Source: Candidatus Binatia bacterium (GTDB lineage Bacteria > Desulfobacterota > Binatia > HRBIN30). From it: a DNA stretch of 64,000 nt. The notes under the pieces are model-generated. The model did no database searches. It was not told where the DNA came from and was given only the letters and a program-made list of their open reading frames with translations. The DNA is taken from contig JBBRSP010000012.1 in the NCBI GenBank assembly GCA_038245295.1, forward strand, positions 32,001 to 96,000. The letters run 5' to 3'. A program made the translations under genes and the position numbers. How positions within the stretch are numbered: position 1 is the first letter of the stretch; each line of letters starts with the position of its first letter. Positions 1 to 64,000 of this stretch are shown one piece after another.

Positions 1-1161
1 AGCGTGATTTGGCACGTAATCGAGATCGCACTGCGGGTCCTGGTGCTCGTAGTTGATGGTTGGCGGTAGCGTCTGGTGGTGCAGCGCCAACGCCGTGTAC
101 GCCGCCTCAATGGCGCCGGCAGCACCCAGAGCGTGGCCGATCATCGACTTCGTCGAACTGACGGCCAGCTTCCACGCGTGCTCTCCGAAGACATGTTTGA
201 TGGCCGACGTTTCGTTGACGTCGTTGTACGGCGTCGACGTCCCGTGTGCGTTGATGTACCCGATGTCACTTGGTTGCAATCGCGCGTCGCTCAACGCGAG
301 CTGCATGCAGCGCGCCGCACCCGCACCTTCGGGAGCCGGAGTTGTAATGTGGTACGCATCGGAGTTGGCCGCATAGCCGGCGATCTCTGCATAGATCCGC
401 GCGCCGCGCGCCCGCGCCGCATCGAGAGTTTCAAGAACCAGGATGGCCGCGCCCTCCGACAGAACAAACCCGTCACGGTCGCGCTCGAAGGGGCGACTCG
501 CCCGTTGCGGCTCGTCATTACGCGTTGACAGGGCGCGCATGACGGCAAAGCCGGCAACCGACAACGGCGTCACGCCCGACTCCGTGCCACCGGCAAGCAT
601 GATGTCCTGGTAACCGAAGCGAATCTGGCGCGCCGATTCGCCAACCCCTTGTGTCCCCGAAGAACACGCACTCGTGGTGACGAAGTTGACGCCCTTGGCG
701 CCGAATCGCATGGCAATCTGCGCCGGAGCCATGTTGGAGATCAGGCGCGGTACAAAAAACGGGCTCACCTTTTTGATGCCGTCGATGGCGAACGCCTTGG
801 CGGTTTCTTCCATCGTCATCATCCCGCCCATGCCGGTGCCCAGAATCACGCCGGTCTGTTCGCCCTGCAGCGCCGCCAACGATAGCCCCGAATCGCGCAC
901 GGCCATCTCCGCTGCCGCCATGGCAAAGTGAGTAAACGAGTCGTTACGTCGCGCTTCTTTTTTTTCCATGAATTGCGTCGGGTCGAAGTCACGCACTTCG
1001 CCGGCGATCTGGACCGGAAGGCCGGCGGGATCGAAGCGAGTGATGCGGCCGACCCCTGACTCGCCGGCCATCAGACGAGTCCAATTGGACTTCAGGTCGT
1101 TGCCGAGCGGCGTTACCAGGCCGATGCCGGTGATGACAACGCGGCGTCCTTGTGCAGGCAT
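1..1161 (-). CDS. fabF: 3-oxoacyl-ACP synthase II (3' end runs off the window)
   Basis: Manual translation from ATG at 1161 (missing from the ORF track): [20 protein letters not shown]...TTSACSSG (catalytic Cys)...YINAHGTST...[14 protein letters not shown]. Confidence 0.95.
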
Positions 1162-1233
1162 GAGTTCCACGTCTTTAGTGGAGGGTCCCCCGCGGTTCAA
1201 CTGATCGTCCCGAACGACGCGGGTTGGAGGCTC

Positions 1234-1282
1234 AAACGAAAACGGGGAGCCTCGCTACTGCGAGACTCCCCGTTTCTTGTTT
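1234..1282 (-). terminator. Rho-independent terminator downstream of the scaffoldin-like gene
   Basis: Stem aaacggggag-c-ctcgc/tact/gcgag-a-ctccccgttt (1240-1275), followed on the minus strand by TTTTCGTTT. Confidence 0.8.
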
Positions 1283-1297
1283 CGGACTAACTACCGC

Positions 1298-3145
1298 TTA
1301 GCGTGAGCGGCGGCGAACAAACATCGCCAATGCCGGGATCAGCATCAGCCAGCCGGCACTGCTGCCGCCAACGGTGTTGATCTGGCAACCGTCCTCAGAT
1401 TCGACTCGTGATGGGCTCGGCGTGCCGCTTCCACCAGGCGTGTTCGTCGCTTCGCCGCGCGGCGTGTTCGTCTTCGTCGCCGTGGCCGTCAAGACGCTCT
1501 GAGCGGTACGGGTCGGGGTTGCCGATGCGACCACGACCGGGATTGTCGCTGTAGCGGTCGGCACCGGTGTGTTCACAACCGATCCCTCGACGCAGATGAC
1601 GCCGTTCTGGCTAGTTACACCGGCAACCTGTTGGCCAGCCGGCGTGCTCAGGATCGTTCCCGAGACGACGAGCTCAGCTCCACCCGCGACCGTAATGTTG
1701 CAGGTATAGAGGGTCGAGCCGCTAGCAATGGCCGAGACGTTCTCGGTCGACAACACGAGGGCACGCACCCCGGTGCAAGCACCGGCAGCGCAAGCGTTCG
1801 GGCGGAAGGCGAACGACGTTCCGGTCTTGTCGATATCCGGGTTGACGGCGCAATCCGGCTTGCCGTTGGCCTTACGATTGATCGAAGCGCCAGCCGGCAG
1901 GCTGATGTCGTTCTGCGATCCGGCCACATCCGTGTTCGAAACGAGCTTGACCGTGATGCTGCCGGTCGTTGTGCCAGACGGGAGGCCCTGGTCAACGATG
2001 TAGATCGCGTTGCCGGATGGCGCCGCCTTTGGCGACGGGCAGACGTTGCCAGCCGGGGTGGTCGGGGTCGGGCTCGGGTTGCCACCGCCACCGACACAGA
2101 TGATACCGTTCTGGCTGGTGACGCCGGCAACCTGCTGACCAACCGGGCTGCTCAGGATGGTGCCGGAAACGACCAGCTCAGCCCCACCAGCAACGGTGAT
2201 GTTGCAGGTGTAAAGGGTCGCACCGCTAACAATCGGGTCGACGTTCTCCGTCGACAACACGAGCGCACGCACCCCGGTGCAGGCACCGGCAGCGCAACCG
2301 TTCGGGCGGAAGGCAAAGGACGTTCCGGTCTTGTCGATGTCCGGGTTCACGGTGCAATCGGGCTTGCCGTTGGCCTTCCGATTGATGGAAGCGCCAGCCG
2401 GTAGGCTAATGTCGTTCTGCGTGCCAGCGACAGCGGTGTTGGAAGCCAACTTCACCGTGATGGTGCCGCTCGTGGCCCCAGCGGCGAGGTTCTGATCTTG
2501 GATATAAATCGCGTTGCCAGAGGGTGCAGGGCGCGGGTCAGCGCAGCTGCTGCCGGTGGTCGGCGTCGGCGTCGCCGGGGGCACGCCCGTCGTGTTGGTC
2601 GGAGTCGCAGTAAACCCACCGCCGCCACTCACGGTCACAGCTCCGTTTGTGCCAGTGGCAACTTCAACGCGCGTCCCCGTCGGATCGCTGGCGATGACGC
2701 CACTGATGGTGAGGGCTTTGTCACCACCCGTAGCCGAGCTCGCGATCGCGACTCGGCACGTGTAGAGGACAGAACCGTCGACAATGGCGTCGACATTCTC
2801 GGTCGACAACACGAGAGCGCGCACCGCGGTGCAAGTCTCGGCCGTGCAGGCGTTCGGACGGAACGCGAACGATGTTCCCGTCTTGTCGATGTCTGGATTG
2901 ACGGTGCAATCCGGCTTGCCATTCGCCTTGCGGGCGATCGGCGTGGTCGGATCAAAGGTAATGTCGTTTTGTGTACCGGCGACCTGTGCGCCTTCCGATG
3001 TCAGCGAGACGCTGACCGAGACGGTGGCCCCAGGGGCCCCCGAGGCACTGCCGACTACGATCTTGGCCGCCTGTGCTGCGTTCGCCCCCAAACCTAGGAC
3101 CGACGCGGCAAACAGCGCACCAAGAACCGCGATGCTTTTACGCAT
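1298..3145 (-). CDS. Secreted scaffoldin-like protein: signal peptide, three cohesin-like domains, Pro/Thr linkers, MYXO-CTERM-like anchor
   Basis: ATG 3145 after GAGGGAGGAG; signal MRKSIAVLGALFAASVLGLGANAAQA; cohesin-type pattern IVVGSASGAPGATVSVSVSL...VAGTQNDITFDP...DGSVLYTC...TNGAVTV with its core repeated 3 times; C-terminus GCQI...GWLMLIPALAMFVRRRSR. Confidence 0.8.
   Translation of the reverse strand: MRKSIAVLGALFAASVLGLGANAAQAAKIVVGSASGAPGATVSVSVSLTSEGAQVAGTQNDITFDPTTPIARKANGKPDCTVNPDIDKTGTSFAFRPNACTAETCTAVRALVLSTENVDAIVDGSVLYTCRVAIASSATGGDKALTISGVIASDPTGTRVEVATGTNGAVTVSGGGGFTATPTNTTGVPPATPTPTTGSSCADPRPAPSGNAIYIQDQNLAAGATSGTITVKLASNTAVAGTQNDISLPAGASINRKANGKPDCTVNPDIDKTGTSFAFRPNGCAAGACTGVRALVLSTENVDPIVSGATLYTCNITVAGGAELVVSGTILSSPVGQQVAGVTSQNGIICVGGGGNPSPTPTTPAGNVCPSPKAAPSGNAIYIVDQGLPSGTTTGSITVKLVSNTDVAGSQNDISLPAGASINRKANGKPDCAVNPDIDKTGTSFAFRPNACAAGACTGVRALVLSTENVSAIASGSTLYTCNITVAGGAELVVSGTILSTPAGQQVAGVTSQNGVICVEGSVVNTPVPTATATIPVVVASATPTRTAQSVLTATATKTNTPRGEATNTPGGSGTPSPSRVESEDGCQINTVGGSSAGWLMLIPALAMFVRRRSR
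1589..3064 (-). repeat. Three internal ~150-aa cohesin-like repeats (approx. 3064-2630, 2545-2093, 2041-1589)
   Basis: RKANGKPDC(T/A)VNPDIDKTGTSFAFRPN...VRALVLSTENV...LYTC occurs in all three; repeats 2 and 3 are offset by 504 bp. Confidence 0.95.
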
Positions 3146-3313
3146 GTTCACTCCTCCCTCAAAGTAGCTATCCGAATCGAAATGTTTCGGGTGTGCACCG
3201 AAGCGCACCCCGCTCCTACCTTAATTCGCGCACCGCCGTCTAGATACTTTCTACACTTTTCAGGCGGCTTTTTCGAAAATTCACTTTGGCGCTCCGGGTT
3301 GGTCGACTGCGTC

Positions 3314-4237
3314 TCACGAAGCTGGACAGCCGCCCAGGGCGTTGCTGACCGCCGCAACGATCTCATCGATCGTAATTTCTCCGTCACTATTGCGGTCACC
3401 AGCCGGGCACTGCGACGCCGGGGCGTTGCCAAGGGCCGCATTGACCATGATGATCAACTCGTCGACCGTGACCTCGCCATCGCCGCCGCAATCACCAAGG
3501 CACTTGTTCATCACCGAGACATTGCCATCGGTGATCGCTACCTGACTGGTGCTGCCGGCGCTGCATGGCGGTTGCCCGGTAATACGCACACACGTTACGT
3601 CCGTTCCAGCTTTGTCACCCGTCGACAAGAAGGCCGTGAACTGCGGCTTCGACGAGTTCACCGACTCCGTGTAGATATGCAGCGGCAACGTGCCCGAAGC
3701 GCTGGCTCCAACCTTGAGATCAATGTCGATGATGCGACCGTCCGGCAGCACGGGAATTTCGACGCCTGTGCCTTGCACCGGTAACGGATTCGGACCGAAG
3801 ACTACGACGTTGATGAAGGAATCAGGGGTAATGCCGCTTCCGTCCGCCGGACACAGGCAATGCGTTTTGCCGTTGGCACAAGCGGCGTTCTCGACCATCA
3901 GATTGAAATTGCTCAAGCTACTCGCGAGTCGCACAGAAGCCGGCAGGCCATTCGCGTCGAGGGTGCAATCGTTGAGCTTCAGGTTGGCGCCAACATCGAG
4001 CGTCAAGGCGAGCGCCGCAACTTCGTCGATCCCGGCGCCAGCGTTGCTATCGTTTGGACCTTGATTGAAGGTCACCCCGGTCGTCACCACGCCGCCCTTG
4101 GCAGCGCTGCCGGAGGCGACGCTGACCTTGGCGCAGTTGGCCGGATTGGGACACGGCGTGACCGATTGCGCCACCGCGACCTGCGCGATGCTCGCCACGG
4201 CCAACGCAATGAGGCAGCGGTAGTAGAGATTACCCAT
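3314..4237 (-). CDS. Secreted protein with a divergent cohesin-like domain and C-terminal dockerin-like domain (adaptor-scaffoldin-like); alternative start 4264
   Basis: Signal peptide; VSVASGSAAKGGVVT...LPDGRIIDIDLKVGASASGTLPL...DGNVSV, then CLGDCGGDGEVTVDELIIMVNAALG...CPAGDRNSDGEITIDEIVAAVSNALGGC. Confidence 0.75.
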   Translation of the reverse strand: MGNLYYRCLIALAVASIAQVAVAQSVTPCPNPANCAKVSVASGSAAKGGVVTTGVTFNQGPNDSNAGAGIDEVAALALTLDVGANLKLNDCTLDANGLPASVRLASSLSNFNLMVENAACANGKTHCLCPADGSGITPDSFINVVVFGPNPLPVQGTGVEIPVLPDGRIIDIDLKVGASASGTLPLHIYTESVNSSKPQFTAFLSTGDKAGTDVTCVRITGQPPCSAGSTSQVAITDGNVSVMNKCLGDCGGDGEVTVDELIIMVNAALGNAPASQCPAGDRNSDGEITIDEIVAAVSNALGGCPAS

Positions 4238-4260
4238 GGTTGGTTTCTTCCATTCAGCGT

Positions 4261-5592
4261 TCATTGAGCACACCCATTCAGTGCGTTGTTGACGGAAAGC
4301 AGGATTTCATCGATGGTCACTTCGCCGTTGCCATCCTTGTCACCAGCCAAACAAGTATCGACCTGGGCACTACCCAGCGCGATGTTCACCATGATCAGCA
4401 ACTCATCGACTGTGACCTCACCGTCGCCGGCGCAATCGCCGACGCACGCGGCGAGTTGGGTTTCATTCAACAGAACGCTGACCGTTTGCGTATCCTGGCC
4501 AACGGTTGCGATGTCGATCTTCTGATCCTTGTTGAGATCAACCCCGACGATCCCGGCGGGCGCGGCGCCGACATCAAACGGCACGTAGTCCGCAAAAGTA
4601 CCGTCACCTTTGCCCAAAATCACCGCGGCCTTATCCTCAAATTCGCTGGAGGTTGCAATATCGAGCTTGCCATCGCCGTCGAAGTCACCAATCGCACCGG
4701 CCAACGGTGACGAAGCGACGAGCGTCGTTGGCAAGAGCGGCGCGTCGAAGGTCAGGTCGCCGTGACCGATCAGGATGGCGACATCGTCGGAATCACCGTT
4801 GACCACCGCGATGTCGATCTTGCCATCGTTGTTGAAGTCGGCGGCCAGCACCGCGACCGGTCCGTCGATGACGTCCGCGGCGATCTCGGGCAGCGCTTCG
4901 AACGTCCCATCGCCATGGCCCTTAAGGATAGAGATCGAACCGATCCCATCGGTTCCACCCTGCGTGTTGGCAACCACGAGATCTACCTTGCCGTCGCTGT
5001 TGAGCTCGCGCGCCGTGATGTTCTCCGGCGCCGCACCAACCGCAATCGCGGTCGGCAAGCCGAAGGCCCCGGTCCCGGTTCCAAGCAGGATCGAAACGGT
5101 GTCGTCGAAACTATCCGCGGTGGCGACGTCGGCTTTGCCGTCGCCATTGAAGTCGCCTACGGCGATCCCTGCGGGGGACACACCGGTGTCGGTCGCGATG
5201 GGTTGGCCAAACGTCATCGAGCCCTGATTGGGCAACACCGTGACCGTATTGTCGACGCTATCCGCAGTAATGATATCGGGCTTGCCGTCGCCATTGAAAT
5301 CGCGAATCGCCACGGCAACAGGCAAAACGCCGACGTCGAGGTTCAACGCCGTCTCGAAGGTTCCGTCACCGTGGCCCTTAAGAACCGAAACATCGTCGGC
5401 ATCGCTATTGACGACAACCAAATCGATGTTCCCGTCGCCATCCAGATCCGCACTGGCGAGCGCCAACGGTGTAGTATCGACCACTGGTTCGGGCATCACC
5501 GCCGTGAACATCAACGTGGACTGCGCCCAAGCTGCCGCCATGATTACGGTGGACCCCAGAAGTGCGGCCGCCATCAATCGCTTCAAATACAT
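4261..5592 (-). CDS. Secreted FG-GAP/VCBS repeat beta-propeller with C-terminal dockerin-like domain
   Basis: RBS GGAGG; signal peptide; seven D(L/F)xxDGKxD-type repeats; C-terminal CVGDCAGDGEVTVDELL...CLAGDKDGNGEVTIDEILLSVNNALNGC. Confidence 0.85.
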   Translation of the reverse strand: MYLKRLMAAALLGSTVIMAAAWAQSTLMFTAVMPEPVVDTTPLALASADLDGDGNIDLVVVNSDADDVSVLKGHGDGTFETALNLDVGVLPVAVAIRDFNGDGKPDIITADSVDNTVTVLPNQGSMTFGQPIATDTGVSPAGIAVGDFNGDGKADVATADSFDDTVSILLGTGTGAFGLPTAIAVGAAPENITARELNSDGKVDLVVANTQGGTDGIGSISILKGHGDGTFEALPEIAADVIDGPVAVLAADFNNDGKIDIAVVNGDSDDVAILIGHGDLTFDAPLLPTTLVASSPLAGAIGDFDGDGKLDIATSSEFEDKAAVILGKGDGTFADYVPFDVGAAPAGIVGVDLNKDQKIDIATVGQDTQTVSVLLNETQLAACVGDCAGDGEVTVDELLIMVNIALGSAQVDTCLAGDKDGNGEVTIDEILLSVNNALNGCAQ

Positions 5593-5806
5593 TCGGTTCC
5601 TCCACCTCGCCCAGGGCTTTTACTGGACGAACGCGGCCAGCGCCACGGGTCGCCCTGATCGATGTGCTGCTTCAGCAAAACGCAATCTATATGGTTGTAG
5701 GGACTGTTCATTGTCAAGCAACGCATTCCGCAATAATCGTTCCGAAACTAGTCTCGCGTGAGGCATGGCTTGCCCTGCACTCGCACCACTTGTAAGAGCC
5801 GCCTTG

Positions 5807-6064
5807 ATGGATGCACCCACAACAGCGAAACCAAAGAAGGCCGTCGACATCAACGTCCTGCGTTGTCTGAACCCAGAATGTCGCGCCTTGCTCGCGTACG
5901 AAGTCGATAGCAACAACGTCCTGTACCTCGACCTGTCGTGGAGCGCCAAGCAGGCTGGCTCAACCCGCTACTTTCCGTGCCCCAAGTGCCACGGCAAGAA
6001 CTGCCTGGAAAGCATCGACGTCAACGGCAAGGCGAAGCAGCGCGTCGCCAGATTCGAAGCGTAG
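5807..6064 (+). CDS. Small zinc-ribbon-like hypothetical protein
   Basis: CLNPEC...CPKC cysteine pairs; typical high-GC3 codon use. Confidence 0.65.
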   Translation: MDAPTTAKPKKAVDINVLRCLNPECRALLAYEVDSNNVLYLDLSWSAKQAGSTRYFPCPKCHGKNCLESIDVNGKAKQRVARFEA

Positions 6065-6081
6065 TCGCGGCACGAGCCGGT

Positions 6082-6303
6082 ATGGACGATTCTCTCGAAC
6101 TCATACCGCGCTCGGTTCGCGACAAGCTCGATCGCGTCGGCATCAAGCTGCATTTGCGCCAGTGGCAGGCACTGTCGCTGCACGATCGCGAGAGCCTGCG
6201 TGATCTGCCGTGTGAATCGGACGCGCAGGTGCGCCACTACGCCGAGATCCTCGAAGACCTGATCCGCCGCGCCACCGGTGCGTCGGCGGATCGCATCCTC
6301 TGA
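6082..6303 (+). CDS. Nitrate-reductase-associated (NarM-like) small protein
   Basis: DSLELIPRSVRDKLDRVGIKLHLRQWQAL...LRDLPC resembles the Nitr_red_assoc family. Confidence 0.6.
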   Translation: MDDSLELIPRSVRDKLDRVGIKLHLRQWQALSLHDRESLRDLPCESDAQVRHYAEILEDLIRRATGASADRIL

Positions 6304-6321
6304 AACGACAGGAGACATACG

Positions 6322-7377
6322 ATGAAAGCCGCCGTGATGGACGGAGTCCGCCAACCACTCAGTGTTCGTGACGTTCCGGAACCAACTGTACCACCGCACG
6401 GCGCCATGGTCCGCGTTGAGGCCAACGGCATCTGTCGTAGCGATTGGCACGTCTGGACCGGCGACTGGACCTGGTTCGGCATGAAATTGAAGTTCCCTCA
6501 CGTGCTCGGTCATGAACTATGCGGCGTCGTCGAGGAAGTCGGCGCCGATGTCCGCCGTATCAAACGTGGCGACCGCGTCATCGTCCCGTTCAGCCAGGGT
6601 GAAGGCACCTGCGAGTGGTGCCGCGGCGGCACGCCGAATCTGTGCGACACACCCCTGACGCCGGGGTTCGCCTACTGGGGCGGCTACGGGCGTTTCGTGG
6701 CGGCACCGTATGCCGACGTCAACCTGGTCGCCTTGCCCGAGACGATTCCCTTCGTCGATGCCGCCGCCCTCGGTTGTCGCTTCATGACCGCGTTCCACGG
6801 CGTCGTTGATCGCGCCCAGGTACAAGCCGGCGAGTGGGTAGCGGTTCACGGCTGCGGCGGCGTCGGTTTGTCGGCCGTGCACATCGCCAGCGCCATGGGC
6901 GCCAATGTCATCGCCGTCGACATGGGTGAGGAAAAGCTTGCCATGGCGCAGCAACTGGGGGCGATGGCAACGATCGACGTCCGCACCACGAATCCGACGA
7001 AGGCGATTCGCGACATTACCCATGGCGGGGCCCATGTCGCCGTCGATGCACTCGGCATCGCCGACACCTGCCGCAACGCGGTCGCTTCGCTGCGAAAACG
7101 CGGACGTCATCTGCAGCTCGGCATGACCTCGGCGAAAGAGAAGGGCGAGATCGCTCTGCCGATTGATTTGATCGTCTTGAAAGAGATCAGCGTCATCGGC
7201 TCGGCCGGAATGCCGGCGCCGCGCTTCGAATCGATGTTGCGTATGGTGACCAGCGGCAAACTGAGCCCCGGTCGCCTGGTCAACCGCAGCATCGGCCTGG
7301 CCGACGCCAGCGCCGTGCTCGAGTCGATGGACAGCTACGCCACCACCGGCGTCACCGTCATCACCGACTACAACTGA
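6322..7377 (+). CDS. Zinc-dependent alcohol dehydrogenase (MDR family)
   Basis: GICRSDWH, VLGHE, CEWC...C, GCGGVG motifs; RBS AGGAG. Confidence 0.92.
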   Translation: MKAAVMDGVRQPLSVRDVPEPTVPPHGAMVRVEANGICRSDWHVWTGDWTWFGMKLKFPHVLGHELCGVVEEVGADVRRIKRGDRVIVPFSQGEGTCEWCRGGTPNLCDTPLTPGFAYWGGYGRFVAAPYADVNLVALPETIPFVDAAALGCRFMTAFHGVVDRAQVQAGEWVAVHGCGGVGLSAVHIASAMGANVIAVDMGEEKLAMAQQLGAMATIDVRTTNPTKAIRDITHGGAHVAVDALGIADTCRNAVASLRKRGRHLQLGMTSAKEKGEIALPIDLIVLKEISVIGSAGMPAPRFESMLRMVTSGKLSPGRLVNRSIGLADASAVLESMDSYATTGVTVITDYN

Positions 7378-7393
7378 TTCGTTGGGGGCGTAC

Positions 7394-8479
7394 ATGATTA
7401 CCAAGGCGGACGATTTCCCGATCCATCAGACACCGGAGCCGATCGCCTACACGGCAACCAGCGATCGCAACTTCTACGATCGCTACTTCTTCAACGGCTA
7501 CAGCCGTGACGGGGCGATCTTCTTCGCCGCCGCCATGGGCAGCTACCCAAATCGCCGCGTCAACGATGCCGCCTTCAACATCATCTATGAAGGACGCCAG
7601 TACGTGTTGCGGGCTTCGCGCTTGGCCACGCCCGAGCGTATGGAAACGACGGTCGGGCCAATCCACGTCGAGGTGCTGGAACCGCTGCAGCGGGTGCGTC
7701 TGCGCATCGACCCGAACCCATTCGGCATCGCCGGCGACCTTACCTTCACGGCCCGTGTGCCGGTCATCGAGGAACCGAAGTTCTTTTTGCGGCAGGGGCA
7801 GCGCACGTTCATGGACTACACGCGCCTGACGCAGCACGGCGACTGGAGCGGCTTCCTCGAAGTGAATGGCAAGCGGATCGACGTTGGCGCCGAGCGATTC
7901 TGGGGCTCGCGTGACCGCTCGTGGGGCGTGCGCCCGGTCGGCGAACGTGATGGCGGCGCACCCATGACATCATTCCAGTTCTTCTGGCTGTGGGCGCCGG
8001 TCAATTTCGACAACCTGTGCACCCACTTCGATGTCAACGAATTTGCCTCGGGCGAGCGCTGGCACTGCGTCGGCAAGGCCGGCGCACCGGGGCCAAACGA
8101 GCTGAGCAACACGAACACCGTCCAGTACCATCTCGACATGAAGCCCGGCACGCGCCACGCCAGCCAGGCACGGATCTCACTACACCCGGCCGGCGGTACA
8201 CCACTCGAGCTCGAGTTCGAGCCGCTCTACAATTTCTACATGCTCGGCATTGGCTACGGTCACCCGCAGTGGGGTCACGGCATGTACGTTGGCGACGAGG
8301 CCGTCGACGGCGAGAGTTGGAATCTCGCCGACATCGATCCCTCGATTCCGCTGTATCTCCATGTCCAGGCTGTGTGCCGGGTCAAATGCGGGAAGGAGCA
8401 CGGCATCGGCGTGCTCGAACAACTCATCATCGGACCACACGAGCCAACCGGTTTCCGCGAGCTGTTCGATATGGCGTAG
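7394..8479 (+). CDS. Conserved hypothetical beta-rich protein
   Basis: Long high-GC3 ORF with DDFPIHQ, FYDRYFFNG, RDRSWGVR motifs; function not assignable. Confidence 0.7.
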   Translation: MITKADDFPIHQTPEPIAYTATSDRNFYDRYFFNGYSRDGAIFFAAAMGSYPNRRVNDAAFNIIYEGRQYVLRASRLATPERMETTVGPIHVEVLEPLQRVRLRIDPNPFGIAGDLTFTARVPVIEEPKFFLRQGQRTFMDYTRLTQHGDWSGFLEVNGKRIDVGAERFWGSRDRSWGVRPVGERDGGAPMTSFQFFWLWAPVNFDNLCTHFDVNEFASGERWHCVGKAGAPGPNELSNTNTVQYHLDMKPGTRHASQARISLHPAGGTPLELEFEPLYNFYMLGIGYGHPQWGHGMYVGDEAVDGESWNLADIDPSIPLYLHVQAVCRVKCGKEHGIGVLEQLIIGPHEPTGFRELFDMA

Positions 8480-8517
8480 GGCCACTGCGGAACTCCATCG
8501 GAATACCTACGGATCCG

Positions 8518-8723
8518 GTAGGCGCAAGCTTCAGCTTGCGGCACGTAACGTCCCATCCAACGCGCAGGCTGAAGAGGCTGTCTCAAAACATAGGCTCACC
8601 CTTCGACGGGCTCAGGGCGAGCGGACAAAATGTCTTTGAAAATCAACCAAGCACCCGCTCAGGCTGAGCCTGTCGAAGCTGGCTCCGCAAGGTTTTGAGA
8701 CAGCCTCTGAAGCCTGCGCCTAC
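8518..8723. repeat. GTAG-type REP-like inverted pair; the right copy is interrupted by a MITE
   Basis: gtaggcgcaagcttcagcttgcg (8518-8540) versus cgcaggctgaa|...|gcctgcgcctac (8563-8573 and 8712-8723). Confidence 0.75.
8574..8707. mobile_element. 134-bp MITE with perfect 16-bp terminal inverted repeats and TGAA target duplication
   Basis: GAGGCTGTCTCAAAAC (8574-8589) / GTTTTGAGACAGCCTC (8692-8707); TGAA at 8570-8573 and 8708-8711; inner inverted repeat 8601-8624/8655-8678. Confidence 0.8.
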
Positions 8724-8731
8724 CCGTTTCT

Positions 8732-9112
8732 TCACGGAGCGGCGCGACGCGCCTTCAGGATTCCAGGTATCTCGCGCAGCAACAGAACGAACAGGCCAGC
8801 ACTCAGCCACAGGTCGGCCAGACAGAACAGGGCGTGCGCCGGCGGAAAATTCAGTAGACCGTAGAGATCAAAGAACGTCTTCACGCCAAACAGCAAAATT
8901 GCTGTGACACAGGCGGCCAGGTTGTGGACCGGGTCGCGCGCCGCAAACAGCAGCCCTATCGCCACGACCAGGTGGAAGAGGCCGCCCTGTACCGTCAGCG
9001 CACGCGCCAGGACCGGGCCGTCGAAACCGAGCAGGAACGGCGCCGGCAGCAGCAGCAGGGCGAGTGCCCATACACACAAGATCGACGCCGCCACATTCAA
9101 ATACAGTCGCAC
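8732..9112 (-). CDS. Small multi-pass membrane hypothetical protein
   Basis: About 4 hydrophobic segments in 126 aa; GTG start after AAGGGA. Confidence 0.6.
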   Translation of the reverse strand: MRLYLNVAASILCVWALALLLLPAPFLLGFDGPVLARALTVQGGLFHLVVAIGLLFAARDPVHNLAACVTAILLFGVKTFFDLYGLLNFPPAHALFCLADLWLSAGLFVLLLREIPGILKARRAAP

Positions 9113-9232
9113 CCGGTATCCCTTCCACAGTCTCGATGTGTTCCCTTACGGGATCGACCTTGGCGGTTGCAAGCATCACGAGGACCCATCGAGCGTCTTT
9201 CCTGCGCACATTTGAATTGCTATCCTGAGCAC

Positions 9233-10045
9233 GTGGCCGAAAACTCGTCGAGTTCACCGCGACTCAGTTTCATCGTTCCCAGTGCCGCTGCCCTCTTGGT
9301 GGTCATTGGGCTCGCCCTTTACTTGCGCTCCGAACCGGCAGCACCGCCAGACACAACCGACGCTGCTTCGGCAAGCGCCCCCAGCACCGACTCCAAACGC
9401 TCGAGCCGGGTTGAGGAACGCCTGAAACGCCTACGTGAGGCCCATGCCGGCGGACAAAAAGCCAACCACGACGACATGGCCGGTACGAACGGCGCCCTAA
9501 TAGAGGCCTTGCCGGGTAAGCCGAGCGGCGCCGCGCCAAAACCAGCCAACCTAAGCGCCGCACACAACGCCGGAGCCACGGGCGACCCAGCCCCGATTCT
9601 CGAAGATGGCGACGACCCCGATGACATCCCGTCCTTGCGCCGAATGGCAATCGAGGACGGTGACGCCGAACGTCGCCTCGCCGCCGTCACCCTGCTCGGC
9701 GCGTCGGACGACCCCGCGGCGATCCCCATTCTCGCCCAGGCGCTGCAAGACAAGGACGAAGAGGTGCGCTTGGCGGCAATTCAATCGCTCGCCGACGTTA
9801 CCGGCGAGGTTCCGGTGGAAGCCGTCGGCGGCGCAGCCCTGAACGATCCTTCCGCCGACAATCGCTATGAAGCTCTCGAAGTTCTCTCCGACGTCGGCAG
9901 TCCGGCGGCGCGTGCGTTCATTGAAAAGGCCGCCAACGACCCGGACGAAGACGTATCCGATCTAGCACACAGCCTGCTCGATAGTGACGACACATACGAC
10001 GAGAACTCCGGCAAGGCACCGCCGGCTCCGGCGATGAAGAAGTAG
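9233..10045 (+). CDS. Membrane-anchored HEAT-repeat protein
   Basis: N-terminal TM segment, low-complexity linker, then RLAAVTLLG...AIPILAQALQDKDEEVRLAAIQSLA...DPDEDVS repeats; start uncertain. Confidence 0.75.
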   Translation: MAENSSSSPRLSFIVPSAAALLVVIGLALYLRSEPAAPPDTTDAASASAPSTDSKRSSRVEERLKRLREAHAGGQKANHDDMAGTNGALIEALPGKPSGAAPKPANLSAAHNAGATGDPAPILEDGDDPDDIPSLRRMAIEDGDAERRLAAVTLLGASDDPAAIPILAQALQDKDEEVRLAAIQSLADVTGEVPVEAVGGAALNDPSADNRYEALEVLSDVGSPAARAFIEKAANDPDEDVSDLAHSLLDSDDTYDENSGKAPPAPAMKK

Positions 10046-10048
10046 GCG

Positions 10049-11260
10049 TCAACGCGCCAGCCAACTGGCGACCTGCTCGGGCGCCGGCGGCGTCATTGGC
10101 AACGGCAAGATTTTCGGGCTGGCGTCGATAACTTCGACCGAGCGCCGCTCTCCACGCTGTGCGGCCAGCAAGAAGGCGACGACGAATTCAATCCGATGGT
10201 GCCGCAGATGCCCAACCCACAGAGTCATCTCGCGTTCATGCGCCCGCCGGCCACCTTGCAACGCAAACAGCGATTGCGCCGCCGCGAGATCAATCGCCGT
10301 GCCGGTCTCCAGGCGAAACACCGCCGCGCGCCCGGGAAACGCGGCGAACCAACGTTGCGCGACGTCCTCCATCGACTCGCCCTGCCGCACACCAACATGG
10401 CCGACCGCGAAGAAGCGGCCGTCCCCGCGCAAATGACCCGGCACAGCCCGCAAGATGCGCCGCAGAACGACATCCCCCGTTGCTCCGCCCGAGTGATAGG
10501 ACGCTGCCGCCACGCCGGGCAAACGGCGATTACCCAAGGATCCATACGGCGAGGTGACGAAAGGCGGATTGGCGATGATCACGTCGAACTTCGCGGCCGC
10601 TACCGGCGCGAAGAGATCGCCACATTGGAAGGTCGCGCCGTCCAGTCCGTTGAGCGCGCCATTGAAGCGCGCAAATCTCACAGCACGCCCGTTGACGTCG
10701 ACGCCAACCGCCGACACCCCTGAGCCCAGGGTCGACAACGCCTGGATGCCAGAACCGGTGCACAGATCGAGTACGCTTGCGGAATCGCCGCGCCGCACCG
10801 TATCGCGCAACCACAACGAGTCGGCACCCGGCGGATATACCGGGTCGCCGCCACCGGCGCGCAGAGCCCCGCGCCACATCTTGCCGAAACGACAATCGGC
10901 CGCGATCAACAGCTCGCCCACCGGATCGAGACGCAGCAACGGCCGCACCTCACCGTCACGCTCGGCGACCAGCGCGGCGGCGCAAAGCTGCTCGATCTCC
11001 GACCGCGAAAAGAGTGCTAGCAAGGCGCGCCGCGTTACCTTTTGTTCGAGAAACCACAGGCCCAGCACGGTGGCCAACGGCGAACGTTGCGCCGCCAGGC
11101 GGGCCAACACCGCCGGGAAATTCACCAGACTGATCTCGTCGGCCATCGAGACGCCGAGAGGCTCGCGCAGGCCCGCCGGCCCATAACCAATCTCACTCAA
11201 CCTCTGCCGCAGCCAACTCCACTCCGCTTGCGTATCCATTGTCGCTGCCCTCATACCCAT
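10049..11260 (-). CDS. Class I SAM-dependent methyltransferase (HemK/MTS-like)
   Basis: VLDLCTGSGIQAL and FDVIIANPPF motifs. Confidence 0.85.
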   Translation of the reverse strand: MGMRAATMDTQAEWSWLRQRLSEIGYGPAGLREPLGVSMADEISLVNFPAVLARLAAQRSPLATVLGLWFLEQKVTRRALLALFSRSEIEQLCAAALVAERDGEVRPLLRLDPVGELLIAADCRFGKMWRGALRAGGGDPVYPPGADSLWLRDTVRRGDSASVLDLCTGSGIQALSTLGSGVSAVGVDVNGRAVRFARFNGALNGLDGATFQCGDLFAPVAAAKFDVIIANPPFVTSPYGSLGNRRLPGVAAASYHSGGATGDVVLRRILRAVPGHLRGDGRFFAVGHVGVRQGESMEDVAQRWFAAFPGRAAVFRLETGTAIDLAAAQSLFALQGGRRAHEREMTLWVGHLRHHRIEFVVAFLLAAQRGERRSVEVIDASPKILPLPMTPPAPEQVASWLAR

Positions 11261-11351
11261 GTGGAGCGCGCCAATCCACGCTCGTCGCGGGCATTTGCTT
11301 GACTCCCCCGACCCTGGTCGTTAAGCCAGCCGCGACTTGACCGGACCTAAC

Positions 11352-12872
11352 GTGGAATCTGACGCTTCTGATCTCGAAGCTGCCAGGCGGCGAAAACTCG
11401 AAGAGTTGCGCCAACGCGGCACAAATCCCTTTCCCAACAGCTTTCGCCCAACTCACACGGCGCAGTGGGTACACGACACATACGGCCCGCTGCCGAAGGA
11501 AGAGCTGGAGGCGGTTCAGGATACGGTTGCCCTGGCGGGACGCATCATCGCCGTGCGTGACTTCGGCAAGGCGTCGTTCATTCAGCTTCAGGACCGTAGT
11601 GGCAAGGTCCAGGCCTACATTAAGAAGGATCTGGTCGGCGAAGAGTCGTTTACGGTCTTCAAGCTGTTCGACCTTGGCGACTTCGTCGGCCTACGCGGCC
11701 GGCCATTTCGCACCAAGACGAACGAGCTGACGATCGAAGCCTCGGAAATCGAGTTGGTCGCCAAGTCGCTGCGGCCGTTGCCGGAGAAGTGGCACGGCTT
11801 GACCGACATCGAAGCGCGTTATCGACAGCGTTACCTCGACCTGATCAGCAACCCCGACTCGCGCAACGTCTTCCTCATCCGCTCGAAGATCGTCGATGCG
11901 ATCCGCCGCTTCCTCACGGCGCGCGACTTCATCGAAGTCGAGACGCCGATGATGCACCCGATTCCCGGCGGCGCCACGGCACGGCCGTTCATCACGCATC
12001 ACAACACACTCGACATGGACCTCTACCTACGCATCGCCCCCGAGCTCTATCTCAAGCGACTGCTGGTCGGCGGCTTCGAGCGTGTCTTCGAAATCAATCG
12101 CAACTTTCGCAACGAGGGGATCTCGGTGCGCCACAATCCCGAGTTCACCATGCTCGAGTTCTATTGGGCCTACCGCACCTTCGAAGACTTGATGGCGACG
12201 ACCGAAGAGCTGTTCATGGCGCTCGCCGACGAAGTCATCGGCAGCCGCACCCTGCCCTACGGCGAACACATGGTCAGCCTGGAAGCTCCCTGGCAACGCC
12301 TGTCGATCCCGCGCTTCGTTTCCGAACGCGCCGGCGTGTCGCTCGATGCGATCATGGCGCTCGACTACCCGACCATCGAAGAAGCGGCGCGCAAGCTGCA
12401 CTTCCGAGTCGAAAAGGATTACGCCAAGCACCATGGGGCCGACGCGGCCGGCGTGCTGCTCACCGAAGCGTTCGAACATGCCGCCGAGCCGGAGCTGATC
12501 CAGCCAACCTTTGTCTACGAATACCCGGCCGCCGTGTCGCCGCTGGCGCGACGCAACGCCGACAACCCACTGTTCGTCGATCGCTTTGAAGCCTTCATCG
12601 TGGCGCGCGAGATCTGCAACGCCTTCTCCGAACTGAACGACCCCGACGACCAACGTGCGCGCTTTGAAGCCCAGAGTGTCGCCAAGGCCGCCGGCGATCT
12701 CGAAGCCCACGGTATGGACGAAGATTACCTGCGCGCCCTCGAGCACGGCATGCCGCCGGCCGCCGGCGAGGGCATCGGGATCGATCGATTGGTCATGTTG
12801 TTCGCCAATGCGCCGTCGATCCGCGACGTCATCCTGTTTCCCCAGATGCGCCGGATAGACGCTGGTCGGTAG
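11352..12872 (+). CDS. lysS: Lysine--tRNA ligase (class II)
   Basis: LPEKWHGL, RYRQRYLDL, LYLRIAPELYLKRL, FRNEG, HNPEF, GEGIGIDRL. Confidence 0.98.
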   Translation: MESDASDLEAARRRKLEELRQRGTNPFPNSFRPTHTAQWVHDTYGPLPKEELEAVQDTVALAGRIIAVRDFGKASFIQLQDRSGKVQAYIKKDLVGEESFTVFKLFDLGDFVGLRGRPFRTKTNELTIEASEIELVAKSLRPLPEKWHGLTDIEARYRQRYLDLISNPDSRNVFLIRSKIVDAIRRFLTARDFIEVETPMMHPIPGGATARPFITHHNTLDMDLYLRIAPELYLKRLLVGGFERVFEINRNFRNEGISVRHNPEFTMLEFYWAYRTFEDLMATTEELFMALADEVIGSRTLPYGEHMVSLEAPWQRLSIPRFVSERAGVSLDAIMALDYPTIEEAARKLHFRVEKDYAKHHGADAAGVLLTEAFEHAAEPELIQPTFVYEYPAAVSPLARRNADNPLFVDRFEAFIVAREICNAFSELNDPDDQRARFEAQSVAKAAGDLEAHGMDEDYLRALEHGMPPAAGEGIGIDRLVMLFANAPSIRDVILFPQMRRIDAGR

Positions 12873-12885
12873 ACCCGTCTAAGCC

Positions 12886-14130
12886 ATGCGCTACGAGTGG
12901 ATGATCGCCCTGCGCTACCTGCGGGCGCGACGCAAGCAAGCCTTCATCTCCTGGATCACGCTGATTTCGACCATCGGTCTGGTGATCGGTGTGATGACCC
13001 TCAATATCGTCCTCGCGGTCTACACCGGCTTCGAGGAAGACCTGCGCGACCGCATCCTCGGCTTCAATCCGCACCTGGTCGTGCTCAGCTTCAGCGGCGG
13101 CATTCGTGAATCCGCCGAGGTCAGCCGGCGCATCGAAGCCATGCCCGATATCGAAGCCGCCGGTCCATTCATTTACGCCCAGGGCATGTTGTCGGCCGCC
13201 ACTCGCGTCACCGGTGTTGTCGTGCGCGCCGTCACCAGCCATTCCGAAAAAATCATCTCCTTCCACAAGTACCTCATCGACGGGTCGGCCGAGGCGCTGA
13301 TGCAACGCGACAACCTGGACGTCGCCGCCGATACCGAATCGCCGCCGGTCCTGATCGGTCGCGAAGTGGCCCGTAAGCTCGGGGTCAAGGTCGGTTCGAC
13401 GGTCACGGTGATCTCACCGGCGGCGCAGAGCACCGCCGTCGGCCTGGTGCCGCGGTCCGCGACGTTCGTCGTCAGCGGCATCTTCGATTCCGGCATGGCG
13501 GAGTACGACGCGTCGCTCATCTACATGGCGCTCGCCGACGCGCAGAAGTTTTTCGAGATGCACGACACGGTCACGGGCATCGAAGTGCGAACAACCGACA
13601 TGGAGCGTGCCCCGGAGATCGCCGCCGCCGTGGCGGCACGCATCGGCTTTCCCTACCGCGTGCGCAACTGGCGCGAGATCAATCACAATCTGTTCGCGGC
13701 GCTCGAGCTCGGCAAAACCGTCTACTTCATCGTCCTGCTGCTCATCGTTCTAGTGGCCGCCTTCAACATCGTCTCGACCTTGATCATGGTGGTCATGGAG
13801 AAGAAGAAGGATATCGCGGTTCTCAAGTCGATGGGCGCGACGCGTGCCAGCATTCGGCGTATCTTCATGTCGAAGGGTATGATCATCGGCAGCGTCGGCA
13901 CCGCCGCCGGCAGCGTGCTGGCTTTGATCATTTGCCTGGCCTTACAGCGCTACAAGTTCATCGAGTTGCCGCGCGATGTCTACGGCATCGACACGCTGCA
14001 GGTTCGCTTGCACCCCGAGTACTTTGTCGCCGTGGCGGTGGCGGCCCTGCTCATCTGCCTGCTGGCCACCATCTACCCGGCACGCCAGGCCGCCCGCCTC
14101 ACACCGGTCGATGTGATCCGTTATGAGTAG
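12886..14130 (+). CDS. Lipoprotein-releasing ABC transporter permease (LolC/LolE family)
   Basis: [11 protein letters not shown]...[23 protein letters not shown], upstream of lolD. Confidence 0.92.
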   Translation: MRYEWMIALRYLRARRKQAFISWITLISTIGLVIGVMTLNIVLAVYTGFEEDLRDRILGFNPHLVVLSFSGGIRESAEVSRRIEAMPDIEAAGPFIYAQGMLSAATRVTGVVVRAVTSHSEKIISFHKYLIDGSAEALMQRDNLDVAADTESPPVLIGREVARKLGVKVGSTVTVISPAAQSTAVGLVPRSATFVVSGIFDSGMAEYDASLIYMALADAQKFFEMHDTVTGIEVRTTDMERAPEIAAAVAARIGFPYRVRNWREINHNLFAALELGKTVYFIVLLLIVLVAAFNIVSTLIMVVMEKKKDIAVLKSMGATRASIRRIFMSKGMIIGSVGTAAGSVLALIICLALQRYKFIELPRDVYGIDTLQVRLHPEYFVAVAVAALLICLLATIYPARQAARLTPVDVIRYE

Positions 14131-15400
14131 CCTTACCGCCATGCCGTATGAGCTGCTGGTTGGGCTGCGTTACCTGCGGGCCCGGCGGCGCGAAAAGTTC
14201 ATTTCGCTGATCGCCGGCTTCTCGACCGTCGGCATCATCCTCGGCGTCATGACTCTCATCCTCGTCCTGGCCGTCATGACAGGCTTCGAGGACGACTTAC
14301 GAACGCGTATCCTCGGCTTCACGCCGCATATCGTCGTCCAGGGCGCCGATGCCGCCGCGGTAAAAGACCCGGCGGTCGTCATCGCCAAGATTCGCGCCAC
14401 CAAGGGTGTCGTCGCCGCCGCCGCCGTGGCAACCGGCCAGGTGATGTTGTCGTCGCAGGGCAATGTCACCGGCACGATGGTGCGCGGCATCGACGCCGAC
14501 TCCGCCGCGGTGCTGAATCTGGAGCAGTATCTGACCGAAGGGCGTCTCGACGACCTGGGCGAATTGCATGACGTACCGTTGGACGACGGGCGCGGCCCGA
14601 CCGTGCACATGCCCGGCATCGTCATCGGCAAAGACGTGTCGCGCCACCTCGGCCTGCTCATCGGTGATCCGGTCAGCGTCATCTCGCCGCTGTCGACACC
14701 GACGGCCATTGGGTTGGTGCCGCGCGTCAAGCGCTTCGTGGTCTCGGGAATTTTTGAATCACACATGGAAGAATACGACTCGGCCCTGGCCTACATCGAC
14801 ATCCAGCAGGCGCAGAAATTCTTCGACCTCGGCGAGCAGGTCAGTCAAATCGAAGTTCGCGTCCCCGATCTGGACGAAGCCGGAACAGTGGCGCAGACGC
14901 TGCGAGCCAGCCTGGGTAGCGACTACGAGGCGCGTGATTGGATGGAATCGAACCGCAGCCTGTTCTCGGCGTTGCGCCTGGAGAAGTTCGCCTACACCGT
15001 GGTGCTGCTGTTGATCGTCCTGGTCGCGGCATTCAACATCGTTGCCATGCTGATCATGGTGGTGATGGAGAAGCGGAAAGATATTGCCGTGCTGAAGTCG
15101 ATGGGCGCCACGGCCAACAGCGTGCGCTGGATCTTCCGCTACAACGGCATGATCATCGGCATCATCGGCACCGCCGTGGGCAATGTGCTCGGCGGCGTCG
15201 GCTGCCTGCTGCTGCGCCGTTACGAGTTCGTGCCATTGCCTCCCGACGTCTTCTTTGTGAACACCCTGCCCGTGAGCCCCCATCTAGGACATTTCGTCGG
15301 CGTGTCGCTCGCCGCCATCGCCATGTGCGCCGTCGCCACGATCTACCCGGCGCGCGAAGCGGCGCGTCTGACGCCGGTGGATGTGATCCGCAATGACTAA
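14123..15400 (+). CDS. Lipoprotein-releasing ABC transporter permease (LolC/LolE family), second paralog
   Basis: [44 protein letters not shown]. Confidence 0.92.
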
Positions 15401-16070
15401 GCCCCTGGTACGCACCGAAGCCATTTCCAAAAGTTACGGCGACAACGGCCGTATCGAGGTGCTCGCCGATCTTACCGTCGACATCGAAGCGGGCGAGACC
15501 ATTGCCGTGATCGGACAGTCGGGCGTCGGCAAGAGCACCCTGCTGCACATCCTCGGCACGCTCGATACACCAAGCGCCGGCAAGGTGTGGTTCGACGGCG
15601 TCGACGTCTTCGCCCTCGACGAAAACCGTCAGGCGGCTCTGCGCAACAAGGAGATCGGCTTCGTCTTCCAATTCCATCACTTGCTGCCCGACTTCACCGC
15701 CCTCGAGAACGTCATGATGCCGGCACTGATCGCCGGCCAGACCAAGCGTGAGGCGGAAGCACCGGCACAGGCTCTACTCGAACGTGTTGGTCTGGCGTCG
15801 CGCGTCACACATCGCCCGGGCGAGTTGTCGGGCGGCGAACAGCAACGTGTTGCCATCGCCCGCGCCCTGGCGCTCCGCCCGCGCCTGATCCTCGCCGACG
15901 AGCCGAGCGGCAACCTCGACCCAGCCACCGCCGATTCGGTGCACGACCTGCTGGTCGAGCTCAATCGAGAACGCGGCGTGACCATGGTCATCGTCACCCA
16001 CAACGAAGCCCTCGCCGCCCGCATGCACCGCATCCTGCGGCTGCAGCAGGGCAAGCTGCAGCTGGTCTGA
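15393..16070 (+). CDS. lolD: Lipoprotein-releasing ABC transporter ATPase
   Basis: [36 protein letters not shown]. Confidence 0.93.
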
Positions 16071-16133
16071 AGCTTTATCCAGCGTAATGCGCCGTTTACT
16101 CCCCAAAAAACCTCTGCTAGGGCGCGTAGCCTT

Positions 16134-18533
16134 GTGAAGTTTGGGCGCCAAAAGCGGGGGATAGCCGCGATGACAGGGCTGTTGCTCGCATTTGCCGGCA
16201 CGAGCATCGCCGCGCCACGCGCCGCACGTCCCGCCAAGAAGGTGGAAAGTCCCCGCCCCGCCACAAAGGCCGTCGCCGAAAGCGGCGACCGGATCACTCG
16301 GATTGTGATTCGCGGCAATCAACGGGTCGAGGAAGAATCGGTCCGCATTCAGCTACGCTCGCAAGTCGGCGGCCGCCTCGAAGAAAAGGTCGTCGACCAG
16401 GACCTGCGGGCCATCTACCGCATGGGCTTCTTCGACAACGTCGACGTCGACTGGGAGGCGACGAGCGCCGTGCTCACCTTCCAACTCACCGAGCGACCGT
16501 TCATCCGCGAGGTTCAGTTCGAAGGAAACGATAAGCTCGCCAAGGATGATCTCGACGCCGCCTTGAAGGTGCGCGCCAATACGATTCTCGACCCGCAGAA
16601 AGTCCGCCGCGGCATCGACGACGCGAAAAAAGAGTATTCCAAGAAGGGCTACCTCGACGCCGCGATCACCTACACCACCACACCAAGCGCCGGGAACAAT
16701 GAAGCGACCCTCATCTTCCATATCGATGAAGGCAAGATCATCCGCATCGATACGATCACCTTTGAAGGCGCGATCGCCTTCTCGGCCCGCAAGCTGCGCG
16801 GCCTCATGCAGACCAAAGAAGAGTCGATTTTCTCCTTCTTCACCGGCGCCGGCAATCTCGACCAGGAGGTCCTCAAGACCGACTCCGAGCGCCTGACGGC
16901 CTGGTACTACGAGAACGGCTACATCGATGCGAAGATCGACGAGCCGCAGGTTGAGCGCCGCGACGACAAGTTGTTCGTAACGATCAAGATCGACGAAGGT
17001 GATCAGTACAAAACCGGCGTCGTCGACGTCGGCGGAGACATGCCGGCTGATGTGGATGCCGCCAAGCAGAAGCTCGGCATGACCACCGGCGAGATCTTCA
17101 AGACGAGCAAGCTGCGCGAGGACATCACGGCGCTGACCGATGTTTACGGCGACGAGGGGTATGCCTTCGTCAACGTCACGCCAGACACGAACGTAAACCC
17201 GACCGAGAAGACGGTCGACGTCACCTACAAAGTCAGCAAGGGTCCCGAAGTCTTCATCGACAAGATCGACATCAGCGGCAACACCAAGACCCGCGACAAG
17301 GTGATCCGCCGCGAGCTCCGCCTTGATGAACAGAAGCGATTCTCGGGCACCGGGCTCAAGCGCAGTCAGGAACGCCTGCGGCGTCTCGGCTTCTTCGAGG
17401 ACGTCAACCTGACGACGCGCAAAGCGCAGGGCGACAACAAGCTCGATCTGCTGGTTGACGTGAAAGAGGCGTCCACCGGTGCGTTCTCGGCCGGCGCCGG
17501 CATTTCATCGGGTGAGAACTATCTGTTCAACGTCCGGCTGCAGGAATTGAACTTCCTCGGCCGCGCTGAGCGGATTGTTCTGAATGCCGACTTCGGATCG
17601 ATCCGCCGTAACTTCAGCGCCGACTTCTCCGATCCGTATTTCCTCGACACCAACTTCACTGCCGGCGTCAGCTTGTTCAACTGGCGGTTGCAGTTCAGCG
17701 AGTTCACGCGTGGCGGCACCGGCGCAGCATTCCGATTGCTGTATCCGATCAATGCGCTCGGTTTCCCGACAATCCTCGGGTTTTCGACCGAAGACACGCG
17801 TATCGGCGCGGAGTACCGCATCGAAGAAGCCGAGATCAGCCAGGTGTCCGCCTTCGCGCCCGCCGATATTCGTGCTGAGCAAGGAACGAAGCTGACCAGC
17901 TCGATTACGCCGCGACTGTTCCGCGACACCCGCAACAGCCTCTTCGATCCGAGCAACGGTTCACTCCAGGACATTTCCCTCGAAGTCGCCGGCCTCGGCG
18001 GCGACAGCCAGTTCATCAAGTTCGAAGCGCGCGGCCGCTGGTACCACCCGATCTGGCGTTATGAGCCCATCGGGACCTTCGTCTTGGCTTTCGGTGCTAA
18101 CTTCGGCTACGGCTTCGGCTACGGAGATTTCAAGGAATTGCCGCTCTTCGAGCGCTACTTCCCGGGCGGCATCAACTCGGTGCGTGGCTATCGCATTCTC
18201 ACACTTGGACAGCGCGTACCGGTCATTTCCCAAGACGGATTCCTAATCCGCCGCGAATCGATCGGCGGCAGTCAGCAACTCATCTTCAACAACGAAATCA
18301 TCTTCCCGATTGTCGAGTCGATCGGTCTCAAGGGTGTCGGCTTCTTCGACGCCGGCAACGCGTTCTTGGCGGCACGTGGCATTGAGCTCAATGGCATGCG
18401 CATGTCGGCCGGCGGTGGCATCCGCTGGCTGTCGCCGATCGGCCCGTTGCGCCTGGAGATGGGTGTACCGCTCAACCCGCGCGTCGGCGACGACAAGCAG
18501 ACGTTCATGTTCTCGTTCGGCGGACCACCATAA
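16134..18533 (+). CDS. bamA: Outer membrane protein assembly factor BamA
   Basis: POTRA repeats ([20 protein letters not shown]), VRGY motif, WLSPIGPLR. Confidence 0.97.
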
Positions 18534-18596
18534 AAGCGTTAGCGGCCCTCGCCGGCGCACACGCGCAGCGGCAAAGGCTGAATCAAGGAGGCAGAC

Positions 18597-19112
18597 ATGA
18601 AACTTCGTTGGGTAGTTGCTCTGAGTCTATTCGTTGCCGCTACGGCGTTCGCCGAAGGAACGACAAAGTTCGCGTTCGTCGATTTGCAGCGAGCGCTCAA
18701 TGAATCCGAGGCGGGCAAGAAGGCCAAGGAGCAGTTCAAGGCCGAGGTCGACAAGTTCGAGGGGCAGCTGAAGAAGAAGAAAGAAGCTGTCGAGGCGCTC
18801 AAGGAGCAGCTCGAAAAGAAGTCGTCTGTCATGAAGGACGACGAGCGCGCCAACCTCGAGGACGAGTACCGCAAGAAGATGCGTGACTTCGAGCTCGACT
18901 ACAAAGACTCGCAGGCCGGCCTGCAGCGTAAGGATAACGAGCTCACCGCCTCGATCCTCAAGGATCTGGCCCTGATCATCCGCGAGATGGGTGAGAAGGA
19001 AAGTTACACGATGATCTTCGAGGCTTCGAGCAACGCGGTGCTCTACGGTGCCAAGGAAATCGATCTTACCGAGCAGGTCTTGCAGGAGTACAACCGCCGC
19101 CACAAGAAGTAG
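18597..19112 (+). CDS. skp: Periplasmic chaperone Skp/OmpH
   Basis: Signal peptide, KFAFVDLQRAL, coiled coil, DLTEQVL; follows bamA. Confidence 0.92.
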   Translation: MKLRWVVALSLFVAATAFAEGTTKFAFVDLQRALNESEAGKKAKEQFKAEVDKFEGQLKKKKEAVEALKEQLEKKSSVMKDDERANLEDEYRKKMRDFELDYKDSQAGLQRKDNELTASILKDLALIIREMGEKESYTMIFEASSNAVLYGAKEIDLTEQVLQEYNRRHKK

Positions 19113-19130
19113 GCCGGTGGAGCCCGCGCT

Positions 19131-19580
19131 ATGAGCGTCTTCACTCTCAAGCAGATCACCCAACTCCTACCGCACCGCTATCCGTTTCTTTTCATCGACC
19201 GGGTGGAGGAGTTCGAGTCGGGACAGAAGATCGTCGCGCTGAAGAACGTCACCGTCAATGAGCCGTTCTTCCGCGGCCACTTTCCCGACTTGCCGATCAT
19301 GCCGGGGGTTCTCATCTGCGAGGCCCTGGCGCAGGCTGCGGCGATCATCCTGCATGACACCCTGCGCCAGGAAGCCGTCGAGCGTGTGGCCGTTCTCACC
19401 GGCATCGACAATGCCCGCTTTCGACGGCCGGTGATCCCCGGTGATCAGCTGCGTCTCGAGGTCAGCCTGTCGCGGCGACACGCCCCGCTGTGGAAGTTCC
19501 ACGGGCAAGCCAGTGTTGCGGGCCAGGCGGTGGCGGACGTCAATCTCTTGCTGACCGAAACGCCGTGGGTCGAACTATGA
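19131..19580 (+). CDS. fabZ: 3-hydroxyacyl-ACP dehydratase
   Basis: LPHRYPFLFIDR, KNVTVNEPFFRGHFP, MPGVLICEALAQ. Confidence 0.96.
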   Translation: MSVFTLKQITQLLPHRYPFLFIDRVEEFESGQKIVALKNVTVNEPFFRGHFPDLPIMPGVLICEALAQAAAIILHDTLRQEAVERVAVLTGIDNARFRRPVIPGDQLRLEVSLSRRHAPLWKFHGQASVAGQAVADVNLLLTETPWVEL

Positions 19581-20359
19581 GCCGGACGGGCATTCATCCG
19601 ACGGCCATCATCGATCCGGCGGCGCAGCTCGACGACGGTGTCGAGGTCGGGCCATACGCCATCATCGGCGCCAAGGTGAAGATCGGCCGCGACACGCGTG
19701 TCGGCCCGCATACCGTGATCTATGGACGCACGACGATCGGCACCGACAACGTCATCTTCCATCACGCCTCGGTCGGCGCCCTGCCGCAGGATCTGAAGTA
19801 TCACGGCGAAGACAGTGAGCTCATCATCGGCGACCGCAACACCATCCGCGAGTTTACGACGCTGCACCTCGGCACCGAGGGCGGCGGTATGGTAACGCGC
19901 GTCGGCAATGACAATCTACTGATGAACTACACCCACGTGGCGCACGACTGCGTGGTGGGCGACCACAACATCGTCGCCAACGGTACCCAGCTGGCCGGCC
20001 ACGTCACCCTCACCGACTATTGCATCATCGGCGCTCTGGCGGGCATCCACCAGTTCGCGCGTATTGGCGAGTCAGCCCTGATCGGCGCCGGCTCGATGGT
20101 GTCGCAAGATGTCGCGCCGTTCTGCAACGCCACCGGCGACCGCGCCAAACTCTTCGGCCTCAACGCCATCGGCCTCAAACGCCGCGGCTTCACCGCCGAG
20201 CATCTGAGACAGCTCAAGCAGGCCTACAAGATCATGTTCGAATCGAAGCTTCAGGTCGCCGAAGCGGCGGCGCAGATTCGCAAGGAGCTGCCCGGCATTC
20301 CCGAAGTCGAGCGCTTCGTGGCGTTCATCGAATCATCCGAACGCGGCGTCTGCCGCTGA
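19577..20359 (+). CDS. lpxA: Acyl-ACP--UDP-GlcNAc acyltransferase
   Basis: IHPTAIID hexapeptide repeats, PQDLKY, IREF, HVAHDC, LAGHV, IHQF. Confidence 0.96.
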   Translation: MSRTGIHPTAIIDPAAQLDDGVEVGPYAIIGAKVKIGRDTRVGPHTVIYGRTTIGTDNVIFHHASVGALPQDLKYHGEDSELIIGDRNTIREFTTLHLGTEGGGMVTRVGNDNLLMNYTHVAHDCVVGDHNIVANGTQLAGHVTLTDYCIIGALAGIHQFARIGESALIGAGSMVSQDVAPFCNATGDRAKLFGLNAIGLKRRGFTAEHLRQLKQAYKIMFESKLQVAEAAAQIRKELPGIPEVERFVAFIESSERGVCR

Positions 20360-20396
20360 CTTTCGCTCGATCTTGCTGCAAAACGGAAACCAAGCC

Positions 20397-20538
20397 CCCT
20401 CTCCCACCCCGAACAGAAACCCGGATTGTGGGAGAGGGTTGGGGTGAGGGAGCGTAGATGTTCCCCTCCGATTCCACGGGCACACCCTCACCCCAACCCT
20501 CTCCCAGCCGCGACCATTCCATTCGAGCTGGGAGAGGG
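20397..20538. repeat. REP-like intergenic palindromic element (CCCTCACCCCAACCCTCTCCC family)
   Basis: Perfect 22-bp inverted repeat 20429-20450 / 20485-20506, plus ccctctccca and tgggagaggg half-sites. Confidence 0.8.
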
Positions 20539-20585
20539 AGCACCGCGTCGACGTCAAGCGCCACAACTGGTAAACCTTGCCGACA

Positions 20586-21377
20586 ATGAAGATCGGACTC
20601 ATCGCTGGTAACGGCCGCTTCCCCCTGCTGTTCGCGCGCACGGCGCGCGCCGAGGGCGTCGAGGTCGTCACCGTGGCGCACGAAGGCGAGACGTTGCCGG
20701 AGCTGACACACGAGGTCAGCAGCATCGTCTGGATCAAGGTCGGCGAGCTCGGGCGCATGATTGCGACGTTCAAGGACGCCGGCATCGAGCGCGCTGTCAT
20801 GTGTGGCGGCATTCGCAAAGAAGCCTTCCTGGAACACTTCGCGCCCGATGAACGCGGCATGCAGTTCCTGTCGCGCCTGCAAACCTTCGGCGACGACGCG
20901 CTCCTGCGCGGCATCGCCAGCGAGCTCGAGAGCGAAGGAATCGAAGTTAGCGAATCGACCCTTTTCCTGCAGAGCCTCTTGGCTCCGTCCGGAGTTCTGA
21001 CGGCGCAAGAGCCGAGCCCGGCGCAATGGGAAGACGTCCATTTCGGTTTCCGCGTCGCCAAGGCCATCGGCGAATGGGACATCGGCCAGACGGTCGTCGT
21101 CAAAACCAAGATCGTCCTCGCCGTCGAAGCCATCGAAGGCACCAACGCCGCCATCCGCCGCGCCGGCCGCAGCGGTGCGGTCGTCGTCAAGGTAAGCAAG
21201 CCCGGCCAGGATCTGCGCTTCGATGTTCCAGCCATCGGTCCGGAAACCGTACACGTGTGCAACGAGGTCGGCGTCGCCGTGCTGGCCATCGAGGCCGGGA
21301 AGACGCTGCTTCTCGACAAGGAAGAGCTGCTCGCCGCGGCCGCCGAGCGCGGCCTGGCGATCGTCGGCGTCGACTGA
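20586..21377 (+). CDS. lpxI: UDP-2,3-diacylglucosamine diphosphatase LpxI
   Basis: IGLIAGNGRFP, DIGQTVVV, LAVEAIEGT, QDLRFDVPAIG. Confidence 0.93.
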   Translation: MKIGLIAGNGRFPLLFARTARAEGVEVVTVAHEGETLPELTHEVSSIVWIKVGELGRMIATFKDAGIERAVMCGGIRKEAFLEHFAPDERGMQFLSRLQTFGDDALLRGIASELESEGIEVSESTLFLQSLLAPSGVLTAQEPSPAQWEDVHFGFRVAKAIGEWDIGQTVVVKTKIVLAVEAIEGTNAAIRRAGRSGAVVVKVSKPGQDLRFDVPAIGPETVHVCNEVGVAVLAIEAGKTLLLDKEELLAAAAERGLAIVGVD

Positions 21378-21420
21378 GCGATTGCTGGCGTCCTCGGCAA
21401 CAGTCGAGTACGTTGCGAGG

Positions 21421-21888
21421 ATGCTGGCTCACGACCGCCTGCGGGAACTCCTTGAGGCGCTCGCTTTGGAAAATGTCGAGTATGTGCTCGTCGGGGGGCA
21501 AGCCATGAATCTTCATGGAATCCTGCGCTTCACCGAGGATATCGACTTGTTCGTCGTCACAACGGAAGACAACATCAGTCGCCTCAAACGTGCCTTCAAA
21601 CGTATTTGGGACGACCAATCGATCGACGAGATCAACGCAGCCGATTTGGCCGGGGAATATCCGGTGGTCCGCTATGGAACGCCCGACGGCTTCTACATCG
21701 ACGTCATGTCCCGACTCGGGGAGGCGGTGGCCTACGATGACATCACCGTCGAACCTTTGAAGCTCGGAGACACGACGGCGCGGATTGCAACACCGGATGC
21801 TTTGTATCGGATGAAGAAGGACACCGTCAGGCCAATTGATCGCGCCGATGCGCTTGACCTGAAAGCGAAGTTCAAGCTGGACGAGTAA
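21421..21888 (+). CDS. Nucleotidyltransferase (AbiEii-like / TA-type)
   Basis: YVLVGGQAMNLHGILRFTEDIDL (GG...DxD) and LYRMK...RPIDRAD. Confidence 0.8.
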   Translation: MLAHDRLRELLEALALENVEYVLVGGQAMNLHGILRFTEDIDLFVVTTEDNISRLKRAFKRIWDDQSIDEINAADLAGEYPVVRYGTPDGFYIDVMSRLGEAVAYDDITVEPLKLGDTTARIATPDALYRMKKDTVRPIDRADALDLKAKFKLDE

Positions 21889-21890
21889 CC

Positions 21891-22082
21891 ATGCCGGTTT
21901 GGAAGTTTCGTAACGCCGAAGAAGCGCGCCGTGCCTTATGGCTGCCGTCAGGCGACCCACGCATCTTTGAGCGCTTACAGCGTCTCGGCGAATTCGTCAT
22001 CGCGCCAGAGAAGAAGTCCCAAGGTGTTACGCGCTTCCGGTCGATCGAGGAAGCAAAGCGAGACAAGCTTCGACGCCCCTGA
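21891..22082 (+). CDS. Small basic partner protein of the nucleotidyltransferase (putative antitoxin/partner)
   Basis: Starts 3 nt after the NTase stop; internal repeat KFRNAEEA / RFRSIEEA. Confidence 0.6.
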   Translation: MPVWKFRNAEEARRALWLPSGDPRIFERLQRLGEFVIAPEKKSQGVTRFRSIEEAKRDKLRRP

Positions 22083-22206
22083 GAATCCTCGACCACGTGG
22101 AATGCTCGTCAAGACAGTCCAACTTCTGCTAGCGTCGCCGAACGAATGAGCCTTCGCGAAACAACCCGCCGGCTCGGCCAGTCGACGCCGAGTTTCCTCG
22201 GTGTCA

Positions 22207-22324
22207 GTGCAACGAGGTCGGCGTCGTCGTGCGCGCCATCGAGGCCGGGCAGACGCTGCTTCTCGATAAGGCAGATCTGCCTCGCCGCGGCCGCCGAGCG
22301 TGGCTTGGCGATGGTCGGGGTGGA
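22207..22324 (+). pseudogene. Degenerate duplicate of the lpxI 3' end
   Basis: Aligns to 21257-21373 with about 12 substitutions and a 1-bp insertion. Confidence 0.85.
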
Positions 22325-22473
22325 GTCGGACTCCATCTCACAGTTCGCCCTGTCGGATCTCGGCCGTGCCTTCTCGAAAATTTTGCCTAGTCATGGTTAC
22401 GATTCTCGCGATTCTCCCCACACACAATCTCGAAGACGGCGACCGTGTCCCCAAAGCCGGCGGGTGCTCGGAA

Positions 22474-22617
22474 ATGATGGCGCGAACAAATCGGCAGAAT
22501 GAGATGTGGGACGAGATGGAAGACGCCGGCGTGGTGGATCCGGACGAGCCTCTTGAAGAGAAGGATGTGGGGGACTCGGACCCGAAGGATCCCGAGGATG
22601 ACGAGATACCGTTTTGA
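22474..22617 (+). CDS. Acidic micro-protein or gene remnant ending in an SSB-tail-like EDDEIPF
   Basis: MMARTNRQNEMWDEMEDAGVVDPDEPLEEKDVGDSDPKDPEDDEIPF*; start uncertain (22393 possible). Confidence 0.4.
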   Translation: MMARTNRQNEMWDEMEDAGVVDPDEPLEEKDVGDSDPKDPEDDEIPF

Positions 22618-22712
22618 TCCTCCCCTGCCTTCGGCCAACCACAACGCGGGCGGGGGCGCGGGCGGGGGGTGAGGTGACACCGCCGGGTGGCTCTGCTTAG
22701 CTACGCAAGCTC

Positions 22713-23669
22713 ATGGCTCCCGAAGATCGCTCCGCTCCCCTGGCCCCGCTGCGTGCTGCCGTCGTCGGCGTGGGTTATCTCGGGGGCTTTCACGCACAGA
22801 AATACGCCGCGCTGCACGACGTTGACCTGGTCGCCGTTGTTGATGCCGATGAGGCGCGTGGCCGCGCCGTCGCCGCCGCCAATGATACCGAGGCGCGTTC
22901 CGACTATCGCTCGCTGTTCGGCGCTGTCGACTGTGTCAGCCTGGCCGTCCCGACGCCGGCTCACTTCGCCATCGCCAGTGACTTTCTCGCCCATGGCATC
23001 GATGTCCTGGTCGAAAAGCCGATGACCGAAACGGTGGAACAGGGCCGCGATCTAGTTGCCATGGCCGAATCGCACGGTCGGATTCTGCAAGTCGGCCACC
23101 TCGAACGCTTCAACCCGGCGCTGCGGGCTCTCGGCCAAATCATCACACGGCCGCGCTTCATCGAGTGCCACCGCCTGTCGCCGTTCACCGAACGCGGTAC
23201 CGATGTCGACGTCATCCTCGATCTGATGATCCACGACCTCGATGTCATCCTCAGTCTGGTCAATTCCGACGTGCAGAGCGTCGAAGCCGTCGGTGTTCCG
23301 GTGCTCACCGAAAGCACCGATATCGCCAACGCTCGCCTCCGCTTCGCCAATGGCTGCATCGCCAATGTCACCGCCAGCCGCGTCGCCCTGAAGAAGGAAC
23401 GCAAGCTGCGGCTGTTCCAGGCCGACACCTACGTTTCGGTCGACTACGGCGAGAAACACGTCCGTGTCTGCCGCCGACTACCCGGCCCCGACGGCCCGTC
23501 GATCACCGTCGACGAGAGTTCGCTAGAACAGGGCGACGCCCTGCGCGCCGAGATCGAACACTTCGTCGACGCCGTGCGCACACGACACCAACCCTTGGTC
23601 GATGGTCGTACCGCCCTACGCGCCCTCGAGCTGGCCGAGCGCATTCGTAGCAACCTCGAGACGGCATGA
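22713..23669 (+). CDS. Gfo/Idh/MocA oxidoreductase, GnnA-like (UDP-GlcNAc 3-dehydrogenase)
   Basis: VVGVGYLGGFHA, VEKP, QVGHLERFNP, DLMIHDLD; sits between lpxI and lpxB. Confidence 0.85.
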   Translation: MAPEDRSAPLAPLRAAVVGVGYLGGFHAQKYAALHDVDLVAVVDADEARGRAVAAANDTEARSDYRSLFGAVDCVSLAVPTPAHFAIASDFLAHGIDVLVEKPMTETVEQGRDLVAMAESHGRILQVGHLERFNPALRALGQIITRPRFIECHRLSPFTERGTDVDVILDLMIHDLDVILSLVNSDVQSVEAVGVPVLTESTDIANARLRFANGCIANVTASRVALKKERKLRLFQADTYVSVDYGEKHVRVCRRLPGPDGPSITVDESSLEQGDALRAEIEHFVDAVRTRHQPLVDGRTALRALELAERIRSNLETA

Positions 23670-24784
23670 GTCGCAAAGTCCTTCTCGTTGCAGGCGAGGC
23701 TTCTGGAGATGTCCACGGCGCCGAGCTGGTCACCGCCTTGCGCCATCTCGATCCAACCATTGAAGTCTCGGGCGTCGGTGGCGCGCGTTTGCGGGCCGCC
23801 GGCATGCATGTCCTCGTCGATACCGCCGAGATCGCCACGATGGGACTGACGGAAGTCGTCGGCACACTGGGCAAGTTGTGGCGCACCTATCGCCAGCTCG
23901 TGCGCTTTCTGCGCGACGAGCGCCCGGCGCTGCTCGTCTTGATCGACTACCCCGAGTTCAACATGCTGCTGGCCAAACGTGCCAAGGCCCTCGGCATTCG
24001 CGTCTTCTATTACATCGCGCCGCAGGTGTGGGCCTGGCGGCGCGGGCGCGTACGCAAGATCGCCGCGCGTGTCGATCGCGTCGGCGTTGTCTTTCCGTTC
24101 GAGGCCGAGCTCTACAACACCGAGCGCCAGCTCGCCGAGTTCGTCGGCCATCCGATGCTCGACATGGTCGAGGCAACAAGCGATCGCCAAACGACTCGCC
24201 AGACCCATGGCTTGGATCAGACCAAGCCACTGCTGGCCATCCTGCCCGGCAGCCGCAAGAAAGAAGTTCACCTCCTCCTTGGCCCGGCGCTCGAAGCGGC
24301 GCGAGGCCTGCGCGCCGAAGGCTGGCAAGCGGCAATCGCCCTGGCGCACACGCTGAGCCCCGCGGACTTGAGAGAGGCGTTGGACGGCAAGGACCCGGAT
24401 GTGCCGATCATCGCCAACGACACCTACAACCTGGTACACGCGGCGGATGCCGCGTTGGTGGCCTCTGGAACTGCAACGGTGGAAACGGCATTACTCGGCA
24501 CACCAATGGTCATCATGTACCGCGTCTCCCGCTTCACGTTCGCGCTGGCCCGGCTTCTGGTGCGCGTCGACTTCATCGGCATGCCCAATCTCATTCTTGG
24601 CCGCAGCGTGTTCCCGGAACTGATCCAGGACGACGCCAACCCCGAGAAGATGGCGGCGGCGATCCGCAGTGTTGCCGGACGACGCGAGGAACTGCGCGCG
24701 GCGCTGCAGGAGCTACGCGGCAAACTGGGCGAACCAGGAGCGGCGGAACGCGCCGCTCGCCTCGCCCTCGAGGTCATGGCATGA
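23666..24784 (+). CDS. lpxB: Lipid-A-disaccharide synthase
   Basis: VAGEASGD, IDYPEFN, PQVWAWR, FPFE, VGHP, LPGSR, SGTATVE. Confidence 0.97.
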   Translation: MSRKVLLVAGEASGDVHGAELVTALRHLDPTIEVSGVGGARLRAAGMHVLVDTAEIATMGLTEVVGTLGKLWRTYRQLVRFLRDERPALLVLIDYPEFNMLLAKRAKALGIRVFYYIAPQVWAWRRGRVRKIAARVDRVGVVFPFEAELYNTERQLAEFVGHPMLDMVEATSDRQTTRQTHGLDQTKPLLAILPGSRKKEVHLLLGPALEAARGLRAEGWQAAIALAHTLSPADLREALDGKDPDVPIIANDTYNLVHAADAALVASGTATVETALLGTPMVIMYRVSRFTFALARLLVRVDFIGMPNLILGRSVFPELIQDDANPEKMAAAIRSVAGRREELRAALQELRGKLGEPGAAERAARLALEVMA

Positions 24785-26544
24785 GCTCCGGCCAGCTGTA
24801 TCGCCGCATCCTGCGCTACCTGCGTCCCTATTGGTGGCCACGCTTCACACTGGCCATCCTCTGCATGCTGATTTTCAGCGCCACCAACGGCGCCATGCCG
24901 TTCCTCATCCGCTCGACGTTCGACGATGTGTTCACCAACAAGGACATGAATGTCCTGCGCATTCTGCCGTTCCTGATCGTCGGCGTCTTCGTCGTCCGCG
25001 CCGTCGCCGGCTACTTCAGCACGTACCTGACGGAGTGGGTCGGACAACGCATCGTTGCCGACATGCGCCGTGACCTCAACGACCATATCCAGAACCTGTC
25101 GCTGTCCTTCTTCAACAAGACGCCCACGGGTACGATCGTCTCGCGCGTCACCAACGACGTCGCCATGGTGCGCGCCGCCTTGACCGACGCCGTGGCCTCA
25201 ATGCTCAAAGACGCCTCGTCGCTCATCTTCCTGGTGATCGGCGCCTTCTACCAGGATTGGTTTCTAGCGCTTATCGCCTTCGTCGCGTTCCCCGCCTCGG
25301 TGTTGCCGGTCATCCGCATGTCGAAACGACTGCGCAATCTGTCGCGTCGCGGTCAGGTCTCGATGGGCAACCTGACGATGCTGCTGCAGGAAACCATCCA
25401 GGGCAACCGTGTCGTCAAGGCGTTCGGCATGGAGGGCTACGAGCGCCAGCGGTTCAACTACGAGAGCGAAGATCTCTTCGCCTTGAATATGAAGAGCACC
25501 CGCGTCCGCGCCATCACCAACCCGATCATGGAAGTGTTGGCGTCGTTCGCCATCGCCGGCATCATCGCCTACGGCGGCTACAGCGTCATTGCCGGCAACC
25601 GCACCCAGGGCGCGTTCCTCGGATTTCTGACCGCGCTGTTCCTGCTTTACGAGCCCTTCAAGGGCCTGGCTAAGACCAACACCACCATTCAGAGCGCGCT
25701 CGGCGCGGCCGAACGCGTCATCGAGCTGCTCGACACCACGAACGACGTGGTCGACAAACCCGACGCCCACGTGCTCGGCGGTGTACGCGAGGCGATTCGC
25801 TTCGAACACGTCAGCTTTCGATACGAGGACGATTGGGTCCTGCGCGACGTCAATCTCGAGATTCAGCGCGGCCACGTGCTGGCACTGGTCGGCATGAGCG
25901 GCGGCGGCAAGAGCACGCTCGCCGATTTGATCCCGCGGTTTTACGATGTCCTGGAAGGCCGCATCAGCGTCGATGGCCTCGATATTCGCGACGTGACCCT
26001 GGCCAGCCTGCGGGCCCAGATCGCCATCGTCACGCAGCACACCTTCCTGTTCAACGACAGCGTCAAGAACAACATCGGCTACGGCGATGTCGACAAAGAT
26101 GCCAAGGGCATGGAGGCGATCGTCGACGCCGCCCGGGCGGCCAATGCGCACGAGTTCATCACGCAATTGCCCGAAGGCTACGACACCGTGATCGGCGAGC
26201 TTGGCGTAAAACTATCTGGCGGCCAACGGCAACGCCTGGCCATCGCGCGGGCTCTGCTCAAGAATGCGCCGGTGCTGATTCTCGATGAGGCGACCTCGGC
26301 TCTCGACAACGAATCCGAACGGTTGGTACAGGAAGCCCTCGAGAACCTGATGCAAAACCGCACGACGTTAGTGATCGCGCACCGCCTGTCGACGGTGCGC
26401 CGGGCCGACCGGATCGTTGTCGTGGTGCGCGGTGAGATCGTCGAGCAGGGCACGCACGACGAATTGCTGGCGCTCAACTCCGAATATCGCAAGCTTTACG
26501 ACTTGCAGTTCCGCGGAGAGCAACACGCCGAGGTGCCGCACTGA
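24781..26544 (+). CDS. msbA: Lipid A flippase ABC transporter
   Basis: TM domain plus GMSGGGKST, LSGGQRQR, LDEATSALD; LPS operon context. Confidence 0.9.
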   Translation: MSSGQLYRRILRYLRPYWWPRFTLAILCMLIFSATNGAMPFLIRSTFDDVFTNKDMNVLRILPFLIVGVFVVRAVAGYFSTYLTEWVGQRIVADMRRDLNDHIQNLSLSFFNKTPTGTIVSRVTNDVAMVRAALTDAVASMLKDASSLIFLVIGAFYQDWFLALIAFVAFPASVLPVIRMSKRLRNLSRRGQVSMGNLTMLLQETIQGNRVVKAFGMEGYERQRFNYESEDLFALNMKSTRVRAITNPIMEVLASFAIAGIIAYGGYSVIAGNRTQGAFLGFLTALFLLYEPFKGLAKTNTTIQSALGAAERVIELLDTTNDVVDKPDAHVLGGVREAIRFEHVSFRYEDDWVLRDVNLEIQRGHVLALVGMSGGGKSTLADLIPRFYDVLEGRISVDGLDIRDVTLASLRAQIAIVTQHTFLFNDSVKNNIGYGDVDKDAKGMEAIVDAARAANAHEFITQLPEGYDTVIGELGVKLSGGQRQRLAIARALLKNAPVLILDEATSALDNESERLVQEALENLMQNRTTLVIAHRLSTVRRADRIVVVVRGEIVEQGTHDELLALNSEYRKLYDLQFRGEQHAEVPH

Positions 26545-26600
26545 GCCCCGAAGAAGAAGGCGAGCCACCCGCGGCAGCACGCCGCGCCGGCAAGCGCCTG

Positions 26601-27257
26601 GTGCACAGCGACTGGGTCCTCAGCGTGGTGCCACGCCTAGTCAGCGCCACGCTTCAACTGTTGGCTGCCACCGTGCGCGTGCGTTTCATTCATGGCGAGC
26701 GCCTTTTCAGCCTGTGGGATCAGCAACAAGTGTTGCTCACCTTCTGGCACAACCGGGTCGTGATGATGCCGCTCGCGGCCCACGGCCACAAGATGTGTAT
26801 CATGAACAGCCAGAGTCGCGACGGCGAGATTGCTACGCGCGCCCTCAATCGCTGGGGCATCCACTCGGTGCGCGGGTCGGCGACGCGCGGCGGCGCCAGC
26901 GGCTTCCTGCAACTCGTGCGTGCCTTTCGCGCCGGCTACCACCTCGCGGTTGTTCCTGACGGCCCACGCGGCCCGCGCTACGAAGTAAAACCGGGAGTCC
27001 TCCACCTGGCGCGCGCCACCGGTGCGCCATTGGTGCCGGCCGCCTATGGCGCGACACGATTCATGCAGATTCGCAGCTGGGATCGATTGATGATTCCGCT
27101 GCCGTTCGCCCGCGTCAACTACGTGGTCGGTGAGCCCTTGCTCGTACCGCGACGCGCAACTGACGACGAACTGATCGCCCTGCGTGAGGAATTGGAATTG
27201 CGATTGCGCATGGTAACGGCGGAAGCGGACCGCCTCGCCGGCCGAACCCCGGAGTGA
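26601..27257 (+). CDS. DUF374/LpxJ-like lysophospholipid acyltransferase
   Basis: FWHNR, SQSRDGE, RGSATRGG, PDGPRGP, SWDRLMIPLPF. Confidence 0.88.
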   Translation: MHSDWVLSVVPRLVSATLQLLAATVRVRFIHGERLFSLWDQQQVLLTFWHNRVVMMPLAAHGHKMCIMNSQSRDGEIATRALNRWGIHSVRGSATRGGASGFLQLVRAFRAGYHLAVVPDGPRGPRYEVKPGVLHLARATGAPLVPAAYGATRFMQIRSWDRLMIPLPFARVNYVVGEPLLVPRRATDDELIALREELELRLRMVTAEADRLAGRTPE

Positions 27258-28540
27258 TGGTAGTGTTGTCGGTTTCTGACGTCGTCTACGATCTCGCCGG
27301 TCTCGCCGTGGCGCTCACCGCGCTGCCGCTTCTGCCCTTGCTCTACCTGAGTCGTTTCGGCAACGGATTGGGAGAACGCCTCGGCCGCTTGCCGGCTACG
27401 GTGCGCGGCTTGCACCGACCGATCTGGGTACACGCCGCCTCCGTCGGCGAGGTCCTGTCCACCGAACCCCTGCTACGCGAGCTGCGTCGCGTCCGCCCCG
27501 ACCTTGCCATCCTGGTAACAACCACGTCGCTGACCGGTCACGCGACGGCGCGCGACAAGTTGGCCGCCGACGCCGTCATGCTCTTGCCCGCTGATGTTCG
27601 ATTCATCGTGCGGCCGGTGATGCGCCGTCTGCGGCCGCGATGCCTGATCATCGTCGAAACCGAGATTTGGCCAGGGCTGATTGCGGCGGCGGCCGCGGTG
27701 CAAAGCCCCGTCGTCATGTTGAGTGCACGGGTGTCGCCGCGCGCCGTGCGACGTTACCGCTGGATTGGTCCGGTCATGCGTCGCACGATGCAACGTTTGA
27801 CCCTGTGTGTCGCACAGACCAGCGCCGACGCGGCGCGTTTCGCGGCGTTGGGTGTGCCCGCCGAGCGCTTGCACGTCACCGGCAGCCTCAAGTTTGCCAC
27901 ATCACTCGACGCCGGCACAGGCGAGGCAAACCAGCGACCCGACTTTCTCCCGGCTGATCGGCCCATTCTCGTGGCGGCCAGCACTCACCCCGGCGAGGAG
28001 GAGGTCGTGCTCGATGCCTTTGTCGCACTCCAGCGCACCTTTCCGCGGGCGCTCCTGGTGTTGGCGCCGCGGCGTCCCGAGCGCTTCGACTCGGTAGCAG
28101 CGCTGCTGCATCAGCGCGGCACCAACTACAGTCGGCGGTCACAACTGAGCGCCCCACCGACAGGCGCAGTCTCCATCATTCTGCTCGATAGCATCGGCGA
28201 CCTGCGCGGGGTGTTTCCGTATGCCCGCGCCGCCTTTGTCGGCGGCACCATTGCCAACGTCGGCGGTCACAACGTCCTGGAGCCGGCGGCAGCCGGCGTA
28301 CCGGTCGCCTTTGGTCCTAGAACCGAAAACGTCGCCGACGCCGCGCAGCTCCTCCTCGACCACGGCGGCGGCACACGCGTGCACAACGAGATCGACCTCG
28401 GTCAGTTTTGGTCACGCATGATGGACGATGCCGAGCAGGTGCCGTTTGCAACCGCGGCGCGTGCTGTTGTGGCTCGGCACATGGACGTGGCTCGGCGAAG
28501 CGTCGAGCTTCTGCAGCCGTTCCTGGAGAGCCGGTACTGA
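27254..28540 (+). CDS. waaA: Kdo transferase
   Basis: IWVHAASVGE, VETEIWP, AASTHPGEE, GGHNVLEPA. Confidence 0.95.
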   Translation: MMVVLSVSDVVYDLAGLAVALTALPLLPLLYLSRFGNGLGERLGRLPATVRGLHRPIWVHAASVGEVLSTEPLLRELRRVRPDLAILVTTTSLTGHATARDKLAADAVMLLPADVRFIVRPVMRRLRPRCLIIVETEIWPGLIAAAAAVQSPVVMLSARVSPRAVRRYRWIGPVMRRTMQRLTLCVAQTSADAARFAALGVPAERLHVTGSLKFATSLDAGTGEANQRPDFLPADRPILVAASTHPGEEEVVLDAFVALQRTFPRALLVLAPRRPERFDSVAALLHQRGTNYSRRSQLSAPPTGAVSIILLDSIGDLRGVFPYARAAFVGGTIANVGGHNVLEPAAAGVPVAFGPRTENVADAAQLLLDHGGGTRVHNEIDLGQFWSRMMDDAEQVPFATAARAVVARHMDVARRSVELLQPFLESRY

Positions 28541-29643
28541 TGGCGCGCCTCGAATCGTTCTTGCGCGATACCGTCTGGCCGCGACACGGCGGCGTCGGTT
28601 GGCTGAGCTGGGCTGCCTTGCAGCCGGCGGCCGCGTTGTTCGGTGTCGGCGTGGGGTTGCGTCATGCGGCGTATCGCTTCGGCCTGCAGCACAGCGCCCG
28701 AGCGCCCCTGCCGATCGTCAGCATCGGCAGCCTGCTGGTCGGCGGTAGTGGCAAGACACCGCTGACGCTGTGGCTCGCCAAACAACTGCGCCTGCAGGGT
28801 CTGCGTGTGGCCATCGTCATGCGCGGTTACGGCTCGCGCACCAAAGACGTCACCATCGTATCGCGCGGCAGCGGCCCGGAGGTCGACGTCGATCTGGCCG
28901 GCGACGAGGCCACCATGTTGGCGCGCGGCTTCGACGGTGTCGTGATCGCCGCGCCGCAACGCCTTGCCGGGGCCGTGGCCGCCCACGAGCTCGGCTGCCA
29001 GGTTGTGCTCCTCGACGACGGATTCCAACATCGCGCCCTGGCACGGGACTTCGATCTCGTGCTGCTGACCGGACAGGAAGGCTCGATGCTGCCGGCGGGA
29101 CCGCAACGCGACTGCACATCGGCGCTGCGGCGCGCCGATGCGATCGCCGTCGTACAGAAGTCGCCTCACGACCGCGTCCCACATCTGCCACGCAACATCG
29201 CCGACAAACCCCTGTTCGCCGTTCGCTTTGTGCCGCGCTCGGTGATCGAGCCGACTGCCGGCGTCTGGCAGGAGCAGCCGCTCGGCATCCTGTCGCGTCG
29301 ACGGATGGCCGCGGTGTGCGGCATCGCGCGTCCCGGACCGTTCTACGAGGCGTTGCACCAATGGGAGGTGCGGTTGGAGGAATGTTTCGAATTCCCCGAC
29401 CATCACCGCTACACCCATGCCGACTGGCAGCAGATCGCCCGCGATACGCGCAATGTCGATTGGGTGATCACCACGGAAAAGGATTTGGTCAAACTGCAGG
29501 AGTTCCCTTTTGCGCGAGGCAAGCTGCTGGCGCTACGTATCGAGCCCGAAGTCGAGAATGGCGCGGCGCTGGTACAATTGATTCTGGAGCGAATTGGGCT
29601 GGCGACTCAGGCCAATTCGTCGGGCCCAGGGCGTTTGGCTTAG
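28540..29643 (+). CDS. lpxK: Tetraacyldisaccharide 4'-kinase
   Basis: VGGSGKTP, RGYG, GDEA, LDDGFQH, FPDHH, TTEKD. Confidence 0.95.
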   Translation: MARLESFLRDTVWPRHGGVGWLSWAALQPAAALFGVGVGLRHAAYRFGLQHSARAPLPIVSIGSLLVGGSGKTPLTLWLAKQLRLQGLRVAIVMRGYGSRTKDVTIVSRGSGPEVDVDLAGDEATMLARGFDGVVIAAPQRLAGAVAAHELGCQVVLLDDGFQHRALARDFDLVLLTGQEGSMLPAGPQRDCTSALRRADAIAVVQKSPHDRVPHLPRNIADKPLFAVRFVPRSVIEPTAGVWQEQPLGILSRRRMAAVCGIARPGPFYEALHQWEVRLEECFEFPDHHRYTHADWQQIARDTRNVDWVITTEKDLVKLQEFPFARGKLLALRIEPEVENGAALVQLILERIGLATQANSSGPGRLA

Positions 29644-29688
29644 GGCGCGCACTGCGCCGGAAGCGAATTTGGAGTATTGGAGGCAATC

Positions 29689-29856
29689 ATGGCAATCAAC
29701 AAAGAGCTACTCGACATCCTGGCCTGCCCGAAGTGCAAGGGCGAAGTGAAACTGAACGACAAGCAAGACGGCTTGGTGTGCTCGGCGTGCAAGCTCGTGT
29801 ACGCGATCAAGGACGACATCCCGGTAATGCTCATCGAGGAGGCCACACCTCTTTAA
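29689..29856 (+). CDS. Trm112/YcaR family protein
   Basis: Manual translation MAINKELLDILACPKCKGEV...LVCSACKLVYAIKDDIPVMLIEEATPL; RBS GGAGG. Confidence 0.92.
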   Translation: MAINKELLDILACPKCKGEVKLNDKQDGLVCSACKLVYAIKDDIPVMLIEEATPL

Positions 29857-29871
29857 GAGGAGCGCGCCCTC

Positions 29872-30582
29872 GTGGAAATTCCCGCGGGCTTTCATCGCGC
29901 CGATGAATCCGGCTTGAGCTGTATTGTACGCGACGATGTGGGCGACTCGCTGCTACCCATCCTCGTGGCGGCAGCACACAGTTGGCCACCAACAGGGGCG
30001 GAGGCCCTCCAGGGTGGGCGAGGCGCCACGGTGCGCCTCGATCGCGTCGTCCTGCGCCAGTATCGGCGTGGCGGTCTGGTCGCACGTTTCAATCGCGAGC
30101 TCTACTTCGGTCGCACCCGACGCGCCGAGCATGAGCTGGCCATCACTGCGGTTTTGCAATCGCGCGGTGTGCCGGTGGCGGCGCCGTTGGGTAGCGCCGT
30201 GCGTTTGGTCGGACCGGCCCATCGCGGCTGGTTCGCATCGCAGTACATCGACGGGGCCGCAAACTTGTGGTTGTGGGTGCAAGGAAAACGCACCAACGAC
30301 GAGCGCACTCTCGTCTTGCAGGCCACCGGCCAGGCGATTCGCACCTTGCGCCAGGCCGGCGGCCATCACCCGGATCTCAATCTGCAGAACATTCTCGTGC
30401 ACGGCTCGCAGGTGAGTCTCATCGACTTTGACCGCGCCACACTGCTCGAGACGACGAGCGGATCGATACCACCGGAGTTGAACCGTCTGGCGCGTTCGGC
30501 ACGTAAGCTCGATCCTAGGCAACAACATATCGGCGACGCGGATCTGGCCTTGATCCGCGCCGCCTATACGGGCGGGGCGTGA
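29872..30582 (+). CDS. Kdo kinase / LPS kinase (KdkA-like)
   Basis: LRQYRRGGL, HPDLNLQNIL, LIDFD, RLARSARK. Confidence 0.85.
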   Translation: MEIPAGFHRADESGLSCIVRDDVGDSLLPILVAAAHSWPPTGAEALQGGRGATVRLDRVVLRQYRRGGLVARFNRELYFGRTRRAEHELAITAVLQSRGVPVAAPLGSAVRLVGPAHRGWFASQYIDGAANLWLWVQGKRTNDERTLVLQATGQAIRTLRQAGGHHPDLNLQNILVHGSQVSLIDFDRATLLETTSGSIPPELNRLARSARKLDPRQQHIGDADLALIRAAYTGGA

Positions 30583-31604
30583 GCGCCACGACGCCGCAGC
30601 GCATCCTGATTGTCCTGCTCGGGGCCATCGGTGATGTCACCCGGGCGCTGCCATTGGCGCAGCGCCTGCGGGCCGGGTATCCCGCCGCGCACATCACGTG
30701 GGCGGTGGAACCGTTGTCGGCGCCCTTGATACGTCATCATCCGGCGATCGATGAGGTCATCGTCTTCGATCGGCCGCGCGGTCTGTCGGCTTTCATCGAG
30801 TTTCTCCGCCAGGTGCGTGCCGTACGCGCCGATTTGACACTTGACTTGCAGCGTCACCTCAAGAGCGGGATCGCCAGCCTGGCTTCCGGGGCTCCGGTGC
30901 GCGTCGGCTTTCACCGGCGCAACTCGCGCGAGGGAAACTGGCTGTTCAACAACCGCCACATCGCCGCCCAGGAGCATTTCAGCATCAAGCTGCAGCAGTT
31001 CCTGGCGTTCGCCGACCTGCTGAATGTGGCACCGGCGCCGGTCAGCTTCGGATTGCAGATGACGCCCGAGGAAACACAGGAAGTCGATCGGCTCCTCGCC
31101 GACGTGCAGCGGCCCTTCGTCGCCGCCTTCGTCGGCTCGAGCTGCGAGAGTCGACTGTGGTTCCCGGAACGCACCGCGGCGGTGGCCGATGCCCTCGCCA
31201 CCCGCGGCATCAGCACCGTGTTGGTTGGCGGGCCAGGCGATGTAGCCTTCGCCAACGTCGCTGATGCCTCGGCGCGATCAACGGTGACCAACCTCGCCGG
31301 GCAAACCACCTTGCGGCATCTGATCGGCATCTTCGAACGTTGTAACGCCGCCTTCGGCCCCGACTCCGGACCGATGCACATCGCCGCCGCCGTCGGCACA
31401 CGCGTCGTCTCGCTGTGGGGCGCCACCAGCGCGGCGCGCTCGGCGCCGTGGAACAACGAAGGTGGAGTCATTGAAGGGAAGGCCGACTGCATGCCTTGTT
31501 ACCGCAAGGCTTGTCCGATCGGCCGCGTCTGCATGCAAGCGATCTTCCCCGAAGCGGTACTCGATGCTGTCTTACGCGCGAGTCGTCCAGGCACCCCACC
31601 GTAG
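30579..31604 (+). CDS. Glycosyltransferase family 9 (heptosyltransferase-like)
   Basis: LGAIGDV, DSGPMHIAAAVG, C-terminal CMPC...CP...CM. Confidence 0.9.
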   Translation: MSATTPQRILIVLLGAIGDVTRALPLAQRLRAGYPAAHITWAVEPLSAPLIRHHPAIDEVIVFDRPRGLSAFIEFLRQVRAVRADLTLDLQRHLKSGIASLASGAPVRVGFHRRNSREGNWLFNNRHIAAQEHFSIKLQQFLAFADLLNVAPAPVSFGLQMTPEETQEVDRLLADVQRPFVAAFVGSSCESRLWFPERTAAVADALATRGISTVLVGGPGDVAFANVADASARSTVTNLAGQTTLRHLIGIFERCNAAFGPDSGPMHIAAAVGTRVVSLWGATSAARSAPWNNEGGVIEGKADCMPCYRKACPIGRVCMQAIFPEAVLDAVLRASRPGTPP

Positions 31605-31695
31605 AGACGGTGCGCGAACCAGGCGTAAAGTAGCCCCGTTGCATTTTTTGCGGAAACGGTTTGACTGGACTCCTGACGCTGAGGAACGCCAGCCC

Positions 31696-32451
31696 TTGTC
31701 TGCACGCCAAAGTACGCAGTCCGCCCAGGACGTCGCCACCACCAACCGCCTCTTCTATGACGCGTTGTGGTCCGAAACCTATCTGGCGCGTCCCGAGAGC
31801 TTCAACACATGGGGAGGCATCAGCAGCCTGTTACCCAACGCGCCGATGCGGCTTGAGCTCGGGGCAGGCTTGAAGCCACGCCTACCCGTCGCCGGCACAC
31901 ACTTCGTCGATCTCAGTGCTCCGGCAATCCGCGGGTTGAATGCGGGTGGTGGTATTGCCGTGCGCGCCGACGTCGGCGCCCTGCCCTTCGCCGATCGGCA
32001 GTTCGATCTCGTCTGCGCCCTCGACGTGATCGAACATGTCGAAGATGATCGAGGCGTCTTCGCCGAAGTGGTGCGTGTGCTCAAAGACGACGGCGTGCTG
32101 ATCTTCTCGGTTCCGGTGCACCCGCACCTGTGGAGCGAAGTCGACGAGTTTGTCGGTCACGTGCGGCGCTACGACCCGGTTGAGCTGTCGGCTCTGCTCT
32201 CCAGCAGGGATCTGCACATCGAGAAGAGTGCCGTCTTCGGGATGCAGCCAACCAACCCGCGGTTGGTGAATCTCGGCATGTGGTGGCTCAAGCATCACCG
32301 GCGCCTCGCGATGCTCTCCTACAATCGCCTCATTCTGCCGTGGGGAATCTTCTTTCAGAAACCGCTGCGGTGGGTCGAAGACCTGATCGATACGACCGGA
32401 GTCGACGAGATCGTCGTCGTGTGCCGGCGTCGCGCCCTTGCACGTCGATGA
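31696..32451 (+). CDS. Class I SAM-dependent methyltransferase (type 11)
   Basis: LELGAG, LPFADRQFDLVCALDVIEHVEDD; start uncertain. Confidence 0.8.
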   Translation: MSARQSTQSAQDVATTNRLFYDALWSETYLARPESFNTWGGISSLLPNAPMRLELGAGLKPRLPVAGTHFVDLSAPAIRGLNAGGGIAVRADVGALPFADRQFDLVCALDVIEHVEDDRGVFAEVVRVLKDDGVLIFSVPVHPHLWSEVDEFVGHVRRYDPVELSALLSSRDLHIEKSAVFGMQPTNPRLVNLGMWWLKHHRRLAMLSYNRLILPWGIFFQKPLRWVEDLIDTTGVDEIVVVCRRRALARR

Positions 32452-32477
32452 GCCCGCCGCCTATGGGGTCGGGCTCG

Positions 32478-34670
32478 ATGATTTCTATTGAAAAGCGGTT
32501 GGCCGAGGAGCTTTCGGCGAACGAGTGGCAAATCGAAGCCGCGATCGCCCTACTCGACGGTGGCGCTACGGTACCGTTCATCGCGCGCTACCGCAAAGAA
32601 GCGACGGGTGGTCTCGACGACGTGCAACTGCGGGCCCTCGAGCAGCGCCTGACCTACCTGCGCGAGTTGGAGGCGCGCCGCGCCACGGTCCTCGAAAGTA
32701 TCCGAGCCCAGGGAGCCCTGACACCCGAGCTCGAACAAGCGATCCTGGCGGCGGATACACGCACACGCCTCGAAGATCTCTACCTGCCATTCCGCCCAAA
32801 ACGCCGCACCAAGGCACAGATCGCCCGCGAGGCCGGTCTCGAGCCGCTGGCGCGTGCCATCTTCGAAGATCCGAGCCAGCCGCCGGCGCGGCGCGCCGCG
32901 GCCTTCGTTGACGCGAGCAAAGAGGTCCCCGATGTCGACAGTGCTCTCGATGGCGCGCGCCATATCTTGATCGAGCATTTCAGCGAGGAGCCGAACCTGC
33001 TCGGTCGCCTGCGCCAGCATCTGTGGGAGCGCGGTGAGCTGAGCGCCAAAGTCGCCAAGGGTAAGGAAACGCAAGGCGCCAAGTTTGCCGACTACTTCGC
33101 GTTTACCGAGGCCATCAAGAAGGTCCCGTCGCATCGGGCCCTGGCGTTGTTTCGCGGCGAGACCGAAGACGTGCTGCGCCTGGCGCTGACACTTCCAGAA
33201 GATGAGCGCCGCGGCGCCAACGAGCCGCTGATCGGTGAAACGATGATCGCCGGCCATTTCGGAATTCGCGATCGCGGTCGCCCGGCCGACACCTGGCTGA
33301 AAGAAAGTGTAAGCCTTGCCTGGAAGACCAAACTGCAACCGCAGATCCAGCGTGATCTGACCGCAACCCTGCGCCAACAGGCCGAGGAAGAGGCCATTCG
33401 TGTCTTCAGCCGCAATCTGCGCGACCTCCTACTGGCGGCACCGGCGGGCTCGTGCGCGACGCTCGGCCTCGATCCGGGAATCCGCACCGGCGTCAAGGTG
33501 GCCGTCGTCGACGGGACCGGCAAGGTGCTCGCCACCGCGACGATTTATCCGCACGCACCGCGCAACGACTGGGAAGGCGCCCTGCACACCCTAAGCAATT
33601 TGACGCAATGCTACCGGGCGGCCCTGATCGCTATCGGCAACGGCACGGCTTCACGCGAGACCGACAAGTTGGCGGGCGAGCTACTGCGACGCCACCCCGA
33701 CCTCGACTGTCGCAAAGCCATGGTCAGCGAGGCCGGCGCCTCGGTGTACTCCGCCTCAGAGCTGGCATCACAGGAATTGCCGGAGCTCGACGTATCGCTA
33801 CGCGGCGCCGTATCGATCGCACGACGGTTGCAGGATCCGCTCGCCGAGTTGGTCAAGATCGACCCCCAATCAATCGGCGTTGGCCAGTATCAGCACGACG
33901 TCAATCAAGCCGACCTGGCCCGCGCCCTCACAGCGGTCGTCGAGGACTGCGTCAATGCCGTTGGTGTAGACGTCAACACAGCCTCGGTTCCCTTGCTGGC
34001 GCGCGTTTCCGGTTTGCACGCCGGCCTGGCCGCCAATATCGTCGCCTATCGCGATGCCAACGGCGCCTTTGCCGACCGCCGCCAACTCAAGAAAGTACCG
34101 CGTCTCGGCGCCCGCGCCTTTGAACAGGCCGCCGGCTTTCTGCGCATCTCGGGCGGTAGTAACCCACTCGACGCGTCGGCCGTGCACCCGGAGGCCTATC
34201 CGGTCGTCGAACGTCTGCTGGCCCGTCACAAACGCAGCTTGCAGCAGACGATCGGCGACGATGCCTTCCTACGCAGCCTCGTTCCCGCCGAGCTTGCCGA
34301 CGCGACATTCGGCGAGCCGACGGTGCGCGACATCCTGGCGGAGCTCGAGAAGCCCGGACGTGATCCGCGCCCGCAGTTCAAGACGGCGACCTTCCGCGAA
34401 GGCATTGACCGCCTGGAAGATCTCCAACCAGGCATTGTCCTCGAGGGCGTCGTCAGCAACGTCACCAACTTTGGCGCCTTCGTCGACGTCGGCGTCCACC
34501 AGGACGGTCTGGTCCACATCTCCGCACTCGCAAACCGCTTCGTGCGCGACCCACACGAGGTGGTGAAGGCCGGCGATGTCGTGCGTGTAAAGGTACTCAG
34601 CATCGATCTGCCACGTCGGCGCATCGCCCTGACCATGCGCCTCGACGATGCTGCGGGGGCGCCGATATGA
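32478..34670 (+). CDS. tex: Tex family RNA-binding transcriptional accessory protein
   Basis: GATVPFIARYRKEATG, DPGIRTG, EAGASVYSAS, IGVGQYQHD, C-terminal S1 domain. Confidence 0.96.
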   Translation: MISIEKRLAEELSANEWQIEAAIALLDGGATVPFIARYRKEATGGLDDVQLRALEQRLTYLRELEARRATVLESIRAQGALTPELEQAILAADTRTRLEDLYLPFRPKRRTKAQIAREAGLEPLARAIFEDPSQPPARRAAAFVDASKEVPDVDSALDGARHILIEHFSEEPNLLGRLRQHLWERGELSAKVAKGKETQGAKFADYFAFTEAIKKVPSHRALALFRGETEDVLRLALTLPEDERRGANEPLIGETMIAGHFGIRDRGRPADTWLKESVSLAWKTKLQPQIQRDLTATLRQQAEEEAIRVFSRNLRDLLLAAPAGSCATLGLDPGIRTGVKVAVVDGTGKVLATATIYPHAPRNDWEGALHTLSNLTQCYRAALIAIGNGTASRETDKLAGELLRRHPDLDCRKAMVSEAGASVYSASELASQELPELDVSLRGAVSIARRLQDPLAELVKIDPQSIGVGQYQHDVNQADLARALTAVVEDCVNAVGVDVNTASVPLLARVSGLHAGLAANIVAYRDANGAFADRRQLKKVPRLGARAFEQAAGFLRISGGSNPLDASAVHPEAYPVVERLLARHKRSLQQTIGDDAFLRSLVPAELADATFGEPTVRDILAELEKPGRDPRPQFKTATFREGIDRLEDLQPGIVLEGVVSNVTNFGAFVDVGVHQDGLVHISALANRFVRDPHEVVKAGDVVRVKVLSIDLPRRRIALTMRLDDAAGAPI

Positions 34671-34781
34671 GCGACGTCACTCTCGAGTGCGATCCCTGAC
34701 CTCAGGCGCCCGGTCATACCCTCCCCTGTCGAATAGGGATACGTGCTTGCCGCTTCGGCAATCATTGCGTAGAAGGCGGCA

Positions 34782-35996
34782 ATGATACGGAATCGGATTG
34801 TGGTTTGGGGTCGTGCGCTGGTGGTCCTGGCGCTGCTGGTTACAGCAGCGCAGGCCGAGCCGTATCTAGCGGTGCGCGAGGGCATGAAGTGCAGCGGTTG
34901 CCACACCAACATGAGCGGCGGCGGCAAACGCACCGAGCTCGTCGGCATCCACGCCCGCGAACTGCTGCACTACCCGACCTTCCTCGGCAAGTTTTCGAAC
35001 CCCAGCGAATACTTCAGCGGCGATCTCAATCAGTTCGTTGGGCTCGGCAGCGACTTGCGTGTCAGCGACACCCTGTTGTTTCAGGACAAGGGCGTCAACG
35101 GACGCGTCGACAACAACAAGGTCTTCCGTGGCCGCCTCGAGAGCAACAATATCGACGTCACCCAATTCGTCCTCTACGGCGAAGTGCGGCTGATTCCGGA
35201 CACTCTGTCCCTGTACATCGATCAGCGCTTTCAGCCGACCACCGACAATCGCGAAGCCTTCGGCATGTTGAAGGGTGTTCTGCCGTGGAACGGCTTCGTC
35301 AAGGTCGGGCGCATGTTCCTGCCCTACGGGCTGCAACTCCAAGACGATAACGCCTTCATCCGTGGCGGCTATCTGGGCTCGGCCAACACCGGATTCAATT
35401 TCAACTTGCAGGAAGCGGCGGGCGAGATCGGTTTCGAACCCGGACCGTGCAGCTTCATGCTGGCGGTCAGCGACGGGTCGAGCGGTGACCGCGACGTGCG
35501 CGTCACCGGCACGGCTTCGACCCTGTTCGACGAACTCCCCGTGGTGCGCAATGTCTTACTCGGAACGTCGTTCTCGCGTATCGGCCCCAGCGGCTCGGAG
35601 ACGACCGTGTTCGGCTTCTTCGCCGGCACCAACATCGAGCGACTGTCGGTCCTCGCCGAGGCCGACTTCCGCAGCGACAAGACGCCGGACACTCAGGGCC
35701 GCAACGTCGGGCGCTTCATCACGTACGTCGAGGCCGACTACCTGCTGTTCGACTGGCTCAACGTGAAGTCAGCCGTCGACTATGCCGACGATGACGGACA
35801 GCTGACACGTGCGGTCAACGGGCAACAAGTTGTCGCCGTGAGTCACGACTCAGAAAGCCGCGTGAGTGTGGGACTCGAACCCTTCCTCAACCGCTACTTT
35901 CAGCCGCGCATCTTCTACCGCATCGGCAATGGCGTGAAGTCGCAGCCGACCCACAACCAGAACACCCTGATGTTCGAAGCCCACATGTTCTTCTGA
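34782..35996 (+). CDS. Putative monoheme cytochrome c-porin fusion (Cyc2-like architecture)
   Basis: Signal peptide, then EPYLAVREGMKCSGCH; amphipathic beta strands; terminal Phe (FEAHMFF). Confidence 0.7.
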   Translation: MIRNRIVVWGRALVVLALLVTAAQAEPYLAVREGMKCSGCHTNMSGGGKRTELVGIHARELLHYPTFLGKFSNPSEYFSGDLNQFVGLGSDLRVSDTLLFQDKGVNGRVDNNKVFRGRLESNNIDVTQFVLYGEVRLIPDTLSLYIDQRFQPTTDNREAFGMLKGVLPWNGFVKVGRMFLPYGLQLQDDNAFIRGGYLGSANTGFNFNLQEAAGEIGFEPGPCSFMLAVSDGSSGDRDVRVTGTASTLFDELPVVRNVLLGTSFSRIGPSGSETTVFGFFAGTNIERLSVLAEADFRSDKTPDTQGRNVGRFITYVEADYLLFDWLNVKSAVDYADDDGQLTRAVNGQQVVAVSHDSESRVSVGLEPFLNRYFQPRIFYRIGNGVKSQPTHNQNTLMFEAHMFF

Positions 35997-36319
35997 CCAG
36001 CACCGCGGCGGTCCTTGGCGCGTCGATGATCGCTCACGGAGCGGTGAGCGTGATTGTTGTGGTGTGATCGACGGCCTGTGGGCTCTAGCCTTCGAAAATG
36101 GTGCCGCGGCCGAAGCGGCAAACGCGATCTATTTCACCGCCGGCCCGAGCGGCGAGGGAAACGGGTTGTTCGGAATGCTGCAACCGAAATAGTCGTGTGT
36201 CCGACCGCCCCTAAGCGGCCACTCGGGCGTCGCGCGAAGCCGCGCTCTCCGAGCGCGGCTTCGCGTCGCCTGAGGCACACGCTTGCCCGCGCACTTCTTT
36301 GGTGCGATCGATCTAGGCG

Positions 36320-36508
36320 ATGAGCAAGACGCCAAACGAAACAGAGGCGGCACCGGCAGCGACCGGCGGCACACACCATGATCACGGCCCCGGCTGCGAT
36401 CACGACCACGAGGCAGCCGCACCGTTCGTCCGCGAGGTTCCCAAAGTGGGACGCAACGACGCTTGCCCTTGCGGCAGCGGCAAGAAGTTCAAAAAATGCT
36501 GTGGTTAG
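36320..36508 (+). CDS. SEC-C motif protein with His-rich segment
   Basis: [12 protein letters not shown] and [21 protein letters not shown]. Confidence 0.9.
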
Positions 36509-36548
36509 GTCCTAGCCGCGCACGGACAAGCCAGCGCTAGGGTCGCGT

Positions 36549-37022
36549 TCAATGGGGCGATCGGCGACCCGCTCGCCTCGTACTCCAAATGCCAACGGCT
36601 CCCAGCAGGCCGATCAGAACTCCGAAACCAGAACGCGACACGGTCGGCGCATGGGCCACACAGGCCGCACTCGTGGCGCAGTCAGGATCGGCGCAGTCGA
36701 TGAGCATATCGCCATCGTTGTCCCGACCGTCGCTACAGGCACCGGCGCCGGCGTTCGCTTCGTTCGACGTCACCTCGCAATGCGTGCCGCTGAATCCGGT
36801 GTTGCAAGCGCAATTGCCGGAATCACAAAATCCGCTTTCGGGCAGAACGTTGCAGTCGGCATTCTCGGCAGTGCAGCCGCAATCGGTATTGAGCATACAG
36901 TTCACCGGCAATGCGACGGAACGATCGTTGCCCATCAGCAGCAACACCGCGGCCGCGATCACCACAGCCGCCGCAATCCTCCAGATCCGCCCAACCGGGG
37001 ATGACTTGTCTGCACCACGCAT
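36549..37022 (-). CDS. Small Cys-rich surface protein with IPTL-CTERM-like anchor
   Basis: Signal-like N-terminus; EGF-like CACNTGFSGTHC; CSDGRDNDGDMLIDCADPDC; APTVSRSGFGVLIGLLGAVGIWSTRRAGRR. Confidence 0.7.
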   Translation of the reverse strand: MRGADKSSPVGRIWRIAAAVVIAAAVLLLMGNDRSVALPVNCMLNTDCGCTAENADCNVLPESGFCDSGNCACNTGFSGTHCEVTSNEANAGAGACSDGRDNDGDMLIDCADPDCATSAACVAHAPTVSRSGFGVLIGLLGAVGIWSTRRAGRRSPH

Positions 37023-37176
37023 CGTTCTCAACCTTTCGTCCTGACCGGCGACCGCCCAAGGCGACGCCACGCGAACCGCCTTAACACGAACCCAAAGCCA
37101 AGTGAAACCTAAAACTGGGAAACCCGGGGTTCGCCGCACGTCGTCGATCGTCGCCCGGAAGAGCCGCGCCGACAAC

Positions 37177-39648
37177 TCACGGATTGGGCCAAACGATGCT
37201 CCAGGTGATGACACGCTCCTGGCCGAGGCCGCCGCGGTCATCAAGCTTCTTGAACTGCCGCGCGTAACGCCCATCGAGAAAGGTCAGCCCCGTATACGTC
37301 GAGCGCAGCAACACGGGTGGAGCAATCAGGATGCGGTGATTAGGTAGATCGATGAGAACAGCCAGTTGGTCATCGAGCCCGGCCTCACCACGAATCTCGG
37401 TCATCGCCTCGCTACCCGCGATGAGTGTCGTCGCCATGCCTTGCTCGCCGCTATCGCCGTTGCTGCTGTGCCAGTGCAGACGTCCTTCGCCCGGAGCCGC
37501 GCGGCGATACGTGAACCGTTCAACGTGTTTTCCCACCATTTGCAAATTGAGCGGGCAAACGACGGCGTCGTCCGGGCTCGCCGCCTGACACTCAACCCAA
37601 CTCCTGGTGCGATACCCTGGTGTGGGTCCGGCCGTTTCGCCTGGCGTCGCGATCGCCCCCAACGCGCGCCAGCCCGGCATGCCCACCATGGCACTCGAGA
37701 GCACGAGAAACCCCGGCGGTGGTGCGCAATGGGTTGCCTCGAGGATGGCGGCGGTCTGACGTTGGGACAGGCCCGCAGCCTGGAGCTGCTGCGTTGCCGC
37801 GACACGATCCAGCGTAATAATCGTCCCGACCAGACGAGCCGCCACCTCCTCGGTCCAACCGGCTAGCCGCAGCTTCCCGAAAGCACCGCTTTGCTTGCCG
37901 GCCCGGGGTGTTAAATCCGAGCCGCAATCGAGCATGCGCAACAGACCGATGGAGACTTTCTCGTCATCCGTGAATAGAGCCCGCGCCAGCCAATAGGGCA
38001 CATGGGTCGGGAGCGTCCCGCCATCCACCGTCGTACGCCGCTCGGCGACATACTCGGCCCAGTAGCCGTTGGGCCACCAGGTCGTGACGATCGCTGTCGT
38101 CGGTGTCACCGCACGGATATGTTCGAGAGTATCCCACCAGGCGTCATTCATGTTCGGGGCGTACTGCGCCGCGGCGCGATACCCGTCTCGAACCGGCACC
38201 GCCACCAACAGCGCGACGGCAGCAACGCCGGCAAGACCGCTGCCACTCTTGGCTTGCAGCCAGTCGGCGGCGCGGCCGGCCGTGACGGCGCAGGCCACGC
38301 CGATCGGCGGCAGCAACAGGACAACAAAGCGCAAGCCGTCGAGCGACAACGCAAACGCCGCCAGGAACCACGGTACAAAGAGAAAAGCCGCAGCATGATC
38401 GGGCTCAGGCGACTCGTCCGACAGCGACAGTACCAATCCCACCACAAGCGGCAATGCCAGCAGAGCCACCGCCGCCGCCCGTCCCGGCGTCGGGCGGAGC
38501 AGCAGGCACACCAATACTACTGTGCCACCCATCAACACGGCGTAGTGTCGACGCCTCCAGTCACGGCGCGGCAGAACCAGGAACAGCAGGCCGATCCACG
38601 CCACCAGCAACTGCGGCATGCCGGAGAGTGTCGCGGCGATCGTTGGGGCGCTCGCCGCCGACAGCTCGCCGACCGTGGAGAACGCCGAAGGGAACGTGTC
38701 CGAGTTGGCGCTCAGCGGACGAACAACAATCGCCTCGACGGTGCTGGCCACCAGCTGTGCTGCCGTGCTGGGGGCCAAGAGAAAGGCGCCGAGCGGTGCA
38801 CAGGCGAGCGCGGCGCAGGTCAACGCCGCCGCCGTGCCGTGGCCGCGAAGCGCGGTCACCTCCTTGCGCCGGCGGACAAGCAGCGCCGTGATCAATTGGC
38901 CTGCCGCCGCGACGCAAGCAAACACGTAGGAGAATACCCAGCCGTCCCAGGTCAAGGCATGCATACCGACCACCGCGAGCGCCGCCAGAGCGGCGGCAAC
39001 CGTCAGGGTGCGACGCGTCGTTTGCAAGGCGACCAGGACACCCCACGCAAGGAACAATGGCAGGACGACATTCCACACGTCATTGTCACTGCCGATGCTA
39101 CGCCCCAGGAAGAGCGGATTCAGCGCGATCAACAATGCCGCCACGACGGCGCCGGCCAGGCCACCGACGCGCCAGCCCAGGGCAAAGGCCGGCACCACGC
39201 CGAGCACACCCATCACCACCGGCACCAAGGCGGCACTGGCCGGCAGAGGGTAATTCGGGCGCCACCAGGTCATCAGGCGATGCATCCACGCGATGCTGTG
39301 GACGTGCAGCGAGTGCTGGTAGTTCATCGCACCGCCGAGCGGTGCCTGAGTCAACTCATTGCGACACACGCCGTCGACGAAGCGGTCGCAGATGATGCCG
39401 TGATCGAGGAGGTTGTGCGCCTGACGCAGCCAGGCGTAGCTGTCATAGTCGCCGAGATAGACATGTTGCCTGCCGTCGGAGCCCGTGTAGGTCAATTGCT
39501 CCTGGCTTCGCGCCTCGATCCCGGGCCGCAACAGCGGCAGGGTACGCACGCCGCCGACCACAACCATCAATAGAACCAAGACAAGGGGCGCCGTCGCGCT
39601 ACGGTGCACCCGAGCTATGTCGGCAGGCGAGTCGGAATCGGTGCGCAC
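37177..39648 (-). CDS. STT3/AglB/PglB-like oligosaccharyltransferase
   Basis: Many TM helices; DYDSYAWLR, RSIGSDNDVWN (DxD), STVGEL (TIxE-like), WWPNGYW, DGGT; start approximate. Confidence 0.8.
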   Translation of the reverse strand: MRTDSDSPADIARVHRSATAPLVLVLLMVVVGGVRTLPLLRPGIEARSQEQLTYTGSDGRQHVYLGDYDSYAWLRQAHNLLDHGIICDRFVDGVCRNELTQAPLGGAMNYQHSLHVHSIAWMHRLMTWWRPNYPLPASAALVPVVMGVLGVVPAFALGWRVGGLAGAVVAALLIALNPLFLGRSIGSDNDVWNVVLPLFLAWGVLVALQTTRRTLTVAAALAALAVVGMHALTWDGWVFSYVFACVAAAGQLITALLVRRRKEVTALRGHGTAAALTCAALACAPLGAFLLAPSTAAQLVASTVEAIVVRPLSANSDTFPSAFSTVGELSAASAPTIAATLSGMPQLLVAWIGLLFLVLPRRDWRRRHYAVLMGGTVVLVCLLLRPTPGRAAAVALLALPLVVGLVLSLSDESPEPDHAAAFLFVPWFLAAFALSLDGLRFVVLLLPPIGVACAVTAGRAADWLQAKSGSGLAGVAAVALLVAVPVRDGYRAAAQYAPNMNDAWWDTLEHIRAVTPTTAIVTTWWPNGYWAEYVAERRTTVDGGTLPTHVPYWLARALFTDDEKVSIGLLRMLDCGSDLTPRAGKQSGAFGKLRLAGWTEEVAARLVGTIITLDRVAATQQLQAAGLSQRQTAAILEATHCAPPPGFLVLSSAMVGMPGWRALGAIATPGETAGPTPGYRTRSWVECQAASPDDAVVCPLNLQMVGKHVERFTYRRAAPGEGRLHWHSSNGDSGEQGMATTLIAGSEAMTEIRGEAGLDDQLAVLIDLPNHRILIAPPVLLRSTYTGLTFLDGRYARQFKKLDDRGGLGQERVITWSIVWPNP

Positions 39649-39749
39649 GGATACGGCTATAGACCCGACGGGCGAAGAGCGGCAATCGGCAGTGAGATTG
39701 AACGGACCCGGCGTTGCGGCAGAATCGCCGCGCGGAGTAGACTGAAGCA

Positions 39750-41402
39750 ATGCTGTCGATCGACGAGATTCGAGCCATCCCACTGTTTTCAACGCTGGCC
39801 GATTGCGAGCTGGAGCGGCTGGCGAACACCTCCGCCGACATGCATCTCGCGGCTGGAGAGTTCGCGGTTCCCGAAGGCGGCGAGCGCGCCCTGTTCGCCG
39901 TCCTTGCCGGCAAGATCGAGGTCGTCAAGGCGGTAGAAGGTATCCAGCGCACGCTGGGGTGGCGCCTGCCGGGCACCATCTTCGGCGAGGTTCCGATCAC
40001 CCTCGGAACGCCATTCCCGGGTGGCTATCGCGCCGCCGAGCCGTCGCGCGTTCTGCGCGTCGAGGTCCAACACTATTACGCCGTCGCCGCGGCGGCACCG
40101 GAGATTTCGCTGAAGCTCAGTGCGCTGGCGCGCGATCGCATCGGTGGTCTTCAGGGCATTGCCGCCGAACGGCCAAAGCCGCGTGTCGTCGTGCTCGGCC
40201 ACCGCTGGGACACCGAATGCGGCGACCTGCGACGCTTTCTGGCGCGCAACCAGGTTACCTACGAGTGGGTAACTCCCGATTCCCCCGACCTGAAGAAATG
40301 CTGGGCAGGCGACTGTCCGCCCCAGAGCGATGCGCCGGTGCTGCAATTCGCCGACGGCACGGTGATCACCCGGCCGTGCACCCGGGATCTGGCCGAGCGC
40401 CTCGGACTGCAGACCCGGCCCAGCCTTCCCGAGTACGACACCGTGATCATCGGCGGCGGTCCAGCGGGGCTTGCCGCAGCCGTGTACGGCGCGTCCGAGG
40501 GCTTGCGCACCTTGGTCATCGAACGCGAGGCACCCGGCGGCCAGGCCGGAACGTCGTCACGGATCGAGAACTATCTCGGTTTCCCCAGCGGCGTATCCGG
40601 TGACGAGCTCGCCAGTCGCGCCTTACAGCAAGCAAAACGGCTTGGTGCGGAGATTGTCGTCACACGCTCGGTCGCACGTATCGATCCGACGACGCGCGAG
40701 GTCTTTCTCGATGGTGATGACGTGGTTCACGCCAGAACGATCATCCTCGCCAGCGGCGTGACCTGGCGCCGCCTGGCCATCGACGGTTTCGACAAGTTCA
40801 TCGGCAAGGGCATCTACTACGGTTCGGCGCGCAGCGAAGCGAGCGCCACACACGGACTGGACGTATACTTGATCGGCGCCGGCAATTCGGCCGGTCAGGC
40901 GGCACTCTATTTCGCCAATCACGCCCGCCGCGTGACCCTCGTCGTGCGCGGCGATTCGCTGGAGAAGAGCATGTCGCACTACCTCATCGAGCAGTTGCGC
41001 GGTCGATCAGACATCGCCCTGCAACTACGATCGGAAGTGAAAGCGGTATACGGCGACACCCACCTGACGGCGATCGACATCCTGGATCGTACTACCGGAG
41101 AGACGAGCCGACACGACTGCGGTGGGCTTTTCGTGTTCATCGGAGCCGACGCCGAGACCAGCTGGCTGCCGAGCGAGATTGCACGCGACGCCCTCGGCTA
41201 CATCCCGACGGGCGATGACGTGGTCAAAGCCGGCCGCTGGTCCTACGACCGCGACCCGTACCTTCTCGAATCAAGTGTCCCCGGCATCTTCGCCTGCGGC
41301 GATGTAAGACTGAGCCCGATCAAACGCGTCGCTGCCGCGGTGGGTGAGGGCAGCATGGCGATTGCGTTCGTCCATCAATACCTTCGCAGTCCTGCGTCGT
41401 AG
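39750..41402 (+). CDS. cNMP-binding domain fused to thioredoxin-reductase-like FAD oxidoreductase
   Basis: FGEV cNMP pocket; IIGGGPAGLAAAVYGASEG, GGQAGTSSRIENYLGFP, GAGNSAGQAA, GIFACGD. Confidence 0.9.
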   Translation: MLSIDEIRAIPLFSTLADCELERLANTSADMHLAAGEFAVPEGGERALFAVLAGKIEVVKAVEGIQRTLGWRLPGTIFGEVPITLGTPFPGGYRAAEPSRVLRVEVQHYYAVAAAAPEISLKLSALARDRIGGLQGIAAERPKPRVVVLGHRWDTECGDLRRFLARNQVTYEWVTPDSPDLKKCWAGDCPPQSDAPVLQFADGTVITRPCTRDLAERLGLQTRPSLPEYDTVIIGGGPAGLAAAVYGASEGLRTLVIEREAPGGQAGTSSRIENYLGFPSGVSGDELASRALQQAKRLGAEIVVTRSVARIDPTTREVFLDGDDVVHARTIILASGVTWRRLAIDGFDKFIGKGIYYGSARSEASATHGLDVYLIGAGNSAGQAALYFANHARRVTLVVRGDSLEKSMSHYLIEQLRGRSDIALQLRSEVKAVYGDTHLTAIDILDRTTGETSRHDCGGLFVFIGADAETSWLPSEIARDALGYIPTGDDVVKAGRWSYDRDPYLLESSVPGIFACGDVRLSPIKRVAAAVGEGSMAIAFVHQYLRSPAS

Positions 41403-41440
41403 AGCTTCGACAACCCGCGCGAGACGTTGACGAAGCCAAC

Positions 41441-42952
41441 CTACGGCTGTTGGATCGGACAGCCGTCCTGTACCCGTTCCACGGCGGCAAGCAGCTCGTC
41501 GATTGTTACCGCCGCATCGCCATTGCGATCCATGGGAGTACAGCGTGAAAGAGGGCTGACTTCGAGTGCGATCGCAACGCCGAGGACCAGCTCATCAATC
41601 GTTACGGCGTCGTCGCCATTGCAGTCTCCGAGACACGGTGGCTGATAGAGAGACTTCAGACGCTGCGTGCCTGCCGCCGTTCCATCCGTCACCCATAGGT
41701 CGAGCGGTTCGGAATTCCCTTCGCCGGTGGTGATGAAGGCAAGCGGACCAACTGGGGTAACGAATGACCGGCTTGGCAAATCAACCAACTTGACGGTCCC
41801 GGCTGGAGTGCCATCGGTGTGCCAGACCGAGAAGGCTGTATATTGAGCAACGGCGTACACCCCGTATCCAGCCGTCGGCGATAGGGATGGCACTGGAAAG
41901 AAGGCAGAGCTTTGCTGCTGCCTGATCTCGGCGAGAGACTCGCCGGCCCCGAAGACGTCTCCCACTTGCAAATCGAAGAGGCCGTCAGCCTGGTAACTGA
42001 GGCCGATGATCCGGTCGCCGTCGAGCACCGTCTGCGCAGCCCACGGTAGTGAGGCCATCACCGTACCTTCCGGGGTCCCATCGGTTCGGATCAGCCCTGG
42101 CATGAAGCCAACCGAGACGAAGGCGTAGTGGGCCGTGTGGAAGCGGAAGGTCTCGGCAAAGCTTGGGAGATCGAGCAGAGGAGAAGCCCCCGGCGGGGCA
42201 GAGGTCACCTGCCATAATTGCGGCTGCTGCGTACCACCCTTCACCAGGAACCAGAGGCGACCGTCGATCAGCAGCACATCCCCGGTGATCCCTCCGGTAA
42301 GTCCCAAGCCGCTGGGATTCGCGTCGACGAAGAGGTGCGTACCGTCTTCCGTTCCATCGGTCACCCACAACTCGCGGTCTGGAGCGGGGCTACTGGCAGC
42401 GAAGTACACGACATCTCCGACCACCGTGAGTGATCCCGGGATGGAGTCGATGCGGCCCGGGTTAATGTCCTTGACCAAGCGGGTGCCATCGGCCGTCCCA
42501 TCACTCACCCACAATTCCAACCCGGATTGGGGCGTTGCCAATTGGAACGCAACGAAGCCCGGCGCCGCGACCATTGCTCCCCGCACGCTTGTGCCGCGTA
42601 GCGATTGGGTGCCCAGGATGGACGCCACGAAGACCGTGCCCGCCGATGTCAGATTTGTCTTCCACAGCTCGACGCCCTCGCCACCGGGTAACTGCGCCGG
42701 GATGAGCAGGTAACAGTCCGGCCCCCGAACGGCGGTCAGGAGCACCCCTGGACCGCTGATCTCGGCAAAGCTCTCGGTACCCACAACCGTGCCGTCGCTG
42801 CGCCAAAGAGTCATACGACCTGCATCCGCGACGATGGCCAACAACTGGTTCCCGATGGCCACCGTCGCCGCAACGCCCGCCGCGGATGCTCTGCCCATGC
42901 CCGCTACAAACATCGCCAAGGCTGACACCAAAATCATCAAGATCCGAGACAC
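41441..42952 (-). CDS. Secreted ELWxxDGT-repeat beta-propeller with C-terminal dockerin-like domain
   Basis: GTG after GGGGAGGGG; signal peptide; LWRSDGT, ELWVSDGT, ELWVTDGT, DLWVTDGT repeats; CLGDCNGDDAVTIDEL...CTPMDRNGDAAVTIDELLAAV...GC. Confidence 0.85.
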   Translation of the reverse strand: MSRILMILVSALAMFVAGMGRASAAGVAATVAIGNQLLAIVADAGRMTLWRSDGTVVGTESFAEISGPGVLLTAVRGPDCYLLIPAQLPGGEGVELWKTNLTSAGTVFVASILGTQSLRGTSVRGAMVAAPGFVAFQLATPQSGLELWVSDGTADGTRLVKDINPGRIDSIPGSLTVVGDVVYFAASSPAPDRELWVTDGTEDGTHLFVDANPSGLGLTGGITGDVLLIDGRLWFLVKGGTQQPQLWQVTSAPPGASPLLDLPSFAETFRFHTAHYAFVSVGFMPGLIRTDGTPEGTVMASLPWAAQTVLDGDRIIGLSYQADGLFDLQVGDVFGAGESLAEIRQQQSSAFFPVPSLSPTAGYGVYAVAQYTAFSVWHTDGTPAGTVKLVDLPSRSFVTPVGPLAFITTGEGNSEPLDLWVTDGTAAGTQRLKSLYQPPCLGDCNGDDAVTIDELVLGVAIALEVSPLSRCTPMDRNGDAAVTIDELLAAVERVQDGCPIQQP

Positions 42953-43164
42953 GGCCCCTCCCCCTAAAAAACACTGCGTCCAAGGAACGTCTCCCCAATG
43001 GCGGACGATCTGACACACGGCAATCGTCGCTGTCAAAGGCTCTGGTGATTGTCGCGACCAGGTAGTGGGTCCATTTGAAAACCGAGGCAGTGAGGGATTC
43101 GTCATTCCTGCGAAAGAGACTGTCGATTTTCTCTGATTCATCGCTTGAGACTGCGCGAACACCC

Positions 43165-43241
43165 CGTCATACCGGCGAAAGCCGGTATCTCCCCATCATT
43201 GCCTTCCGCTCGAGGAGATCCCGGCTTTCGCCGGGATGACG
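43165..43241. repeat. REP-like double palindrome (GTCATxCCGGCGAAAGCCGG family)
   Basis: cgtcataccggcgaaagccggtatctcc ... ggagatcccggctttcgccgggatgacg; half copy at 43100-43116. Confidence 0.75.
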
Positions 43242-43327
43242 TTGCCTACCCTTGGGAATCAAACGGACCCACTACCCGTGACCATGTGGGCTCGCCAAAA
43301 CGCTGTCGGCATGACAAATTCCCGCGC

Positions 43328-43741
43328 ATGCCTGACTACAGTTTGTTCGGCGACGAACACGTCGCCAAGTACGAAGCGACCGGCGGTAAGGTCGGTCACG
43401 ATTGGAACGACACGAGCTGCCTGATCCTGCACACGCGTGGCCGCAAAAGCGCCACGCTACGCAAGTTCGCGCTCATCTACGGGCGCGATGGCGAGGATTA
43501 CGTACTCATCGCCTCAAAGGGCGGCGCACCCGACAACCCTGGTTGGTACAAGAATCTCGTTGCCCATCCCGACGTCGAGATCCAGGTGTGGGACAAAGTG
43601 ATTCCCGTCACCGCCCGCACCGGCACGGCGGCCGACAAGCAACGCGTCTGGCCGGCGATGGCTAAGCAGTGGCCGGGGTACGATGAGTACCAGCGGAACA
43701 CGAAGCGGGACATTCCCGTCGTCTTGTTGCGGCCGCGCTGA
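43328..43741 (+). CDS. Deazaflavin (F420)-dependent nitroreductase-family oxidoreductase
   Basis: LHTRGRKS, ASKGGAPDNPGWYKNL, YDEYQRNTKRDIPVV. Confidence 0.9.
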   Translation: MPDYSLFGDEHVAKYEATGGKVGHDWNDTSCLILHTRGRKSATLRKFALIYGRDGEDYVLIASKGGAPDNPGWYKNLVAHPDVEIQVWDKVIPVTARTGTAADKQRVWPAMAKQWPGYDEYQRNTKRDIPVVLLRPR

Positions 43742-43891
43742 GCAAGGGCGCGACGGCGCTGACCAGGAGAGAGTCCATGGAGCGAAAGACGCAGCTGTCG
43801 ATCGAAGACGGCCGTGGACGAAGAGCTGCGGCTAGAGGCTGACGACTAAGTCCACACCCCAAATATCCAACAGAAATTCTACGATTCGCAC

Positions 43892-43921
43892 TTGCCACAA
43901 AGCGAAAATTAGGCGAAAACT
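43892..43921 (+). promoter_or_regulatory. Candidate promoter with LexA-type operator upstream of imuA
   Basis: TTGCCA (-35-like, 43892-43897) followed by direct repeat GCGAAAA-TTAG-GCGAAAA (11-bp period). Confidence 0.5.
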
Positions 43922-43927
43922 GCCGCT

Positions 43928-44728
43928 GTGCTGGTCTCCACCTCCAACCAAGCACTGGCGGCAGACCACCCTCCTGCCGCCGGCGAGACGCGCCCCTTGC
44001 AGCGGGCGCGTCTCGCCGCCCTCCCCTTACCCGGGCGGATTCATTTTGGCCTGACCACTCCGGAGCCGCTGCGTCGTTTATCGACGGGGCATACCGAGCT
44101 CGACGCGTTGCTCGCCGGTGGTGTGCCGCGCGGACGCATCAGTGAAATTCTCGGCTCGGCTTCTTCGGGGAAGACTACCGTGTTGTTGTCGTGTCTGGCG
44201 GCGGCGACGCGGCGGCAGGAAGTCGTAGCGTATGTCGATATCGCCAATGCCTTGAGTCCGGAGTCGGCGGCGCGGGCCGGCACCGATCTACGGCGTTTCC
44301 TGTGGGTGCGGCCGCCACACATCAAAGCCGGCTTCAAATGTGCCGAGTTATTGCTGCAAGCCGGCGGCTTTACCCTGGTGGCGCTTGATCTCGGCAACCA
44401 TCCGCCACAACGTCTGGCCGCCAATATCTGGCCGCGGCTACTGCACGGTGCCGAGCAATCTCAAACCGCCTTTATTGTTCTCGCCCGTGCGTGTGCGGCC
44501 GGCAGCTTTGCGGTGTTGAGTTTGCGTTTGCGGCCACAGCGGCCGCGTTGGTTGAACGGCGCCTGGCCATTGTTCGATGGCCTCGACAGTCGGGCGGTTC
44601 TGGAGCGCAACAAGCTGGGGATTCCCGGGGAGGGTTCGGTGGCGTTGCGGATGGGGCCTATGGGACAGATGGGACTTGAGGGGCGGATGGATGCGGAGGG
44701 ATCTGATCTTTTTTGTGCGGGCACGTGA
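43928..44728 (+). CDS. imuA: RecA-like ImuA protein
   Basis: LSTGHTELDALLAGGVPRGRISEILGSASSGKTT, FLWVRP; first gene of the imuA-imuB-dnaE2 cassette. Confidence 0.85.
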   Translation: MLVSTSNQALAADHPPAAGETRPLQRARLAALPLPGRIHFGLTTPEPLRRLSTGHTELDALLAGGVPRGRISEILGSASSGKTTVLLSCLAAATRRQEVVAYVDIANALSPESAARAGTDLRRFLWVRPPHIKAGFKCAELLLQAGGFTLVALDLGNHPPQRLAANIWPRLLHGAEQSQTAFIVLARACAAGSFAVLSLRLRPQRPRWLNGAWPLFDGLDSRAVLERNKLGIPGEGSVALRMGPMGQMGLEGRMDAEGSDLFCAGT

Positions 44729-46240
44729 GTGCGGCTCGCTTGTCTCTATGTTCCGCAATTTCCTTTGGCGGCGCTGCTGCGCAGTTCTCCGGAGCTCCGC
44801 GGCGAAGCCGTCGTCGTGGTCGAGCAGATTGCGCCGCGTGGCCGTATTGTTGCTGTCTCGGAAGCGGCCGAGCGGCGTGGCATTCGTTACGGCTCGAGTC
44901 TGGCGCAGGCGCATGGGATCGACGCCGAGGTGCAGGCGCGTGTCGTCTCGGTCGACACCATCGCCGCAGCCCAGGCTGCCCTGTGTGATGCCGCGGCTTC
45001 GTTCACGCCACGCCTCGAAGACGCCACCGAAGGTCTGGTCTATCTCGATCTGAGCGGACTAGGCGCGCTCTTCGAATCGGAGTTGCAACTAGCCCATGCA
45101 CTGTCGCGGCGCGCCTGGCAGCTTGGGTTGGAAGCCCAGGTTGGGGTCGGCAATTCCAAGAATGCGGCGCTGCTGGCGGCACGCCATGGCGGCGGCGTGC
45201 GGGTGATCCCGCCGCAAGAGGAATGGAGCTTCCTGGCGCCGGTGGCGATCAGCGCCCTCGAACCGAATCCGACGTTGGCGGCAACACTGCAGCGCTGGGG
45301 TATCCGCACGGTGGGCGATCTGGTGTCGCTGCCGGTGCAACAGATCGGCGCGCGCCTGGGTCCGGAAGGCACCGCCCTGTGGCATCGCGCTCGTGGGGAT
45401 GAGGATCGTCCGCTGGTGGCGCGCACCCTGCCGCTGCACTTCGAAGAAGGACAAGATCTCGACTATGGCATCGACAATCTGGAGCCGCTGCTGTTCGTGG
45501 CGCGCGGCCTGTTGGATCGACTGATCACACGCCTGGCGTTGCGCGGACTCATCTGTGGCGACTTGCGTTTGTCGTTACGTCTGGCCACACGCGGGCGTGA
45601 CGACCGCACCGTCACCATCGCCGCGCCGAGTAATGATCTCAAAGCCCTGCTGGCGTTGCTGCGCCTGCACCTCGAAAGCCATCCACCGGCCGCCGCAATC
45701 GAAGGCATCCGCCTGACGGCCCTGCCCGAACGCCTACGCGCTTCCCAACTCGATCTCTTTCTCCCACCCGGCCCGGCACCGGCCAAACTCGCCGTGACCC
45801 TGGCCCGCCTGTCGGCCCTGTGCGGCAGCGAACACGTCCGCGCCCCGGCCCTGGCCGACTCGTATCGACCGGATGCGTATCAGGTGGAGGAGTTCAGGGT
45901 CCAGGAGCAACAAGCGGTTGCGCGGTTAGGCGGTTACGCGGTCAAGGGAGCAACAACTCGCATAACCGCCAACCGCCTGGCTTTAGCTCTACGCGCCCTC
46001 CGACCGCCGCACGAGATCGAAGTATTCTGCAATCGCGACCGCCCCGACTTCGTGCGCGGGCCCCACTTTGCCGGACGTGTCGTGCAAGCCGCCGGCCCAT
46101 GGCGTGTGCACGGCGAGTGGTGGAGCGAAGGTGCCTACCTGCGCGACTACTACGATGCCTCGCTGAGCGACGGTGGGGTGTATCGCCTCTACTACGACGT
46201 GACGACACGCCGTTGGTTCGCGGATGCGCAGTACGACTGA
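44729..46240 (+). CDS. imuB: Y-family polymerase-like ImuB
   Basis: RLACLYVPQF, VYLDLSG, WGIRTVGDL, clamp-binding QLDLF, GPWRVHGEWW, RDYYD. Confidence 0.9.
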   Translation: MRLACLYVPQFPLAALLRSSPELRGEAVVVVEQIAPRGRIVAVSEAAERRGIRYGSSLAQAHGIDAEVQARVVSVDTIAAAQAALCDAAASFTPRLEDATEGLVYLDLSGLGALFESELQLAHALSRRAWQLGLEAQVGVGNSKNAALLAARHGGGVRVIPPQEEWSFLAPVAISALEPNPTLAATLQRWGIRTVGDLVSLPVQQIGARLGPEGTALWHRARGDEDRPLVARTLPLHFEEGQDLDYGIDNLEPLLFVARGLLDRLITRLALRGLICGDLRLSLRLATRGRDDRTVTIAAPSNDLKALLALLRLHLESHPPAAAIEGIRLTALPERLRASQLDLFLPPGPAPAKLAVTLARLSALCGSEHVRAPALADSYRPDAYQVEEFRVQEQQAVARLGGYAVKGATTRITANRLALALRALRPPHEIEVFCNRDRPDFVRGPHFAGRVVQAAGPWRVHGEWWSEGAYLRDYYDASLSDGGVYRLYYDVTTRRWFADAQYD

Positions 46241-46250
46241 AAAAGATTTC

Positions 46251-46725
46251 ACCGCAGAGGCGCAGAGCCGCCGAGCGAGAGACCGCAGAATTTGAAAGAG
46301 TACAACAGTGAAACGGGATCCTTTGACGAATTCAATCATCGGTGCAGCGATTGAAGTGCATCGGATCATGGGTCCCGGTCTCCTCGAAAGCATTTACGAG
46401 GATTGCCTGGCCTACGAACTGTCGCAACGTGGCCTTAGCTTCGAACGACAATACCCCCTCGTCATCACCTACAAAGGTCATCCAGTGGGAGCAAATTTGA
46501 AAATTGATCTTTGGGTCGAGAGGCGAGTAGTCGTTGAATTGAAGTCGCTGGCAACGTTGTTACCCGTCCATGAGGCGCAACTACTCACCTATCTCCGATT
46601 GAGTGGTTCTCCCGTCGGATTGCTCGTCAACTTCAACGTCCTCCTTCTCCGAGACTGCATCAAACGCATGGTTCATCACTACCAGACCCCTCATTCCGAT
46701 CTCGGTGCCTCTGCGCCTCTGCGGT
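46251..46725. mobile_element. GxxExxY gene unit bounded by 25-bp inverted repeats
   Basis: accgcagaggcgcagagccgccgag (46251-46275) versus ctcggtgcctctgcgcctctgcggt (46701-46725), 23/25 complementary. Confidence 0.55.
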
Positions 46726-46727
46726 AA
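46308..46727 (+). CDS. GxxExxY protein (PD-(D/E)XK nuclease-like)
   Basis: IIGAAIEVHRIMGPGLLESIYEDCL, IDLWVE, VELKS, EAQLLTYLRL, GLLVNF. Confidence 0.92.
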   Translation: MKRDPLTNSIIGAAIEVHRIMGPGLLESIYEDCLAYELSQRGLSFERQYPLVITYKGHPVGANLKIDLWVERRVVVELKSLATLLPVHEAQLLTYLRLSGSPVGLLVNFNVLLLRDCIKRMVHHYQTPHSDLGASAPLR

Positions 46728-49700
46728 TGAAATTCATCGAGCTCCACACGCGCAGCGCGTTCAGTTTCCTCGAAGGCGCTTCCCTCCCCGAGGGTCTCGT
46801 TGGGCGCGCCGCCGAGCTCGGCTACCCGGCGCTGGCCCTCAGCGACCGCGACGGCCTGTACAGCGCTCCACGTTTTCATCAAGCCGCCAAGAAGGCCGGT
46901 GTGCGGGCGATCATCGGGTGTGAGGTTACGCTGGTGGATTCTCATCCCAGCCTAGCCGCCAACCGCCTTGTCCTGCTGGCTTCCAACCGCAAAGGCTACC
47001 AAAACCTCAGCCGCCTGATCACGCAGACCAAGCTGCGCGCCGCCAAGGGCGCCTCGTCGGCGACCTGGAATGATCTGGAAGAGCACAGTGAAGGGCTCAT
47101 CTGTATTACCGGGGATCCATTGGACCACGCGGTTACGCGGCTACGCGGTTACGCGGTTCACGAAGAGGTGGATCGCCTAACCGCCTACCGCCTACCTATA
47201 TTGGATCGCCTACGTTCCCTCTTCCCCAACCGCCTCTACATCGAGTTGCAACGTCACCTTGATCCCGAGGAGGAGCGGCGCAATCGTTTCCTCATCGATG
47301 TCGCGACGCACTATGGCTTGCCGTTGGTGGCGACCAACGATGTGCGTCACGCCTTGCCGCAAGGCCGGCGATTGCTCGACATCCTCACATGCATTCGCGG
47401 CAAAACCACACTCGACGCCGCCGGGCGCTTGTTGCTCAACAATGCCGAGCGTCATTTGAAGTCGCCGGCTGAGATGGTGCGGCTGTTTCGCGATCGCCCC
47501 GACGCCATCACCAACACCCTGCGCATCGCCGAGCAATGCGAGTTCACACTCGCTGATCTCGGCTATCGTTTCCCCGACTATCCCTTGCCCGCCGGCGAGA
47601 CGCCGATGGGTCATCTGCGTGAGCTCACCGATGCCGGAGCACGCGGACGTTACGGCACGTTGAACACGCGGGTGAAGCGGCAACTCGAGCATGAGCTCAA
47701 CATCATCGGCAAGCTCAACCTGGCCGGCTACTTCCTGATCGTCTGGGACATCGTCGAGTTTTGCCGGCGCCACGGCATCCTGGCGCAGGGACGCGGCTCC
47801 GCTGCCAACTCGGCGGTTTGTTATTCGCTCGGCATCACCGCCGTCGATCCAATCGGCATGGAGCTTTTGTTTGAGCGTTTTCTTTCCGAAGAGCGCGGCG
47901 AGTGGCCGGATATCGACATCGATCTACCAAGCGGCGATCAACGCGAACGCGTCATTCAGTACGTCTACCAGCGTTACGGCGAACGCGGCGCGGCGATGAC
48001 CGCCAACGTCATCACCTACCGCACGCGCAGCGCCGTGCGGGAGGTCGGCAAGACCCTCGGTTTCTCGTTGGAGCAAGTCGACAAACTCTCGAAGCTGCTG
48101 CGGCGCTTCGAGTTCCGCGACAGCGACGACGATCTCGCCGTGCAGTTGCGCGAAGGCGGCGTCGACCCCCAGGCGCCACGTGTGCAGTTGCTGGTCGACA
48201 TGGTGCAGCAGATCCAGAACCTGCCGCGCCATCTCGGCCAACACTCCGGCGGCATGGTGATCGCGGCGGGGCGGCTCGACGCCGTGGTGCCGCTGGAGCC
48301 GGCGTCGATGCCCGGGCGTGTCGTCGTGCAATGGGACAAAGACGACTGCGCCGACCTCGGCATCATCAAGGTCGATCTGCTCGGCCTCGGCATGATGGCC
48401 GTGTTGGAAGAAACCATCCCGCTGATTCGTGAGCACGAAGGAGCCGACATCGACCTGGCGCATCTACCGGCCAACGATCCGAAGACCTACTCGATGCTGC
48501 AGCAGGCCGACACCATCGGCGTGTTTCAGGTCGAAAGTCGGGCTCAGATGGCGACCCTGCCGCGCATGAAGCCGACGTGTTTCTACGATCTCGTCGTCGA
48601 GGTAGCGATCATCCGACCAGGCCCGATCGTCGGCCAGATGGTGCATCCCTATCTCAATCGTCGCAACGGCCGCGAAGCGGTAACCTATGCCCATCCCGAC
48701 CTCGAGCCGATCCTCAAGCGCACTCTCGGTGTGCCGCTCTTCCAGGAGCAACTGTTGCGCATGGCCATGGTGTTGGCCGGCTTCACCGGCGGCGAAGCCG
48801 AGGAGTTGCGCCGCGCCATGGGTTTCAAACGTTCAACGGAGCGTATGCAGCAGATCGAAGAGCGACTGCGCAGCGGGATGTCCAAGCGCGGCATCAGCGG
48901 CGAGGCGCAAGATGAGATCGTGCGCGGCATCACCTCGTTTGCACTCTACGGGTTCCCCGAGAGTCACGCCGCCAGCTTCGCCTTGCTGGCCTATGCCTCG
49001 GCGTATCTGCGCGCGCACCACCACGCCGCCTTCGTGTGCGCCATGCTCAACAACTGGCCCATGGGTTTCTACCATCCCGCGACTTTGGTGAAGGATGCGC
49101 AGCGGCACGGCGTGCGGGTGCTGCCGATCGATGTGATGCGCTCGGGGTGGAAATGCGGCTTGGAAAAGACACCACGGCGGCACGGAGACACGAAGGAGTT
49201 GGCCGTTCGTTTGGGGCTACGTTACGTCACTGGCCTGCGTGAGGACACGGCCAGGCGCATCGAGCGTGAGCGTGCCGGGGCGACATTTTGTTCGCTGCCC
49301 GACGTCGTTCATCGCTGCGACCTGCGTGACGACGAAGCCCAGACCTTGGCGCATCTCGGCGCCTTTGCCTCGCTGGGTCCGGCACGTCGTGAGGCCTTGT
49401 GGCAAGTCACCGCCATCCCACGAGAACCGTTGTTCCGCGGGACAACCTCCGCGCCTCCGCGTCTCCGCGGCGAAGAATCCCCGTTGCCTGAGATGTCCGC
49501 CCTGGACCGCACCTTGGCCGACTACAAAGCCAGTGGACTCACGGTGGGCTCACACATCGTCAAGCATCAACGGGAAGAACTCAACGCCGCCGGCGTTCTG
49601 CGCTCTGTCGATCTCAAGAACGCACGCGACGGGCGCTGGGTAAAGATCGCCGGCCTGGTCATCGTGCGCCAACGGCCGGGGACAGCGAAGGGCATGTGCT

Positions 49701-50035
49701 TCATCACGCTAGAAGACGAAACCGGCACAAGCAACGCGGCGGTGATGCCGAACGTGTTTCAAAGGTATCGCGCCACGATTCACACCGCGGCCATGCTGCT
49801 GATCGAAGGACCGCTGCAACAAAAGGATGGAGTCACACATGTGCTGGCACAGCGTCTGAGCGAGATTCATTTGCCACAACAACAGATCGCCCAGCGCGGC
49901 ATGGGTTATCGCATGCGCACCACGCCTCAGGACAATGAGCCAGCTCTGCAACCCCTCGACCCCCAACGCCCAACCTCCGACCCGGCGGCTCCTGTGGCCG
50001 CTTTCATCCCGCCCAAGTCGCACGACTTCCGCTGA
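46727..50035 (+). CDS. dnaE2: Error-prone DNA polymerase DnaE2
   Basis: PHP domain FSFLEGAS; QGRGSAANS, LFERF, PDIDID, PRHLGQHSGG, GFPESHA, RQRPGTAKG, terminal SHDFR. Confidence 0.97.
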   Translation: MKFIELHTRSAFSFLEGASLPEGLVGRAAELGYPALALSDRDGLYSAPRFHQAAKKAGVRAIIGCEVTLVDSHPSLAANRLVLLASNRKGYQNLSRLITQTKLRAAKGASSATWNDLEEHSEGLICITGDPLDHAVTRLRGYAVHEEVDRLTAYRLPILDRLRSLFPNRLYIELQRHLDPEEERRNRFLIDVATHYGLPLVATNDVRHALPQGRRLLDILTCIRGKTTLDAAGRLLLNNAERHLKSPAEMVRLFRDRPDAITNTLRIAEQCEFTLADLGYRFPDYPLPAGETPMGHLRELTDAGARGRYGTLNTRVKRQLEHELNIIGKLNLAGYFLIVWDIVEFCRRHGILAQGRGSAANSAVCYSLGITAVDPIGMELLFERFLSEERGEWPDIDIDLPSGDQRERVIQYVYQRYGERGAAMTANVITYRTRSAVREVGKTLGFSLEQVDKLSKLLRRFEFRDSDDDLAVQLREGGVDPQAPRVQLLVDMVQQIQNLPRHLGQHSGGMVIAAGRLDAVVPLEPASMPGRVVVQWDKDDCADLGIIKVDLLGLGMMAVLEETIPLIREHEGADIDLAHLPANDPKTYSMLQQADTIGVFQVESRAQMATLPRMKPTCFYDLVVEVAIIRPGPIVGQMVHPYLNRRNGREAVTYAHPDLEPILKRTLGVPLFQEQLLRMAMVLAGFTGGEAEELRRAMGFKRSTERMQQIEERLRSGMSKRGISGEAQDEIVRGITSFALYGFPESHAASFALLAYASAYLRAHHHAAFVCAMLNNWPMGFYHPATLVKDAQRHGVRVLPIDVMRSGWKCGLEKTPRRHGDTKELAVRLGLRYVTGLREDTARRIERERAGATFCSLPDVVHRCDLRDDEAQTLAHLGAFASLGPARREALWQVTAIPREPLFRGTTSAPPRLRGEESPLPEMSALDRTLADYKASGLTVGSHIVKHQREELNAAGVLRSVDLKNARDGRWVKIAGLVIVRQRPGTAKGMCFITLEDETGTSNAAVMPNVFQRYRATIHTAAMLLIEGPLQQKDGVTHVLAQRLSEIHLPQQQIAQRGMGYRMRTTPQDNEPALQPLDPQRPTSDPAAPVAAFIPPKSHDFR

Positions 50036-50275
50036 GCGGCCTGACAAAATGCCCAATCCCGGATCGCGCCGCTGCCCGGCGTCGGCGCGCGAGACTGGCC
50101 TCAACCGTATCTTGCGGCGCTTGACCGCAGCAATTGGATCATGGCAACGCTGCCATGCATGGGGGAGGGGGGCGCTTCTGAAACCACTGGGTGAGGGTTC
50201 AGTCATTGTCGTCATTATTGGCTACACAAGCGCATTGGGACCGGCGATCCAGCGGCAACCCGCCGAGGCAGGCTC

Positions 50276-50812
50276 GTGATCGTCGATAGAAAGCTTTCAC
50301 GAGATGAGATCGAGGGGGTGTGGACCATCGACCGCAGCGAAGTGATCGATGGCATCTATTCTCTCGTCGACGGAGCCCTATTCCTCAACCGCGTTCACCA
50401 CGAGGTCAAAGGCTGGCCGCCCGGCGAAGCCGAGAAGTATACGCCCATTCTGCAATCCTGCCTTGATCAAGGCGGCTGGGACTACGGTCTATTTGACGAC
50501 GCTACCCTGATCTCCGTGGTCGTCTTGGCGGGTCGCTTCATGGGCACGGATTCAGATCAACTCCAACTCGAGTTTCTGCATGTCAGCAACCGCTACCGGC
50601 ACCGGGGGCTCGGCCAACAACTCTTCGCGCTGGCCGCGGGCGAAGCGCGCAAGCGCGGTGCGAAGAGTCTCTACATCTCCGCCACTCCGTCCGAGCGCAC
50701 AATCAACTTCTATTTGCGCCTCGGATGTGTGCTCACACCGCAGCCCGACCCGGAGTTGTTCGAATTGGAGCCGGACGACATCCACCTTGAATATCAACTT
50801 GCGGTGGATTGA
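50276..50812 (+). CDS. GNAT family N-acetyltransferase
   Basis: LHVSNRYRHRGLG, LYISATPSERTINFY. Confidence 0.88.
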   Translation: MIVDRKLSRDEIEGVWTIDRSEVIDGIYSLVDGALFLNRVHHEVKGWPPGEAEKYTPILQSCLDQGGWDYGLFDDATLISVVVLAGRFMGTDSDQLQLEFLHVSNRYRHRGLGQQLFALAAGEARKRGAKSLYISATPSERTINFYLRLGCVLTPQPDPELFELEPDDIHLEYQLAVD

Positions 50813-50872
50813 CGGACAGACATGCCATGGTCCTTGACGGAAGCTATAAGGTAGGTCCATTGTAAGTCCGTC

Positions 50873-51121
50873 ATGAAGACACGACTCGTTCGTATCGGGA
50901 ACTCGCGCGGCGTGCGACTTCCAAAGCCGCTCATCGAACAGGCCGGCTTTACCGATGAAGTGGAGCTACAGCTGCGCGGGAACACAATCGTCATCGTGGC
51001 GAGCCCGGGGCCGCGCAGCGGGTGGGCCGAGGCTGCCCAGAAGCTACATGCCGAAGGCGGCGACCAATTGCTTGATCCACCGGCACCGACCCATTTCGAT
51101 GAAACCGATTGGAAATGGTAG
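50873..51121 (+). CDS. mazE: AbrB/MazE family antitoxin
   Basis: LVRIGNSRGVRLPK, PRSGW; overlaps the toxin start. Confidence 0.9.
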   Translation: MKTRLVRIGNSRGVRLPKPLIEQAGFTDEVELQLRGNTIVIVASPGPRSGWAEAAQKLHAEGGDQLLDPPAPTHFDETDWKW

Positions 51122-51450
51122 CCAAACGGACACCGCGGCGCGGCGAGGTATTTCTGGTAGCGCTTGATCCGACGCGCGGCAGCGAGATTCGTAAGACCCG
51201 CCCCTGCATCGTCGTGTCACCCGATGAGTTGAACGATTTTCTTCGCACAGTAGTTATTGTTCCACTCACAACGGCTGGACCGAAGTATCCGTTTCGCGTG
51301 CCGTGTCGTTTCGCAGGCAAGAGCGGCGACGTCGTCGTTGATCAAGCGCGCACGGTAGATCGCGAGCGCCTGGTGCGAAACCTCGGACGCTTGTCGCCAC
51401 CGACACTCGGACAAGTCCTTGCGACCCTTCAAGAGATGTTCGCGGCTTGA
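51115..51450 (+). CDS. mazF: PemK/MazF family endoribonuclease toxin
   Basis: RRGEVFLVALDPTRGSEIRKTRPCIVVSPD, DQARTVDRERL. Confidence 0.93.
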   Translation: MVAKRTPRRGEVFLVALDPTRGSEIRKTRPCIVVSPDELNDFLRTVVIVPLTTAGPKYPFRVPCRFAGKSGDVVVDQARTVDRERLVRNLGRLSPPTLGQVLATLQEMFAA

Positions 51451-51486
51451 ACATTTCGGGGACGGACGCATGCGCTCCCTTGTCGC

Positions 51487-52914
51487 TCACCCCTGAAAGC
51501 GCGCCGGATCGCTCCCGAGTGGCACCGGCGGCAAATCCCAGCACGGCGGCGTCTCACTCATGTGCAGCACCGGCCCGAGCCTGGTCAGCTTGCCCCAGGC
51601 CGTCTCCATTTCCATCTGATGGCGCCGCACTGCCGCGAAGTCGATACCGCTGGGTGAGGCGTCCAGCGCGACACGCGGCAATGACTCGATCCAAATGGCC
51701 GTGCGCGCGAGCGAAACACGAACATGCCAGCTGCCACCTTCGACGGCCCGCCTAGCAAGGGCTCGCATCACACCCAAGGCGCCGAGATAACCAGTGGTGT
51801 AGTCGAGCGCCGCAGCGGGAATGATCGACGCCGACTCTGTGCCGCCATGTTCATGAGCGAGGCCTGATACGGTCTGCGCCAATTGCTCCCATCCCGGGCG
51901 ATCGGCCCACGGTCCCGTATGACCGTAACAATTGATCGACACCACGATGACACCGGGGTGCCGTGTGGCGAGATCCTCCGGACCGAAGCCGCGCTGCGCC
52001 AGCGAGCCGCCTCGATAGCTCTGCGAGAACACGTCGGCCTGGCTCACCAGCACCCGCAGACGCTCGACATCCTCGCGGGCATCGAGGTCGAGGAAGCACG
52101 AACGTTTGCCGATGTTCGTATCGATGACGAACGGCTCGATCGACGGCAGGTGCGGACTGCGCACGTGCAACACCTCGGCGCCGTGTTCCGCCAGGGTACG
52201 GGCACAGGTTGGGCCAGCCAGGACACGAGTTACGTCGAGCACGCGCACGCCACTCAACGGACGGGCACCCAACGCATCAGCCCCCGGCCCGGGCACCGGC
52301 GTCGGTTCGGCTTCACCGATACGGATCAACTCGACAACCGGCACCCGCCCCGACGCCACGCCCTGAGGATGACGACGCCACTCCTCCGCCGCACGCAGCC
52401 GCGCGCCGCAGAGCCGACGCGCCGCGAGTGTGTCCTCGAGCTCGGCCGCATCGCGCCGCAACACCGCGGCCGTAATTGCACCGGCGTCTTCGGTGCAGTC
52501 GAGAACCTCGAGGGTTCCACGGTGCAGATGTGGAAAGCCGCCATGCAGGTGGACCCAACCACCGTCACGCGTGCGGTACAGACCAACGGTCGCGGGCGCG
52601 AGGCGATCGAGGCTCAGCCCCGACGCGCGCTGCCAAGCAAACGACAACAGCGCGGCCACAGTGGCTCGAACGTCCACGCTGATCTGTTGCGTAGAGCCGC
52701 CACGCGCCAGCCATAGGTCGTTGCTACTGACACCAACCGCAAGCAATGCCGCCGCCGCTGCTTCGCCAATCCTAAACGGCGTCGGCAATACCGGATCGCG
52801 CCCTTCACAAGCCAGGCGCGGGAGCGCGCCGGCATCCGCATCCCTGCCGGCAGCGCCAAGCAATGCGTCGCAAAATTTGACGACATCACCCTTCATATCC
52901 GCCGAATCACCCAC
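51487..52914 (-). CDS. Family III CoA transferase (CaiB/BaiF)
   Basis: PLSGVRVLDVTRVLAGP, GKRS, ADVFSQSYRGG, ALDYTTG. Confidence 0.9.
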   Translation of the reverse strand: MGDSADMKGDVVKFCDALLGAAGRDADAGALPRLACEGRDPVLPTPFRIGEAAAAALLAVGVSSNDLWLARGGSTQQISVDVRATVAALLSFAWQRASGLSLDRLAPATVGLYRTRDGGWVHLHGGFPHLHRGTLEVLDCTEDAGAITAAVLRRDAAELEDTLAARRLCGARLRAAEEWRRHPQGVASGRVPVVELIRIGEAEPTPVPGPGADALGARPLSGVRVLDVTRVLAGPTCARTLAEHGAEVLHVRSPHLPSIEPFVIDTNIGKRSCFLDLDAREDVERLRVLVSQADVFSQSYRGGSLAQRGFGPEDLATRHPGVIVVSINCYGHTGPWADRPGWEQLAQTVSGLAHEHGGTESASIIPAAALDYTTGYLGALGVMRALARRAVEGGSWHVRVSLARTAIWIESLPRVALDASPSGIDFAAVRRHQMEMETAWGKLTRLGPVLHMSETPPCWDLPPVPLGSDPARFQG

Positions 52915-53020
52915 GCGAAGGTCGTATCGCGTCGGCGCAATACCAACAACCAGGGAACGACGACATCCTGACCACGGAGACTCTGGATAGACTCACGCAG
53001 AAGTGTGGCCCGGTAAGGCA

Positions 53021-53158
53021 ACCGCGAGTGACGACGCGGAACGGCTGTACGAGCGTCAGGGCTTGGTGCGTGTCGGGGTAATCCCTGGGTATGCACTGTT
53101 GCCGCAAGGCGGCCGCTGCGACACGACAGTGTACTATCGCCAGCTGGCCTCAATCTGA
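53021..53158 (+). pseudogene. 3' fragment of a GNAT acetyltransferase
   Basis: Manual translation TASDDAERLYERQGLVRVGVIPGYALLPQGGRCDTTVYYRQLASI*; in-frame stop at 52988 upstream and no N-terminal half. Confidence 0.65.
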
Positions 53159-53285
53159 CGATAGCTCGAACGCCGAGACGTGGGGACGCGGAGCAAGAGT
53201 CCGGATTCACAGCTGCGTCCGAGCACAGGCCCTCGCGACGAACCCCTTGCAGGAGGAAGCAACACGGCGCAAAGAACCAACGATC

Positions 53286-53804
53286 ATGGATGACGTTGTT
53301 GCACTCGCTCTGGTCGCCGCCGTGGTCATAGCGACGGCAGGCATGTGCTGGCTGGCGTGGCGCTCTGGCCGCAGGGCTCGCACCAACATCCTCGCCGCTT
53401 CTGAGCGGTTCATGCAACGTCTCACGTCGCCCGACCTCGATGCCCTCGAGCGACACGTCGGACACGCTCTCCCCGCGAGTTTCCGCGCCCTTTATAACGA
53501 TCATAAGCTGATCATGAGTGACGACCTACTCGTTGGCATCGCCAATCCAATCGAAGACGACAGCGAATGCTTCGTCGCCTGGTTCTATCCGGGCGACATG
53601 GAAAATCTGGATCGGGCCTCGCCGGAATCCGACGGACTGTTCCCCTTCGCCAATAACGGCTCCGGCGATCAATTCCTCGTCGCTCTGTCGCAGGTGGATC
53701 CAGAGGTCATCTATCACTCGCACCAAAGCGGCGAGCGTCGAGGGCTCGGCGTCACCTTGTCGGCATTCCTGGCCGCACCACGGCGGACGGCTCCTGACGC
53801 GTGA
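53286..53804 (+). CDS. SMI1/KNR4-like protein with N-terminal TM helix
   Basis: DLDALERHVGHALPASFRALY, LFPFANNGSGD...DPEVIY. Confidence 0.7.
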   Translation: MDDVVALALVAAVVIATAGMCWLAWRSGRRARTNILAASERFMQRLTSPDLDALERHVGHALPASFRALYNDHKLIMSDDLLVGIANPIEDDSECFVAWFYPGDMENLDRASPESDGLFPFANNGSGDQFLVALSQVDPEVIYHSHQSGERRGLGVTLSAFLAAPRRTAPDA

Positions 53805-53857
53805 CTTGAAATCTCGAACTAGTCTTTGGTCGAGCTTCGTAGGAGATAGGAGGAGTG

Positions 53858-54907
53858 ATGACAGCGCGCCTGCGTCTAATCTTTGTCTTCGCGATATGCT
53901 CTGTCGCGCATCTCGGAAGCGGCGCGTCCGCAGCACCGGCGGCGCCATCGTTCACAGTCCGCTCGATCGCGCTCCCCGGCGCCCCGCCGGAAGGTGTGCT
54001 CATGGACTATCTCGCCTACGATCGAAACCGCCATCGAGTGTGGGTCCCGGCCGGCAATACGGGCAGTGTCGATGTCATCGATGCCGCCAAAGAGACCGTT
54101 ACGCGAATCGAAGGCTTTCACACCGCCGAGATTGAACGAGGCGGCAAGAAACGGATCGTCGGGCCGAGCTCGGCGACCGTCGGTGATAGCGTGGTGTATG
54201 TCGGCAATCGCGGCGACTCCAGCATCTGCGCCGTCGATGCGGACTCGCTGCGGCTGAGCGCTTGCGTCAAGCTCGACTCTTCGCCGGACGGCCTGGCGTA
54301 TGTCGCCTCGACACACGAGGTCTGGGTGACCATGCCACGCGACAAGTCGATTGGCGTGCTCGACACCTCTGTCGCCACCGCTCTGACATGGAAAACCAAG
54401 ATCAGTCTACCCGGCCAGCCCGAAGGCTTCGCCGTCGACGACGCACGCGGGCTCTTCTACACCAACCTTGAGGACGGTGATCGAACGCTGACGATCGATA
54501 TCAAAAGTCGCAAGGTCACAAGAACCTGGGAATCCGGCTGCGGCGAAGGTGGTCCGAAGGGTCTGGCGTTGGATCATGGGCTCGACTTCTTGTTGGTCGC
54601 CTGCCCCGACCGAGTCGAGGTGCTCGACGCCGGGCACGACGGCAAACGCCTTTCGAGTATCGAAGTCGGTGAAGGCGTCGACAACATCGACTACATCGAG
54701 CAACGTCACGAGCTATACGCGGCCGCCGCCGGCGCCGCCAAGCTGACCATCGTGCATCTCGCCCCGGAGGGTGGGCTGACGGCGATTGCCACGGTGGCCA
54801 CCGTGGCGGGAGCAAGGAACTCCGTGGCAACGGACGAAGGCACCGCCTACTTGACGGATGCGGCGGGTGGCAAGATTCTCATCGTCGCACCCGTCGTGTC
54901 GCCCTGA
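53858..54907 (+). CDS. Secreted YncE-like beta-propeller protein
   Basis: RBS AGGAGG; signal peptide; DYLAYD, PDGLAY, PEGFAVD, PKGLALD blades. Confidence 0.8.
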   Translation: MTARLRLIFVFAICSVAHLGSGASAAPAAPSFTVRSIALPGAPPEGVLMDYLAYDRNRHRVWVPAGNTGSVDVIDAAKETVTRIEGFHTAEIERGGKKRIVGPSSATVGDSVVYVGNRGDSSICAVDADSLRLSACVKLDSSPDGLAYVASTHEVWVTMPRDKSIGVLDTSVATALTWKTKISLPGQPEGFAVDDARGLFYTNLEDGDRTLTIDIKSRKVTRTWESGCGEGGPKGLALDHGLDFLLVACPDRVEVLDAGHDGKRLSSIEVGEGVDNIDYIEQRHELYAAAAGAAKLTIVHLAPEGGLTAIATVATVAGARNSVATDEGTAYLTDAAGGKILIVAPVVSP

Positions 54908-55010
54908 AAAAGGGGACAGGACCCGTTGTTTCCGTAACGCTTCACCAACATTTACAGGGGTCGATGAGCCAATTTACGGGGACAGGACCCCTTAGGAGGA
55001 CGGCGTCGCG

Positions 55011-55469
55011 ATGACGGACGAGATGCAGCGGGTAGTCGAACGGCAACGACTGGGGTTCGTCGCGACGGTCGGCGCCGATGGAACGCCCAATCTGTCACCC
55101 AAAGGCACCCTCTGCGTTCTCGACGACGAGCACCTGATGTTTGCCGACATCCGATCGCCGGGCACGGTGGCCAACCTGCGCATCAACCCGGCCATCGAGG
55201 TGAATGTCGTCGATCAGTTTGTGCGCAAGGGCTACCGCTTCAAGGGGCGCGCCGAGGTGATTGAAGAGGGGCCGGAGTTCAAGCGACTACTCGCTATCTT
55301 CGTGCAGCGTGGCGTCTTCGATGCACCACGCCGCATTCGGGCGATCGTCGTGCTCTGCGTCGAGCAGGTTCGTCCGCTGATCTCACCGGGCTACGACCGC
55401 GACACCAACGAGGAGTCGGTGCGGGCGCATTGGCGGCGCTATTTCCTCGGCGAAGGCAGGGAGCATTGA
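55011..55469 (+). CDS. Pyridoxamine 5'-phosphate oxidase family protein
   Basis: FVATVGADGTPNLSPKG, TVANLRINP, RKGYRFKG. Confidence 0.88.
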   Translation: MTDEMQRVVERQRLGFVATVGADGTPNLSPKGTLCVLDDEHLMFADIRSPGTVANLRINPAIEVNVVDQFVRKGYRFKGRAEVIEEGPEFKRLLAIFVQRGVFDAPRRIRAIVVLCVEQVRPLISPGYDRDTNEESVRAHWRRYFLGEGREH

Positions 55470-55503
55470 GGCCGAAGACCACAACGGATGGGGAAAGATA
55501 CCA

Positions 55504-55695
55504 TTGAGGAGAGATGACGTTCGAAGGAATGAGCGCCGACGAGGCGCGTGCGTTTGCGGGCATGCGTCGATTCCGGTGGGCGACCAACGCATCGAGGTGG
55601 ATGGAGTCTGCAGCGTGCAACTACGCGATGGGCTCATCTATGCCAACCAGGTCTTCTTCGATCGCGCCGAGTTGCTGCGCGCGCTGCCTTTCTAG
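55504..55695 (+). pseudogene. Possible 3' remnant of a SnoaL/NTF2-like protein
   Basis: RIEVDGVCSVQLRDGLIYANQVFFDR resembles the SnoaL C-terminus; the N-terminal part does not look genuine. Confidence 0.4.
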
Positions 55696-55701
55696 AGCCA
55701 G

Positions 55702-56244
55702 ATGTCGGCGGAGACACTGCAAGTCGTCCCCTACGATCGCCGCTGGCCGGAACAATTCGAGGCCGAGCGACGGCGACTCGCAACCGCGCTCGGTGCCATC
55801 GCGGTTCGCATTGATCACAACGGGTCGACTTCGGTGCCTGGCCTCGCCGCCAAGCCGATCATCGATATCCAGATCTCGGTGACACAGGTGCAGGCGTTGG
55901 AAACCTTCGCCACGCCGTTGCGGCAACTTGGCTACACCCATGTGCCGCACCCCGACGACGCGTTCTGCCCTTTCTTTCACCGGCCGGCGACATGGCCGCA
56001 CACGCATCACGTCCACGTCGCCGAACGCGGCGGTAGCGAAGAACGACGCACTCTGGCCTTCCGTGATTACTTGCGTATCCATCCAAAAGCGCGGCATGAG
56101 TATGCTGCGCTCAAGCTAAATCTGGCGCCGCAGTTCAGTGCCACGACATTCGGCGAGCGCCAGGCGTACGCCGATGCGAAGACCGGGCTCATCGAGCAGT
56201 TCATCGCGCGGGCACTCGAGGAAGGATTACCGCATGATCTCTAG
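55702..56244 (+). CDS. GrpB (UPF0157) family protein
   Basis: VVPYDRRWP, IDHNGSTSVPGLAAKPIIDI, FRDYLR, YADAK. Confidence 0.92.
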   Translation: MSAETLQVVPYDRRWPEQFEAERRRLATALGAIAVRIDHNGSTSVPGLAAKPIIDIQISVTQVQALETFATPLRQLGYTHVPHPDDAFCPFFHRPATWPHTHHVHVAERGGSEERRTLAFRDYLRIHPKARHEYAALKLNLAPQFSATTFGERQAYADAKTGLIEQFIARALEEGLPHDL

Positions 56245-56701
56245 GAAGCGGACCTGGTCATTTGGCCCGCCGCTGCTCTTCGCCCTGTTGGCCGGCTGCG
56301 GCGCGACTCGGCCGAGCACACTCGGCTTGCGCGAGGGGCGCTTGGCGCCCTGCCCCGCGTCGCCAAACTGCGTCGCCAGCGACGCCGCGGATGCCACCCA
56401 TTCGATCGCGCCGTTTGCTCCGACAATCTCGGCGGGCGACGCTTGGCGCATCGCCCACAACGCCGTCGCCAGTCTGTCGCGCACTACGATCATCAACGAC
56501 ACCGGCAGTTATCTACATGCCGAGTGCACAAGCCCCATCCTCGGATTCGTCGACGACCTCGAGTTGGCATTGGACGGCAGCGGCAACATCATCGCGGTGC
56601 GCTCGGCGTCGCGCGTCGGCTACAGCGACTTGGGCGTCAACCGCACGCGGGTCGAGACGCTACGGCGCACCCTCGCCGACCAGGGCTTGTTCTCGCGATG
56701 A
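56234..56701 (+). CDS. DUF1499 family lipoprotein
   Basis: Lipobox LLAGC; CPASPNCVAS, FVDDLE, RSASRVGYSDLGVNR. Confidence 0.9.
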   Translation: MISRKRTWSFGPPLLFALLAGCGATRPSTLGLREGRLAPCPASPNCVASDAADATHSIAPFAPTISAGDAWRIAHNAVASLSRTTIINDTGSYLHAECTSPILGFVDDLELALDGSGNIIAVRSASRVGYSDLGVNRTRVETLRRTLADQGLFSR

Positions 56702-57087
56702 GCGGCAACATGACTTACCGCGGCTCTTGCCACTGCGGCCGCGTCCGCTTCGAGGTGGATCTCGACCTGGACCACGTGCGCTCGTGTGACTGCTCGATCT
56801 GCCGGCGACGCGGCGCGCTGATTCATCGGGTCGAGGCCGACCAATTGCGCATGCTCACACCGCTTGCGGACCTGACGCTCTATCAGTGGCACACTCGCAC
56901 GGCGGAGGATTACTTCTGCCCGACTTGCGGCATTTTGCCGTTTCGGCGACCGCGCCACCGGACTGTGAAAGAAATCACCGGGGGTGTGGCTGACTTTTCC
57001 GGGTGGGGGATCAATGTACGATGCTTGGAGGGCGTCGACATTGAAGCCATCCCAGTAAAGCGCGTGTACGCGAGCCAGCTCGACTAG
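56698..57087 (+). CDS. GFA family protein
   Basis: GSCHCG, CDCSIC, FCPTCG, INVRCL. Confidence 0.9.
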   Translation: MSGNMTYRGSCHCGRVRFEVDLDLDHVRSCDCSICRRRGALIHRVEADQLRMLTPLADLTLYQWHTRTAEDYFCPTCGILPFRRPRHRTVKEITGGVADFSGWGINVRCLEGVDIEAIPVKRVYASQLD

Positions 57088-57374
57088 CTGGGCCGACATG
57101 GGCCACGGGAAGTCCGGACCACTCCCTGCGCCTACCGACGAAAAACCCTTTTGTTTTCAGGGGGCATCCATCGAAATCTCCGAAAAACGTTGAGTTTGGG
57201 TACGTAGGGTAAGTCATCTCGGTCGTCGGGAGGCGATCCTGGGGCTTCCTGGTGCGTTGCAGCGCCCGCCATTCGCCGGGGATTTTCGATATTATCCGAC
57301 CCGCTGGCTGCACCCGAACTCTAAAAAGGGGCCTGTCCCCTTAAAAGCTCGTTCCCTCCTTTCGCCACACGAAC

Positions 57375-58580
57375 CTAACGCATCTCGGGCGGCGTCTGCT
57401 CCAGAATCACTCCCTCCGCAACCAGCGTCGTCACCGTGCGCGGCGCGATACGCGCGATGTTGGCGCGGACCCAGTTGAACCAACCGGAGATGACCGAAGG
57501 CTGCTGGCCGAGGCGTTCGAACGCCAGGTTCACAACATTGATCGTCGGCTCACCGGTGCCGCGTGTCTCGCCGGCAACTTCACGGAACTCCGACACGGTC
57601 GGCCCCGGTTCCAACACGAGCACATCAACCCCGGTACCGCGTAGTTCGGCCCACACGGCTTCGCCGAAGAGTAGATCAAACGCCTTGCTGGCAGCGTAGA
57701 TCGCATGACGTGGTAGCGGTTGGCGGCCGGCAACCGACCCGAGAACCACCATGGCGCCGCGGGCCCGCTGACGCATGCCAGGCAGCAGGCGACTCGCCAG
57801 GACGACGGGGGCAACGCAGTTCACCTGAACCATGTCCCGCAACCGTGCCGTCTCCTGCAGGTCGAAGCGCCCGGCGTAGCCGAAGCCCGCGTTGTTGATG
57901 AAGACATCGATCGACAGGTCGCCGATCCCATTCATCAAGACATCACAACCGGCCGGGTCGGCAAGATCGGCGGCCACCACACGCGTCGCCACCTGGTACT
58001 GCTTCTCGAGCTCGCCCGCCAAGGTGCGCAGACGATCCTCACGACGTGCCGTCAGGACAACCGACATGCCCTCACGAGCGAGAGCGCGCGCGAACTCCTC
58101 GCCAATACCGGCGGAGGCACCGGTGACCAGCGCCCACTCGCCGTAACGCTCACCCATCGGAGCACGCTTCTTCCCAAAACTTTCGCGCGCATTCCACAGA
58201 CCCAGTGTGAGGGCGCCGAATGGAATGAGCGACAACAATCCGACCACCCAGCCGCGCAAGCCGCCGACGTAGACGATATTCCACACCAGCATCCCGAACG
58301 TCACCTGCGCCGCGTAAAGCGCCGCCCACGGATACATCCAACGGCTCATGCGCCAGAAGCCATACGCCCCCGCGGTATAAATCGCCCAGTGCAACGGCTC
58401 GGTGAGCTTGGCACCCCAGCCGCGTAGGAGCAGTCCAAACCACGCCTCCTGATCGACAGCCACCGGTTTGATGAACAAGTCATAGGGCATGTGGATGAAC
58501 GTCATGTAGGCACAGAAGATCATCAACAGATTCATCCACCACGGTCGTTGCCGCAGTCGTTCGCGTAGCCAGTCGTCCAT
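57375..58580 (-). CDS. SDR oxidoreductase with an N-terminal multi-TM domain
   Basis: About 135-aa hydrophobic N-terminus, then TGASAGIG, NNAG, YAASK. Confidence 0.88.
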   Translation of the reverse strand: MDDWLRERLRQRPWWMNLLMIFCAYMTFIHMPYDLFIKPVAVDQEAWFGLLLRGWGAKLTEPLHWAIYTAGAYGFWRMSRWMYPWAALYAAQVTFGMLVWNIVYVGGLRGWVVGLLSLIPFGALTLGLWNARESFGKKRAPMGERYGEWALVTGASAGIGEEFARALAREGMSVVLTARREDRLRTLAGELEKQYQVATRVVAADLADPAGCDVLMNGIGDLSIDVFINNAGFGYAGRFDLQETARLRDMVQVNCVAPVVLASRLLPGMRQRARGAMVVLGSVAGRQPLPRHAIYAASKAFDLLFGEAVWAELRGTGVDVLVLEPGPTVSEFREVAGETRGTGEPTINVVNLAFERLGQQPSVISGWFNWVRANIARIAPRTVTTLVAEGVILEQTPPEMR

Positions 58581-58765
58581 GGAAGAACCTCCTCTACAAG
58601 TTCATCAGGTTTCGCAAACGGTATCCTTCCATGTGCAGCGACGCGGGGGAAGGCGCCTCGGTTGGTTCCAGCTTGGGCGGCGTGAGGGCACACCGACTCC
58701 GTTCTCACGGCCCCGACGGAGTCGGGCTGCCCTCAGCCCACGGGCTTTGGTAGGACTCATCGGCT

Positions 58766-61747
58766 GTGAGTCGTATCGTCCCAAACTACTTCGCTCCCAT
58801 CCGCGACGCGGCGCGCCGCCGTTGGGATCAACTCGAGGCCGACCCGGGGCTCGCTGGCCCGTGGTGGCAGTTGTTGCGACAGGTCGAAAGCCCGGCGCAC
58901 GTGCTCTCGGAGTTGTTGCAGAACGCTGACGATGCCGGCGCCGACGCCGCCACGGCGCGCGTCGACAACGGCTACTTCGAATTCGAACACAACGGCCACG
59001 ACTTCAGCGCCGAAGAGCTACGCTCGCTGTGTGAGTTCGGCAACTCGAGCAAGAAGAGCCTGCTCACCGTCGGCTTTCGCGGCGTCGGCTTCCGCTCCCT
59101 GTTCTCTCTCGGAGCCACCATCGAGGTGCTGACGCCGACCCTGACGATCCGCTTCGAGCGCCGCCGATTCACCGAACCGATCTGGCTCGACGACGCCAAC
59201 CCGACGTCTCAGACGCACATCCGTGTCCACCTCGATTCCGCCGCAACACACGCCGCCATCGCCGCTTCCCTCGCGCGCTGGCGTCAAACCGCCCTGCCCT
59301 TGCTGTTCTTCAACAACCTGAGGCGTCTGCGCCTCGACGCCAAGGAGCTCGCCATCGAAACGCAACAGCCGGGCCCATGCACCGGCGCTTCGATGGTTCG
59401 GCTGAGCGGCCAGCAGGATGACGTGTTGGTGTTGCGCTCGCCGGCAGAGGATTTCCCACTCGAGTGCCTGGAGGAGATTCGCCAGGAACGCGGCGCCTTC
59501 GATCTGCAACTTCCGCCCTGCGATGTGGTCGTCGTCTTCCACGGTGATGAGACCGGCCGTCTCTTCGTCGTCCTACCCACCGATGCGGTGTGGGACCTCG
59601 AGTTCTCCTGCCACGCACCGTTCCTGCAGGATCCGGCGCGAATGAAGATCAAAGATCCTACTTTGTCGCCGACCAACCGCTGGCTGCTCGAACGTGCCGG
59701 ACGCCTGCTTGGCGACACTCTCTCCACATGGTTGCATCGTACTGACCTGCCGCTGCGGCGCCGCGCCCAGGCCTATGGGGTCGTGCCGACACACCGCGAC
59801 ACACGTCCGGAAACCATCGGTGACGCGGCGGCGTTGATTGTGCGCCAGGCGTTTGGTCAGACGATCGAGTCGGCCGACGTGTTGCTCACCCACGACGGCA
59901 CCCTGACGCGTAAGGGCAAGGCTGTGAGCCTACCGTCGGTTGTCCTCGAGACGTGGGATGCCGATGTGGCGACGCGGCTCTTCGACCCGGCGCAACGTAC
60001 GCCCCTCTATCCCGAGATCGGCCGGCAAGCGCTGGCGCGCCTTGCCGACTGGGATCTCGTTGCCAGCATCGACGAGGCACAAGTGATCCGTCGCCTCAGC
60101 GAGCCGAACGGTCGCGTGCCGGCACCAAAGCCGGTCGAACGGCTACTGAGGCTGTGGCTGGCCTTGGCGCGGCGGGCGCAACACGACTGGAGCAGCCAGT
60201 CGGCCTGGACCAATGCGGCGATCGTGCCAGTCGTCGGCAGTCAGACCCTGGTGCGTGCACGGGATATCCTCGCCGACACACAACGCCCCCCCGAAATTTC
60301 CGAGGCGGAATGGAAGATGCTCACCAAGGCATTGCGCCCGCTCGACGGTCAATGGCGCAAGATCGTCGACGCCTTGCAGGAGGATCACGCGGCGGCGACG
60401 CGCAACATCGAACGTTTGGCGCGTCTGCGTCTGACGCGTGAAGACCACGGGCGATTGCAGTGGGCGCTCAACCTCAGCGGATTGACACAACCGCTCGCCA
60501 TCGCCCAACTCGTCGACAAAGCCTGCGCCACGGCCTTCACGCCGGAGAAGCCGGATACCGATGTCGCCATCTCTCTCACCGCCATGGTTGCCCGACTTGG
60601 CCTGCCGGCACCACACAGCCTGCGCTTCCGCTGCGCCGGCGGAATGTGGCGTGCCGCCACCCCGGGTCAGTCGGGCAAGGCCGATCTGCTGCTATCCGTC
60701 GACGCGGTCGCCGATCTGCGCCACCTGCTACCGCGTCACTGGTACGACGAACATGTAGTAGACACCCGGTACGAAGAAGCGTTCGCCAAGTCTGAGCGCG
60801 GCGTCTGGCGACAGTGGGCCCTCGATCCACAACGCGGCGGGCTGGCCAGTTTTCCGCTTCCGGAGGCTCAAACGCCAACCTTCTGGCGCGTGGAGGAGTT
60901 GGAAGACTTCTGCCGCGCGCGTGGCGGCCATCGCCCGACAACGGTGCCGTTTGCCAACAGCTACTTCGGCGTGCACGACTGGGATTGGAATCTCGATCTC
61001 ACCAACTTCTGGCGCGAACGTGGCGCGCAGGAGCCCGCCCTCTGGCAACACATCGCCGGCGCCATCGATCGATCGTGGTCGCCGAGTTGGGAAGAAAAAC
61101 TTGGTGCCGTCGCCTTCCAGTCCGGTCGCTTCCGTGAGCAGGCGTTATCGACGGGACGCCTGCGGGCCGGGTGGATCGAGCGATTGCAACAGGCGGGCAC
61201 TATGCCGCAACGATACCGGGACAACCGCCTTCCCACTGCTTCGGCGGAGGTCGACGGCAATGTACCCAGACTGTATCGCGTTGTTTTGCCGGTCCACGGA
61301 ATTGAGCGAGCCGCCGAAATCTACGCGCTGCTGTTGCAGATGCCGGGCCAGCGAGTTGCGCCGGATCGCCACGACTTCGACTGCGGTGGCACCATCCTCA
61401 GCTGCGTGGACAGCAACGCGGGTGGCGACGTCGGACAGCCAGGCGAGCGGGCGCGCCTGCAGGCGTCCGTCGCGATTGCGGTTACCGATCTCGACTCCGT
61501 CCACGAGCGGGCGCAACGTTCAGGGTGCCAGATCGGTGACGGTGGGGTTGTAAGCGCAGCGTCGGGAGAACGATTGTTGTGGGTGGCCGATCCTTTCGGC
61601 AACCGCATTGGTTTCGTAGATGACGCGTCGGTATTGCTCGGCCGCGACCCGGCACACGACAGCGTCGGGGCGACGCGCGACGGCAGCAAGCTGAGCAAAC
61701 ACACCGCGACCAATCGGGTGCGCGCCGATGCGGCGCGGCGCAGCTGA
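58766..61747 (+). CDS. Sacsin-like GHKL ATPase domain protein with a C-terminal VOC/glyoxalase-like domain
   Basis: LSELLQNADDA, HNG, GFRGVGFRSLF; C-terminal RVVLPVHGIERAAEIY...DLDSVHERA...DPFGNRIGF. Confidence 0.75.
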   Translation: MSRIVPNYFAPIRDAARRRWDQLEADPGLAGPWWQLLRQVESPAHVLSELLQNADDAGADAATARVDNGYFEFEHNGHDFSAEELRSLCEFGNSSKKSLLTVGFRGVGFRSLFSLGATIEVLTPTLTIRFERRRFTEPIWLDDANPTSQTHIRVHLDSAATHAAIAASLARWRQTALPLLFFNNLRRLRLDAKELAIETQQPGPCTGASMVRLSGQQDDVLVLRSPAEDFPLECLEEIRQERGAFDLQLPPCDVVVVFHGDETGRLFVVLPTDAVWDLEFSCHAPFLQDPARMKIKDPTLSPTNRWLLERAGRLLGDTLSTWLHRTDLPLRRRAQAYGVVPTHRDTRPETIGDAAALIVRQAFGQTIESADVLLTHDGTLTRKGKAVSLPSVVLETWDADVATRLFDPAQRTPLYPEIGRQALARLADWDLVASIDEAQVIRRLSEPNGRVPAPKPVERLLRLWLALARRAQHDWSSQSAWTNAAIVPVVGSQTLVRARDILADTQRPPEISEAEWKMLTKALRPLDGQWRKIVDALQEDHAAATRNIERLARLRLTREDHGRLQWALNLSGLTQPLAIAQLVDKACATAFTPEKPDTDVAISLTAMVARLGLPAPHSLRFRCAGGMWRAATPGQSGKADLLLSVDAVADLRHLLPRHWYDEHVVDTRYEEAFAKSERGVWRQWALDPQRGGLASFPLPEAQTPTFWRVEELEDFCRARGGHRPTTVPFANSYFGVHDWDWNLDLTNFWRERGAQEPALWQHIAGAIDRSWSPSWEEKLGAVAFQSGRFREQALSTGRLRAGWIERLQQAGTMPQRYRDNRLPTASAEVDGNVPRLYRVVLPVHGIERAAEIYALLLQMPGQRVAPDRHDFDCGGTILSCVDSNAGGDVGQPGERARLQASVAIAVTDLDSVHERAQRSGCQIGDGGVVSAASGERLLWVADPFGNRIGFVDDASVLLGRDPAHDSVGATRDGSKLSKHTATNRVRADAARRS

Positions 61748-61766
61748 AGAACACCGTCCGGTCGTT

Positions 61767-62969
61767 TCACGTCGAGAGAAACGCGCGCCGCTCCTCGGCC
61801 CACGATAGCTCGTCGGGCTGGGTCAAAGCGTCGAGATCACCTGGCTCGGCTTGTGCATCGTCGACCCAAGACCGCAGAAGCTCGCTGCCGTTGATCAGGT
61901 CGATGGCGAGTCGCTCCTGCTCGTACTCGTAGGGGAAGTCGCGCCATAGATCGTAGTCGGGGCGCAATCGGCGCAGGGCTTTGAATGCCAGAGCCATGAC
62001 GCGCCAGGGGCGAAACAGATCATGGTCGTAGACGGGATCTTCGACGTGGATCTGAACACCGGCGCATAGCTTGCCGACATGTTTGTGAAATGTCGGCTCG
62101 AACCAGCACGGGCGCAGCACGCAACCGCGCAGCCACTCAGGAGCGAGAGCCTGCATCGTCTCCAACAACACGTTCGCATCGAGATCGGGAGCGCCGAACA
62201 ACTCCAGCGGCCGTGTCGTCCCGCGCCCTTCCGAAAGGGTCGTTCCCTCCAACATGACCGTGCCGGCATAACAGCGCGCCATCGAAAGGTTCGGGGCGTT
62301 CGGGCTCGGGTTGACCCAGGAACGATCGCCGATTGGCCAGCCAAATCCAGGAGCGGCGGCGGGCTGCCATTCCTGCATGGCAACGACATTCAACTCGAGG
62401 TCGAGATGCAGCACATGCACAAACCAGCGCGACAGCTCGCCGAGCGTCAGGCCATGGCGCATCGGCAGAGCACCGGCGCCGACGAAGCTCTCCCAGCCGG
62501 GACGCAAACGCAGCCCTTCGATCGGCCGTCCGGCAGGATTGGGCCGGTCGAGAACCCACACCGCTTTATTCGACATTGCCGCCGCCTCGAGAACGTAGCG
62601 CAGAGTCGTGATGAACGTGTAGATGCGGCACCCGACATCCTGCAGATCGACAAGCAACAGGTCGAAATGATCGAGCATCGCGGCCGTCGGGCGGCGTGTC
62701 GCGCCGTAAAGGCTGAAGACGGGGATACCGTGACGTGGATCAACGAAGTCACTCGACTCGACCATGTTGTCCTGCTTGTCGCCGCGCAGGCCATGTTGCG
62801 GGCCGAAGGCGGCGGTCAGTTGCATGTCGCCAAGAGCTGCGACTGCATCGAGCGTATGGGTCAGGTTGCGCGTCACCGACGCCGGGTGGGCAAGTAGCGC
62901 AACACGCCGATCGGCCAGCGGATGGCGTAATGCCGGCTCTTCGAGGAAACGATCGATGCCAAATTTCAT
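61767..62969 (-). CDS. namZ: Exo-beta-N-acetylmuramidase NamZ family (DUF1343)
   Basis: FGPQHG, FSLYG, DLQDVGCRIYTF, LDRPNP, RHGLTLGE, PSPN, SEGRGTTRP. Confidence 0.85.
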   Translation of the reverse strand: MKFGIDRFLEEPALRHPLADRRVALLAHPASVTRNLTHTLDAVAALGDMQLTAAFGPQHGLRGDKQDNMVESSDFVDPRHGIPVFSLYGATRRPTAAMLDHFDLLLVDLQDVGCRIYTFITTLRYVLEAAAMSNKAVWVLDRPNPAGRPIEGLRLRPGWESFVGAGALPMRHGLTLGELSRWFVHVLHLDLELNVVAMQEWQPAAAPGFGWPIGDRSWVNPSPNAPNLSMARCYAGTVMLEGTTLSEGRGTTRPLELFGAPDLDANVLLETMQALAPEWLRGCVLRPCWFEPTFHKHVGKLCAGVQIHVEDPVYDHDLFRPWRVMALAFKALRRLRPDYDLWRDFPYEYEQERLAIDLINGSELLRSWVDDAQAEPGDLDALTQPDELSWAEERRAFLST

Positions 62970-62997
62970 CCGCGAGGTCTCATGCGCGGTGCTGCTA

Positions 62998-63555
62998 TCA
63001 CGCCGGATTCGGCGCCTCCAGCAGGACGGCGAAAGCGTCGTGATGATGGAAGTCGGGTTTGCCAGGCGGATGTCGCAATGCCCAATACGACAGAGACGCA
63101 TCCGCCGCTTCGACGACGGCAGCCGCCGCGACACGCAGCACGCTCGTGGGATGCAGCGGCGACAGCGCGTCGAGCGACACGATCGCCTCCAACGACAGGT
63201 AATGAGGCTGCTGTTGCACAGCCAGTCGTGGCGCCGCTTGGGCCGCCATCTCGAAACCGTCTCGATAGGCGGAGAATGAGAACGCCGCCCAGTCGCCGGA
63301 GGGTGAAAAGTTGAATTCGTGGTACGCGGCGCTGCCGTCGAGCGCGACGAACGCCTCGAAGCACGTATGCTCCCAAAGCCCAAGAACGATCCATGGCGAC
63401 GTCGCCGCGGGGATGAGCAGGCGGTTCAATGGTGCATCGAGAGAATAGGTGAAGACCAGGGTCGAATCCTTACGCTCGACGCCGACGTTGATCGCACACG
63501 GGACACTCGCAGGAGTTGCCGGGTGAAGGGATAAAGGAAGACGCGGTGACCTCAT
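62998..63555 (-). CDS. DOMON-like domain protein
   Basis: LWEHTCFEAF, YHEFNFSPSGDWA, SYWALRHPPGKPDFHH. Confidence 0.8.
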   Translation of the reverse strand: MRSPRLPLSLHPATPASVPCAINVGVERKDSTLVFTYSLDAPLNRLLIPAATSPWIVLGLWEHTCFEAFVALDGSAAYHEFNFSPSGDWAAFSFSAYRDGFEMAAQAAPRLAVQQQPHYLSLEAIVSLDALSPLHPTSVLRVAAAAVVEAADASLSYWALRHPPGKPDFHHHDAFAVLLEAPNPA

Positions 63556-63713
63556 GCGCCGGAGTTTCTGCTTGCATCTCGACGCCAACGCAAGCCCATT
63601 CCGGGGAACGTGCCGACGAGCGTGCGAAACGGGCGCCGCGTTGATCCTGAATATCATGTCCATCCCTGTTAATTGGCGTCTTTCACGACGAATTCGATCA
63701 GGAGGCCCGCTCA

Positions 63714-64000
63714 ATGATTGCCATGGAACCAATCGGTCGAGTGAGAACACAGCGCGCCGCTGCCGAGGATGACTTCTGGGGCGGCGTCGAATCAACCATC
63801 GTCCTTGACGACAGCTTCACAGACGAGGCGCTACTTGGCATCGAAGAGTTCTCGCATGCCGAGATCCTCTTCTGCTTCGATCAGGTGCCCGACAACAAGA
63901 TCGTGCGCGACGCCCGTCACCCGCGCAACAACCCCGACTGGCCGCGGGTCGGCATTTTCGCCCAGCGCGGCAAGAATCGCCCGAATCGGATCGGTAGTAC
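63714..64000 (+). CDS. TrmO/TsaA-like SAM-binding methyltransferase (runs off the window)
   Basis: RBS AGGAGG; manual translation MIAMEPIGRV...GIEEFSH...HPRNNPDWPRVGIFAQRGKNRPNRIG. Confidence 0.85.
   Translation, partial: MIAMEPIGRVRTQRAAAEDDFWGGVESTIVLDDSFTDEALLGIEEFSHAEILFCFDQVPDNKIVRDARHPRNNPDWPRVGIFAQRGKNRPNRIGS

Follow-up and report, generated by a model that had tools for sequence, protein, structure and literature searches.

The closest described systems include the clostridial and ruminococcal cellulosomes, represented by Clostridium acetobutylicum CohA2-Doc0917 (PDB 6kgc) and Clostridium thermocellum CipA, of the type I cohesin-dockerin kind, with which the Binatia system described here shares a predicted cohesin fold, a twin Ca-loop/helix dockerin module, Pro/Thr linkers, anchored as well as adaptor scaffolds and a large repertoire of tagged proteins. 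The two differ in their anchors, which are of the SLH or sortase type in cellulosomes, whereas in Binatia, where the host is an LPS diderm, they are MYXO-CTERM-like or lipoprotein anchors. Moreover, the Binatia modules are disulfide-bonded in the predicted form and carry Glu at Ca-loop position 12, no CBM3 or GH9 was found in the genome, and the cargo consists mainly of propellers and uncharacterised proteins, together with peptidases and multiheme cytochromes.

Non-cellulosomal cohesin-dockerin systems have been proposed in Planctomycetes (PMC6461901), Cloacimonadota (PMC8542988) and ANME archaea with their sulfate-reducing partners (PMC9012536, PMC10553843); proposals of such systems in diderms (PMC6461901, PMC8542988, PMC10553843) precede the original prediction, which knew of no functional description of one. 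The planctosome of the freshwater Planctomycetes Nemodlikiaceae, a hypothetical non-cellulosomal cohesin-dockerin complex, resembles the Binatia system in its diderm host, anchor, adaptor and peptidase cargo, but has a lamin-tail anchor and peptidase-centred cargo, in contrast to the three-cohesin scaffold with a Cys-containing tail, the about 120 tagged genes and the order-wide core operon of Binatia (PMC6461901). In Ca. Stygibacter (Cloacimonadota), a scaffoldin with multiple cohesins was inferred from MAGs, together with peptidases and glycoside hydrolases that bear dockerin tags; this scaffoldin is a single protein of 3,755 aa containing CBM2/CBM3 and a CTD, and few of its cargos are named, while the Binatia scaffolds are small and lack CBMs (PMC8542988). 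The ANME/sulfate reducer systems have scaffoldin-like proteins (<=5 cohesins), non-hydrolytic cargo and a proposed role in surface attachment or adhesion; the ANME cargo comprises mostly ABC substrate-binding and S-layer proteins, and no sorting-tail-anchored scaffold is seen in the text available (PMC9012536, PMC10553843). Finally, the scaffold tail resembles the MYXO-CTERM/myxosortase sorting signal of Myxococcus xanthus in its Cys motif, TM helix and Arg cluster, and the Binatia genome encodes a T2SS and a myxosortase-family protease; unlike in M. xanthus sorting, the Binatia tail would anchor a scaffold potentially displaying many proteins in trans (PMC11980579). Neither cohesin nor Binatia is mentioned in the main text of PMC11980579, and a literature search for cohesin, dockerin or cellulosome in Binatia/Binatota found no paper.

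The locus lies in a window of 64,000 nucleotides, the whole stretch of DNA analysed, which comes from a Candidatus Binatia bacterium, Gram-negative and uncultured. ORF calling recovered three co-oriented ORFs on the minus strand at 1298-5592, where the original prediction had placed three secreted-protein genes; indeed, each ATG is preceded by a GGAG/GGAAG site and each product begins with a signal-peptide-like segment. The genes start at ATG 5592 (P3, 443 aa), ATG 4237 (P2, 307 aa) and ATG 3145 (the scaffoldin-like protein, 615 aa). For P2 the ORF caller proposed GTG 4273, which is probably too early, the ATG being preferred; GTG 3208 was likewise set aside as the scaffoldin start. Directly past the scaffoldin stop, a strong hairpin followed by a terminal U run at 1236..1276 (-) is a probable intrinsic terminator (z -6.7, with 0/200 shuffles equally stable); a consensus scan, which also missed this hairpin, gave no promoter above chance. 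The same window encodes LolCE, BamA, LpxA, LpxB and MsbA, all exceeding their NCBIfam cut-offs, which indicates that the host is an LPS diderm, as had been supposed.

The last gene of the operon (1298..3145, minus strand) encodes a scaffoldin-like protein composed of a signal peptide, three cohesins, Pro/Thr linkers and a C-terminal sorting tail. The predicted architecture of three tandem repeats, Pro/Thr linkers and a C-terminal anchor was borne out: the repeats are each ~150 aa long, the linkers contain 37-53% P+T, and the tail has a Cys motif, a TM helix and an Arg-rich segment. Cohesin 1 (2618..3067, minus strand) was identified by both Pfam Cohesin and an AF2 model. The isolated domain passes the PF00963 profile check that had been suggested for it, with 27.0 bits against a cut-off of 24.1, whereas the whole scaffoldin scores only 21.1, below the cut-off. 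The model (pLDDT 94) matches 6kgc in Foldseek (E 1.7e-10) and superposes on it in VIA-align with Z 18.8 and an rmsd of 1.9 A over 136 residues; cohesin entries fill the best 20 VIA-align rows (Z 12.9-18.8), ahead of the first other fold at 11.2. The original assignment of repeat 1 as a cohesin is thus upheld, with a nine-stranded jelly-roll cohesin fold in the model. Cohesin 2 (2087..2527, minus strand) is 58% identical to cohesin 1, and cohesin 3 (1580..2023, minus strand) is 56% identical to cohesin 1 and shares 127/147 residues with cohesin 2; as isolated domains, neither gave a Pfam Cohesin match at E 0.01, and genome-wide 9/27 cohesins match PF00963 at E <=0.01. With facing taken from strand alternation and not from coordinates, the cohesins show stronger conservation of outward residues on the strand 3/5/6 face than on the other one (2.35 vs 3.18 bits, p 0.0015).

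The sorting tail (1301..1402, minus strand) is MYXO-CTERM-like, scoring 16.6 bits with TIGR03901, under the cut-off of 20, and 15.7 with GlyGly-CTERM, barely over 15.5; the TIGR03901 cut-off is passed by 11/20 related tails, and the Cys is seen in the relatives' tails displayed. The genome encodes the type II secretion components GspC, D, E, F, G and L, all above cut-off, and a myxosortase-family protease whose Mrt_core score (100.6 vs a cut-off of 100) has a margin of only 0.6 bits. Together, tail, secretion system and protease agree with the surface anchoring proposed originally. The 1298..3145 protein, with its three cohesins and sorting tail, therefore has the form of a several-cohesin scaffoldin with a cell anchor, one of the features by which cellulosomes are defined. 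Further anchored scaffolds occur in the genome, one with two cohesins and a MYXO-CTERM tail (C11) and one with five cohesins after a lipobox-like N-terminus (C31).

P3 (4261..5592, minus strand) is a secreted 443-aa protein made of a signal peptide, a seven-bladed FG-GAP propeller and a C-terminal dockerin-like module, and its position upstream in the operon is kept among relatives. The propeller (4459..5520, minus strand; Pfam FG-GAP_3 E 1.6e-52) has seven DxDxDG loops and the module (4264..4449, minus strand) has four Cys, two Ca loops with Glu12 and two helices; this is the seven-repeat propeller with a duplicated Ca-loop/helix tail that had been read from the letters.

Dockerins usually carry Asp at Ca-loop position 12, where Glu is typical of EF-hands, and the Binatia tags depart from this Asp12 consensus: Glu is found in 102/108 tags in loop 1 and in 96/108 in loop 2. 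The two halves are symmetric at loop positions 9-13, 17, 20 and 21. With Dockerin_1 (PF00404), the profile proposed as a check, P3 scores 18.8 bits, below the cut-off of 22.9, and P2 gives no match, so that the check failed for both, although the whole-protein scores of three other ORFs in the genome exceed this cut-off; among 108 tags, Dockerin_1 matches 22 (E <=0.01) and EF-hand_1 matches 93. A tag profile compared with the sequences of solved structures retrieved mostly EF-hand proteins, the best dockerin being 5lxv_B (E 0.004), and dockerin and EF-hand are therefore separated only by the fold search. In that search, the best 13 VIA-align rows for the AF2 model of the P3 tag (pLDDT 95) are all dockerins (Z 4.3-6.7, the next being 3.3). 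Foldseek likewise ranks dockerins first (TM about 0.55-0.67 vs 0.3-0.4 for EF-hand proteins), with no match at E 0.001 or better, and the rmsd is 2.5-4 A to dockerins vs about 11 A to calmodulin-type EF-hand chains. The duplicated Ca-loop and helix with antiparallel helices correspond in the model to dockerin rather than EF-hand geometry, with modest structural scores. Thus, of the claim that the twin-loop tails are dockerins, the modelled fold speaks in favour and the Pfam profile against; a dockerin clasped by disulfides, with Glu in place of Asp at position 12 of the loops, is the best model for them.

P2 (3314..4237, minus strand) is a secreted protein of 307 aa with a divergent Cys-rich cohesin-like domain and a dockerin. 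Its dockerin-like module (3317..3505, minus strand) is 63% identical to that of P3, in line with the prediction that the two genes share the same tail. The N-terminal domain (3500..4138, minus strand), which has inserted disulfide-rich loops, is tentatively placed among the cohesins from its sequence: hhalign against Binatia cohesins gave probabilities of 72-78.5% (best E 1.7e-5), with reversed or shuffled controls at <=1.2%. Pfam Cohesin matches weakly in 10/30 orthologues (best E 0.0049) and not in the window's own P2; an Atlas neighbour was found at 0.89, with Cohesin annotated on 13% of its members, and a profile of the N-terminal domain retrieved two cohesins from the PDB sequences at a non-significant E of 0.4. 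P2 is present in 40/41 genomes of the order, in single copy in 35 of these. From the hhalign and orthologue matches, P2 is probably a cohesin-dockerin adaptor rather than the cargo originally proposed. The prediction that the dockerin cargo of the window consists of propellers holds for 4261-5592 and not for 3314-4237, which has no propeller.

The genome-wide count of tails and cargo that had been recommended yielded 123 ORFs with a dockerin tag, and the genome has 28 cohesin domains; besides P2, nine proteins bear both cohesin and dockerin-like modules. Of the tagged ORFs, 14/123 reach the Pfam cut-off for a catalytic or redox domain, the tagged set including four peptidase families, a GH10 glycoside hydrolase, a heparinase II/III-like protein, a carboxylesterase and 9- and 10-heme cytochromes, so that the non-enzymatic cargo once proposed fails as a property of the system, while 65/123 have no Pfam family except EF-hand or cohesin. 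CBM3 and GH9 were not found in the genome, which is 96.6% complete, with the search controls recovered; three GH5 ORFs are present, none among the tagged ones, and Pfam revealed no substrate-binding module on the 1298..3145 scaffoldin. The CBM3 and dockerin-bearing GH9/GH5 cellulases that also define cellulosomes were hence not found in this genome. Anchored cohesins number 10, on three scaffolds, against about 120 tags.

Both modules occur in 41/41 genomes of the order, and the three-gene order is conserved in 31/40 relatives. Among 105 genomes that belong to the class but not to this order, just 2 have the tag. A phylum-wide search, with only 41 candidates scored per genome, was positive in 2/151, both of them members of the Binatia order in question. 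A second dockerin class adjoins a second cohesin class in 18/18 loci, which are orthologues and so represent one inherited event, counted with motifs written after data inspection.

On balance, it is reasonably probable that these three genes form the conserved centre of a surface-display system of general use within one Binatia order, with putative cohesin-dockerin pairing. Most likely, a cellulosome-style plug-and-socket system hangs about 120 different secreted proteins, mostly non-cellulases, on the cell surface through this putative pairing; the dockerin would be used over and over as a tag that retains not a cellulase set but peptidases, redox proteins, a small number of polysaccharide enzymes and numerous propellers of uncharacterised function. 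This reading draws on the cohesin-family repeats, the tagged repertoire, the order-wide conservation, the encoded export machinery, the co-location of the second classes and the more conserved cohesin face; weighing against it are the modest dockerin match, Glu12, the tail below the MYXO-CTERM cut-off, the narrow Mrt_core margin, the single event behind the 18 loci and the shortage of anchored cohesins. If the pairs bind but serve mainly a structural role, P2-type adaptors would chain head to tail into a lattice, filament, biofilm matrix or cell-cell links with enzymes as passengers; the near-universal single-copy P2 with its two modules, the nine other two-module proteins, the many tagged ORFs without further Pfam families and the adhesin role given to cohesin-dockerin proteins of ANME-SRB consortia (PMC9012536, PMC10553843) all suit this account. 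As the main function it is nevertheless unlikely, although compatible with surface display: the cohesin assignment of P2 is weak, its self-complementarity is putative and the tag also occurs on clearly catalytic and redox proteins.

It is rather less likely that the modules do not bind at all. In that case the tag would stabilise proteins by binding Ca in the manner of an EF-hand, direct secretion or bind LPS/EPS, and the repeats would serve as adhesins or spacers with a cohesin fold. The dockerin geometry of the tag model, the sharing of operons and lineage range by the two modules and the co-location of variant classes argue otherwise, even if Pfam favours EF-hand over Dockerin_1, Glu occupies loop position 12, structural scores are modest and tags greatly exceed anchored cohesins. 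Least likely of all is a dedicated degradative machine, cellulosome- or planctosome-like, for polysaccharide or protein: the tagged GH10, heparinase II/III-like protein, peptidases and carboxylesterase would fit it, but such enzymes are a small minority of the 123, the GH5 ORFs are untagged, and GH9, CBM3 and a substrate-binding module on the scaffold were not found.

A broader joint claim, going beyond surface display, is tentative and on the doubtful side: an order-wide, two-class, disulfide-stabilised cohesin-dockerin code may organise the extracellular proteome, the MYXO-CTERM scaffold and a self-chaining P2 forming a branched lattice on the surface into which 24-140 different proteins per genome would plug. 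These would include peptidases, a copper-type MauG/MbnP pair and MtrC-like cytochromes with 9-10 hemes, giving electron transfer and catalysis outside the cell. Such a system, of the size of a large cellulosome, would have escaped annotation, since the majority of its modules score under Pfam cut-offs.

If the pairs bind, few cohesin-dockerin repertoires known beyond the cellulolytic Firmicutes would be as large, and one lipid-anchored scaffold would let a diderm display many proteins. The surface-display reading would also indicate where in the cell dozens of hypothetical proteins per genome are located, in a lineage that is widespread but uncultured, and provide disulfide-stabilised, probably orthogonal pairs for designer assemblies; the role of non-cellulosomal cohesin-dockerin systems becomes testable with small recombinant domains, culture being unnecessary.

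The idea that genus g2 had swapped its scaffold anchor for a second-class dockerin was rejected, since in the longer loci L175 and L176 the gene for the anchored cohesin protein is still present, displaced by one gene and lying behind an inserted adaptor. A fourth dockerin-tagged gene of the window, at 41441..43162 (-), encodes an ELWxxDGT-repeat protein, which is a candidate cargo acting in trans.

The cohesin-dockerin repertoire of this Candidatus Binatia genome (G000; 6.63 Mb in 129 contigs, 96.6% complete, 3.35% contaminated) is real and order-wide, and its core operon is the locus at 1298-5592. Three minus-strand genes fill this span: P3 (4261-5592), an FG-GAP propeller followed by a dockerin-like tag, P2 (3314-4237), and the scaffold (1298-3145). 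The gene starts at 5592, 4237 and 3145 were positioned from ribosome-binding sites, and a strong hairpin (z -6.7) follows the stop of the scaffold, the last gene of the operon. LolCE, BamA, LpxA, LpxB and MsbA all score above cut-off within the 64-kb window (C12:32001-96000); lysS, lolCE, bamA and lipid A/LPS genes lie near the operon (11337-31604), and a gene that reads as fabF-like lies 3′ of it (1-1160). An imuA-imuB-dnaE2-like mutagenesis cassette and a protein with a sacsin-like ATP-binding domain occur at 43928-50035 and 58766-61747.

The original prediction that the scaffold repeats are cohesins is borne out for repeat 1, which as an isolated domain reaches 27.0 bits with Pfam Cohesin (cut-off 24.1), the whole protein remaining below the cut-off. 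Its AF2 model (pLDDT 94) matches C. acetobutylicum CohA2 with a Foldseek E of 1.7e-10 (Z 18.8, rmsd 1.9 A over 136 residues); cohesin entries occupy all the top 20 rows of the structure comparison, the first non-cohesin fold appearing at Z 11.2, and a profile from 27 cohesin copies of the genome matches solved cohesins at E 1.2e-7. By its predicted structure, repeat 1 is a cohesin, and repeats 2 and 3 are assigned to the same family via their 56-58% identity to it. The Binatia cohesin family has an extra, almost invariant Cys pair and a loop insert containing Cys, and these residues presumably form disulfides.

For the tails, predicted to be dockerins, structure and sequence diverge. Thirteen dockerins head the ranking of the P3 tag AF2 model (pLDDT 95; Z 4.3-6.7, next entry 3.3) and Foldseek also places dockerins first, with no match at E 0.001 or better; however, Pfam Dockerin_1 matches 22 of 108 tags and EF-hand 93. 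The modelled fold thus indicates dockerin-like modules, whose sequence alone is closer to EF-hands. Loop position 12 is Glu, and the two halves have a common consensus at positions 9-13, 17, 20 and 21; in clostridial dockerins such symmetry accompanies dual-mode binding. The first and last Cys are both present in 93 of the 108 tags, both absent from nine, some of which are paralogues and hence not independent, and discordant in six, at least five of these stemming from trimming or parsing in the analysis; such joint retention or loss points to an N-to-C disulfide clasp. Half tags, in which two Cys flank one Ca loop and one helix, are fused to Lcl_C, YHYH or MbnP (L017, L069, L094:17341-18558, L065:18550-19566). 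Two loci, L098:4-2160 and L096, contain classical Dockerin_1 matches above cut-off where the Binatia tag profile reports nothing, suggesting a third dockerin class; disintegrin-like repeat proteins adjoin them.

P2 had also been regarded as cargo; however, alignment of its N-terminal domain with the cohesin profile has a probability of 78.5% (E 1.7e-5), against at most 1.2% for any of 21 reversed or shuffled controls, and Cohesin is the commonest weak Pfam match among 30 orthologues (10/30). The domain is read as a divergent cohesin, which, combined with the tag, would make P2 an adaptor. P2 is matched in 40 of 41 genomes, once in 35 and twice in five. In the genus of G001 and G015 (L175, L176), the P2 tag has switched to a second class (FGNE), and the anchored scaffold is preceded by an additional, inserted adaptor gene of the cohesin-plus-FGNE type.

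Across the genome, the proposed count of tails and their cargo gives 124 tags, five of them partial, in 123 ORFs over 47 contigs, with a profile built from the same genome and a few ORFs being short fragments; an independent search finds at least 120 matches, 150 of 220 candidates having been scored. Cohesins (E below 1e-5) amount to 28 domains in 18 ORFs, and nine ORFs contain both modules. Three scaffolds look anchored: that of the operon, a two-cohesin protein passing MYXO-CTERM, and a five-cohesin protein of 1,319 aa with a lipobox-like start and C-terminal CHRD domains (C31:68228-72187). A three-cohesin ORF with a dockerin (C18:39053-41878) may be broken or frameshifted, its first cohesin match crossing two TGA stops at the 5′ end.

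The expectation of non-enzymatic cargo fails. In a Pfam survey of all 123 tagged ORFs, taking the best five families of each, 14 reach the cut-off with a catalytic or redox family: GH10, heparinase II/III-like, peptidases M10, S1, S8 and M23, carboxylesterase, phosphoesterase, glucose/sorbosone dehydrogenase, cytochrome P460, two MauG-type proteins and two multiheme cytochromes. The multiheme cytochromes, at C5:218776-221448 and C7:143720-146362, contain 10 and 9 CxxCH motifs, respectively, and match Pfam families of the MtrC/MtrF kind. Among the same best five families, 65 of the 123 show EF-hand or cohesin matches at most, and most of the remainder are propellers, beta-helices or Ig-like repeats. 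GH9 and CBM3 were not found in this 96.6% complete genome, and its three GH5 ORFs are all untagged. Taken together, the cargo is neither that of a cellulosome nor enzyme-free. The tagged cytochrome on C5 has neighbouring ORFs that bear 7, 12 and 4 heme motifs, and at C15:108124-110481 the MbnP gene with a half tag adjoins a di-heme MauG/MbnH-like gene with a full one.

Within the order, all 41 genomes contain both tags (from at least 5 to 143 matches each) and cohesins (5-49 each). In a class-wide sample, tags occur in all 15 further members of the order versus 2 of 105 genomes from other orders, these two having 1-2 matches each. The propeller-tag, P2-tag, cohesin gene order is retained in 31 of 40 relatives, with one P2 copy considered in each of G012, G029 and G038; among the nine exceptions, one is without a P2 match, two meet a contig edge downstream, and in six a neighbour or tag went undetected.

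A second cohesin class (query C11:89792-90367) is matched in 22 of the 41 genomes, with an orthologous locus in 18. At all 18, which have common ancestry, the adjacent gene carries variant tags only (GNE-, VNE- or VTD-type loops, motifs defined after the data) and no generic TVDE/TIDE loop; four weak-match loci have generic loops only (three) or mixed ones (one). Variant tags are rare in G000 (2/124). Over 176 non-redundant cohesins, with facing inferred from alternation and strand 8 left out, outward positions of strands 3, 5 and 6, which form the docking face in solved complexes, are more conserved than the other face (2.35 vs 3.18 bits, p 0.0015). The co-located second classes and the conserved face are indirect signs of a putative cohesin-tag pairing. 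The repertoire probably works as a general surface-display platform.

The original note knew of no functional description of such a system. Non-cellulosomal cohesin-dockerin systems have been proposed for Planctomycetes (PMC6461901), Cloacimonadota (PMC8542988), ANME (PMC9012536) and syntrophic sulfate reducers (PMC10553843), as has a mucinolysome in Limousia (PMC12997984). No Binatia system was found in a literature search with most subscription journals outside its range; the main text of a Binatota genomics paper (PMC8262859) has 0 occurrences of "dockerin", and that of a 2024 cellulosome survey (PMC11557425), by term count, 0 of "binat". The surprising parts are the scale of the repertoire, the cytochrome cargo and the sorting-tail anchor.

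The scaffold tail scores 16.6 bits with MYXO-CTERM (cut-off 20) and 15.7 with GlyGly-CTERM (cut-off 15.5). Because 11 of 20 related tails pass MYXO-CTERM, Cys-dependent sorting appears the likelier route; genes for a T2SS and for a protease barely above the Mrt_core cut-off are present in the genome. The sorting pathway is drawn from PMC11980579 and bioRxiv 10.1101/2023.06.07.544157, the supplements of the latter listing MYXO-CTERM proteins that could include Binatia. Four other G000 proteins, without detected cohesins, have MYXO-CTERM-like tails (C22:23551-27867, C14:91388-93391, C35:19644-22655 and C7:10294-11895), the types listed being an S8-like/FG-GAP protein, a TolB-like propeller, a double FG-GAP protein and a PHP-type metallohydrolase.
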